A stretch of DNA of 59,311 bases from contig JASJQH010000008.1 of assembly GCA_040143965.1 (NCBI GenBank), positions 1 through 59,311 on the forward strand, in the 5' to 3' direction. Of this stretch, positions 1 through 59,311 are shown in pieces. A program made the translations under genes and the position numbers. Each line of letters begins with the position of its first letter. Positions within the stretch are counted from its first letter, which is position 1. The notes beneath the pieces are model-generated. The model had not been told where the DNA came from. It searched no databases and saw nothing but the letters and a program-made list of their open reading frames with translations. The DNA comes from Basidiobolus ranarum (Eukaryota).

Positions 1-65
1 TACAAGTCATATTTGCGATAGATGTAGGCGTTGATGTTGGCGTAATGGTATTAATAGGAATATGA

Positions 66-3000
66 TTATCGGTAGTTGAAGTAATTTTCATGGTTTGGGT
101 TGGAGTAGTCGCGAGCAGAGACGGGTCCTTGTGGGTAAGGGGACAAACCATGCATAGATTGTGGGGCAGGAGAAACGGAGCGACCACGAATTCCTGGTGA
201 AAGATATGGATCCATAGCATGAGTGGAAAGTGGTGCCATGCTAGTGTAGACAGAAGCATTATCGGGTGCCCGAGATTTAGACCGGCTGCGGTAGCTTTCG
301 TGAGTACGATTCGAGTGGCTGGAGCCCTTAGATTCATGAGATACATGAGTACCAACTTCCCATAATTCTTGTTCATAGTCACTCCATTTCTTCACTGGAA
401 CCGAGGCAGGATCAAATCTCTCTTCGGTAGTAACGTGAGCAATGTTGCCTTTCTCTCCTACAACCACACGAGTATTACCCCATGAGAAATCATCGAAATG
501 CCAGAAAGAGTAGACGGGAAGGATGAAACTGAAGATAGGAAGGGATAACAAATAAACGATCATCCAACCGATGTGTTGCCACTGACGTTTGATCAAGAAG
601 ATAAAGATTTGGAAACCGTAGATAGCGCAAAGCATAATCGCTGAAATCAATGGGAACGAGGAAGGATCAGTAATGACCATGTACAAAAGGTATCCCAAAT
701 AGAAGCACTGAACAGGCATGATAATGGTAGAAAGCAGATCAACGAAGACGACGAAACGCATAGAGAAACAACAGAAACCGCATAGACGTGGAAGGTACAA
801 CAATTCGGCTAAATTGTGGATAGTGGAGTTAATCCAACGACGACGTTGAGAGAGCAATACAGACCATTCATCAGGGGCGTTCGTTTGACATTTGGCATCT
901 GGAGTAAAGGTCATCTTGTTGTAATTGAAGTGCTTCAACATTAAGGTGGTAAGGTAACGATCCTCACCAAGGGATAGCAAATTCTTCTTGTGCAGTGTGT
1001 CGACTTTGTTTTCTGAATACTCTTCAATAATAACATTGGCAATCAAGAGAGGTTGATTCTTGATGGGAGTACGGAAACGATACATACAGAAACAACCGGG
1101 TAAGCAGGTAACCGATCCGAATAAAGACTCAAAGGCTTTGTTCAAATGATGGGAAATGAAATATTCGTAAACCTGGATCATCGTAATGTACGAGGCCTTT
1201 TCGTTCAAAAGTTCAGTTTCACCACAAAGACCCATAATTTTGGTATCGTTTAACATGCACGAGATCATTCTGTTGAGCGAGTCAGGCATGACAATTGTAT
1301 CGGCATCCACCATTAAAACGTACTCATAGAAGAATGGATCAACACCGATGACGTTCTTGATTTGATGGTACATCTCAAGTTCGAGTGGATTCATGTCAGA
1401 ATTGAAATGAACCTTGTTGAAGAATTGCATCAGAATAAGCTGTGAATCACGCTTGCCTCTATTTCCTGGTCTGGAACGCTCTGAGGGCTTGCCAATCTTC
1501 ACTACGACAATGTATGGGACTACATGTCCTGAGCACTCGTAAAGGCCGGTGTAAACCTTGCCCATATTCAGTTGCTGGTTGCCTTCTCCAAGAGCCTTGT
1601 AAACCAATGGGTCTGGTTCAACATTTGGATCAGCACCAAGAATATCCAAAACAATCATAGGAGTAGGCTTGTCGTTACCACCACCAATAATCATGCCATC
1701 AGCAACAACAAAGAGGAGTTTACGTTTGTCGTCATATTTCAAAACGGCAAGGGAATCTATGGTTCTCTTGAGAGATTCTTCACCTTCAGTATAACAAGGA
1801 ACTTGTAATACCACAAATTTGTCGTGATCTTCGGGCTCACGCAATGTACCCAGCTGCAATGCAGCCAAGAATTTGAACAGCATGATGGCGGTCAAAAAGA
1901 TTGTGGCGGCCAGTAAAATGGAATTTGAGAACTGGCATTGGGGTGAATTACGAGTATCCACAACACCGGTATAGAATAGATTACGAAGGCAAGTCTTCAT
2001 TTTGCTTTTCATTTCCGGGTTAGTCCGATACAAATCGTTGAACCTTGCTGTTATATCTTCACCACGATTGTATTGGAAGAGGCTCACAAGCGCATCATCC
2101 AAGAAGTTCAGGGCATTATCAGCAACCGGACCTCTATCTTGGTAATCAGGAGGATTTACAATATATTTCGTAGTATATGGAGTCAAATCGTAAACATTAT
2201 TATCAATTATTGCTATGAGATTTTCGGTAGACTGCAATCCCTTGCTACGAACAGACTTCGTGCTGATCGCCATATGACCTTTAGCGTGCTTCTTGCGCAA
2301 AATAGTCATCACATTATTAGTGTAGAAATCGTTAGTAGTATAGAGATTACCAATAGTAGAGAACCGATAATCGTGGTAACGGGAATTGGGATCCTGTGTG
2401 TAGTTGAATAAATTGACGGCTGGATCAATAGGCGCATTTGCTCCCTCACACAACATGTTTACTTGAACTGGGAAAAGGTTACTAGCATCTTGACCAGCAT
2501 ACCTCTTCATATCAGCAAAACTCACAGTGTGGTGAACGAAATCCTTGAACGAGAAAACTTCTCCACGAATAGCCACATACGGATTCTTCTGATTATCGTA
2601 ACTTTGAAGTTCACCGGAGGAATAAACATATTGTCTTGGGCAAAGAATCTGTCCGAAGAACATCAAGAAGAACACGACAATACCGCAAAAGAATAGAATA
2701 AGAATGCATAGAGCGGTTTTTTCACGCCAAGCCATTCTGATATCTGGGCGCTTCATTTTACCACATGAACTCAATGTGAAAGTAGGAATCCACCAAGTCA
2801 GTGACCAAGTACAACAGACCCAATGCTTACGTTGCTTGGATACTGGTTCCTTTTCTTCAAGAGGTAAACTTACTTCAGCCTTCGATATTTCTTGGGCTTT
2901 CATAGTAGACTGAGGGGTAAAAATTTCCGAGGTCATAGCAGACTGATTTTCTGGGCGCTCAAAGTAGTCATCGTCACTATAAAATGAGCGAGTATCAGCA

Positions 3001-5394
3001 CTAGTGGCATAAGATTGAGTGTCCGGCGAAGAATGGGACATAAAGGATTGTAGTGGAGCGGCCATAACAGCAGAAGGAATAGCAATCTCCCCAGGGTGAT
3101 TAGGAGCAACAGATTCGACTTCCTTCTTACGTTTTTTAGAATCGGTTTCCGAAAGACGTAGGTTATCTTCAAGATCTCTCCAAGCTTCAAATCCAAGATA
3201 CACCTTGGTGGCACCGACAGCCATTTCATTTTCATTCCATCCAAAGATAGTGCATGTGGTTTGACACTTTTGCTTTGGATCCCGAGTTTGATCCAAACCC
3301 ATGGGCTCGATAACCATAGCATAACGTTCCAAGAACTCATCATGAGTCAAGGAGGTCGTATAATCAATTTGGCGACGTTTGGCGATTTCAGCAAGTCCCA
3401 TGTATCGAACCTGTTGACTTACTTTACGCGAGTCAAACTGATCAGGATTCTGTGTGTCATTGGGTTTAACACATAGAACAAACCAGGGAACAGTATCTTG
3501 AAGTGTTTCCAAAAGTTCATCCAAAGCACCCTGCAATTGAGTAGTAATACTGGCTACTTTCTTCACATCTTTCACCGACTTAGTACGAGGACGGCGCATA
3601 GATGGTTGTCTGGTAGGAATGGCAGGCTGTTGTGCAGCAACAATAGTAGCCTCGTTTCTGGGATGACTTTCATACGCTACGGTTTTATCGGTGAATAATC
3701 CAGCAATGAAAGGATTACTGGTTGAAGCTACATCTGAACCACCACGGAAAAGACCGATGAAATCCGAACCAATAGTATCACCATTCTTCTCCAAGAACTC
3801 ATCAATCTGATAAGCGACTTGCCCAGCGAAATGCTGAATAGCGAAATTGCCAGGGGAGTTTCTTGGAGGTGGATGGAAGTTGCTGTGAGATGAATGATGT
3901 TTTCTGATAGTTTCCAAGAGAGTCTCGCTACTGGTTTCAGTTTGAGTACGATTGGCTTTTCTGTCCATCAGGGCAATTATACCAGAGCTTGGTTTCATGA
4001 GCAAATCCAAGCATGGTGAGTTATCGAAGTAGAGCACATCAGGGATAGCAATACCTTGCTCACGATACTCTTCGTTGAAAGTTTCGAAAATATGGTGGTT
4101 AATGAAATTATGAATGCGTTCATCGGTGAAATTGACACAAAACTGCTCAAATCCATTGACTTCAAAGGTTTGAAACCCGGGCATATCCACAAAACCAATG
4201 AAATTGGTTTGTGTTTCAGAACAAAGCTTGGTATTGATGAATTCTACCATCCAGCTGAACAAGAGCGAATAAAGTGACTTTGATAAACTGTCACGTTGTA
4301 CTTCGGCTTTACTGGCGTTAAGGAATGTGGTGCACACTTCTTTACGGACCAAAATGGATTTGTAGGTTAAAACGTTCAACAGGTCCGAGGCGTTAACTCC
4401 AAGGAATTCTGCTACAGTTATCAAAACGTCTTCATTCTTGATGGTGGCGGCTTCATTGGGGCGATTTGGATGATCCACAAAGGTAATATTCCCTAAATGA
4501 AGAATGGCGGCCAAGAGACGGAAGATTTGGCTCTGGTATTTTTTGTTGAATCCAAGAGACTTCATTGCTGTACGTAGCTCATTGAAGATAGCAGTGTCTT
4601 GAGCGCTGTGTCGGGAACTGCCACTAAGATATGCATTGGTGTCTGATAACTTTAGGTGAGTTCTCTCCTCTTCTGAAACACCAGAGAGAAGATAATAAAA
4701 TATATGGAAATTGTCACCCTTGCCGTATGGACATGCTACTCTGGATTTTTCCAATAGATAGTCAAGGATTCTAGCACCAATAATCCTTCCACGCTCGTTA
4801 AATTGGATTTCAGTGTAATTACCATATCTGGATGCGTTGTTATTATGTATGGTTTGGGCGTTACCAAAGGCTTCCAAGATGCTAGTTGCGCTGATGATTT
4901 GGCCCATTATGTGAGTGTCTTTTTTGGAGACCTCTCTCAATGCTGTCAACATTTGAAGTCCGGCGTTTTTAGTAAATGACTTACCACTGCCAGTTTCACC
5001 ACTATGCAAGAAAAGAGTTTGGTTTAAAAGGAGGTTGTTTCAACGCCATGTGCAATATAACTTACCTGAAAACAACCGACTGGTCGAAGCCAGTTCTTCT
5101 CATATCCAAGTAGGCATTGCTAATGATATCAAAGATGTGAGGAGGCAGTATTTGACGTTGTCCAGAAATATCCTTATAGTCGCTGAGATATCTCTGAAGG
5201 AAAGTCTCATTGTAACAGTTCAAAGACTTGTATGGGTTCAAAGATACTAGAGTACGAGTTCCAATTCTAGTATAAATGCTATCTTGTTGATAAAAGTCCC
5301 GGAGAGCGGAGGTCACTTCATCCTCAGTAAATGAGGATAAGTTGATGAGGTTTTGGCTATCCTCGGATACGCCAAGTGTTTTTCTACTACCCAT
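66..5394 (-). CDS. Class V chitin synthase with N-terminal myosin motor-like domain (exons 5394-5066, 5001-66)
   Basis: Myosin head with P-loop SGETGSGKS and NNNASRYG; cytochrome b5-like segments; chitin synthase motifs GNRGKRDSQ, LGEDRYLT, QRRRW, WHFDDFSWGNTR. Intron GTAAGT...TAG joins ORF 5062-5394 in frame to ORF 66-5009. Confidence 0.95.
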
Positions 5395-7022
5395 AGTAGA
5401 AGGAATCTAATATTTACGTAATTCTGGGTTACAATGACCTAGTTATGTATTCGGACAGGAGAAAAAGATATAAAAAAGTAAAAGAGGGCCTCTACACAGG
5501 AGTAAGGAAGATGGAGAGGAAGTTAGAAATATAAGAAACTCAAGTGGAGTAGCTTGAAGAAGCACCAACAAGAAGATGAAAGAAAGAACAGATTAGGGAA
5601 TCAAGCAATCAGAATTAACATTGGCGGTGCAATTTAAGAACAGAGCATCCTACCATAATAGAAAAAAAACTATAAATAACATGGCACCAATTAATTGACA
5701 AATGACATCGACGCAAGGATATCACCAAACGGTGAGGAATGATTACAGGCAGGAAAGGGATGCCCATATATGGATATACCCATGAGTACAAATTTCCAAT
5801 CATTATGCTTGGTGGCATCTATTGTGTGATTGATGGAGAGTGTGGAATATATTAACCTTAATCCATTCAGAGCCACTGCAGTTACTAGGCAACGCTGAAG
5901 CTAAATTGCCCCTAAATTATCCCATTTAGCTGAATATTGCTAAATAACCAACCAATCTATTTCGAAACACCATGGTTTCCATATTGGTTTCCATATTAGC
6001 TGCGACAAAGTAAATGCCATTTAAATGCCGGGGGAATAGGTAACCTCATCACAGCCAATAGTCGATTCTCGCATTAATACTTTTTTGTTTGATCCATTAA
6101 TTAAGTAAGTGATTGGCCCAGACGCCGACAGCCCCAAAGATGGATATGGGGATTGCTCATTAGTCTCAGCTTTGCATAGATGATGAGAAAATGGGCAAAA
6201 TTAAATGAAATAAAACCTCGCTTTAGTCGGTATTTTAATCTAACATTGCCTGCATTTCAGTATTTCACTACTGTTGCTGTAGTTTAATCTAGTACAAAGG
6301 GATCTAAATCGGATCGTGGCTAACAATTTCAATTTATACCTTGATTTGTACTTTGAGATAGTTTATTGTGGATAGTCAGTCCAATCAGTGGTTAGGAGTG
6401 GGGTATGTCTCATTTTTTTATATCACTTAACGCCGCCAGGTTCCGGTACTATAAACACGACAATATGGCTGGATCGCTCACCTGGATCGTCCACTATACA
6501 TTTATCCGTATAATCCGGTGTAATCAGATAGAACATTTCCATTTGGTTTGTCTAGTAACGAAGTCTCATCGATACTTAGTAATAATGATAATAACAATAA
6601 CATGCCAACTGATACCAGCAATCAGATGTGCCAACTAATACCGGTAATAACAATATGGGTGATATCGACAGTGCTGGTTCAATTGGAAAGCGTACATTTT
6701 TAATATTAGTCGATTGCAGTGTTGTAGTGTTTATGGATGGCGCCCCTATGTTGTGCTAGTACCTTAAAGGGAAAGTGCTGGTTGTAATTGTAAGATATGA
6801 CTGTGTCCCCATATCTGGTTCTGTATGTTCATGTGTTTATTAATGCTATGGAGATAATGCAAAACTAAAATCGTAATGGGTCTTACATCATTAATTTGAA
6901 AAGCTGGAGTTCTTCAAGACTTGATATTGACCAGCAAACGTGAAACACTGCAAAAAGGGTCCAAGCATAACTATGCAAGTTAATCTCTACTAATAGGCTA
7001 CTTAGCCTAAGCGTTTGACTAA

Positions 7023-10000
7023 TTATTCATCTCCTAGAACAGTCCACTGGTGTTGCCGAGATCTGTGAGCATAATCATTGCTGTAGAGATACACGCTTCC
7101 AGAAATAGTGCCAACTGCTAATACGTCGTGATCTATCAAGGAATTAGTACACAGAAACTGGAGGCATACTCAAGCATATTAGGGAGCTTACCAGGAGTAA
7201 TGGATAATGAGCTGACTGGGCTATCCTGGTTATCAAGTGAATGGATACAAGGGTCTGAGCGAGTGATGTTCCATAGTTTTACCTTTCAGTAATATGTTAG
7301 AATATGTTTTACAACAAATCATTTTATACATAAAACTTCTTGGATATTACCAAAGAATCTCCTCCACCAGTTAGCAACATATTAGGTCCAACCCATTGCA
7401 ATGATATAACACCATCATGTCGTATCCCACCAGTTGGTTCTAACCGATTTGCTTATTAGATTCCATAAGTGAATCACATTAATAAACTACTTACCTTCAT
7501 GGCTCAAAACATGAACTGGCGCATCACAAAAGCGTCTATCGTACACAAATGTTCGATTTTCAGTCCCGGAGCTAGTTATAAACGTTTCATCTGGGCTTAA
7601 GCGATTGTTGACGATTTAACTCACAGAATATCTCAAATTAAATGCAAATTATAAGCAAACCTAAAAGTGACCAAGTTGATATCGGATTGATTTGTGTTTA
7701 CGATTTGAGCTTGTAGGTTAGTTCTGAGATCAAAAACGCGAACACATCGATCACCAGACGGTTGTGCCTCCTCTACATAAGTCCCACCCGAAGAGCCAGA
7801 AACAATCAGATTACCAGTTGGAGAACTTTGTATACACGACACAGAGCTTAGCATATCAGTAAATTGATGAACTCGTTTGCTGGTTTGGTAGTCCCATACT
7901 ATAATCTAGTGAATCCAGATAATTAGTTCAGCTCCATTTACTGTCTACAATTTCTATGAAAATTTACCATCCCAGCAGCTGAGGTCCTTGTGCCCTCATA
8001 AGCACCTACTAGTAAATGATCAAACCTTCCATTACAGAAATCCACGTCGGATACTATTCGACTAATAGCGCAAGATTTAACTTCTATGATTCAAAATCAC
8101 ATGATAAACCTATCCCAACTTACAAACTTTTGCGCTGTGACAAGACATTAACCTTGGCAGTCAACAGCCCTAGTTCAGTATTCACTGGATACACTCCAAT
8201 CAAACTAAAAGAAAAAGGAGGCTAAGTGCTGTGTTGAAGATTAGAAATTTCAGATTCAGATTACCCATCATCTGATCCAGTAGCAAAGAGTTCATGATAT
8301 TTGTTTTTTGGAACTGCCATTCTATTGATTCTTTTGCTGTGAACCACTGATTCATAAAAAATCAGCATCTATTGTTACATAGCTAAGGGATTAATCATAG
8401 AATACCTGTGGAGTCCTTTAATTCACCAGATTCCGTGGACCATATCTAAAATATAGATTATTAGCAGCCAGTGGTGTATACATATGCCATGTAAATTCAT
8501 ACTTTAGCGGTGGTATCAAAAGAGCTTGAATACATGCATTTCCCATCAGAAGAAAATTTTACATCTGTAACAGTACTATAGTGACCTATAATTTTCCTGC
8601 TTTAGTTCAAGAAAGCAGTGATAAATGTTGATGAATATAAAGATTACGTCGATTAGCTTGGTTGGTATAATGCTGGTTAAGACAACGTATTAGAGCTGAA
8701 TTAAATGGAGTTTAGTGATGTTTGAGGTCATGGCATCAAAGTACATAGGCTAGGTTACCTGAATCTACATCTCCAAGTAAAAGATTGTTGGGTTTGTTGT
8801 AAGTTGGATCATCGTTTGTTACGCAAGCAACTCCTAGAAGTGTTCTAATCATAGACATTAGTGTTGGTAACAACTATCAGCATGTTGAAGGAGCATGAAG
8901 GAGTACTTTGTAGATTGATGTAAGCATGTATCTATCACTGCACCACTGCTACTACTGAATGAGGTAATCAGTCCCATCCCTCGAACCAAGGGCTCATCAT
9001 ATGATGATCTAACAATCTACCAATTTTGAAAAGGTCGACGTTAGGAAGTTTGTTTGACTTAAAGTCACGTAACTAGACTCACCGATGAGCCAATTTCCCG
9101 TTGCCTAACTAAGTTATTCAAGGTTTTCCTTGGTGTGGTTTCTTTTTTACAACGGGTACGCGCTTTTGTAGTACGAATTCAAAATCGGAATATTTGTTAA
9201 AGAAGGTGGGGATAGGATGTTGGTATTTATTAATTACCGATTGTCTGAATGTATATTAACGGTTCAATTAATTCATCCCTAAGATTCACGAACAAATGGA
9301 TATCGAAGTCAGTAAATTTCTTTAACACCACCAGAAACTTTGTACAAACCTCAATTGAGCTGATTTCCAATCATCGTGAAAACGTTTACAGTCATTAGGC
9401 TTTCTCCCTGGGAGTAATCTAACAGTCGGATTGAAGATTTAGTATAGGGTCACAAAAGAATGATGAAAGACTTATTAACTTGGATATTTTGTTCCATCCT
9501 AAACTGATATTCGTCAGGAGAATATCTTTCTCCATTGCGGTAAATGGATAGTGAACAACATCACCTATGGGTTTTTAGTTAGTACTACGTGTATGTATAG
9601 ATGTAACAACCGAATAACACTATTACCAGTTTGTATAGAGGGCAATTTTCGCGTGGAGAGTTTTTCTCTGGCTTTAAGAGACATATAGGGCCGGTCGATA
9701 TGTACCAAGGAAGATTCATGAGCATTAATACTCAATTTTTGACGACAGATTTGAGCGTAAGTATTCAAAAAACAAAGAAGTTGACGATCGTCGAACTAAC
9801 AAAAAAGTAAGACTCAACAAATCAAGTGGCGCGTGCGATATGAATTACCAAACCTGTGTAGTATCTAGCAGTTGTGGGGTAGTGTGTTTACGTTTGTCCT
9901 GGATATACTATTTGGAGATTATAAAAAAAGCGTTGGAAATTAATTCTTAATCTATCAATATTGCAATAGATCATATACATACACTATAACCTTTTGTCGG

Positions 10001-12000
10001 ACAGTCGGTAAACTTTGACAACCAAGATTAGTCGAGTATTATCACAACAAATTAAAACAAAATTGGAGTACCTCTGGGCGAAGGGAAATATCCAATTCTA
10101 GTGTATTTGGGAAGAGAGGCTCTTCATTATCGATTTTAAAGGGTTCAGAATTTACATCCTTGGGTATATGACTTTTACTGCCATCATCTCCATGAGGTGT
10201 AAGCACAGTCCTCTCTAAAACAGAAGCAATCACTTCTTTATCCTTATGCTTCTGAAGAAGCTTTTTCCTCTCCGGTATAATTACACGTGGTACGATCGTG
10301 GTGGTTGATGGTTGAACTTCAATAGATTGCTTTTGAAGGATTTGACTGGATGCTTTTGTAGGTCGTTTTGAAGCAGTCGAGTCAACTAAACCTCTCCCAG
10401 AATCCAAATTTTTTCTTTTACGAGTTGTCTTTGTTCTGGAAGTATCAGAACTGTTCGATGCGTCGATTTCGATAACAACTTCATTCACTGGCGTTCTAAT
10501 GTAGTGAGAAGCTTTGGTAGGATGATGATAGAAAGGAATAACCACTTCCGGATCTTTCCAATTACTCTCTTTGATATCTTCAATTTCGGCTTCTGAATTG
10601 GTAGACGAAATGTATTCTCGGACCTTTGAATTCTTGGGACCAGGAGGATTTGACTTTGGTCTTGCAGCAGTATAGCTTTCGGTCATTTTACAATTGTCGA
10701 TGTTTTGAGGCTCTGGTGTGCTTGTTCCGCTAGCGATTTCCTGAATTACTTCATCTGAATTTCTTTCAACATTGAACATCTCTTCATCACTATCACTGAT
10801 CGTAATGATATCGTTAGAATCTTTCGAAAGATCCTTGGGTTGTTCCTGAGGAGTTGTTGATGAGCGCAATTCTAGAGGGATACTAGTTTGTGTAGATTTT
10901 CTAGCAAAAAATCGAGGATGTGCCTTTGCTGGTGGAGTTTGGGTAGTTTTCTTTTGAATAATTACAGGTTTGTCCATTCCATTGTTTGCAGTAGGTTTGC
11001 TCTCTGTCTTTCCTTTGCGAGTTATCAATGATTTTGAGGGAAGAGATACTGTAACCATATGATTTTTCGAGTTGTTTGTCCCATTGGATTTACTATTTAG
11101 TTTGTTTTTTGTTCTAGTGGCCTTTAATGAGTCATGCTGGTTAATGCTTCCTTGAGAATCATCATCACTCATTGTATCCTCCAAGTCATGCTTTATGTTT
11201 TCTAAAAGTAGCACTGTATTAGTTTTCATGATATAACCTGAGGATTGGATAGCCTACATTCTATCATGAGAGTTCATAAATGAACCTCCATAAGAGTGAA
11301 CTATACAGGCATTTATAGATATGAAAATAATGGATAGTATTGATATACCTCTATGAGCAGAATGACTTTGAGTTATGGCTGTACTCGAGATATCACCTTT
11401 GGGTTGGTCCAAATCAATTTTGGGTATTGATTTTACAGCCATTTGCTTTTGTGCACTAGAGTCTGCTTAGGTAAAATAGTTTTAGTATGATATAAATGGG
11501 AAAATTCACATACATGCTTAAGAATTCAAGTAAACGGACACCTACTCGTTGTACTGGCACTGTTATCATGAATTGGAGGGATATTTTTTGACGAAGAACT
11601 GGATAGGCTTAACTTGATGTAATCCGTTCTAAGTTTACATATTTTCTCCCGGATGTTCTCTAAACTAAAACAAATACACGTTTGTAAGTTCTCGAAAATC
11701 ATTTAACTTGTACCAAGTAAGCTACAAAGAAAGTATCTTTTTTAATAACCACTGGGAAGTAAGTGGATATGAACATATATGTACCGTCTTATATTTTCCA
11801 AAATACCCATATTGATCTATTTGCTGCTTTATGAAGCAGTTTGGTGAGTAATTTCCTCCACTGGTGAACCAAATTGAGTCGAAGATTTTATGTGAGTAAA
11901 TCTAAAAGATAATATGGAAGGGATTTAGTATTTTATAGTGAAATCGTTATGGAACTTATGCGTACCTCACGGAAGTCTACGAGTGTGTATACTTGACTGA
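7023..12000 (-). CDS. Multi-exon WD40 DCAF-type protein resembling Raf1/Dos1 (Rik1-associated factor 1) / DIM-9; long low-complexity N-terminal region; 5' end uncertain
   Basis: Hand-spliced exons give RPYMS, DVVHYPFT, RQREIG, DPTYNKPNNLLLGD, GHYSTVTDVKFSSDGKCMYSSSFD, DINLVTFSPDETFITSSG, LLTGGGD, ending ..WTVLGDE* at 7023. ORF 10042-11229 is an internal exon. Family call is from remembered motifs. Confidence 0.65.
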
Positions 12001-12440
12001 AACTCTAACCGAGTGATCAGATTGTTCAAGAAGTAATTTCAATAAACAAGATTGACCAATAAAATGATTGCGCATTGAGGTATGTTTTGAAGCACCATTT
12101 TGAATGGAATCTACCAGCATATACTCATGAGTAATTTCAAAGGTGAATAAAAATCCCATTTCATAGATAGTATATTCACTTTTTGCAAGAACAAACATAT
12201 CAAACTACCAACCAAATTCTACCTCACTTCTGTCATCTGTTCTGAATGAAACCTTATTCAACTAGTGGTTAATATAGTGACCTTAATAAATTAATTCGTA
12301 ATTATAGTAAAATATACCTTATCTGCCTCATGTATAATCTTTGCAAAACTGTAGAAATCCAAATTACAAAAATCAAATTATCATTATATCAATGTTATTA
12401 GCTCAAGTATAGCTTCATGTAAGCAATATTGTAGCGAAGT

Positions 12441-14957
12441 ATGCTGCCTAAAAACTCTTCCCTTTCTCTGATATCTACAGCAATACACACTCCAATATTT
12501 CGCTCAGGTGGAGGTATACAGTTCTATTTCGCAAGGACCCTACGTCGACCGGTTCGTGTATTTGAAACTGGTTGCCAAAGCGTCACCACTTTTCAAAAAA
12601 GACTAAACTCTCAGGTTGTAAAAAATTCCTGGTCTGTATATAGTGAGAGACTGAAGAACCCTGATAAAACCACTATCAAATTACCCGAGCACTTGGACTT
12701 TTTAAAGCTTGTACTACGCAGCGCTGAGAGTGGATCTGAACGTCGTCACAAGGGCACTGAAATTATAGAGTCGATTGAAAAAAGTGGGTATCAATTAAGT
12801 ACTTTGGAACAATACAAAGTGGTTCTATCGTTTTATGCTTCAACTGGACAGTTAGACAAAGTAGAACCGTTACTCAGCCGGATAAAAAGCTTAGATCTAG
12901 AATTAACACCGACTTTTTGTAACGAGCTAGTAAATACAATCTCTCAAGCTAACCTTCAGCAAGGGTTTGAGCTGTGTTGGAAACTATCTTCCCTAAATAT
13001 AACTCCGGATCTTGACACATATTCCATCTTAATCAAAGGGTGTAGAAAACATAACGACGTTAAACGCTTAGAACTTGTTTATCAAGAAATTAAAAGGAAA
13101 GGCTTGGCGATGAATAAAGGAATAAGTATTTCCTTGATCAGTGGGTTTTCTCTACTTTCCAAACCTGAGCTTGCATTTTTAGTATATACTGAAGTAGACC
13201 AAGTAAATCGACCAACTGACAAGATGACCTTTACGCATTTAATTCAGGCGTTGATCAAGGCATCCATGACCGACCGAGTTTTGCAGGTTCATCAGGATAT
13301 GAGAGCATTGGGTATAAAAGTAGATGTCTCATTCTTCAACACTCTGATCAACACATGTCTACGCTCCAACGATCATAAGGGGGCGATTTCTTTGTTTGAA
13401 GGGATGGCCCATGCCGGAGTTACTCCCGATGTTGTAACCTACAATACCTTAATTTCAGCATTTGCGAAACATCGGGATTCGCAATCTGCGTTACGCTTTT
13501 TCCATGACATGTCAAGTCGTAACATCAGGGGAGACGTTGTTACCTATTCGATTTTAATTCGGTGTTTTGGTTCTAACTTGGACATACCAAATGTATCGAA
13601 ACTCTATCAGGAAATGAAGAAATTCCATATCCGCCCGAACTTAATTACTTTCACTTCGTTGATTAGCGCTTACAGTCGTGTTGGTAAACTTGAGTTAATC
13701 GAGCAAACATATCAGGATTTGGTCAAGTCGAAGCTCCGCCCCGATGCCATCCTGTATACCTCTTTAATACACGCATTTTCCAAGAGTGGAAAACTTTCTC
13801 TGGCGAGCAGGCTATTTGAAGAGATGAAGGCTCGAGGACTCCAGCCAGACAACATTGTCGTTACTAAAATGATAGAGGGCTATATTCGTGTTTCTAAACT
13901 GGAGCAAGCTCAGGCAGTATATGACTCCATGCTAGTTGAAAATAAGGTTGTCCCGGATCTGCAGACAAAGACCACCCTTATTAAAGGGTATCTCGATCAT
14001 CGGCAATTTGACAAAGCTGAAGCACTGTTCAGATCTATCAAAGCGCCGGACACCACATTGTATAATATCATGATTCGTGGCTACACCAATATCTTGGATT
14101 TCAATGAGTCAACTAGACTTTATTCTCAGATGATCAAGTCAGACGCCGCAAAGCCCGATATTATAACCATGACAATTCTGATCAAAGGTTTCATGCAACG
14201 CGGACGGTATACTGAGGCGTTGAGGGTTTACGAGGATATGAAACACGAAAAAACAATTAGGCCTGACCTGACAGTATTTACGACATTGATCTCTGGTTTG
14301 TCAAAGTGTAGCCAAATACAGAGTGCGAAACAAGTATTCAGCGACATGAAGACATTCAATCTACGTCCAGATACCCATGTAATCAGCGCTCTGTTGGATA
14401 TGTATATTAAGCACAAACATTTCTCTGAGGCCAAAGAAACTCTTTTGCAAGCAAGTCAATACAAGATCACCCCCGACCTGTGCTTGTTGACGAATACAAT
14501 GGATTATTATTTAAGAATTCAGGATCACGCTAACGTTGTAAAGACTTGGGATAAAGCCCAAAAAGAGTTCCTTGCATCTTCCAAAACCTCCAAATATGAA
14601 AATTTGAACACCTCAATCTCTGTACTACTTGACTCGTATGGTCGCTATTCAGACCTTCCTAGACTCAAAAAAGTCTGGGTCGATCTTGAAGCTAAATACC
14701 CTTTAGATGAAAACAACTACAACTCATATGTGGAAGCGCTTTGTAGACACCAACAGTTCAAGCAAGCTACATGCGTTGTCTATAATATGGCCAATGCTAG
14801 CCTTAAGACATACTTGACCATTCTTGACCCATTAATCAGAAACTCACGTTGGAGTGAAGTCTCCACTATAGCAGACAAAATCCAAATCCAAAATCCCGAG
14901 CTTCTTGATAAGTTGGGGGTAGAATTTGGGGAGAAATTGACTCCATTTTGCCGATAA
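12441..14957 (+). CDS. Pentatricopeptide repeat (PPR) protein, probably mitochondrial, intronless
   Basis: 838-aa ORF with more than 10 tandem 35-aa units (PDVVTYNTLISAFAK, PNLITFTSLISAYSR, PDAILYTSLIHAFSK); Ser/Arg-rich N-terminus. Confidence 0.93.
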   Translation: MLPKNSSLSLISTAIHTPIFRSGGGIQFYFARTLRRPVRVFETGCQSVTTFQKRLNSQVVKNSWSVYSERLKNPDKTTIKLPEHLDFLKLVLRSAESGSERRHKGTEIIESIEKSGYQLSTLEQYKVVLSFYASTGQLDKVEPLLSRIKSLDLELTPTFCNELVNTISQANLQQGFELCWKLSSLNITPDLDTYSILIKGCRKHNDVKRLELVYQEIKRKGLAMNKGISISLISGFSLLSKPELAFLVYTEVDQVNRPTDKMTFTHLIQALIKASMTDRVLQVHQDMRALGIKVDVSFFNTLINTCLRSNDHKGAISLFEGMAHAGVTPDVVTYNTLISAFAKHRDSQSALRFFHDMSSRNIRGDVVTYSILIRCFGSNLDIPNVSKLYQEMKKFHIRPNLITFTSLISAYSRVGKLELIEQTYQDLVKSKLRPDAILYTSLIHAFSKSGKLSLASRLFEEMKARGLQPDNIVVTKMIEGYIRVSKLEQAQAVYDSMLVENKVVPDLQTKTTLIKGYLDHRQFDKAEALFRSIKAPDTTLYNIMIRGYTNILDFNESTRLYSQMIKSDAAKPDIITMTILIKGFMQRGRYTEALRVYEDMKHEKTIRPDLTVFTTLISGLSKCSQIQSAKQVFSDMKTFNLRPDTHVISALLDMYIKHKHFSEAKETLLQASQYKITPDLCLLTNTMDYYLRIQDHANVVKTWDKAQKEFLASSKTSKYENLNTSISVLLDSYGRYSDLPRLKKVWVDLEAKYPLDENNYNSYVEALCRHQQFKQATCVVYNMANASLKTYLTILDPLIRNSRWSEVSTIADKIQIQNPELLDKLGVEFGEKLTPFCR

Positions 14958-15286
14958 CAATAGCATCCCAATAGTAAAGCATACACAACACATTTCATTA
15001 TGTATAGCATCTACATCAAAATCATTCGTGGTTCGCAACACTCATATAGTTAAAGTGAATATGTAACAAAATAAGTTTAATAAAGATTGTCAAGAATATT
15101 TTGAACACATGTTACCCCGAAAGAGGCATGTAAAGAAGTAAATTTTTCATATCCGATGCACCTCTTGGAAACAGTCGGATATACTTACAAATAGTTACGC
15201 AAAAGAAACAACCTGCAAGGTATGTGGAAGAATCTAGTGATGCGATTGAGGTTGCTTTCGTGGTAGGTACACTCATAAGAAGTGCA

Positions 15287-15696
15287 CTATTTGTTCTGGG
15301 CTGATAGTATAATTGGTTGTTGGTTATCAGATTTCTTGACGGGTGGTACTAAAGTGCTAACAAAAACACTAGTATAAAAAACAATTACTCACAATCAAGG
15401 GCAGCATAACGTTCGAGACGAGCAGTAATAGCTCTTTCGCGACGAGAGTTATCAATCTCCCTCTTGGCAAGGTAGTAACCACCACCGGCAGCTTAAGGAG
15501 CACGAAACTTTAGATAATACAACGACAGCTAATTAAGTAGTAAAAAGCCTTACCAACGGCTAGAGCGGCCCTTTATACATGGATATTTCAGAAAGTCGTC
15601 AGTTCATTGAAAAGAGATACTTCTTTCAGTGATAATGGATATTTACCAGCAATACATGATGGATTTAGGAGTATTCAACATGGTAGAGGATTTCAT
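15287..15696 (-). CDS. Small single-TM fungal protein of about 77 aa, 4 exons, missed by the ORF track
   Basis: Splices to (MKSST)MLNTPKSIMYCW|AALAV|AAGGGYYLAKREIDNSRRERAITARLERYAALD|LPPVKKSDNQQPIILSAQNK*. All donors are GT and phases are consistent. It resembles the conserved fungal MNTPKS..W...AGGGYYFAK small proteins. Confidence 0.7.
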
Positions 15697-16023
15697 AGTG
15701 TTTGCGAGTTTAACAAATATCTTTTACTGACTAAGTTGTCGTAACCCTCCAAATGTTAAAAAAAGACTTATTTAAAAATATTCTCGGTCACATTCATTAT
15801 TGACAGCATTGTCAATGCATGGATTGTGCCTTCATTTGGAAGAATCGAAATATGATGGAGACCAAGACCCGAAAAGAATCAGCTATTCGTATGAAGGGTA
15901 CCCCCTGGATCGTAACCAATCATTGCTGTCGGGGTGAAAGAAATGGAATTAAATCTATCAATGAATTGCGGTGGGAATTTTCCTTCTCTTTTCTTTATTC
16001 CCTGACAGGTTGCTCTAGTAAAA

Positions 16024-16712
16024 ATGTAAGTCTGGAATCAATCCGTTTATTTCCACATACAGCCATCCTCAAACGACTCTGTTCCTCTCACTTTAGGGTT
16101 TCTTTGAGCAGTCAGAAGCGTTTGGCCGCTAGTGTTCTCAAGTGCGGTAAGAGAAAGGTCTGGATTGATCCTAATGAAGTCAGCGAAATCGGCAACGCCA
16201 ACTCTCGTAAGTGAATTATTAACGGTCGTCACTTTAGTGCATTATCTAATTGCTTCCTCTCAGGCCAAAACATTCGTAAGCTCATCAAGGATGGTCTTAT
16301 TATCAAGAAGCCTAATGTTGTTCACTCTCGTTTCAGAGTTCGTGAGAAGCTTGCCGCTAAGCGTAAGGGACGTCACACTGGTACCGGTAAGCGCAGAGGT
16401 ACTGCCGAGGCCCGTATGCCTACCCAAGTTCTCTGGATGCGTCGTCAACGTGTCTTGCGTCGTATGTTGAGAAAGTATCGTGAGGCTGGCAAGATCGACA
16501 AGCACTTGTATCACTCCCTTTACATGAAATCTAAAGGTAATGTTTTCAAGAACAAGCGTGTCTTGATGGAATTCATCCACAAGGCCAAGGCTGAGAAGCT
16601 CAGAGCCAAGCTTATTGCTGACCAAGCCGAGGCTCATCGTCTCAAGTCCAAGGCTGCTCGTGAACGTCGTGCTGAGCGCATCCAAGCCAAGAAGGAGTCT
16701 CTTCTCGCTTAA
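16024..16712 (+). CDS. RPL19: 60S ribosomal protein L19 (eL19); start codon split AT|G by intron 1
   Basis: [54 protein letters not shown]-like..[17 protein letters not shown]; introns 16026-16096 and about 16207-16263. Confidence 0.97.
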
Positions 16713-16912
16713 ATTCCCCCAGATATTCTTTTTCCTATAAACCTGGCACGACTGCTTCGTTAAGGTTATTAGGAAGTAAAATACATAATGGTTCAAGGAT
16801 CGCTAAACAAATTTGATAATAATAAAGATTGAGATTTGTTGTTGTGAATGAATATGGACTTGAAGTGAATGGTATATTGTCGCTTTATTCGCGCAAAGGT
16901 GTTTATTTATTA

Positions 16913-18080
<1,168 letters not shown>

Positions 18081-18429
18081 ATCTAAATAATAAAGTACAC
18101 TAATAGAGTAGAGACAAAGTAAATGCGGGATGATACATCTTTATGACATATATACTAACACGCGCAAATAAAATTAGCCCCGAAAACACAATGAGATAAA
18201 AATAACCCTTTCAAATCAGATTTAGTCATTAATGAAGCCAGTGCTATTATTAATTAGCTTCCTAAGGAATTCGATCTTTATTAATTAGCAGTTGCCTCCA
18301 TTTATGAAGAGTATTCCAGAGTGAATCAATTACTCCTTAGCATTGACTATTCCCTGGCGAGTAATCACTCCGGAAAGTTGCTTTACAAATCGCGCATTAG
18401 TCTAAATGTAAGTCCTATAATTTGAACTT

Positions 18430-19056
18430 TTATTTATAAGCCAGGTTTGCTGCAGTCACAGGTTCATCGGATTTATCAGAGTCTGGCAGCATTAATGATC
18501 TTGAATTATCAAAACCCCTTAGTGCCATACTGGAGTCAGAGCAAACCATTGCCGATGCAAAAGAAGATGCTATAGTAGACGAAGATCTAGGGCTGTTGAG
18601 GGTAAAAAGGGAGGCTTTGTGAGGTTTCTGAGTGATTTTTGGTTTAATCGAAGACGGGTATCGAGACTCTGTAGAAGCAGCCATTGACAGAAAGTATATT
18701 GTGTAGGGCGATGGTAGTTTAACGTCTTCATGTTTTATGGACACAGTTGTACGGTTATTTGTAATGTCTTCAAAAAATCTCTGGTGTATAAGAAAATATG
18801 GCTCTAGAGCATCATCCCTCTTTACACGGAATGTCTGCTCACATATGTGCCAATTACGCAGTTGATCCTCTCGCCAGTAAGGTTTATCCATTAATAGAGG
18901 GCGAGCAGCTAGAAATCCCAACAGATTACCCGACTTTCTCAAAGCAAGTCGTGATAGTAGAGAGGTTTGCTGCTGGAAAAAGGAAGGTAGTTCGGCAATT
19001 CCTTGAATAAAGGAACGACCATATACCTTGAACCGTCCACTGTTTCCTGGAAACAT
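18430..19056 (-). other. Unassigned 208-codon ORF; gene structure and even coding strand uncertain
   Basis: Long open frame in a gene-sized gap, with no recognisable motif. A plus-strand exon-like segment (AT|GTAAGT..CCAG|G at about 18406-18443) overlaps it. Confidence 0.3.
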
Positions 19057-19608
19057 AGATGATTAGAGTTATTGAGTTTACGTTGTGCTTAACGAGCAAT
19101 GGATACAGTTGCAAATGAGCGTAGAAAGTGTGCCAAGTGAGGGATTTTATATATCAAGCAACGCAATTAAAGTGCAACAGAACCTGTTTCCGACGGGCAT
19201 TTGTTTACTATTCATTCTTAATCTAGGAAAGGTTCTATTAGTTGCATAATTTAGACTTGTCCAGATCTGAAGCAATCAAGTTTAACCTCTGGGTGCAATC
19301 AAACTAACCGAGGCTAGACCTATATCGAATGGCTTCGTTCCTGGTTACGTATTTGTTACTTCTATTCAATTATTATAGTCAAGTAGTCTGCTAGCGAAAA
19401 GTACTCATAGTCACAAGCATTTATCCTACAAGCAGCAATTTTTTGCTCTAATGTGAAACTATTCTCAATTCTATTTTAAATCAGAAAATGTGAAAGAAAT
19501 TTCGAATGGTGTATTGTTGAGTTTATATGTATACCATAACAAATGGTTAAAATGTGGTGTAAAAAGATGCAAATGAAATAGTCTAAAGGGCTTCGGAGAA
19601 GAGAACTC

Positions 19609-19869
19609 TTATTTGTTCTTAGTCTGACGATAAGAGAAACGCTTTCTGGTATGAGAGAATTCTCCAAGTTTATGGCCGACCATTTCTTCTGTTACTTTAA
19701 CGGGTAGGAAATCTTTTCCATTGTGCACCAAGAATTTGACACCTACGAAGGAGGGAAGGATAGTGCATGCGCGAGCATGAGTCTTGATAGGAACGTTAGT
19801 GGATAAAGCTTCACGGAGGTTAGGGAAGTTGACAAAGAAAGGGCCTTTCCAGGCAGCGCGACCACCCAT
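19609..19869 (-). CDS. RSM19: Mitochondrial ribosomal protein uS19m
   Basis: [42 protein letters not shown]. Confidence 0.95.
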
Positions 19870-20305
19870 ATTACACTACTGATGATTGACAAGAGTAAGA
19901 GTGAATCAAGGCAAGAAGTTATCTTTGAGTCTTTCTGAGCAAAATCTAAAAAATTTTCGTAACATAAAATTCACGGATTTATTAAATGAATCCAACAAAG
20001 CACTCCGGTTGGCCCATAACTAGCGCAATCATTCCCCTAGGAAATAGCGAGGATTTTGACAGCGGGCATACTGTTTTCATTTCTTTGGTTTATATTTCAG
20101 TATTTCTGAGTGTGATATATGTAATAAAGCAGACATATTTATGGACAAACATTTAGTGCAGATGCATATTTATTTTACTAATGTTATGGTGTGTTATGAA
20201 CTTTGTATACGAGAAGAACAAATGGATATCGATTTTCTAAAGAAAATATCGATACAGAATTTGGGATTAAGAGTAATTGTAAGGTGAAGTGCAGAATACA
20301 ATCAC

Positions 20306-20589
20306 TTATTCTTCTTGAGGTTCGGGAATATCATAACGGTGCCAGTAGGTACCAACTACGGGAAGCTTAACAAGTTGGTTACGAACAAGTGGGACTTGAT
20401 CGACAAAGAGGAAAGCAGCAGCGCCAAGGGCAACACCCCATTTAAGAAGGGAGGGGGTACTAAACAAATGAAAACATTAACTTGATGAGCACTAATTAGT
20501 TCTACTACATCTACAACTTACACTCTGACGAGAGTTTCAGGGGTGACTCCAGCGAAATTGGCTTGGGGTTTGTAGTGAGAAAGAGCCAT
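20306..20589 (-). CDS. QCR10: Cytochrome bc1 complex subunit 10, 2 exons, missed by the ORF track
   Basis: MALSHYKPQANFAGVTPETLVRV|TPSLLKWGVALGAAAFLFVDQVPLVRNQLVKLPVVGTYWHRYDIPEPQEE*; GTAAGT...TAG intron. Confidence 0.85.
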
Positions 20590-21081
20590 TTGAAAAGATA
20601 TACTGAGTTCAGGAAAACGGAGTTAAGCTTCACGAGCTAAGTAAAGGTTGGCTTTTAGATATAAGAGAAACAACACAATAAAAATATCGCGGGGTCCCTT
20701 AATGCTTATGGGGGCATCTGTTTTTGACAATTGACAAAAAATCCTCATCAGGGTTACTCAAGTTTGGGGAAGGTATGAGATTAATTTGGGGATAGTAATC
20801 CGTGATATGAACCTCCGTCTGTTGGGGTTCATTCGGAATCTCCGCTTAAAACTTTGTCTAGTTAAACAATAATAATGCTTTCTGATTAGGTTACTGCAGC
20901 GATCTTCAGTTATGGCATTTTGGTTTAGTAGTGACGGGTGTGGATTATTCGGATTTAGGGGACTGTGCTAATATTTATATGTATAATTATTATAGTTTTA
21001 TGACAGAATGATTTCCTTTTCTGACGCTGGTCAAAGACACGAAGTTACTCTATTTTTACGTTCGCTCAAGACGGTGGTGAA

Positions 21082-24000
21082 ATGAGGAAGACGATATATC
21101 ATTCCTTGACGGATCCTTGTAAAACCTCCATATTATTAGTGCCGGTTGGAAACATAGATCCTGCTGTTTTTCAGAAATACGCTTCACTCATATCTAAATT
21201 TAATGTTATTAGCCTCTCTGACATAACCCCTTATTTCGGTGGCAATTCTTCGCCATCTTTTGGACCTCACTCTACAGATAAGTCTCGTGGAAATGAGCAA
21301 GGTATGTACTCTCAATTAACCTTAGCTCATAACTATTTTTTTTGCTAACACCGTACATATTCACCGAAATAACAGCCAGGTTCACAACCAATCTGTTTAA
21401 AGAAGGGAGCATTCAGTTCAATTTTGTCACTAGCGTCAATGGAGATTTTGCCTTCCTTGAGCAATTTCAACTATATAGACAGGTTCTTGGAGTAAGTTTC
21501 GCTGTAAACATGGTTCTCTTATATCAATCCTAACAAAGTTTAACAGGTTATCGGGATCATACACTGTCAGAGCTGTACCGATCTCACAGAAGAATATCAG
21601 AATTTCATATCAATATTGAAACAGGTATTGTAATGGTATTTTCTATATACTTCACTTTTGAGTAATGAAATTACAACTGTTGCTTATTTCGCATTGTTAC
21701 TTGCTCATGAATAGTATCCTACTTGCCTCATAAGTCGTTGTTATGCCTTCGAACCCTCAGATAATCAAGCCGATGATACTAAAGGAGTAATTATGATTCC
21801 CAACGTCGGGAATATCTCTTTTTACATGAATACCATGATATGCGATTTTGCGAGTAGCATGTTGAACGCATTCAACTTGATGGTAAGCTTTCACTAATTC
21901 ATTTGCGAAATTTTAAATAGAATTTAAACAGGAGTATTCTTAGGCTGCTTCAATAGAATCTTCTCACATTATTCATTCACCAAATTCTGGTGATGGGCAA
22001 CTCAATACACCCAGCGCTACGCCTAATGGTGCTTTTTCTCCTATGAGAAATTCACTTCTTTCACCTTCACCTTCGCCTTCACCTAATCCAGATTCTCCCA
22101 ATACTCTTGTCAACTCCGCCACGTCCTTTGCTGACTTGACACCGGATGTTCGTGCTAAGAAATGCACCCAAGGTAGAGTATATAAGTTGATATCAGATCT
22201 ATACCTGATGGCCGGTAAATTACCTGATGCACTTGCGCTATATACCAGTGCCATCGAAACAACTCGTAACAATACGGATTTTGTGTGGCACGCTTCAGCA
22301 CTTGAAGGCTATTATTGTGCATTAACCTTACTTGCTAGTACTCAACCCACAGCAGAGTCGGTGGCCTCCATTCCTATACCTATTTTCCCATCGGCAAATC
22401 CTGGCGCAAACAACGTAGGATCATTAGCGAGAAAGTCATTATTTGGAGAATATGTGGAACGATCTCGAAATATTATTGCTCTTTATGATAAAGTGGATAT
22501 AGCTTGTCTTCAGGTTGAATCCAGATTAAAGGGAGCGAAACTCTTAACCATTATCCTGAAATTTGGAACTGGTGAAGCGGCACTTAATGCTGTCTTGGAA
22601 GATCAAATAGAAACGAAACCACCTTCTGGAACTGCGGCCAAAAGTCACGTTTTAAAGGCGGAGTTGATGAATCTTTTAATGCAGAGCTGGAGTATTGCCC
22701 GGGATGGCTTATCTCCTCTAAATCAAGTTCAAATTGCTTCTATTGTGGTGGCTATGTGTTCTACCATAAATTATCATCGTAAATCAGCCTACTTTTTGCG
22801 TCAATGCACTCTAGTAGCTGCTCCAATCGTAGCTAATGTAAGCTCATCTAGTGACAGTTTGAAGAGAGCTAAGTTTGGTCTTTTGGAGGGAATGAGGCGA
22901 TTTTGTGACGTATATGGGGTGGATGTCGATTCGACCCCAGTGGATGAGGAGGCGGAAGTGGCTGAGAGCTACGGATGGCCCGAGCTACAGATAGATGTGA
23001 TAGAAGATTGCATTGCTATTTCAGACGGATTAACCGATTCAGAGCAGACAATCAATTATACCATCCAACTATTGCGTAAATACCACCGAGTACTTTCTAG
23101 GGAGGAACAATTGCGATTATCCTTCACACTGCAGCGGATTGTCAACAACAAGACCAGTCCTACGAATTCGACCAAAGCCATATCTCGCTTGCCTATCCTA
23201 AAGGCTTTTGAGGTTTGTCGGCCAGTTCCAGCTCGCGTATCTTACCCGCAGCATAAGCTGAAAATCACTGATACAGAGAGCAACAACCCAGATCCTTTTA
23301 TTTATAACCCTTACGCAAAAAAAACCGGTGAGAATGTTGCTGTACCTTTGGTGGTGAATGACTTGGCTTTCTTTGATGTAACTCTTGTCAATCCATTCGC
23401 TTTCGATCTGGATATCTCTAGTATTCGTCTTAGCACCGAAGGCATCCCATTTGAATCAGTACCTTCCGCAGTTATTGTTCCTTCAGGAGCCTCGATTCTA
23501 TTGAGATTGAGTGGTACTCCTCAAGCACCGGGGGATCTTGCTCTGAGAGGTTGTTTCATTCGACTCTTCGGCAGTAATGAAGAGGAATTTTTACTGACCC
23601 AGAATAGGGAAGGTAAAAATGAAGAAAGATGGAGAATTGAACTTGACCATCTTAAAAGAGTAAAGCAGAGTGGATTAGATTCTGCAGTTGATAGAGCTGA
23701 GAAACGACTTTCATTTAAGCGAACTTCAGCAAAGTTTTCAGAGTGCAAATTTCAAACTGTGCCGGTGATTGAGGAGCAGCCTTTGCTTGAGGTTGCCTCG
23801 TCAACACTCTTGAATAGCTCGATCATGTTGTTTGAGGGAGGGAAATCCCATATTGACTTTGTCTTGAGAAATGTTGGCACTACACCAATCGATTTCATCG
23901 CTTTTTCTTTCACCGATAACACAGTAATTTCCCCGCCATATAATCATCGTCGCTCTCAGGACATCTCGGCCGAAAGTTTGTATGAGATGGAAATGGGTGC

Positions 24001-25207
24001 GCAGAATGAGCCAGTTTTGTCTCTGGAGGAGTCAGATAATATCAAAGTACATTTGCTACCCAACCAAGAACACAAAGTCACCGTGACGACCTATGGTAAA
24101 CGTGGATGTACCACTGGAGATATCATCATTAATTACGGATATTTGGAACGTGAAGAGCAGGAAAGCGATCTCTTCTACATCAGACAACTTAATATTCCTG
24201 TTATGATTACGGTGAATCAGGGGTTAAGTATTTCGGATGTTGAACTGTTGCCGTTTCAACGTATAGAGTCTTTGAACCCCTCAGATATATCCATTTCTTT
24301 GGCGTCTAACGAAATGATGAAGCGAGAAGATATTGCGGCAATCGAGAGTTTCGTTTCATCAAGATCTGATAAACAGTTTAGAAACGATTATTGCTTGATG
24401 GTACTTGATGTCCTGAACGTTTGGATGCTGCCTCTCAAAGTGAACTTTGCTATGAATCATAGTTGTGTCTTGTCTGATCAAGACCCCAGTGTTTACAACT
24501 TCAACACCGTTGTCAATGCTGGTTGTACTCATCGGCTGATTCTTCCAGTAAAAAGAATATTCCTTTCAGAGGAGCTCCTGGATAGACCAATCCCCAATCT
24601 CACCAAGAAGCAGTTCACCGTTCCCAAAGGTCCGAAATTAACTCTGGACGAAGAAAGACTGCAAAGAGCTCTGTTTTGGTATAAACAGGAGTTTCTAAGG
24701 CACATTAGTGCTACATGGGTATCCGGGTCATTTGAGCACCAAGGGGTACTGCATTTCCAAGGGTTTAGATTAACTGAGAGTATGTTGGAAGCCTTGAAAA
24801 AAGAAGAGATTTCCTTTAGAGCATCATTGGTCGGTATCACTCCTAGCAAAGATGTTCAGAAATTGGATGCGAACCGATACTGCTGTAAACCCAATGAAAT
24901 TTGCAATGTTCAATTGGAAATTCACAACCATCAAGAGATACCTGCCAAGCTTTGTCTACGCGTCCAACCAGTTCACGATCATCACAATGGTCGTTTAGAC
25001 TATGAATTAAGTTCTTTCTTAGCATTCAATGGAGTCACACAGACTTATCTTCGGAAAATACCGCCCAATGGGAGTATAAAGTGGTCGCTTCCCATTGCTT
25101 TCTTCTCGCCTGGTGAATACAAAATCATGTATCATGGCCAGGATGTTTATACTCAACATATTTATTACGCCACCGAGCCTTTGGTTGTACAAGTGCACGA
25201 TGGGTAG
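21082..25207 (+). CDS. TRS120: TRAPPII subunit Trs120 (TRAPPC9); several short 5' exons plus a long terminal exon
   Basis: ILLVPVG, FQLYRQVLG|VIGI, SRCYAFEP, GRVYKLISDLYLMAGKLPDAL, DFVWHASALEG, YGWPELQ, DPFIYNPY, VTLVNPFAFDL. Confidence 0.92.
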
Positions 25208-25557
25208 TGAGGATAGTTAATTCAGGACCTTTGAGATACTTTCTTTTGTTTTTGTAAAATTATCTTCTGTCATAGCTTTCTCCACTTTTAATTCATCTTT
25301 GTTTAAATTTCTTCCAAGTGATCTTCTTTTCTTGTTTGTATTTTGCTTCATTAGCATTTCTAGTGAGTAATAAATCTTATTTTGCTATCATTGTAAATCC
25401 GTAGTCTAACGTTGCCGCTGCCCTTGGATGTGATCATGACAAAATGACTGCGGTAAAATGCCGAGAGAATATAGACAGTCACACATCCAAGCCCTTCTAT
25501 TAAATTCACTCGAAAACTGGCTCCCCCTCTTGTTTCACATAATCAATCTTACAAGTC

Positions 25558-26408
25558 ATGAATACTTCCAACAAGAAAGAGCTCACAGAAACTTTGAGAC
25601 GAATAGTTGAGTCATCTACAGAATATTACCAAGTCCTCGGCGTCCCTAGAAACTCAACCTCATTAGAGATTAAACGCGCTTATAAAAAGGTATTAATTAA
25701 AAGAAATGGAAATATTTCATGAAAGATGCTAATCTCTTTCTTTTATTGAATCTAGTTAGCTTTAGTATTACATCCAGATAAGAACCCATCCAAAGAGGCT
25801 GAAGAGGCCTTCAAAGGTATATATCTCGTAGTTGAATGACTTTCCTGAGAAATGGAATTTAACCCTTCGTTCCCAGTCGTATCCAAAGCATATTCTGTAC
25901 TTGGTGAAGAAAAAGCACGTCGTACATACGATCTCTATGGTGTAGAATGTACAAACCAGGGTAAATATAAGGAGTGTCTTGTGTACATATAGTCTGGAGA
26001 ATAATCTGGTTGATATTATTTTTAGGAACACCCAAATCAACGTTTTCTTTCGTTCATTTCATACCCATTTTAATAATCCTTCTAAGTATAATATTCAATA
26101 TCTTTTTTGAGGAATCCAATGTATACCCAGAGTTTCGATATTTCCCTTCAGCTGAATTCCCACTGGAGAGATTTACGGAATATCATAATATTAGATACTT
26201 CGCTAAACCTGAACTAGAGCATTGGCTTCAGTTACAAGAGGGAAATGAAATTCAAAAATTTGAACAGTTTATTGAATTTCAACATCATCAACTCAAGGAA
26301 ATTCGATCTCAACGCCCCTTAGGAGATCGTCTTTTAAATCATCAGATTCGGTTCAAAGAAATTCAATCGGATCGGTTAAAATCCAACAAATTATTAACTT
26401 ACAAATAA
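25558..26408 (+). CDS. DnaJ protein of the DNAJB12/14 (Hlj1-like) type: J domain, TM helix, short lumenal domain
   Basis: YYQVLGVPRNSTSLEIKRAYKK|LALVLHPDKNPSKEAEEAFK|VVSKAYSVLGEEKARRTYDLYG; TM FIPILIILLSII. Confidence 0.85.
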
Positions 26409-26578
26409 ATTCTCTATCATTTCTTTACTGTATTGAATGCGTTAGGACTAACAAAGATGTCGAGTGAGTTATTTACAGGTAAAGCTCATACAGTAGGTAA
26501 AGACGCTAATGGGGAAAATATTCCAGTGGGAAGTACACTATATGCGAGAGAGATGGTATAAGCAGGGAGGGGAGTTGT

Positions 26579-28052
26579 TCAATCGATCTCCCAACGTTCT
26601 GAATTACACCCAGATTCACGTAATGTTTGGGCACCTTGCTCGAATCTCGGGCTAATGGATTCTCGACGTTCATCGTAAGCTTCAACTAGAAAAGAGATTG
26701 GTTAGTTAATGGTTAACGGTAGATAATACACAAAAGCATTCGACTAACTTTGTTCACGCAACCCTTTGCCAAAATTGGAGCAGCATATCCAGGTATTGAC
26801 TATAGTTGTTATGATCAATATCATGGTCATGATATCTACAAAGAAAATAATGAATAAGAGGCGTAGATAAGATGGGTGGACCGTATCAATATGTTGACGG
26901 TAACTTACTGAAAAAAGTCAGATATTCTCGGGAATCCGAAAATCGATCGTCTGGCTGATACATCTTAACGAACTTGTAAATACAATATACAATCACCAAG
27001 GCTAAGCATCCCATAAAGAAGTACATGATAGCTTTGTTTTCTTTGTGCAACTAAGAGTTAAAGAAATCAAAACATTAATAAATTAGTCGCAACTCGAATT
27101 CTTCTCTAACTCACCGCATAAGATGCCAATGCCAAGAGTACTACACTAGCTGGAATGGCAACAGTAATTTGAATCCAAGTCTCTACATCGCGGCTATTAT
27201 ATACTAGGGTTGCCAATTGAACTGAGTACCCAATGAAAAAAAACATATCCAACTTTAGTAGAGTCAACAGAATCTGGTAAGCCTTGTACATTCCTAACAA
27301 CATACGGGCGTTCAGTTAGCAATAACTCTCATGATTTCCAACAAAACGAATGAACTTACGTCGAATCTCTAAGTTGGCTCCTAATCTCTTGAATATTTTC
27401 CAACCGAATTCTTTGTAAATCTCCCAAGTCAATCCGGTGAATGCGATTGAACACGAGGTAATGACTATGATCACCGCCAACTCGAGTAATCGACTATCCT
27501 CATATAGTCCACGAGATACTCCAGTAGCCTGATATTTCAAATACAATAGCACACTAAATCCAAGCAATACGTAATTGAAAACGGTGAAGGCAATAGCTTG
27601 AATGGTATTCTTGTGTACCATCTGAAGATAATATTAGTTTTTGAAGTATTGACCATGTGACGAAAGTACTGCAGACTTACGGCTTCCCAACAAATTATGA
27701 ATGCAAATAATTGAGCGACCATCATGATTACGTGGTAAATGATAATACTATTAGAGTTATTATCTAGGTCAAGACGTAGTCGATATATGGTGATGACTAT
27801 CTCCAGTGCAGTTACTGTAATTCCCTGCAGCATTGCTACCAACATAGTCAAACGTGACCACGTAGAACTAGGAAGCTAAAAGAAGCCTCAACTTAGCTCA
27901 GTTGTTCACTAAAAATGAGATATACGTAAACTGCTTACCCATGCTGGCTTCTTCTTACCATTCGCATTGGCCCCTCCTAGAGAAAATAGTCCACCGTTTT
28001 GATTTGAGGTTAAGTCTTCTAAGGTTGAAGTTCGTTGTGGAGAACCGGGCAT
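26579..28052 (-). CDS. Polytopic membrane protein (UPF0658-like fungal family), multi-exon
   Basis: LPSSTWSRL, HKNTIQAIAF, IYKEFGWKIFKRLGANLEIRR, YQILLTLLKLDMFFFIG, ICCSNFGKGLRE, C-terminal RWEID*. Confidence 0.75.
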
Positions 28053-28855
28053 ATTCAAATGTGGATATCAATACAACAAAATTCCACTACTGAAGTCCCA
28101 AAATATATAAGAAAATGAAGTAAAGGAGTGTCGTTGAATTAAACTCAAAAATTATTGTAAAGGAATTAAAAAAACGGAATAGAGTATTTCCAAAAACAAG
28201 ATGCAAGGTTCTAAAGTTACTCTAGAAAGATATACCTATTAGATTAGAGTAGAATGAATACTCATTCAAGTTTCTGTTAGGGTATGTGAATTATCAAAAG
28301 GTGTGCAAGTGGAAGATAACTCATTTTTCTTATTAACATCATAAATCAAATCAAAGGCATTGGGGGTTGCAGTCGAGTGAGCATTCTCACCACCATCTTT
28401 ATTGTCGCTACCTAATCAAGAAAAGAGGAGATGACGAGTGAGGTAGATCGCTGAGATGGAGTCAAAATAAATTAAAGACCTAGCACAGAGTGGCATGAAT
28501 TTGGGTTTTCACCTGTATTGGCAGATTAGAACTACTCTTATTATTCACCTGTATGGATTTGTAATTGGTCTTATTCTTCATTTGTATATGCCAGCCGGAG
28601 TAGTAATCGGAAAATTCTTTGCTGCTCCTATTCTAGTATTTACGATGAAACTAGGCTGAAACTGGCCATGTATTTATATATATAAATATTAATGTACATA
28701 CCAACTAAATATAGATGTTTACATTGACGTAATGTCAAAGCCTACCCTTACCCTAATTTTAGAGTCGAAACTTAAATCAGCTATTGAATATTAATAAATA
28801 ACCCTAACCCTAGGAACTACAAAGGAAATTCTAATATGAGGCACATAAGGAAGTA

Positions 28856-31800
28856 CTAAATGGTGCAATATTTATAAAGTAGCTGTTGGGCCAGGCCCGG
28901 TGATCCGCTAAATGATGTATAAATATTTGCCAGGTTGTAGGCCGCTTCCCGACTAAGATCCGTAGGATCATCCCCTACATCCAGAGCAACGCCATTAGAT
29001 TCCTAAGTTGAGACTTCAGTCAGTAGCGTCAAAATAGAAAGATTCCATAATATTTAGTGTTACATTAATACTGAGTCCTGCCATAGATTTTTGCATGGAA
29101 GGTAGAGTAAAGACTCGTTCGTAATGCGGAACAGCCAAGTGAAACAACCCTAAGAAACAAAAAGTAAATATGAGCTTCTATTCGAGTCTATTGTTGTTCA
29201 AGTTAATTACCTAATTGATGAAAAGCTCTAGCTAAATTGTATTCTGCCTCTTGACTTCCTTCACGTAGCTGATGATATTTGAAGAGAAAAGTAAATCCCT
29301 AATAAAAAATCGATTTCGTGAGAAGAAGTTCAAAAGTAAACACAACATATCATAATCGATCAGCCTTACTTGCATAATTTGTAAATGCCTATTATCTGTT
29401 TGCCGTTGCATAGCCCGATGAATGTAAGCGAGGCCAAGAGATAAACTAATTAGAGGATCATCTGGGGATAAAGTATAGGCTCGGGTGTAGTAACCTAAAG
29501 AATTACCTTTTAGTTGGTGATATTTTCATTGCCGTTCACAATTATCTAATTAGTAGCTTACCGATGGCAGGTACATAACTTCTAGCACAATGTAAAATAT
29601 GCCCATACAACGTTAATAATAAAGGGTTACGTTTGTTAATGGTCAAGTTGTCTTTTGTATTTTCCTTTTGCTCTACGGTTTGTTCAATCGGTGCAATATT
29701 AGACTGGTTATTGGGCTGCGAAGAGCGAGAGTTATCTACACTAAAGTCCATAGTTTTGATTTGGCGAAGGAAGTACTTTTGAGAGTTGGCAGAGGCGTAC
29801 ACAGAGGTTGCTGAAGTACCACTACAGATAGTGAACGAAGGTTGAGTCAACAGTAAAAAAACATCGAATATAGATTACTAACCTAGACATTGCAGCAGAA
29901 TACATCTTGTACGAATTATCGTGAAACGGATGGTAGCTACACAGCCAACGGGCTACCTCACACGCCTTCTCATTGTTATGGCAGTGTAGCGAAATTGCTG
30001 TTAATCAGAATTGGTTAGAAGGTAAGAAAGTAATTGTAGTGTATTTGCAAAGGATACCTAAGATGATCATCTTAATTGCTATTTTCGTAGGTTCATGATG
30101 GTAATAAACGTTGGCTTCTCCAACCGTTTTTAAAAGATCATACGCTTCTTCTTGACGACCGAAACTGGCTAATGTGATTGCATACTAAACATCATATATT
30201 TAGATATATTAAATAGTGGATAGATACATAACTATGATCCAAACCTTCACAAACATATCAAACCATTCTTCAAACGAAAAACTACGGAAGCTAGTGGGAA
30301 TTGTTTTTTCATCTTCATTCTCATTTATGCCTTAATATCAGAAAATCAATTAAATGCTTCGAATACGAGTATAACTATATTTTCTTCATACCGTTAGATT
30401 GGGAGCCAAATCTAGGGGGATTTGTATTGAATTGGGAACCATCGCCAGCTACAGTTAAAAAGAATAAATAAATATGGTTAGGACGAAGTAAGTATGTAAA
30501 TATAACTACCTGTAGAGTGCTTCAGTCTGGCAACCATAAACTTGACTTGCTCGTCGAGTGTAGCCCACTTAACACGGTCGCGAAAGCCAGTAAAGCGTTT
30601 CATCTATAGATACATCACACATTTAAGAGAGGGATATAAGCGGTATGTATTAGAGTTGAAAGCTTACTCTGTCAGACGGATAGAACGCTTTTGTATCGCG
30701 AAAGTCATCGAACAAACACTGTGCTGTATCAAAGTATTCATTCTACAATGGTATAAAATATGGTAAGCCGTCATCGTCTTGATAATGCATTTCTTACTAA
30801 AGCTTCATATTACTCTGGCTTTTTCATCTGTAGCAAGTCTGCTCATAAGCAAGCCGAGTTTTTGGAATTTAATCTTTGTGTCTCGCTCCGCTTCCTGTTC
30901 TTGCTGTAATCGAGCGGCACGAGTTGCCGCATTTTTAGCCTTCAACGCCTCCCATCGACTGGATTCGACGTTGAAGATTGAAAAGTTGTTAATGGCTGAG
31001 TTTTCAATATTCTCTGGTTCTTGATCTTTGCTCTCAGATAAGGAAGCTAAAGTACGAGCGGCTTTTCGTGCTTCGTCAACTAGTGGATGATATTAGAAAT
31101 TAAGTTACGAGATATTAAAACAATAGCCTTTACCTTCAATAACCAGTTCAAGTGCTCTTTCTTCTTCTCCCAACTCCTCGTAAATTTCCGCAAGTGCAAT
31201 CTTGTTGTCCAAATCTTCTGGTATAGCTTCAACGGCTAGTGTTTCAAACGAATGTAAGTTACCTCTAATACACGTGTTAATACTAAAGTAGCAGAAACAT
31301 ACCCGCAGTGTAAAGTTCAACGGCACTATCCAAATTCCCTAATTCGCGATGGCAGATGGCCATTTGAACCCATGCGATTGGACCATCAGTCTACAGTGTA
31401 GTAATATAGTATAATCAATATCTTCCCGATACAAAATAAGATCGAAATACCACAAGAAAACATACCACTTCATGGTTTATAATTTCCTCATAAACAGCTA
31501 GGGCCTCTTCAAACATTCGCTTCTCCATATATGTCTCCGCCACTTCATGGTATAAATCAGCATATTTCTCGATTGAATTTTTGAATAAATACTTGAAATG
31601 AATCTTCAGAATAAACAAAGGTAAGCCTAAATTCATCATCTTGTGGGAAACAACACATCAATCAAATAGTAAATCATACTTTGGCTTGGTTAACTTGGCC
31701 TAACATTAGACGACATTCCCCTAACTTCGCCCTTAATTCTAGTGGTAGAACTGATGCTATACCCGAGGTAGGAGTTTCGTCGAATTCACGGTCATCTTCT

Positions 31801-33332
31801 ACAGTATCCCACCAAACTTCCTTGTCTCGACCGTGAAGTTTTCGAACACCGCGCTTAAGTGAATGTATCGCTTTCTCAAAATCACCCATCATCATATACA
31901 ACTCAACCATGATATTTAGATCCGAATAATCAAAGCCAAATATATCAGCAGCATTGTTGAGGGTAACAGGGGTATGTATAGATTGAGTTGCTTCACGTTG
32001 CAAGTAATGAGACAATGCCTCTTCGAAAAATGTGATGGCTGAGTTAAGATCATTGATTTGAATATATATTCGCGTTAACTCGCGGATCACGTTCATATGG
32101 TATGGAACATACTGAAGGATGCTTTTGTATCCCTCAATAGCCTGAATAATGTTTCAATCAACGTTAACGATTTGTTGGCTTCTAAAAAAAATAGAGCAAT
32201 AAAGATCGAACCTTTCTCAACTGCCCAGAATCTGCATAAAGAAATGAACGATCCCATATGGCATCAACATCATGATAGTCCGCGCTGATCGCACGTGAGA
32301 AACAATAGATGGCCTGTTGAACTGCGCCTTGTTTCCTATAGAATTCAAGTGAATCCGGTTTAGAGATTAAGTAAATATAAGTTAGAACCGTTCACTATAA
32401 GCATACTTCGACATTAAGCCAAGTCTTTTCCAAAGTGCTCCATCCTTCAATGTCAAGTGAGCTGCAACAAGATATAGCTGAAGTGCCTTATCCTCATTTC
32501 CCAACTCCTCTTGAATCATACCCAACGTAAACCAAGCTTTATGTACATTAGGAGAAAGTCGAATGATTTCTTGTAATGTTCCAATTGCCTCGGTATATTT
32601 TTGTTCAACATACAACAAGTTAGCTTCACCAAGCATTCTTTGAATTTCAGGCGTCAGGTTAGGGTCCTTTCGTGTCCGACCTCTTTTTCCCTAAAAGTAG
32701 GTCACAATATCGATAAACACGAAACTATATTGCAAAGCTAGACTAAAAGACCTTTACCTCACGTTTAACTTTACCAATACCTGTGGATACTTTCAAATCA
32801 TTTCGAAATTCTTGAATCGCATTGTCGACATCTTCCCAATTTTCCGGGAAACTCTCTTGTCCCGTAAGATTACCACCTGAAGCTTGAGCGGCGGTCATCC
32901 AGCGACTGCACGTATTTTATAGTAATAGAATATTGGTGTAAGTTATAATAATATCCAGATCCAACGCTCATTTGACATAAACTACCTAACAGCTCCCGGT
33001 ATTTCGAAATCTTCTTCAGATAGTTCAGAAGGAGAAAGATTATCATGATCTTGATTCCCTTGTCCGCCGGGAACTAACCCCGTATGAATCGATATATCGC
33101 CGAATTCCTCTGCACCATGTAGGGAACTGTTTGCTGGAGAATTACTCACAGTCAAATCAGGAGTTCCTATATCAGTACTTAACAACCTCTCTATATCTGG
33201 GTTCTCTTCATTCAAGAGGGCCAAAAAAGAATCGGCGGAAGGAGAAAAGGTTGAGGTGGCAGCAGATGCGCTTGTTCCCTCTCCTGAATATTGACTTTGC
33301 TCAAAACTTCTTGAAGAATCAGTTGACTCCAT
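28856..33332 (-). CDS. TFC4: RNA polymerase III factor TFIIIC TPR subunit (Tfc4/GTF3C3), many exons
   Basis: MLGEANLLYV..AWFTLGMIQEELG..YLVAAHLT..LWKRLG, LPLELRAKLGEC, YADLYHEVAE, NPLLLTLYGHIL, AYIHRAMQRQTDNRH, EAEYNLARAFHQ, REAAYNL..YCTI*. Confidence 0.9.
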
Positions 33333-33789
33333 TCAAAAAACTTTATATGATCGAACTTTTTCTACCTCTTAACAAATCCAATACAAATAACAAGTTAGCC
33401 CTTCCCTCTCTTCTATCTTTATTTTACAAATGATTATTCAAAAATATTATAGATGAAAGTGATTTTTTATGAGCCTTTTGAGCACACTATGTTTGTATTT
33501 GATAGGTGTTTCAGTTTATGTAGATTGATGGGTAAATGCCAATATTTAAACCAAAATTCCTATGTTTTCATATACTAGCATACAAAGATGGAAGAGTTAC
33601 CGCTGATTACTGAAAATCAACTAATTGATGAAAAGGGTGGTTTGTAGCAGTTGATTCAATGGATGTAGATGAAAGTAGATGAATGTGGCAAAATGTAGGT
33701 GAAATTATATTTATTTTACAATAATCGTCGGAAATGCCCAAAAAATCAATTAACGATGCATGAACAGGAAGTGGCTCGAGTATCAACAA

Positions 33790-35964
33790 TCAATCCCCGC
33801 TTGGATTACAAATTGAGTCAGCTATATGGAAAAATAAAAGGTTAGCGCGCTTACAAAGAAAACAGTTGAACAAGATACAAACCTGATCCAGTAGAATATC
33901 TAACCCTTGAAGGGGGATTCGTCGAGTATGTGAGTTGTTGGATGATTCCGCACGTGCTCCGAGTAGAGAAACGGTGTTTGCGGCGGCCGCTAAATCTGAT
34001 AACTCTTTCTCCTTATTGAATTCATCTTCCAAGAACTTTCTAACTCTCTCACGAATTTCGTGGCGCTTCTCTTCGTTGGATGTCCGCTTTTCACTGCGTA
34101 AGCTGATCAGAGGCTCTAAATTGAGTGAGCGGCGCATTTTACCCTCGAGAGTGTCAAAGCCTGCCGCGCCCTTATTTCCTCCAAGGTTGAATTGCTTCAT
34201 CCACGCATGTTTGTCAATCAAAGAGTTTTGGGATTGAGGCCTTTGACGAACTTGAACAAGGTAATTTTTACATTGCGTTAGTTGGCTTTGCAGATTTTGT
34301 TTAAGTGCAATGATGCTGCGAAGTTGGTGAATTTGTTTTGAGACTGATGGTTCCGCCTGTTGCAACAAACTGGAAAGGTTTGGAAACTGGGCAAGCTTTG
34401 GGGCATCCTTCACTGTACCATTTTGTAATAGTAAAGTTTGTTCTTTTTCATTATAGCTGGTACCGAACGTGTGTCCCATTACCTCGATCGACATCCGCCA
34501 AAGTTTTACCATTGCAATCAAATCTAAACGTCGATCTTTGAAGGGGTTCACATTGTTCTGCAAGAAGAGCGTGGTAAGCTTTAGGAAATATAGATTGTAA
34601 AGGTGTTAATATCTTACTTTTCTGACATCTTCCTCAAGCAGTTGAAAGACTTGTGTTGGAATATTGAATGATGACAAACTTCCTTCGAGTCTGGGTTTAC
34701 TTTCAAAATCAGTCAACATGCTATTGATACTGTCTGGATTCATAATAATGGACTTGTTAGCAAATGCAGCATTGGTAATCTTGATTTGCAGCAAGTTACC
34801 CATTTGTTCAGAAGTCTCTTCAATCCAGCCTACAGATTTGTCCCAAGAATCTCTGGTTTGTTGTAAGGTAACTTTCTCAGCTTTAGTCATAGGGTATTCG
34901 ATAGATAGAAGTGGCTGTATATCTTTCTGGCTCAAGCGGAGTTTTAGCTTGTTTAAATTATCCTGGATATCGCGTTGTATTAAATAATGTAGTGCAATTC
35001 CTAGATATGTGTGTATGTTACCTGTTCCGTGACAATCTCCTCATAAGTGGAATTCAATTTGTTTGCGTTTTCAGACCAATGCTCTTGAATCTTTACTCTC
35101 TCTTGTGCATTGCTTAGAAAAGTGTCAATTTGTCTTTTTAAATGGTGCTAAAAGTAGACGAATCAATTTATGCTACCTCTATATGAAATCACGCAAAGGA
35201 TACCTACTTTAAGTGTTCTCTTTAGTGTATCAGACCCAATTTTTCTCAATGCCTCACTATTGACGTTGGAAACTGAAGAATTCAAGTTAGAGCGGTCCTG
35301 CCTAATTCTTCGAGAAAGGGAAGCACTTACTTTTGGAACGAAGATTAACATCCTTTTCCATGATAGTCTTGAGAACATAGTTGGACAAAGAGAATAATAT
35401 ATTTTCAAATCTGTACACCGGGATTCCAGTATGCAAAAGTTATTATCGCGGCTATTTTATGTTCACCCAAGACAGAAAATAGTTCATACCTTTCACCTCT
35501 GCCCTCATCAAGGTAGGACCTTCTAACTGGAGAGCCGACACATATTAGTCCATCTTTCTTCAATTGTTCTAACCATTTGAAAGCCACATTTCTGAAATCC
35601 CGTGCTTGTTTACGGTCTTCAACTGGCCAACTATCTTTGAATTTCTGCATAAATATGAACAATGAGATGATATTGCCAATTTCGAGGGAAAATGATGGTT
35701 TCCGTTTTTTACCTTACGTGTTCCGTCCTTATCAAGTCTATCGAATAAAAACCAGAGTACTTTCTCAGTGACTTTTGGTCCAGCTGGAGGTTTCCCAGCA
35801 CCTCCAGAAGCCGCAAACATATCTTTGTGTATCGTGAACTTCTCTTGGGCAAGAATGTCAGAGGTAAAATCCAAAAGTAGCAAATTGGAATAGAATATTC
35901 CCCTTTTCTGCTCAACTAACTTTTGTTGTGATACTCTACTTTTCATAGGAACTCTAGTCGTCAT
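33790..35964 (-). CDS. HAUS6: Augmin complex subunit HAUS6-like, multi-exon; 3' end approximate
   Basis: FYSNLLLLDF, EKVLWFLFDRLD..RK|KFKDSWPVEDRKQARDFRNVAFKWLEQLKK, VRRSYLDEGRGER|FE match the HAUS6 N-terminal domain; coiled-coil C-terminal exons follow. Confidence 0.8.
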
Positions 35965-36349
35965 GTTTTTCTAGGGGTATTGATTTCAACGGAAAAAAGA
36001 CTAATGAATGTATTAAACGGTCAAACAACCGAATATGTGGTTCAAAGAAAATATTGAAGCAAAAGTCTAGAGAATAATAGCACCTGTTGTCTAGAGTTAG
36101 GAGGATTTGTTTATTGTTGATATACTGAAATATTATTTAGTTAATTCGAGTTATTAAAGCCAACTCAACACCAGTTAATATTAGTTACATAAGTGATCAG
36201 GCTTAGTTTGTATTGATAAATTGTTAAAATTTGTTGGATCATAGGCCCTCAGTCATCGGAGAAAAAAAATTCAAGTGGGGATTGAATAAAGTGTGAATGC
36301 GATTCATGGATTTGCCTTCTTTCCCTACTTGGTGTCGTAGACGTTAAAG

Positions 36350-36905
36350 ATGGTAAGTAATGATTTTCCACAATGGTGGTGCAATGGATGGATGGATGCA
36401 TATCTCCCCAGATTCGATAACTAACTCTCGCTTATTATTGTAGTCTCTCGTCGTTCCTGATAAGAACCAGTTCCAGCACATTATCCGTCTTCTTAACACC
36501 AACATCGAAGGTAGAACCAAGGTCGTTTTCGCCTTGACTGCTATCAAGGGTGTTGGTAGACGTTACTCTACCATGGTATGCAAGAAGGCCGATATTGACC
36601 TTACTAAGCGCGCTGGTGAATTAACCAACGAAGAATTGGAACGTATCGTTACTATCATCCAAAACCCCCTTCAATACAAGATCCCCAAATGGTTCCTTAA
36701 CAGACAAAAGGATATCGTTGACGGCAAGTATACCCAAGTCTTGGCTAACGGTCTTGATAACAAGTTCCGTGAAGATTTGGAACGTATGAAGAAGATCCGC
36801 GCTCATCGTGGTCTTCGTCACTACTGGGGTCTCCGTGTCCGCGGTCAACATACCAAGACCACTGGTAGAAGAGGAAGAACCGTTGGTGTCTCCAAGAAGA
36901 AATAA
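36350..36905 (+). CDS. RPS18: 40S ribosomal protein S18 (uS13); intron directly after the ATG
   Basis: [66 protein letters not shown]; intron 36353-36443. Confidence 0.97.
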
Positions 36906-37213
36906 ATTTCTCTTTGATTACCTTGACCTCCTCATCTGTTTCCATATTACTTCTTACATTTGGAACAATAAAATTACATTCAAAGCTACTCTAAAAGTGT
37001 ACTCAGTATTATATAATAATAAATTAAACATCTTTTCCGAAAGGAGCATCCAAAAATAATCATCTATACTTGCCGCAATCTTGTTTTTTTCTTCCAACAT
37101 ACGTTCGATATCCCTGAAAGAAAAAATAAAATATCAGCGATGCATAACTTAAACCAAAAATATATATCACAACCTTGGTCGAGCTCTCCAGTATCACATT
37201 TCAAGTAGCCAGC

Positions 37214-37846
37214 ATGATTTCTACTCCTTCGAAAACCCTGCTAAAAGAGTGCCCTCATTGTTCACAAAAGATCACAAGACAACGTGTGAGCTTCGATTTT
37301 GACTTCTTTATGTGCGAAAACATCCAGGTATCTTGATGTTTGTTGTTGTTTACCTCTACTAGAATTGTTTACTAATGGATTCTTTTGTAGTGCTCATTTC
37401 CTTTCAATACTATTGATTGCGATGAATATCTCATTGGCGACCGCTCTGCCCCTCTTGAAATAAAGAAGATCAAAAAACGTAAGGCCAATCCATCCGACTT
37501 GAATAAGACCAAAGGTTCGAAACCAAAAACTTCAATCACAGTTGCAGAACAGACACAACCATCAAATTACGCCGGCAAGCTTACGAAGAATTTGGCAGGC
37601 TCTACTATAGATTACTCTAACAACGCTTTAATGGACCTCGACAAACTTTTATCACCAGAGCACCTTCTTCCTACTTCTTGCGCCGAAAGTCACAGAGCTA
37701 CAGGTGTAAACAATTCATATTCACTAGAAGATATCGAACAGTTGTTAAATTCGTCAACTCAATTTGATCTTTCAGAATTTGATTCAAGTTTTACGAACAT
37801 ATTGGATGATTTGAATTATACTATCGAAAACCCTACAATTGCTTGA
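37214..37846 (+). CDS. Unknown protein with an N-terminal Cys4 zinc-ribbon-like motif, basic NLS-like stretch and acidic tail (2 exons)
   Basis: MISTPSKTLLKECPHCSQK..FFMCENIQ|CSFPFN..KKIKKRK.. continues in frame into ORF 37499-37846. Confidence 0.65.
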
Positions 37847-38485
37847 AAGTGTTGTAAGAACGACTTATCACCCATCTTTATTATTCCTAACGATTTGTTA
37901 ACATTACTTAACTCAAAAGTTTACTAGAAATCTTTTGAGAACAACCAACCGTAACTCTTTAACAAAGTCCTGGTGGTCTAATGATCAGGACGTGTTTTAG
38001 ATGAGTACGGAACATGAAAAGCACAGATATTTCACCTATATTCACTGTGTTTTTCTGAACTACGACGCTGTTGCATCAGAACACTTAGTTCGTACAACCA
38101 CAGCACACATCCTCTTGGCCCTATCCATGGCTCTGAGTGTGGGTAAATCCAGTTCGTATTCTTCTATATATATATACTTTTAATGAACTTTCTTGTGATT
38201 CTAGTGGTCTTTGTTGATGATATCTCTTGCATATTATTGACAAAAAATAAAGCAACACATCTCAATTCTAGGTATAAACACGCCCGCATTTACTCCGCTT
38301 GGTAGCCAGTGTTAAGCAAGTTATGTGTATGTATATAGCTTTCTCAGGTAATGAAAGCCATGTTTATTCATCCAATGATCTAGTTAATTGAAGATTTATT
38401 GTGCACGTTGTCCTTTATATCAATGAACCATTACTACGTTGGTTAGCTTATACTCTAGAGGTGATTTCTAACATGGTTGACGATG

Positions 38486-39722
38486 TTACAATGACATTCC
38501 ACCATCCACCACCAAGGTCTGTGATTATATTAAGAAGTGTAAGTTAAATTGGTCAGATAGCAACATGAATACCATATTACCTGGCCAGTAATGTATTTTG
38601 CATGAGCCAAAAACATAGCAGTATCAGCAATTTCCTATTCATATATTAGATTTCGTACGACAGAAGAATAAACGAGCACTCAAATTACCTCAGGCGATCC
38701 AAATCTTTTCAGAGCAATGTTTTGTATTAACTCGAGCTTCTTTGCTTCAGAGATATCTGGAGAAACAGAAGCAAGTAAGTATCGTTATATATAGTAAAGA
38801 GAAGGCCAATCCACCTACCGCTTGTCATGTCAGTATTGATAAAGCCCGGTGCAATCGCATTAACGCGAATATTCTTGGGGCCTAACTCTTTAGCTAGTGA
38901 CTTGGTGAAACCTTTAAAGAAAAGAAACATTAAATATATCGATATCGATAGCCTATGAATCGACGGAATTTCTGATGTACCTATTAGACCGGCCTTAGAA
39001 GCGCTATATACTGATTGACCAGTATTTCCATAAAGACCAACAACGCTTGATAGATTGATGATACAACCTTATGAATAGATATGTAAATATTTAATATTCA
39101 AGCAAAGAGAGTGGATCCTTACCTTCTTTCGACTTCAGCATTGGCTTCAGCAGATTTTTGGACATGTTTATTGCTCCAACAAGATTAGTATTTAGTACAG
39201 TATTAATATCTGATTGGCGCACTCGAGCAAGCAATCCATCCTGAGATATCCCTAAAGTGTTATGAGTCAAATATCCAATTTTGTGATAATAGAAGCAAGA
39301 GAACTTTGCTTACCAGCTGCGTTAATCAAACACTTTACTGGCCCATTTGCCGAGATTTCCTGTATTTTTAAAGTTCATAACCGCTCTAACAAACGTATTG
39401 CTTCTAATTTATATCAAATACCTTACAAACAGATTCTACTTGTTCGACTTGACTCACATCACAAACAAGACCAACATGCTCATCAGACCTAGTTAGCTCT
39501 CTTAGCTCTTGTTGAACCTTTTTCACACTTTCTGCATTTCTTGATAGTATAAATACTTGATTTCCATGTGAAGCGAACGACTTGGCTATACTTAAACCGA
39601 TGCCACGAGTACCACCAGTCACCACCACAGACCCGTTTTTAAACACTAATGATATAAACAACGAGTTTTGCTTGAGCAATGACTACGATATGGTGCTTTA
39701 ATAAAAAAATCCTACCAGTCAT
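38486..39722 (-). CDS. Short-chain dehydrogenase, 3-oxoacyl-ACP reductase (FabG/CBR4-like), multi-exon
   Basis: [79 protein letters not shown]. Confidence 0.92.
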
Positions 39723-40007
39723 TCTATCCTTTACTAAAATACTTGGCAGTGTCAAACCAAGTTTTCAATATGTAGTTAAAGTGATTGTGAATGCCAAGAT
39801 TATAATCAGAATTTAGTTTGAATCAACATGATGCAAAATTTTGTAGAGGTAATACGATAATTTGAATTTAAACAAGATCTTCCGTGAGATATATAAAATT
39901 TATGCTGGGAATTTTTTTTTCAGTAAAAAAAGTGTCTTTTGAATTCAATATATCTTAGACTATTTAGAGTTCCTCTCGTACTCTGTCAAAAGAAGACTTT
40001 AGAAAAG

Positions 40008-40461
40008 ATGAGTCTCAAAATAAACCTTCAGTTCAGGTATTTTACTCTTACATATATTCAATTATGTAGAAAACTATCTAAAAACCAAGTAGACCTAGTT
40101 TCTAACCAAATTTTATGCATAGCGGCGGAATGGAACTTTTGTTCGATAATGAGAAAGAGAAAGTAGTTGAAATTAGTGCAGTCAATGCTAAGGGACAACC
40201 TACTAATTTAGAGGACCTTATCGCCTACATCAAAGATAACGTTCTTTGCGAAAGACCCGAACTTTTTGTTAGTGAAAACACAGTGTAAGCAGAGATCATA
40301 AGTTTTCGGCTATTAGAATGAATTTACTTAACCAAATTATTAGTCGTCCCGGTATTCTCGTGTTAATCAACGACGCTGATTGGGAATTGGAAGGAGAACT
40401 TGAATATCAACTTCAAAATAACGACGAGATTGTGTTCATCTCTACACTTCATGGTGGTTAA
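40008..40461 (+). CDS. URM1: Ubiquitin-related modifier Urm1, 3 exons, missed by the ORF track
   Basis: [57 protein letters not shown]. Confidence 0.95.
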
Positions 40462-43231
40462 ATGGTTTGCTTTAAGATTAATGTAGTAATTATATACATA
40501 GGCTACTTAATATGTCTTGTTCAAACCTGGCTATTACTCCACTACCTTCTCTAAGTACTACATACTGATACTGTGTAATAATTCCGTGTAAATCGAGGTA
40601 GAATAAATGATTCTATTTAAGACAAGATTAATGGTCATATTCACGATACTTTGGGTAGAATACAATCCATTTGACTGGCAATGTCACTACTTATTTCGAC
40701 TTTTATTAGTAATTGTGCTGCCTTTCAACGTCAGTTGGTCATTTAATTGGGGGATGATCATCGCTCTAGTTCACACACTAGTTCTAGACATGATGTCAAC
40801 ATATGTTTTAATATTTTGTGGTAATCCGCTAATCATTTGTCACGCTGAGCCCTGTAACGTTACCCTAGATTCGATTCCTCGTATGAATGAAGACAGCGAC
40901 AAAAGCGTAACTAACAAAGACTGTTCAACGTAAGCCACAATGCTAGATATAATCACAATTCTGATGACAATGACAGTTATGGTGATGGTGATGACATTAG
41001 CTGAGTATTGCAGATCCTGAGAAGCTTCTTTTGGATTGAAGATGGTTGCCATGATTTGTTAGTGATGCAGACGACATTTGGCTCGCAGTGTTCTTTGTGT
41101 TGCTTCCAAATCAACTTTGTTTGATAAAGTGTACCGATTACCTTCTGCTTCCAGGAAATATTCGCTTCCAACCATTCTTCGTGACAAGCCTGATTATCAG
41201 CAGGTTTAATCAGAGTAAATAGGTTCCTACCCCATCTACTTTTACAGTCCCTCCTCACACATGCATTAAGGTAATAAGAAATTCTTGCTGGAATGCCAGT
41301 ATATTGGGAGCCCATTCAGAGGTATTCGGGACAAGCTACTGCTACTTCGAATTCACTGTCTATCATTTTTAGAAAGATAAATCATACAGCATATATGCAC
41401 TCCTTATCTCTACTCTTCGCAATAATTCTGACCAACATGCCAGTAGCGAACCGACAGTAGGTGTGGGTTTTGATGCAACATCTTCGTGTGTAATGAGCCA
41501 TCCATAGCAAGTATCGACCGTCTTGCATAAGGCAATTTGTTTTAGGAGGCATTATTCGAGTAACCAATGATAGGGGCTAAGGAGGCCTTGATCTGGAAAA
41601 ACTAAAATACAATAGTTTTCTCATCAAAACTAACCAGATTTTCAATAATGCCGTCGGTTTATATCCAAAACTAAACTCACGTTGTTTGTTAACCCCTTTA
41701 ACATTAGTGACATGAAACCTGGTTTACTTCGTATAGATAGTATTCTTGGACTGCCGACCACTCTTACGCTGTTGTCTCCACCAAATTCGAGTGGGAAAAT
41801 CAATTGAATTATCTGGCCGTAATACGATGGGAGAGCACCTACAATAAAGAAACCTGAGCACTACCAGAACACTTGCAGCAGTTCAAAGTTGTGTAGCGTA
41901 ACTTGATGTAAAGAAAAGAAGCACAAACAGGTAATACAAAGGAGCCTAATGTTGCAAATTCAGTCTATCAGAAACAAGCAGTTTCCAGAGTGACATTAGC
42001 TAAGCCACCGGGAAGTAATTGTATAGGGTATTATCAATCTAATAATAGTAAGAACGAGAAAAACCTGACGGCAAGAGATCTAAAACACTCTCCGCTTATC
42101 ATCCTTAATCTATCCATTTCCAATCGACCGGAAAGATATATTGCCATTTTCCACTCTGGCTGGATTTGTGAGAGTAATATAGCATTCCACCTACAGCGCT
42201 CAGGTGTAAACCAGTTCAGAAGTATTAAATGTAGCATGGTGGAAATTTCAACTCGCTTCAATATTCACTTGCATTGTGCATACCTGATCGACTCCATAAC
42301 TCGGACTTCCATAATTCGCTAATTAATGACCCTGAATCTAAAAATATAGCAGTGTCAAGCTTTGTTAATTTTGGGGCCTTTATGGTTGCACCGGAATGCT
42401 TGTACTAATCGTTAGCCAGATCTCAGCCACAAACCATACCCATCACTTTCCATTCTAGCCTCAACTTGCTGAGCTCATTAGGGGAGTTGGATATCTGTTT
42501 AGACAAAAGATTACCATACTAATAACCACCCGATATGGCACTCAGGTGACTTTCATACTACGGCTCATTCGCATGTGCTAGTCAGGCCTTGGCTGAAATC
42601 AATCCTAATGGAGATTCATACCTAACCCAACCTGTGTATGCCGAATATTATCCCGAATGTTAAAAATGCCATAGTTTCCTTAAACCCACATAGTGCTTAT
42701 TTGTATAGATGGAGTGAGTCATCGCTACATAAAGTCTCGGCTCAAGAGTGTCTGATTCTCTGACAAGGGCAAGACATGGTTTCTTCATTGTCACTCATGT
42801 TCATGTCAAGCCAAGGATTTTCATCGCACTAGAGATTACACCTGTAATAGATTTATGCAATGAACGGACCACACTTGCTGGCTTTTTACTCCTATTTCGT
42901 TTCTCCGCACTCTGCATGGGTTTGGTTTCTAAGGTGAACCCTTGCTATTCAGATGAAACAGCATCACTCCTCCTTTGACAATAATACAATATTTGACCCA
43001 ACGAACTGCACGCAAACATATCGCAGTCAGTCTCGACAACATCACTAATATTATGGGCATTGATAATGGGCATTGATGAAGCAATAAGACGCATTATGTA
43101 AAAGTTCAAACTTTAAGGCAGGTCCAAAACCTCAGCATTGAGCGAACGTTCTGACCAAAACAATGACCCAATGAAATTGAGACACTCATCATGCATAATT
43201 CACTTCATTCCCTATCCGGATTGATCCAGTG

Positions 43232-43302
43232 TAAGAACCTATTTCATGCATTATACACTGTACACTATTATATATAAGAACCTATTTCATGCATTATACA
43301 CT
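43232..43302. repeat. Exact 28-bp direct repeat, two copies
   Basis: TAAGAACCTATTTCATGCATTATACACT at 43232-43259 and 43275-43302. Confidence 0.9.
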
Positions 43303-44107
43303 ACACTGTCCCCATCTCCCTGAAGGGCCATACCGAGCACCGGGATCATTGCAATCATTCATTGTATTTGCCTGTTACAAGAATCATTATACATCTTTTG
43401 TAGATTGCTTTGATTCGCTGCGCTCCATTTGGCCGTGGACTCGGGTCCTGTTCCAAAAAGAAACCGTTTCAAATGTTATCACTATTAAATCACTTGCTTA
43501 GCATTTAAGCTGATGCATTGAATACCAAAAATGACTTATTGATTTAATTTATACATAACTGAATGGCCTACCCCATATTAGGAATCAGGGTCAGCAAGGT
43601 ATACCCGATATTTCTGATTCCAAAGCCAATCACAGCGGCATCAAGCTAAACGATCATCCGATGCTAGTCACAAAAGCATTCTTAATAGAATTAGATCATT
43701 AAGAATAGATAAGACAGGTGGGCAGGTTGAATGAGACCTAGATGGATTTGGGACGGATAGGAGGGGCGGAGGTTAGTCCAGATTTACCAGGGTATACTCA
43801 CTTTTCTCCCACATATCTTGTTTTTATACATGTTTGATATTGAAACCAATGACTTTTTATCTTGAGAATTATTGATTGTTGTTCCTTGATCATATTGGAG
43901 GATATCGGGGATCATTAATGCGCTCCCAATTTCCTCTATAAAAGAAGGTCAGCTGCCTTGGTCTGGCGATCAGGCTCACTGTTACCAATTTCAAATCTAA
44001 GCCTTTCGCTTCATCTTTGAATTCTGCTATATCGTTGCTTTACGGTCATCTTTGTAAATCTTGTATATATACCAATCCCTTTTTAGTAACAAGACTTTGA
44101 ATTGAAT

Positions 44108-45022
44108 ATGACTGCTACCAATATGAACCAAGGTGTCGCTGAGGGTGAAGTTAGTGATGTGTTTGACGCATTCATTGATTCTAAGTATGTGTCGGAGCCA
44201 CAAAACCCGGATTTGAGTAATGCTGATTTGTTTCGCTTATACTTTGGAAGTGAGTTGACCAGTCAACTTCCACCAAACAGTCAAATTGCTCCATCCTTGA
44301 GTAATTTAAAGACCGAATCTACTGATATTGATATGCTTCTCGGCAATCTTCTTGGCTCTGAACCAACACAACAATTCGGAGTAGCAGAGTCTACACTATT
44401 GTATGGTGCACCAAACTTGATGCACTCTACTCCGCCAGCTGCAATTACTCCAGCTCCTGCTGTAAACCCCAAAAATACCACCACTTCTTTTACTCCATCC
44501 TCTCCTACTACATCCCCCCTTCCTATCGCTCCATCTCCTCCCAAAATTGTTCACCGTACTCCATCAGCTGAGTTAGAGGCTGAGCTTGACCCTGCCAACC
44601 CCAATTTTCAAAATCTTAGTTCAAAAGAGCGTAGACAGCTACGTAACAAGATATCTGCTAGAAACTTTCGTGTCAGAAGAAAGGAATATATCTCTACACT
44701 GGAGCTACAAGTTCAGCAACATCAAAATGAGATCAAATCCATTCGTGACTCCTTGTCCAAAGCTGAGGATGAAAACAAACGTTTACGCCTTGAGCTAGAG
44801 GCAATGCGTCAGAAAACGGATGCCCACGTCCCCAACAATGAAGCGGACTCTCCTGTAGCTATGGAAATTGAGGTGAAGGAAGAAAAGAATGTAAATTCAT
44901 CGTTATTCAAACTTAAAACTGGAGTTAGCTCTCTTTCCAGCACTGAGCCTTTTAACAAGGATATTCCAAACTCTTCCTGTGCCTCTCCACGGTGGCAAGA
45001 TAGCCGAGTTATCGTTCGTTAA
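44108..45022 (+). CDS. bZIP transcription factor, intronless
   Basis: LSSKERRQLRNKISARNFRVRRKEYISTLE followed by a heptad zipper; Pro/Ser-rich N-terminal region. Confidence 0.92.
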   Translation: MTATNMNQGVAEGEVSDVFDAFIDSKYVSEPQNPDLSNADLFRLYFGSELTSQLPPNSQIAPSLSNLKTESTDIDMLLGNLLGSEPTQQFGVAESTLLYGAPNLMHSTPPAAITPAPAVNPKNTTTSFTPSSPTTSPLPIAPSPPKIVHRTPSAELEAELDPANPNFQNLSSKERRQLRNKISARNFRVRRKEYISTLELQVQQHQNEIKSIRDSLSKAEDENKRLRLELEAMRQKTDAHVPNNEADSPVAMEIEVKEEKNVNSSLFKLKTGVSSLSSTEPFNKDIPNSSCASPRWQDSRVIVR

Positions 45023-45610
45023 ATTCACTTCCCTGTATATTACTCAACTCAAAAAACATATTTCTCCATAATGTTTATCTAAAAATCACCCTACCTCAGA
45101 TGTATCCTTCTTTCACGCTTGATTATTTGTCGAGTTAGTGTCACCATCGGACCATTCAGCCCTTCCACTTGTATATAGCATCCAAAGAGAGATGGATAAT
45201 CTCTCTTCACCTGTTACACCCCCTTTGGTTCTGTGGTCCTCTACAAATTGATTCCCCAACTATTGGTACATCAAAAATTCGTCACTGGTTCCAAGTTTTC
45301 GTTACTTTTTGAACTGCTCCTCATTAAAAACCTTGAAACTTCACATCTGCGAACATATCTGTATTCTATTGCATATGTTGCATCCAAGTCACCAATTACT
45401 TTCAACAAATGATATTAACGTTTATGATTATTCCGATACAAATGATAATCATTATATGCGAGTAATATTTGTGTTCAATCAATTTATTTATAAACTATTT
45501 ATATCTGGACAGAGGATTTACAACCTAATATTAAGTAATTCAAATCAAAATTAGTGAAACATGTTTAAGAAAGTTCGAAAGAATTTTCAAGAAAATCAAA
45601 ATCCATAATA

Positions 45611-45686
45611 TCAGATAGGAGCGAAAGATAGATAAACAAACATAGTACTTAGTAAGAGTACTTCAGTTGAACTATGTAATCATCAT
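45611..45686 (-). ncRNA. snR60: Box C/D snoRNA, SNORD80/snR60 family, copy 5
   Basis: Minus strand ATGATGA (C) ..ACATAGTTCAA-CTGA (D') ..TCTTTCGCTCCTAT-CTGA (D); guides complementary to LSU rRNA UGAACUAUG and AUAGGGGCGAAAGA. Confidence 0.9.
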
Positions 45687-45863
45687 AATGGATATACGAA
45701 TAATAGATAATGTTCTTTTGACTTACCATGAGATTATGGGGTTTTTACATGAGCTAGAAATAGCGAGTATTCGGTTAAGTTATGGTACATCTGAGAATAA
45801 ATAATTATTAGTTATGGATCATCATAGAGAATATGGCGATTTCATGTAGAAAAATTCTTCGGT

Positions 45864-45939
45864 TCAGATAGGAGCGAAAGATAGATAAACAAACATGGTA
45901 CTTAGTAAGAGTACTTCAGTTGAACTATGTTATCATCAC
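45864..45939 (-). ncRNA. snR60: Box C/D snoRNA, SNORD80/snR60 family, copy 4
   Basis: GTGATGA C box; same D'/D boxes and guides. Confidence 0.9.
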
Positions 45940-46115
45940 ATTGATAGAAATTTGTATCATGGAGAGGGGATAGTCAAGTAACATTTGCTTACATTTTACA
46001 TTCGACACTCGAAGCTCAGCCAAGGTAAATTGTTCAGTGTTACAATCTATGAATACTATAGAATTGTTAGAAAATAGAATAAATAAATATCAAGAAAATC
46101 TTTCAAAAAAAGTCG

Positions 46116-46191
46116 TCAGATAGGAGCGAAAGATAGATAAACAAACATAGTGCTTAGTAAGAGCACTTCAGTTGAACTATGTAATCATCAT
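46116..46191 (-). ncRNA. snR60: Box C/D snoRNA, SNORD80/snR60 family, copy 3
   Basis: Same boxes and guides; internal hairpin variant AGTGCT..AGCACT. Confidence 0.9.
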
Positions 46192-46355
46192 AATAACTAA
46201 AGAAATGAACAACTATGTGAATATTTGACTTACATTCATGCTCAGTTCAATATATCCCACTCCGAAAGGAGAATGATGGTTATATCTATGAATTCTTTAC
46301 AAAGAGTTAGTGATCCGGTTGTGAAGATAAGAAGTTGAAAATTCATGTAAAAGTA

Positions 46356-46431
46356 TCAGATAGGAGCGAAAGATAGATAAACAAACATAGTGCTTAGTAA
46401 GAGCACTTCAGTTGAACTATGTAATCATCAT
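46356..46431 (-). ncRNA. snR60: Box C/D snoRNA, SNORD80/snR60 family, copy 2
   Basis: Identical to copy 3 across the 76-nt core. Confidence 0.9.
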
Positions 46432-46603
46432 AATAATGATAAAAAAGAATTAATATTGTAATCATTTAACCTACATTTGAACTGCTGAGTTGAAAATATC
46501 TCTCTCGGAAGGGTGGTTCCCTTGAGGTTTTTACCTAAGAAATCTTTATAAAATGTTAGTGATACGGTTTCGAAGATGGAAATTTAAAAATCTTGTAAAA
46601 GTA

Positions 46604-46679
46604 TCAGATAGGAGCGAAAGATAGATAAACAAACATGGTGCTTAGTAAGAGCACTTCAGTTGAACTATGTAATCATCAT
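46604..46679 (-). ncRNA. snR60: Box C/D snoRNA, SNORD80/snR60 family, copy 1
   Basis: Same boxes and guides; lies in the first intron (46726-46535). Confidence 0.9.
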
Positions 46680-46776
46680 AATAACTATAAAAAAATCGAT
46701 ATTCAATGGAATTTGTTAATACTCACCATTGTTTGGTAGAAGGGATTGGAAGAAACTTGAAAGAATATAGACTTAA

Positions 46777-46784
46777 TATTTATA
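46777..46784 (-). promoter_or_regulatory. Putative TATA box of the snoRNA host gene
   Basis: TATAAATA on the minus strand, about 25 nt upstream of a pyrimidine-rich tract (TTTCTTCC) that precedes the first donor. Confidence 0.5.
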
Positions 46785-47295
46785 CATCTCCCAACTAACC
46801 TTTCGTCTTTAACCAAAAAAAAAAAATGGAAAAAAGGTGGATTAATACTGGGGGATCCCTGCTTGTACATCCCTGTTTAAGTGAAAATGATGGAGGAATC
46901 CAAATAAGTAAATTAAATAATATCTCATAAATCAGTATTTCACATGAGTAATCGAAAGTGGATATTTGTTTGAAGATGAATGTGGTTAAGTCAATTACTA
47001 TTGATGATGGAAAATAGAAAATATTCAACTTTTAAAATAGAAAATAGAATTTTATATCTAAGAACGTAACTAATATTCTATTGAGCATTCATTGTTTGTT
47101 TACCTTTGACAGTAGGAAAATTATCGAGACCCAAAGGTTCTTGTCATTCCTACCATTTCAATATACGAAAAGGGTTCACGAGATAGTTATTGTACTTTTT
47201 AAGATCCATCGACTGACAACAAAGCGATTAACTCATGGTGAACTTCTCTGGTATTTCTTGAGATGAATATTTCCTCTTCAAACTTTCAATGATTA

Positions 47296-49581
47296 ATGAT
47301 TTTCGATGTCCACCCAATTCTAATAGCTCAAGCACATTTACCTCCGGATGCGAACGAAGTCACCTTGGCCGAAGTTAATTTCGAGCTATGTATGTCTGGT
47401 TTATTCTTACTCTCAAGGCATTTCAGCTATCACCATTATTTACCTTGTAACCTTCCATTTGTTTAGTAACTCTCAAGGGACCACAAGATCCAAATGTTAA
47501 CAAATACGCTCGGGCTGAGGTAACATTTGGCTCGTATTTAGGATTTTTTTGCTATGGTGTTAAACTATATTCCAATAGGGTGTTATATATCCTCATATTA
47601 TTGTTCCATACGATGTTCGTCAACCCGCTAGAGCTGTTCCCATTCAACGTCCCCTCGGATTAAAGAATGCTCCAGTAACTGTAAAACCTTGGTGGGAGAA
47701 TAGTATAGAGAAAATTCCTTTATGGTTGGTAGTGTTCCTTAGAGTTTAACTTACGGAATGGAATTTAATCTGGACTCTCAATAGGAAAATCAAAGATTTG
47801 ATTCAATATGGATTGAACATGGTGGAAGAGTTTATCGAACCTTTTAAGACTTCTTTCATGGAGGTAGAGATATATAATAGATATCTGCGTAAAGTTTAGG
47901 AACTAATGGCAAACTTGTATAGACCACAGCAACCCTACCTTCAGATCAAAAATCCCATAGCCCAGTAAAGTGTTACTCTTGGCATCCATATAAGCAAATG
48001 TTTGCTATTGCTCATAGAATGGATGTGGTTTATGTGTATGATATGAATTCCGAAGGTACGCGAACATATTGCTTGATTTATAGTAGCTATCTTAGCATAA
48101 CACTATCCAAAGCCTTGCTAACACTATTGTCCGCTTTTTGAACATTTGAAATAGCATGGTTCCCACAAGGTCTTACTCACGAATTTCAGAAAAATATCAC
48201 GTGCCTCGAATGGAAACCAAATGCCGGTGCCACTTTGGCCGTTGCTACTAGGTATACTGCATTTTTCCATTCAACTTGTAGATCTTTTATTAACTTTCCT
48301 CTTAGTAATGGCGTTTGTTTATGGAGATTATCGTTGGATTCTAATGAGGGGGTGACTCGTGATCCTTTGACTTCTACCACAGTCCCCTCTATCTCATATA
48401 CTAGAGAGTCAGAAGGAGCCAGACCTGCGTGGATGAACTTCTTAAAATACCCTGGACACACACAAATCAGCTCATTGTCTTGGGATCCTTCAGGGCAATA
48501 TCTTGCCACTGGTTCTGCAGCTGATGGGTCAGTACTTGTTTGGGATGTTGCCTTAGAAAGCGCAGTCCCATTAAGAAGAATTGGCGGTGGTGTAGTTGCC
48601 ATGGCATGGAGTCCAAATGGGGCGTACCTATGTGTTGCTCATGTGTATGTATCAATTTTGGATGAGTATTTTATTGAACTTCATAATAACCCATGATTCA
48701 TAGCAACAAAGTGATCAGAATTTGGGAGACAAAAACTTGGGAAAGCCGAACACTAGCTAATCTTAAAGGTTCACCTAAGGTATAAAAGGATATCCGGTTT
48801 ATATATAGTAGAGTAATTGGTCATGTAGTTGAGACTAACCTTCTCCATCAGAGTATCTGTTGGTCCCCAGATAGCCGTAACCTACTTTTCTCCATTCAAG
48901 GAGAGGCGGTTATTCGCATCATTCATTTGGTGAAACCAGCCCCTTATCTTGACTTCCAGACTAGCGCACCTCAGGATTTGACTGAATTCTCAGCACAAAC
49001 TGCCACAGGAAATGTAGTAACGTGAGTATATATTCCTCTTTTCTACACCTTTGTATCCACTGTTGACCCATTACTTTCCTTGTTAGTGTCGGTGGACCAA
49101 TTCGACAGCTCGTTCTTGATCGTACTGGGGAACGATTGATCGTTAGTTTCGACGGAGATGCGGATGGCTCCGAACTGTTGGCCATCTTCCTTGTAAGACC
49201 AACATCGTGGTTGGGTGATACCAATCCCTTAATGCCCAGGTAAGAACATAAATAGAGTGTTTGTAGATGATCAAGAGAGTAATGCTTATGATTTGTATTA
49301 GTGGGTTCATCCGAGGACCTTGTTGGGGAATAGCTGAAGCGCATCCAGAAGTTGAACATCTTCCAAAAGCAGTGACAATGCAATTCGCAAATCAATTCTC
49401 TCGAGGATCTCTGCTTAGTGTGGTAAGATAAACGGACTATATTTCAATGAAGCTCTTACTCTTTTACTAAAAACAGAACAATCTTTAGTGTTGGGAGAAT
49501 GGAAAGATCGGGTTTATTCCTTTTTACTTCACTTCCGAATCCAAGCTGCGCAAGTCTAATGATGGATTACGTGGTTGGTGA
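47296..49581 (+). CDS. AAAS: ALADIN (AAAS)-like WD40 nucleoporin, many exons
   Basis: N-terminal LPPDANEVTLAEVNFEL, SWHPYKQMFAIA, FQKNITCLEWKPNAGATLAVA, YPGHTQISSLSWDPSG, LRRIGGGVVAMAWSPNG, IRIWETKTW, VGGPIRQLVLDRTGERLIVSF, GFIRGP, C-terminal GSLLSV|CWENGKIGFIPFYF. Confidence 0.85.
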
Positions 49582-49760
49582 GTTATGTTCAGGAATTCGC
49601 ATGTAAGAGATTTGTTCGATCATTCGTAGCCCTAAACGAACTTCTCTCCTTTCCCTTCCTTAATGTGACTTGGAAATGAATTTGTATAGAAATTAAAGAA
49701 CATTTACTACAGTTTAACCAAATAAAAGATGAATTTATTAGGAAGATTCACAAGATATAA

Positions 49761-50284
49761 TTAGTTTACACCAATCAATTCAACTTCGAAAATCAAAGTA
49801 GCATTGGGTGGGATGGAACCGGGGAAACCACGTTCGCCATAAGCATAATCTCCAGTAATGGTAAGTTTGGAAACTTCACCAACGGACATTTGGGGGACAC
49901 CTTTTAACACAGGTGAATCATATTTAATAAGTTTTCCTCAAGTTAAACAAATACTCTTGAAACTACCTTCTTCCCAACCACGAATTACTTGACCGACACC
50001 AATTCTGCAGGAGAATGGCTTTCCACGATCACGAGAAGAGTCGAACTTGTTACCGTTCTCAAGCTAAATAGATTCAAAAGAGATAAATATCTGGGGATTT
50101 TTATATCAATAAAACGAAATCTAACTTACAGTTCCTACATAGTGGATGGTAACTTGATCACCCTTTATCATAAATAACGGTTAGAGTTGAAACATTGGGG
50201 AAAAACTTTACGTTGTTCTTTACTAACCTTCTTGGGGAAAGTTTTACCATCACCAGCTTTGATAACTTCACGAGTAACTCCCAT
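49761..50284 (-). CDS. FPR1: FKBP12 peptidyl-prolyl isomerase, 4 exons, missed by the ORF track
   Basis: [88 protein letters not shown]. Confidence 0.96.
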
Positions 50285-50958
50285 ATTGATAATAAAAAGA
50301 AGATAAGAAACTAGTGTGGCTCTTGTTGGAATTTAAACTAGTGTTTTCCATCTAGCCAATCAACAGGTTTGTGTTGATATGACGTTTCTTCATGAACTAG
50401 CTCACGCATATCTTACGGGGGTTTGAATCAATAAGTAGCATTGATATTCATCCCCTACAATCAATCCAATTTAGATCCAAAGCCATTTCCGTAATATATA
50501 CAACAATATCTTGTTCCTTGGCTTGGCATGGAAAATCAGTCAAGTCCCACCAAGGAATCAAGAGATATTTCCTCTTGGATAAATATAGAACCAAGAATGA
50601 AAGTTACCTCATGGCTAATAAAATTCTTCGATGCTGAATGGTTTCATTGGTTCTTTAAGCCTTGTTCAATGGATATATACATATTAGCGGATATATATTA
50701 GATTTGGAATTCTGGACTTCAAATTATATTATGGCATTAAGAGATAATCCTTGTAATATTAATCCAATCGTTTCATCATAAATCTAAATATAGGGATAAA
50801 TTAATGGATACATGGAATGGTCATATGATAAACCTTCGAGATAAGTCATATGTTAATGGACTAATTTAGTGGATGGTCCACAATTCTCGGTCTACGTTCG
50901 AATTATAAATGAGTGGAATATTGGGTGTGGTTCCTTTCAACCCTTTTTCATTAGAATA

Positions 50959-51901
50959 ATGTCTGACTATCCTCCCAACCAAGGTAACCCTGAACATAAC
51001 CAAGGCTCCCAAGCCCCCTTCCCCGGTGGCTTTAACTTTGGAGGTCAACCACCACAGGAACAACAGCGTGGAATGGGCGGCAGCTCCACACAAGCTCATG
51101 GAGGCCCTTATAGCCCTCCTCCAACTCAAGGCTCACCAAACGGTGCTCAAAATACCTCCTATGGTCTGCCACCACCTCAACAGGGTGGTTCACATTGCCC
51201 ACCAAACGGTGCTCAAAGTAACTCCAATCAGCTACCACCAGGTGTAGCTGTTTGTCCACCACATCCTAACGGTAATCCAAAACCACCTTATGACTGGATT
51301 TACGCCTCCGGAGGGTATGTATTTAGAATAATTTGCACGTTATTGGTATTTTTGAGTAAAACCTTGTATACTAACCTAACCTAAACTTTTCACTTCCTTT
51401 AGTGCCATCCCACCTAACGCAGTTCAAGGTGGTGTAGAGTCAGACGGAAAACCCTTGTTCATTGCTAGGTAAGGGTTTAAATGAAATTCATGGTTTATTT
51501 AGTGAATTATTCAATTAAATTTTATACTTTGGTTTTTTTTGTATTGAAGACAATTTTATCAAGGTGGCTTACATGTTGGTAAAGCTGCACCACATCTTAA
51601 ATCTATCTCTATCGGTTACGGTGGTAAGGAGATCAACTTGAAGGATTACTACGTCCTATGTGGAGATGCTCGTCAACTACGTTGGGTCGAATGTCACGGT
51701 GTATGCAAACCAGATAATTGGAGACCTATCGAAGCTGGTCATGAAAGTGATGGAAAGCCACTCTTCGTATCTAAAACTCGTTACGATGGAGGTGAGCATG
51801 TCGGTAAAGCAGGCACCCATCTGAACGGTGGAATGTCCTTCGGTTTCGGTGGCAAAGAAAAGACCACTAAAGACTCCTACTTCGTTTTAGCATATTTGTA
51901 G
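50959..51901 (+). CDS. DM9-repeat (DUF3421-type) protein with Pro/Gly/Gln-rich N-terminus, 3 exons
   Basis: WIYASGG|AIPPNAVQGGVESDGKPLFIAR|QFYQGGLHVGKA..IGYGGKE..YYVL; second repeat WVE..PIEAGHESDGKPLFVSK..GEHVGKA..FGFGGKE..YFVL. Confidence 0.88.
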
Positions 51902-52364
51902 TGGAATCTCATAAGTATATGCACATCATATGTAAAGAAAATCATTTAATAAATTTTGCCTACAATCTTGGTCATAATTTCAATAGATGTTATTTTGAGT
52001 ATTAAGGTTGACAACTACACAAATGACCAGTTGAGAAAGTGGATTTAATTATATACGATCAAGACCTACACCAATACCAATACCATGGCTGATACTAATA
52101 CTGGCATCTGATACACAAATAAATATGAATCCAGTCATGAAAATTAATGTGATTAAGAGAAAGAAAATACAAATGACGTTATGGAGACACGGGTTCTAAT
52201 GGATTGAACCGAGGAATGTGTGGGAGTTCCATATCGTATTGAGTGTTTGAAACCAAACCGTTTGACTGGTAAATATCCGTGGTTGTGTGGGATGTTTGCT
52301 CACTGGTACGGAAGCGGAGACCATTACCAATGCTAAAGTGACAAGTTTAGTTTCTGTGATAGTT

Positions 52365-53820
52365 TCAACTAAGAAGCAATAAGCAATACCTATTTGCTGT
52401 CGGCACTGTATTGAGAATGAAGGGATTAGAGAAGGCATTAGAGGTTGAATCATCAATAACACTACTTTTTGAGACACACGTACCAAACCATAACCACCAT
52501 TCTTTCCCCATGACAACCTTCCAGTTGTTTGCCCAACCTAGATCGTAAATGTTCGATGAACTTTCATTTCTCTTATTGCTATGCAGATTCTCAATAGTGC
52601 TTTCATTCTTGAAGATCAATCGAGTATGATATCCGGTTAGGATCAATAAACCTGAGCCAAATATGGCTGTAACTGCAATAAGAAGTCCCCATTGTATATC
52701 CACAGAGCCTCCAAGCTAAACATAAAAGCATGTTAGCACAAGGGAAATAGTTGTGACGTAGCAAAGCTTCTTACCTTCACTTTAGACACTAGTGGTGGAA
52801 TTACTGAGACAATGGTGAAAATGCAGAATAATGTCGCATAGAGAATGAATAAATAGAACAGTTTGTAATTCCCCCAACCTACACATTGGTTTATCCTAAA
52901 CCAAAAAGTCAATAAACATGTGTGAATTTCTTGCATGTAAGGTGTTCGTTACCATGGGCAATGGCTAACAAAATGATTTCTTGTTAGTATGGAGAAGTTC
53001 AATAGGATGAATACAAAGTTCACTCACTGGTCCATCTTCAGAATGCATCGATCACAGGCTGAACAGTGGTGACATCTCTCTGGTTTCACTACATTACAAC
53101 TGTTACAGAATTTGCCTCTGGGTGGAGCGTGCAATACCATGTTTTCAGGAGCAGCTGGGGGAGGCCAAAGAAGTGTTTGTGGTCGGCGTATTTCATCGCC
53201 TACAGATTGTCTCTTCACTGCTCCATCACTTGTTTCTGTCGTATTCAAGAAAGTGGGATCATTTAATCCTTGAGTTTCATCTTTCTCCGATATGTTTTGG
53301 AAAGGTGGTTGACTGAGCCAAGGGTTTTGGTCTATCTCAAAACGATCTCCAGAGAAGGTGTTGGGTTGTTCAGGAGACTGAATAAATAAGAGTGTTTAAT
53401 GTCAGAGAGACCAGGTATATCATTTAAATTGCAGATTACCACTTTAGGAGACCCAGGTTCCTTCAATAGTACTCTCACGTAGGAAAGAATGAAAGGAAGC
53501 AAAAATACGTGATAGAGTACAATGTAAACAACTAGGTAATTCAACGTAACAAACTAGCTGGTCAGAAATGTTCAGGTAAATTCGAAATGCATGTGCTACA
53601 AACCTCCTTGAGTGACTGAACCTTGCTTGACTAGAGTAACTATTGGAGTAATGAATAAGTATTCAATATACTAGCACCTCCTAGGAAGTGTTAATTTACG
53701 TAGGAATCACTCACTTGACAAACGGAATATATGTACATAATACGTCCAACTCAAAAGAGCAATTACAAAGGCGATTGGGAAGTAGCCGTTTATTTTGGCG
53801 ACCAGATTTTTATTTTCCAT
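52365..53820 (-). CDS. DHHC palmitoyltransferase (Pfa3/ZDHHC2-like), multi-exon
   Basis: [78 protein letters not shown]; ATG at 53820. Confidence 0.92.
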
Positions 53821-55132
53821 GTGTAACTTTTCTTTGGAATGTTGCCGTTGCTATCACTGAATTGTCGGGGATAATTTGCTAAAGGAGTTAATGAATAGAA
53901 GATAGAGTTTATTTGAGATTTTTCCGAAATAAACGTGTGTTGATGATTTTAAAGTGATGAGAGAAAGGAATCCTCTACTTCTCCAGAACCAACTCAGAGC
54001 TCTTCTTGGTAAATTAACCTTTCTATACGGTTAACTATATCAAGGCTCGTTTATAAGAGTATCGAAAAGAGCTTTTCCAAGAAATCTCGAGAGAAGGAGA
54101 GTAGAAGGTTTCCAGAATGATGGAGTGGAGTACTAAAATAATATAAGTTACTTAGAAGAGGGGCAAACCTAAAGGAGCACAAATACATGCAGATTATATG
54201 TAAGGACGTCTCGTTTGGGATTTGTTCGTATTAATGAGTATTAAGATCGCGTTACAGTACTACATGCGTTGATTTAAATGGTCAAATGGCTTAATTTAAT
54301 ATTACCTTTAATCTTTACCAAAAATTGCTAGTTTTAATGATTTTGCAGAAAAAGAGTTGTCTAATATACCAATGCCTAATTAAGTAAAGTCACTTTATGT
54401 TGTTTAGATTCGAGGGCTAGTATATTTCAGATAGTTTCCAGTTTATATATGACCAGTGACTTGTTCTACTGATGTCTGAATATCTACCTTTTTGTTAGTC
54501 TATATACCTGCTTACATAATATATATACCTGCTTACATATTAGTAGACAAAGAAATACAAGGCAAATGTGGTTAAATTCCATTGCACTATGTAAGAACTC
54601 AATTCTAAATATAAAATATATATCACAGCTTTAATCAATATCACGTGAGTCAGTGATGTACTATACATCCAGCCATGTTACAAACAGACAATAAAATCAA
54701 CGAAGCCACTTACCTTTGACTCCATGTTCCAATTGAACAGCATACGTATTTATCCTAATATCTTCACTGGATCAATTAAAGAAATATTCCAGACAGTTTG
54801 TAATCCATTGGCGCCCAAATACGATAGGATTTACATCCTTCGACCAGAGGATAAACCAACCTAGTTTCAGTGAAGTATAAGCATAAAGCTACTATTCATT
54901 CATTGAGATTTACTTTCAATACAATGGCTAGTGCGGGGTAGAAAAACGCAAGTAGTAAAGGTCTGTACCTTAGAGAAACGCATTTGGTGATTAAGGGGTT
55001 GAGGGAGTAGATAGTTAAGCATATTTGACATATAACAATATAAATAGAGACGTTCCAAAAATATATATCGAAAGGCCTTTCTTTGATATTAAAAACAACT
55101 TTTGGTCTTTTTTGAAAGTTTAGTTCCTAAAA

Positions 55133-55453
55133 ATGAAATTTTCTGCCCAAAAGCTTTTATGTCTTCTTTCAGGACTCACGGCGCCCAATGCAACAGCACT
55201 TAACCAAAGGTTGCAAGTGAGAAGCAAAGGCACTTGTGATGTTACTGATATCTTTAATGGAGGTACTGGCAATGGTGATGGTAATGGAAATGGAGCTGGT
55301 ACATATGACTCTGGCAATGGTGGTGCGGGTAATGGTGAAGATAATGGGAATAAGGGTAACAGGGCTGGTGCATATGACTCTGGCAATGGCGGTGCTGGTA
55401 ATGGTGGCGCAGGTAATGGGAGTGATAATAGTGAAGTAGAGTGCCATAAATAG
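55133..55453 (+). CDS. Small Gly/Asn-rich repeat protein, possibly secreted
   Basis: 106-aa ORF, MKFS.. start with a weak hydrophobic segment, repeated AG(T/A)YDSGNGGAGNG, TATAAATA upstream (about 55039), AATAAA downstream. Confidence 0.55.
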   Translation: MKFSAQKLLCLLSGLTAPNATALNQRLQVRSKGTCDVTDIFNGGTGNGDGNGNGAGTYDSGNGGAGNGEDNGNKGNRAGAYDSGNGGAGNGGAGNGSDNSEVECHK

Positions 55454-56139
55454 AGTTGTCGGGAATATGAATTCTTAAAATAAAAATTAAATATATATCA
55501 TGTGTAAATAAAGTACGTGATCTGAAATATAGTGTTATATAGTGACAGATCTGTCAGTGAAATATTTCCATAATCGAGTCGGGAATGTTTCATTTTAGTT
55601 TCCTGTTCTTTTCTGGAATCACACAAAAGGAATTCTCATGTATATATTGTGTTTCATTTTGTATTATTACTTTCATATCACGTGATCCGAACCTGAAATA
55701 TCTAAAGCTACCTGGTAAATACCTAGACACGTTCAATAACTTTGAAATATTTACCTACTCTCATACGGGTTTGACTTAGTAACTTATTCAATATTAAAAG
55801 AATTTACCTTCACTGATTTCCATTTTCTAGCTTTATCGTGAGTGAAAGAGTACGGGTAAGTACAGGAAAGATGGTTTGGAAGCAAGATTCCCAATGGTTA
55901 GCAAATAGTCTTCAGCAACAAGGTCGGGCTCTTCAGCATCAGGCATTTGTAAAAGTAGGACTAGAAAGAGTTTCACGTAATGAATGAGTTTGAGAGACAT
56001 TCATTAGTTAATAAGAGACATGCACAATCATAAACCAACGCAAGCTTAAATTCAATACGCACAAATGGTGTGTGATCCGTTCGTTAAAGTAACATCGTAC
56101 ATGTATAAGATTAGAAATCTGAATCTCTTTACTAGTTGT

Positions 56140-57426
56140 TTATTTAAACTTAGGAGTGTTTATATATATTATCTCGGTTTTTTTAAATCCGTTAAATTCT
56201 GTAGACGCGCATGTTGAATAGGCACCCATGCTCTCAAACACTAGCCAATCATTTACTTTCAGTTCTGGGATGACAATAGTTTTGAATAAACAATCTGTGG
56301 TGTCACAAGTTGGTCCCCATATTACGCTTTCAAAACGAGGTGTATCTAGGAGTTGCTCCTCAAAGGCACAATCCGGTGTATATATGAACTCACCATTATA
56401 CTGCAAAATCTTGGGCTTTACTGTGAGCAGCTTTGAAGGAACTCTACTGAAGCTGCCATACAGTCCCTCATTCAAGTAGTACATCCATGTACGGTTGGGC
56501 TGATGCAACAAATCCAGAAATTTACTACTAACTTGCCATTCTTCCCTTAACTGCCGTCCTATTACGCAAGTTGCAAGAGTATATGCTGGGGCGACCAAGT
56601 ATCTCCCAGGCTCTGCTATCACCCGAACGTTAGAAGGGAATTGTGCCTTCAGCTCCTCTTTAATAGCACTGGCTACTATATCAATGCTTCCATCAGTTTT
56701 TTTATCTCCAGGAAAGCCACCGCCAATATCCAGTGTATGGAATTGATAACCGTACGTCGCCCCCAGCTCAAATACCTCACGGGCTTGAGTAAGCGCATTG
56801 CGGTACGAATTGGGGTCAAAGCACCTACAGCCAACGTGGAAACTAACTCCTACTACATCTATGCCAAGAGTCTTGGCTACTTGTAGGAGGCTACTTACTG
56901 AAGACATCGGTGCACCTGCTTTGTCACTCAAGCTATACTCAGCTTTTGTGTCTTCGATGAGAATACGAATCACTGCTTGAGCCTCAGGGTAATGTTTTTG
57001 AATTTTATACAGTTCGACGTTATCAAATGTCATTAAGCGGACATTCAATTTCTTCGCACAACGTAAGTGAACAGTAGATTTCACTACGTTAGCAAAGATA
57101 ATTTTCGATGGACTTACACCGTGCTTCAAGGTTTGTTCCATTTCCTCTTGGCTGGCACAATCAAATCCAATCCCTGCTGCACAAAAGATCTTTATTATCT
57201 CTGGATCCGGATTACATTTTACAGCGTAAAAGGGCTCTACCATCGGAAGATGCTCTCTCCATTCTTCTAGTCTTTGGGTTACTGCACGAAGATCAGCGAC
57301 AATAAATGGGTCATCATTGCTCAAGGTGGCTTTACTTTTGAGTTTCTCCTCTAGAACGGTTCTAACCGCATATGTCGAGTTCTCAGCAGACAAGGTAATA
57401 GATGAGATAGAAACTGTATTGCTCAT
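56140..57426 (-). CDS. Ornithine decarboxylase family (group IV PLP decarboxylase), divergent, intronless
   Basis: PFYAVKCN (PLP Lys), FDCAS, GVSFHVG, LDIGGGFPG, IAEPGRY, WGPTCD, MGAYSTCASTEFNGF. Confidence 0.92.
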   Translation of the reverse strand: MSNTVSISSITLSAENSTYAVRTVLEEKLKSKATLSNDDPFIVADLRAVTQRLEEWREHLPMVEPFYAVKCNPDPEIIKIFCAAGIGFDCASQEEMEQTLKHGVSPSKIIFANVVKSTVHLRCAKKLNVRLMTFDNVELYKIQKHYPEAQAVIRILIEDTKAEYSLSDKAGAPMSSVSSLLQVAKTLGIDVVGVSFHVGCRCFDPNSYRNALTQAREVFELGATYGYQFHTLDIGGGFPGDKKTDGSIDIVASAIKEELKAQFPSNVRVIAEPGRYLVAPAYTLATCVIGRQLREEWQVSSKFLDLLHQPNRTWMYYLNEGLYGSFSRVPSKLLTVKPKILQYNGEFIYTPDCAFEEQLLDTPRFESVIWGPTCDTTDCLFKTIVIPELKVNDWLVFESMGAYSTCASTEFNGFKKTEIIYINTPKFK

Positions 57427-58134
57427 GATTCAAAGTGTAAATCAAACCAAGGTCATGATTGATATATATAGTGGCAGAGTATAGTGGCATAAAAAGTTTC
57501 ACAAGTGGCAGCAATATCATGCTAATTCCTGATCCTGATTTGCTTCACATCTGTTTCACGAGTGGTATCAATGCGAATTCCAAATCCTGATTTGCCTCAC
57601 GTCTAAAGTTGCATAGTATATTAAACCATTAGTCCCAAAGGCAGTTCTCAGATACGTTTTCTGCACAAGAAACCAATGCTGATTCATTGAGATTTTCATG
57701 CCGATTGACTCATAAAGTCTAGGTGAAAGCGCTCTTAGGCCAAACGATTAATTTTATGCCACTTCGTACGTAAATATTTGAAGTAGTGCATGAGTACAAG
57801 TCGGACTTGGAAATCCAGCAAAATGATATCTCTCTAATGTTAGGGAGCTAAAGGCACCCAGCGGGTGTATTCATTATAGCTGAATTGAATTCAAGTTATA
57901 ATTGTAAATAGAGAATGGAACCAGAATCCCGATAAAATATTAGAGTTAAGCCATTCAAATTGAACAATCAAAAAGTTCTCTTTAATCAAAATATGATTTC
58001 TGGTTTTACTTACATAGCTTTATAAATTGGCTGCTCTTAACCTTGATTATCAGGCCTGGATGAAAAGACCCTAAGACGTGACTTTTATTTGGTTTATGCA
58101 TGAATCTAAATAAAACGACTGTTAGGTCGACTAT

Positions 58135-59290
58135 CTGTTGAAATTAGCATAGCCTAAGCATCTATATAGTCATATATTGCTTAGTATTTAGTTATTTCAT
58201 ATTTCACAAAGATATCACTCTCTATTCTCAATGCAAATTTACTTAGAAGACTTCAAAAACTTGTCCAAGAGGCCCCAACCTTTGTGTTAAAAATGTTGAA
58301 GTATTTTGTGAGCCTGTTGGAAGTGGTTAGGAGAACTAGACAAATTGGTAGTTTTTGCTCATTTAGGGTATAGATGTTCTAGTAAGGGTAAGGATGAAAA
58401 GAGAGGGTATGGGGGATGCAATCCCCCATGTACATCCCTCCCTCACCATATACACAAGTTACCAGTACATAGGAAGAATTGGGCTTGCCTAAATTTTCCA
58501 AAGGTCAGATCTCTGACCTTCAACACATCCGAGGAAGAAACTCTATGTCCAACATTATATCAAAGCCTTTTCCGGCTTTTTTAATTTATATGAATTATGA
58601 GAAATTTCTGAGGTATATAGTATTGTTTAATTTGTTATTAGTTTATGTATTTACAAGTTTCTGGGAAACTAAAGTGAACATGTTCTCCTTGAGACTCTAA
58701 AAGCTTTTAAATATTTTAATTTTATTCTGAGTGGAATTGCTTAATATTATGGATTTGTAGCATTTCAAAGAACTTTGTGAAGAATACAAAATTAAATAAA
58801 GAAAAAAGTAAATATTGGAGGAAACATAATTATGCTACAAATCTACAAATGTTAAAGTGTTGATAACAAGCCTTTGATTTTTGGTTGGCTACTCATGTTT
58901 TATAGATATTTACATATCACTAGCACTAAGCTCTGTACATATATATTTATATACAAAACAGCAAAATAGTCATTAAAGTAAACTTTAGGGCTATGCAGCC
59001 TATGCAGCACAAAGGTGCTACAAATTTAAAAGATTGGATAAAATGCAATATATATGAAAGTAAAGTATTCCAAGTTATAGAAATAGAAGTAACACCTATA
59101 ACTGTTGAAATTAGCATTGCCTAAACACCTATATAGTCATATATAGCTTAGTACTTAGTTATCTTATAACTCACTAAGATATTATCAATTATTCTCATAA
59201 GGAATTTACTTAGAATATTTTTACCAACTTAGAAGTTCTCAGATATATAGATTTTTCAAACTTGTGCTAGAAGCACCAAGCTTTGCACAC
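58135..59290. repeat. Diverged 150-190 bp direct repeat pair (58135 to about 58288; 59102 to about 59290), possible transposon or satellite remnant
   Basis: Both copies start CTGTTGAAATTAGCAT.GCCTAA.CA.CTATATAGTCATATAT.GCTTAGTA.TTAGTTAT and end AAACTTGT....GA.GC.CCAA.CTTTG. Confidence 0.75.
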
Positions 59291-59311
59291 ATGTTCCTGG
59301 GACCTTCCTTA

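Follow-up and report, generated by a model that had tools for sequence, protein, structure and literature searches.

The array lies on the minus strand of a 59,311-nt stretch of Basidiobolus ranarum DNA (the "window", analyzed over its whole length), between two genes of the other strand, namely a bZIP gene, which ends at 45022, and an Aladin-like WD40 gene located from ~47923 to beyond 49000. In a homologue search the ODC gene of the window was 71% identical to that of Basidiobolus ranarum and 61% identical to that of B. meristosporus, in line with this origin. A repeat search found one repeat family (n = 5, minus strand, 45611-46679) with start-to-start distances of 253, 252, 240 and 248 nt. 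In all five units the 76-nt core runs from box C to box D on the minus strand: 46604-46679 (copy 1), 46356-46431 (copy 2), 46116-46191 (copy 3, whose core is identical to that of copy 2), 45864-45939 (copy 4) and 45611-45686 (copy 5). An earlier note on this DNA had described five 76-nt units with these starts, periods and motifs, and the repeat search and core alignment agreed with it throughout.

Identity and sequence pattern of the five copies

All five copies were recognized by the Rfam family RF00309 (snR60/Z15/U80; Rfam entry snosnR60_Z15, comprising snR60/Z15/Z230/Z193/J17, box C/D) at 43.6-51.2 bits, above its curated gathering score of 41 bits: 49.0 bits at 46596-46689 for copy 1, 47.2 at 46348-46441 for copy 2, 51.2 at 46108-46201 for copy 3, 43.6 at 45856-45947 for copy 4 and 50.3 at 45599-45695 for copy 5. 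E-values ranged from 8.4e-06 to 4.8e-04 (whole window searched with 4227 Rfam families), and the full model (positions 1-98) was matched. No other Rfam family was found in the 59-kb window, even under a permissive scan (E<=1). The SNORD80/snR60 identity that the earlier note had proposed, with an Rfam search as the way to check it, is thus established for every copy. Box C is AUGAUGA in four copies and GUGAUGA in one (copy 4), while the internal CUGA (box D') and the terminal CUGA (box D) are invariant; the C' box, read by eye, is degenerate (AUGUUUG). In the Rfam alignments the terminal stem contains non-standard pairs in four of the five copies, and copy 5 alone has a clean external terminal stem (UCCAU/AUGGA).

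When the five copies were aligned, 71 of the 76 core columns were invariant, the variable ones being columns 1, 9, 28, 40 and 43 (at columns 1 and 9 the variants are those of copy 4). Core identity was 93-100%, as compared with 55-72% for the upstream flanks, 56-80% for the downstream flanks and 48-63% for the exons; sequence conservation among copies ends at box C and box D. All five variable columns fall outside both guides, the D' box and the D box. One coincides with the R of box C, where either purine is permitted, and another two make up a compensatory pair (G-C to A-U, the A-U variant being carried by copies 4 and 5) in a hairpin joining D' to the C' region. Furthermore, two variable sites occur in all four combinations among the five copies, which we read as signs of exchange between copies. 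With a period of 248, Tandem Repeats Finder reported just 2.4 copies (46108-46694), which reflects flank divergence in the two downstream units.

This pattern bears on whether the copies could be decaying or silent snoRNA-derived repeats, i.e., pseudogenes. Multi-copy snoRNA families elsewhere include many unexpressed members, as reported in PMC12309372, and the Rfam scores here exceed the threshold by just 2.6-10 bits. Against this, 5/5 copies have intact, conserved boxes and two intact, invariant guides, while the flanks have fallen to 55-80% identity, which is the opposite of a decay pattern; we regard pseudogenes as barely credible.

Single-sequence folding of the copies was no better than that of shuffled sequences (z -1.56 to +0.92), as is usual for C/D snoRNAs. 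We dropped the covariation of the internal hairpin as proof of structure, since it consists of a single compensatory pair among four distinct sequences and the observed score was reached by 83 of 500 shuffles (not significant). A scan for bacterial promoters and terminators, which is not applicable to a eukaryote, placed no "terminators" in the array other than the snoRNA internal hairpin (three copies) and one opposite-strand hairpin of exon 2.

The earlier note had called the array CRISPR-looking while reading it as a snoRNA cassette. Judged by prokaryotic context, repeats of ~23-50 nt and unrelated spacers, a CRISPR array was rejected: i) the window is eukaryotic, with genes for a myosin-chitin synthase, TRAPPC9 and cytosolic ribosomal proteins as well as spliceosomal introns; ii) the unit is 76 nt long; iii) the 164-177-nt "spacers" are related to one another as diverged copies.

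Splice signals and the putative host transcript

Each core lies within a predicted intron of a putative six-exon host. On the minus strand, exon 1 (46727-46765, the start at 46765 being an assumption) is rich in pyrimidines, and its last three letters are an ATG directly before the donor. It would be followed by intron 1 (46535-46726, 192 nt; GTGAGT ... CACTAAC ... TAG), exon 2 (46475-46534, 60 nt), intron 2 (46286-46474, 189 nt; GTAGGT ... CACTAAC ... TAG), exon 3 (46234-46285, 52 nt), intron 3 (46047-46233, 187 nt; GTAAGT ... TTCTAAC ... TAG), exon 4 (45993-46046, 54 nt), intron 4 (45791-45992, 202 nt; GTAAGC ... AACTAAT ... CAG), exon 5 (45727-45790, 64 nt), intron 5 (45525-45726, 202 nt; GTAAGT ... 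CACTAAT ... TAG) and a last exon (45470-45524) with AATAAA, read from the sequence, at 45488-45483 and an assumed end at 45470. The signals stand at exactly the junctions that had been listed for the claim that every copy sits alone in a GT..CTAAY..YAG intron between exons of 52-64 nt, and the predicted layout bears that claim out.

In every unit a GTRRGY donor lies 40-53 nt before box C, and CTAAY lies 17-26 nt before YAG (5/5). When 16,832 arbitrary anchors were taken from the two strands of the window, 0.22% of them showed this composite motif; the five units are mutual duplicates, such that their 5/5 agreement does not represent five independent events. The end of box D lies 48, 49, 49, 56 and 60 nt from the branch A, and 69, 70, 69, 73 and 86 nt from the acceptor. 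For intronic C/D snoRNAs the reported optimum is ~50 nt before the branch point and ~70-80 nt before the acceptor (PMC8162545), and DmSnR60 of Drosophila is described as lying ~70 nt upstream of the acceptor (PMC1821038). The box D placement read here matches the published optimum, so that the ~50-nt-from-branch-point rule of vertebrates and flies would, at the sequence level, also fit an early-diverging fungus. Two local introns anchored by Pfam domains (myosin-chitin synthase and RPL19) have GTAAGT donors, and the RPL19 branch site is CTAAT. Among the five array donors, GTAGGT and GTAAGC depart from the GTAAGT/GTGAGT of the local coding introns (a very small sample, the two Pfam-anchored plus five candidates).

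In yeasts and plants it is common for polycistronic snoRNA clusters to be processed without splicing. Here, too, one precursor might be cut by an RNase III of the Rnt1/Pac1 type and trimmed by exonucleases, the splice-like signals being incidental or secondary. S. pombe is reported to use a mixed mode of introns plus RNase III (PMC12508059). Moreover, one metagenome contig (L159) carries five copies of the family in a single RPS23 intron, and these, being 93-145 nt apart in one intron, cannot each be freed by splicing alone. In the present array, however, the four inter-copy spacers fold like shuffled sequences (z -0.84 to +1.18) and contain no AGNN tetraloop, so that neither excess structure nor tetraloop hairpins of the RNase III type were found in them. 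In 5/5 units donor, branch site and acceptor have been kept, and their distances from box D are the canonical ones, even where the flanks have dropped to 55-60% identity. Release by cleavage without splicing therefore appears improbable.

The predicted exons have no coding capacity of note. Joined (~324 nt with the assumed ends), they contain stops in all frames, and their first ATG, that at the end of exon 1, opens a frame of 22 codons whose stop codon lies in exon 3; in the unspliced array region no frame is open for >54 codons. A TATAAATA element (46777-46784, minus strand), read from the sequence as a putative host promoter, lies 50 nt upstream of the exon 1 end and is followed by a pyrimidine-rich stretch. 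With both neighbors on the opposite strand, the predicted host is a stand-alone unit.

These features also speak to whether the array could occupy alternative 3'-UTR introns, or lie between unrecognized coding exons, of a protein-coding gene. Drosophila offers a precedent, in that dUhg6, the host of DmSnR60, was at first called non-coding and then recognized as part of the mfl 3' UTR (PMC1821038). Locally, such a reading could point to the ATG in which exon 1 exactly ends, with its 22-codon frame, and to a 78-aa stop-to-stop frame just upstream on the same strand (46795-47031). That frame, however, is of low complexity and has no Pfam hit, the next upstream gene (the Aladin-like WD40 gene) has the opposite orientation, stops interrupt every frame of the joined exons, and TATAAATA stands directly before exon 1. 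We hold a protein-coding host to be quite improbable.

S. cerevisiae snR60 is independently transcribed, and the snR60 family also occurs in tandem arrays of other layouts (L158 and L052, below), so that each unit could likewise be an independent gene of a plain tandem family, with its own promoter and terminator. Yet each of the 40-53-nt stretches leading to a box C opens with a donor motif, and inspection of them by eye revealed neither a TATAAATA-like nor a shared TATA-like element; the sole TATAAATA precedes exon 1. Independent transcription would furthermore leave the fixed spacing between box D and branch site unexplained, and we judge it very improbable.

Guides, rRNA targets and a model of expression

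By the D+5 rule, the D' guide selects the A in UGAACUAUG and the D guide selects the G in AUAGGGGCGAAAGA, the two residues being 91 nt apart in eukaryotic LSU rRNA. The D guide forms a 14-bp duplex with one G-U pair (-21.6 kcal/mol), and its G is equivalent to yeast Gm908; the D' guide forms a 9-bp duplex (-11.5 kcal/mol), and its A is equivalent to yeast Am817. The two-guide pattern matched at least 48 contigs, and in 46 of the 48 listed, which were parsed with flanks, the gap between the guide matches was 81 nt (46/46), which sets the distance from the A to the G at 91 nt. An Rfam scan of three of these (at least 48) loci identified eukaryotic LSU rRNA in 3/3, and in all three verified fragments the RNAduplex best site of each guide was the predicted site; the rRNA of these tests is LSU rRNA of other eukaryotes, from contaminant contigs in bacterial assemblies, rather than this fungus's own. 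The same spacing and the same D'/D assignment are known for yeast (817/908), N. crassa (797/888) and human (1521/1612) (PMC2780460; "The fungal snoRNAome"). Hence the targets named in the earlier note were recovered on the LSU rRNA of other eukaryotes.

All five copies have an A before CAUAG, a position at which most relatives have a G (among the metagenome matches listed). Given the short 9-bp D' duplex and this A for G, the A817-type guide is possibly a weak one. We also considered whether the guides act on the exons of their own host, SNORD80 having been reported to methylate GAS5 (PMC11848286), and dropped the idea for want of support: the best guide duplexes with the exons (-8.0 and -13.1 kcal/mol) were reached by 23/200 and 15/200 shuffles.

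Taken together, the evidence argues for a ~1.3-kb minus-strand non-coding unit of six short exons and five introns, each intron carrying one snoRNA of the snR60/Z15/SNORD80 family; we put the probability of this reading at roughly three in four. By analogy with other intronic C/D snoRNAs, the unit, spanning roughly 46765 to 45470, would be transcribed by Pol II from one promoter, and core snoRNP proteins would assemble on each C/D motif while splicing proceeds. The excised lariats would then be debranched and trimmed by exonucleases to the protein-protected RNA of 76-90 nt, such that one transcript might yield up to five identical guides. Each of these would direct fibrillarin to 2'-O-methylate two LSU rRNA residues, the equivalents of A817 and G908. 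The spliced exon RNA would be a by-product and, with three exon junctions following the stop of its 22-codon ORF, an expected target of nonsense-mediated decay. Such a unit would be missed by ORF-based annotation, and its recognition would add to the map a placed non-coding gene with five snoRNA genes.

As for its origin, the units probably arose when a whole module, intron plus exon, was duplicated in tandem, and the upstream three would be the younger. Selection, probably with gene conversion, would have kept the mature RNA almost unchanged as everything else drifted. The locus would thus be a compact case of duplicated intron-exon modules that keep just the mature RNA and the splice signals.

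Related arrays and the question of amplification

The closest known system is that of Drosophila, where DmSnR60 a-d lie in introns 6-9 of mfl/Nop60B, a host first annotated as the non-coding dUhg6 (PMC1821038). Going by that paper's account of the fly array, the likenesses are threefold: i) tandem copies of one C/D snoRNA are placed one per intron, at ~70 nt from the acceptor; ii) one guide selects the G equivalent to that of yeast Gm908/human U80; iii) the intron-exon module has been duplicated. Expression and methylation have been demonstrated in the fly (PMC1821038). Unlike the present array, the fly one has four copies rather than five, its second guide is directed to A1092 (the yeast snR84 site) rather than to an A817-type residue, and its host proved to be a protein-coding gene with the copies in the 3' UTR (PMC1821038); on the array strand here we see no coding gene. 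The arrangement is therefore not new, four tandem DmSnR60 with one per intron being a precedent, and no new kind of system is opened by it. The two arrays, one from an animal and the other from an early-diverging fungus, are presumably independent in origin.

Hosts of the UHG/GAS5 type and clusters I-V of N. crassa resemble the array in their short exons, small ORFs and one C/D snoRNA per intron (PMC2780460). An intron of GAS5 hosts SNORD80 of the same family, as PMC11848286 states in keeping with the earlier note, and N. crassa CD48 is intronic and has the same two targets (PMC2780460). In these hosts, however, successive introns carry different snoRNAs, whereas all five are alike here. The earlier description of the host as GAS5-like and non-coding thus stands as to the exons, which lack coding capacity. 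In the strict sense of a heterogeneous snoRNA set the locus is not GAS5-like, its uniform content, which the note had itself set apart from typical hosts, being of the DmSnR60/SNORD116 type.

Uniform content is also the mark of SNORD115/116, SNORD113/114 and rat RBII-36, which are repeated non-coding intron-exon units with the same C/D snoRNA (PMC8162545; PMC12429941); signs of exchange between copies are a further feature in common. In contrast to the five copies here, those arrays are described as having tens of copies and as being imprinted, largely brain-specific and devoid of a canonical rRNA target (PMC8162545). SNORD116 moreover has an atypical intron position (PMC8162545), whereas the present array consists of five canonical rRNA guides at the typical place. 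Given that DmSnR60 (PMC1821038) and mammalian SNORD115/116 (PMC8162545) share the layout, the unusualness implied in the earlier note was overstated.

Yeast snR60, N. crassa CD48, human SNORD80/U80 and plant U80 belong to the same Rfam family and have the same two LSU targets, 91 nt from each other, D' selecting the A and D the G; unlike the copies here, they are described as single genes. Most snoRNA genes of N. crassa are single-copy (PMC2780460), and most families have one member per species according to "The fungal snoRNAome". A term search of the main text of the latter found neither "tandem" nor any mention of Basidiobolus, Zoopagomycota or Entomophthoromycotina, and a literature search on Basidiobolus snoRNAs returned nothing on the snoRNAs of this fungal lineage.

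Metagenome contigs yielded at least 130 exact matches in at least 123 loci. Among the loci listed, 114 had one copy, seven had two, one had four and one had five; in three of the seven doubles the D' guide is absent from the second hit, which may be due to chance, and two entries (L075 and L076) overlap on one contig. Among the metagenome matches listed (80 loci with 2-kb flanks), none resembled the window outside the guides, an absence that means little, and the best alignment score over the region from the D' box to the D guide was 3.0. The RPS23 contig (L159) is like the present array in having five tandem copies of the same family and unlike it in having them all in one intron. L158 and L052 together hold at least five copies of the family at a period of ~365-405 nt, and differ in that the array lies within or beside a ribosomal protein gene, upstream of RPL5 exons. 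Outside the guides, the sequences of all three are unrelated to the window.

One could suppose that snR60/U80 is unusually prone to, or in need of, tandem amplification, having been multiplied independently in unrelated eukaryotes, with gene conversion acting here as at SNORD116. We consider this improbable. If it were true, it would hint at a special dosage need in the modification of LSU domain II around A817/G908, to which an up to five-fold guide output might be of benefit. snR60/U80 sets of four, five or at least five copies are found in several layouts: fungal non-coding introns as predicted here, the mfl 3' UTR of Drosophila, an RPS23 intron (L159) and a position beside RPL5 (L158/L052).

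Array structure and family

The minus strand between 45470 and 46790 carries five near-identical units, which a repeat search grouped into one repeat family with start-to-start spacings of 253, 252, 240 and 248 nt. Tandem Repeats Finder reports the three upstream units alone (46108-46694, period 248, 2.4 copies, 84% matches), missing the other two because their flanks have diverged. Scanned with Rfam at gathering thresholds, the 59,311-base window gave exactly five matches. Each is on the minus strand and covers the full model of the box C/D family RF00309 (snosnR60_Z15; gathering score 41 bits): 46596-46689 (49.0 bits), 46348-46441 (47.2 bits), 46108-46201 (51.2 bits), 45856-45947 (43.6 bits) and 45599-45695 (50.3 bits), numbered here as copies 1 to 5 along the minus strand. 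A permissive scan of the window returned no further Rfam family at E<=1, and no tRNAs were found in it. The five-unit array is real and, as far as sequence can show, the interpretation of the earlier note is right: its coordinates, periods, motifs and splice junctions were all borne out by re-reading, and the snR60/SNORD80 identity that it proposed agrees with the RF00309 assignment of all five copies above the gathering score.

Each copy has a 76-nt core which starts with box C (AUGAUGA; GUGAUGA in copy 4) and ends with box D (CUGA). Between them lie, in order, a 13-nt stretch with CAUAGUUCAA at its 3' end, the D' box (CUGA), a 6-bp hairpin (AGUGCU, 7-nt loop, AGCACU), the U-rich stretch AUGUUUGUUUAUCUA, which we read as a putative degenerate C' region, and the D guide UCUUUCGCUCCUAU. 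In the core alignment 71 of the 76 columns are invariant, variation being confined to columns 1, 9, 28, 40 and 43. Column 1 varies between A and G, both of which are permitted at the first position of box C. Columns 28 and 40, a hairpin pair, covary (G-C in copies 1-3, A-U in copies 4-5); this covariation is suggestive though not significant, being a single compensatory pair in four distinct sequences with a score reached by 83 of 500 shuffles. All four combinations of columns 28 and 43 are present among the five copies; thus recurrent mutation or exchange between copies is needed. The terminal stem is weak except in copy 5, and folding of the whole snoRNA does not exceed that of shuffled sequences (z -1.56 to +0.92), as is normal for C/D snoRNAs.

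Identity among copies was 93-100% in the core, 55-72% in the upstream flanks and 56-80% in the downstream flanks, and GT and CTAA were among the few columns conserved outside the core in the whole-unit alignment. This conservation pattern is a poor fit to copies that each have their own promoter, and it is also poorly matched by copies decaying as pseudogenes.

Predicted introns and host gene

The earlier note had placed each snoRNA alone in a GT..CTAAY..YAG intron, with exons of 52-64 nt between them, and at the sequence level these signals were found in all five units. On the minus strand the donor, branch motif and acceptor read GTGAGT, CACTAAC and TAG in intron 1 (192 nt); GTAGGT, CACTAAC and TAG in intron 2 (189 nt); GTAAGT, TTCTAAC and TAG in intron 3 (187 nt); GTAAGC, AACTAAT and CAG in intron 4 (202 nt); and GTAAGT, CACTAAT and TAG in intron 5 (202 nt). 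Branch motif and YAG are 17-26 nt apart, and the predicted internal exons measure 60, 52, 54 and 64 nt. From copy 1 to copy 5, the end of box D lies 48, 49, 49, 56 and 60 nt from the branch A, and 69, 70, 69, 73 and 86 nt from the acceptor, in line with the published placement of intronic C/D snoRNAs at about 50 nt from the branch point and about 70-80 nt from the acceptor (PMC8162545). A composite signal (donor 36-62 nt upstream plus CTAAY-N(10-26)-YAG 35-100 nt downstream) accompanied 5/5 copies versus 0.22% of 16,832 anchors on both window strands, the five not being independent events because the copies are duplicates. Release of the copies by splicing is more probable than release by an endonuclease, for which no support was found: folding of the four inter-copy spacers does not exceed that of shuffled sequences (z -0.84 to +1.18), and none of them contains an AGNN tetraloop.

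Two local coding introns are anchored by Pfam, one of 64 nt in the myosin-chitin synthase gene and one of 57 nt in RPL19; both have GTAAGT, and the latter has CTAAT 14 nt ahead of CAG. Local introns being this short, the snoRNA introns are therefore roughly a normal short intron plus a snoRNA and its spacing. A frame-joining screen gave seven candidate introns including five not anchored by Pfam, two of which look plausible (lengths of 53 and 66 nt; CTAAC is present in one).

With ends assumed at 46765 and 45470, the joined exons total 324 nt and every frame has stops. The first ATG (46727-46729, minus strand) coincides with the 3'-terminal triplet of exon 1, abutting the intron 1 donor, a layout common in ribosomal protein genes; the ORF from it has 22 codons and stops at the start of exon 3. 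No open frame longer than 54 codons was found in any frame of the unspliced region, and an upstream 78-aa frame had no Pfam match. The minus strand also carries a TATAAATA element (46784-46777) and an AATAAA (45488-45483). Since both neighbors are on the plus strand (a bZIP gene ending at 45022 and an Aladin-like gene from about 47923), the minus-strand unit stands alone. We infer transcription, splicing, processing and methylation for this array, as well as any dosage effect.

Predicted rRNA targets

A pattern made from the complements of both guides was scanned against a prokaryotic genome collection, where contaminant rRNA was expected, and matched at least 48 contigs. Of the 48 contigs listed, 46 could be parsed with 12-nt flanks, and in all of these the gap between the two target sites was 81 nt, and the three contigs tested by Rfam were all eukaryotic LSU rRNA (RF02543). 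On these three, which represent rRNA of other organisms, the best RNAduplex site was GUGAACUAUGC for the D' guide (9 bp, -11.5 kcal/mol) and AUAGGGGCGAAAGA for the D guide (14 bp including one G-U, -21.6 kcal/mol), each site occurring once. Counting five positions from each box leads to the second A of GAAC and the second G of GGGG, 91 nt apart. Published targets are 25S-817 (D') and 25S-908 (D) for yeast snR60 (PMC5824354), 26S Am797 (D') and Gm888 (D) for the intronic N. crassa CD48 (PMC2780460), and Am1521 and Gm1612 for human U80 with U77 (PMC3511168). The predicted sites agree with these in nucleotide, box and spacing, and the predicted guide pair of snR60/SNORD80 type, aimed at LSU residues like yeast 817 and 908 as in the earlier note, fits the LSU rRNA of the three contigs.

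In the guide upstream of the D' box, the base before CAUAG is A in all five copies versus G in most metagenome relatives among the matches listed, and because of this difference the predicted A817-type duplex is cut to 9 bp, a loss that might be offset in the rRNA of the organism itself. Action of the guides on their own host RNA was considered as well, SNORD80 having been reported to methylate GAS5, and found no support, as shuffles did as well in 23/200 and 15/200 cases.

The matched contigs (at least 48) are labeled as bacterial isolates or MAGs, yet their two target sites are spaced exactly as in eukaryotes, and 5.8S is also present in one of the three tested; eukaryotic DNA seems to have contaminated these prokaryotic assemblies.

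Precedents, relatives and genomic setting

The closest precedent is Drosophila DmSnR60, described as four isoforms (a-d) distributed singly over introns 6-9 of mfl/Nop60B, ~70 nt 5' of the acceptor in every case, with expression and predicted methylations demonstrated in the fly (PMC1821038). One fly guide picks the same G as yeast snR60 and mammalian U80, whereas the second picks another A (PMC1821038). The isoforms were initially placed in a non-coding host, dUhg6 (PMC1821038), and the fly locus teaches that an array may be hidden in a coding host; nothing points to one here. The predicted array is a fungal counterpart of the fly arrangement, in a putative host without coding capacity. Non-coding hosts that bear a single snoRNA in each intron are described for mammalian UHG and GAS5 and for N. 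crassa clusters I-V, with ORFs of 159-267 bp (PMC2780460), and SNORD116 and related loci are reported as tandem intron-exon repeats bearing one snoRNA. "The fungal snoRNAome" describes mostly one member per species per family, with several paralogs in some species; "tandem", "Basidiobolus", "Zoopagomycota" and "Entomophthoromycotina" are absent from its main text (PMC5824354). The literature searched yielded no relevant report on Basidiobolus snoRNAs.

Scanning metagenomes with a degenerate RF00309-type pattern gave at least 123 loci, 80 of them with 2-kb flanks. By a fuzzy count of D guide plus box D in the 123 loci listed, 114 have one copy, seven have two (the second match without a D' guide in three of the seven), one has four (contig L158) and one has five (contig L159). 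L159 (1125 nt) has five snR60/U80-type copies between 301 and 770 of the locus on its minus strand; they are 93-145 nt apart and share one RPS23 intron (upstream exon Pfam Ribosom_S12_S23, E 2e-23), and two of them have guide changes. L158 (1718 nt) and a further contig, L052 (2488 nt), bear identical snoRNAs from an AT-rich eukaryote, the downstream flank of L158 being almost base-for-base equal to the flank after the first L052 copy. Together they hold at least five identical-guide copies at spacings of 364-406 nt; every copy has a 9-bp terminal stem, and the copies lie 5' of exons of RPL5 (Pfam Ribosomal_L5e, profile positions 48-162). Amplification is therefore not rare in the snR60/U80 family, the sole family surveyed. 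Outside the guides, the window resembled none of the metagenome loci listed.

The window (GC content 33-43%) encodes a myosin-head/cytochrome-b5/chitin-synthase fusion, a PPR protein, TRAPPC9/Trs120, a bZIP protein and ornithine decarboxylase. It further encodes ribosomal proteins L19e, S15 and S18, an Aladin-like WD40 protein and other proteins, and short introns interrupt several genes of this second set. The ornithine decarboxylase shares 71% identity with the Basidiobolus ranarum enzyme and 61% with the one from B. meristosporus; the homologues that rank next (36-47%) come mainly from other early-diverging fungi (Glomeromycotina, Mucorales, chytrids), with a few from animals. Gene content and these homologues place the organism among the fungi, close to Basidiobolus, and a CRISPR array is therefore dismissed. 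Rfam found no snoRNAs in the introns of the cytosolic ribosomal protein genes L19e (15804-16709, plus strand), S15 (19612-19875, minus strand; Pfam Ribosomal_S19) and S18 (36444-36902, plus strand; Pfam Ribosomal_S13). The chitin synthase with N-terminal myosin motor and cytochrome b5 domain (66-5406, minus strand) has one 64-nt intron after the first ~90 myosin-head profile positions. The intron-less 838-aa PPR protein at 12441-14957 on the plus strand (PPR_2 E 3e-99, nine stretches) seemed unusually plant-like for a fungus.
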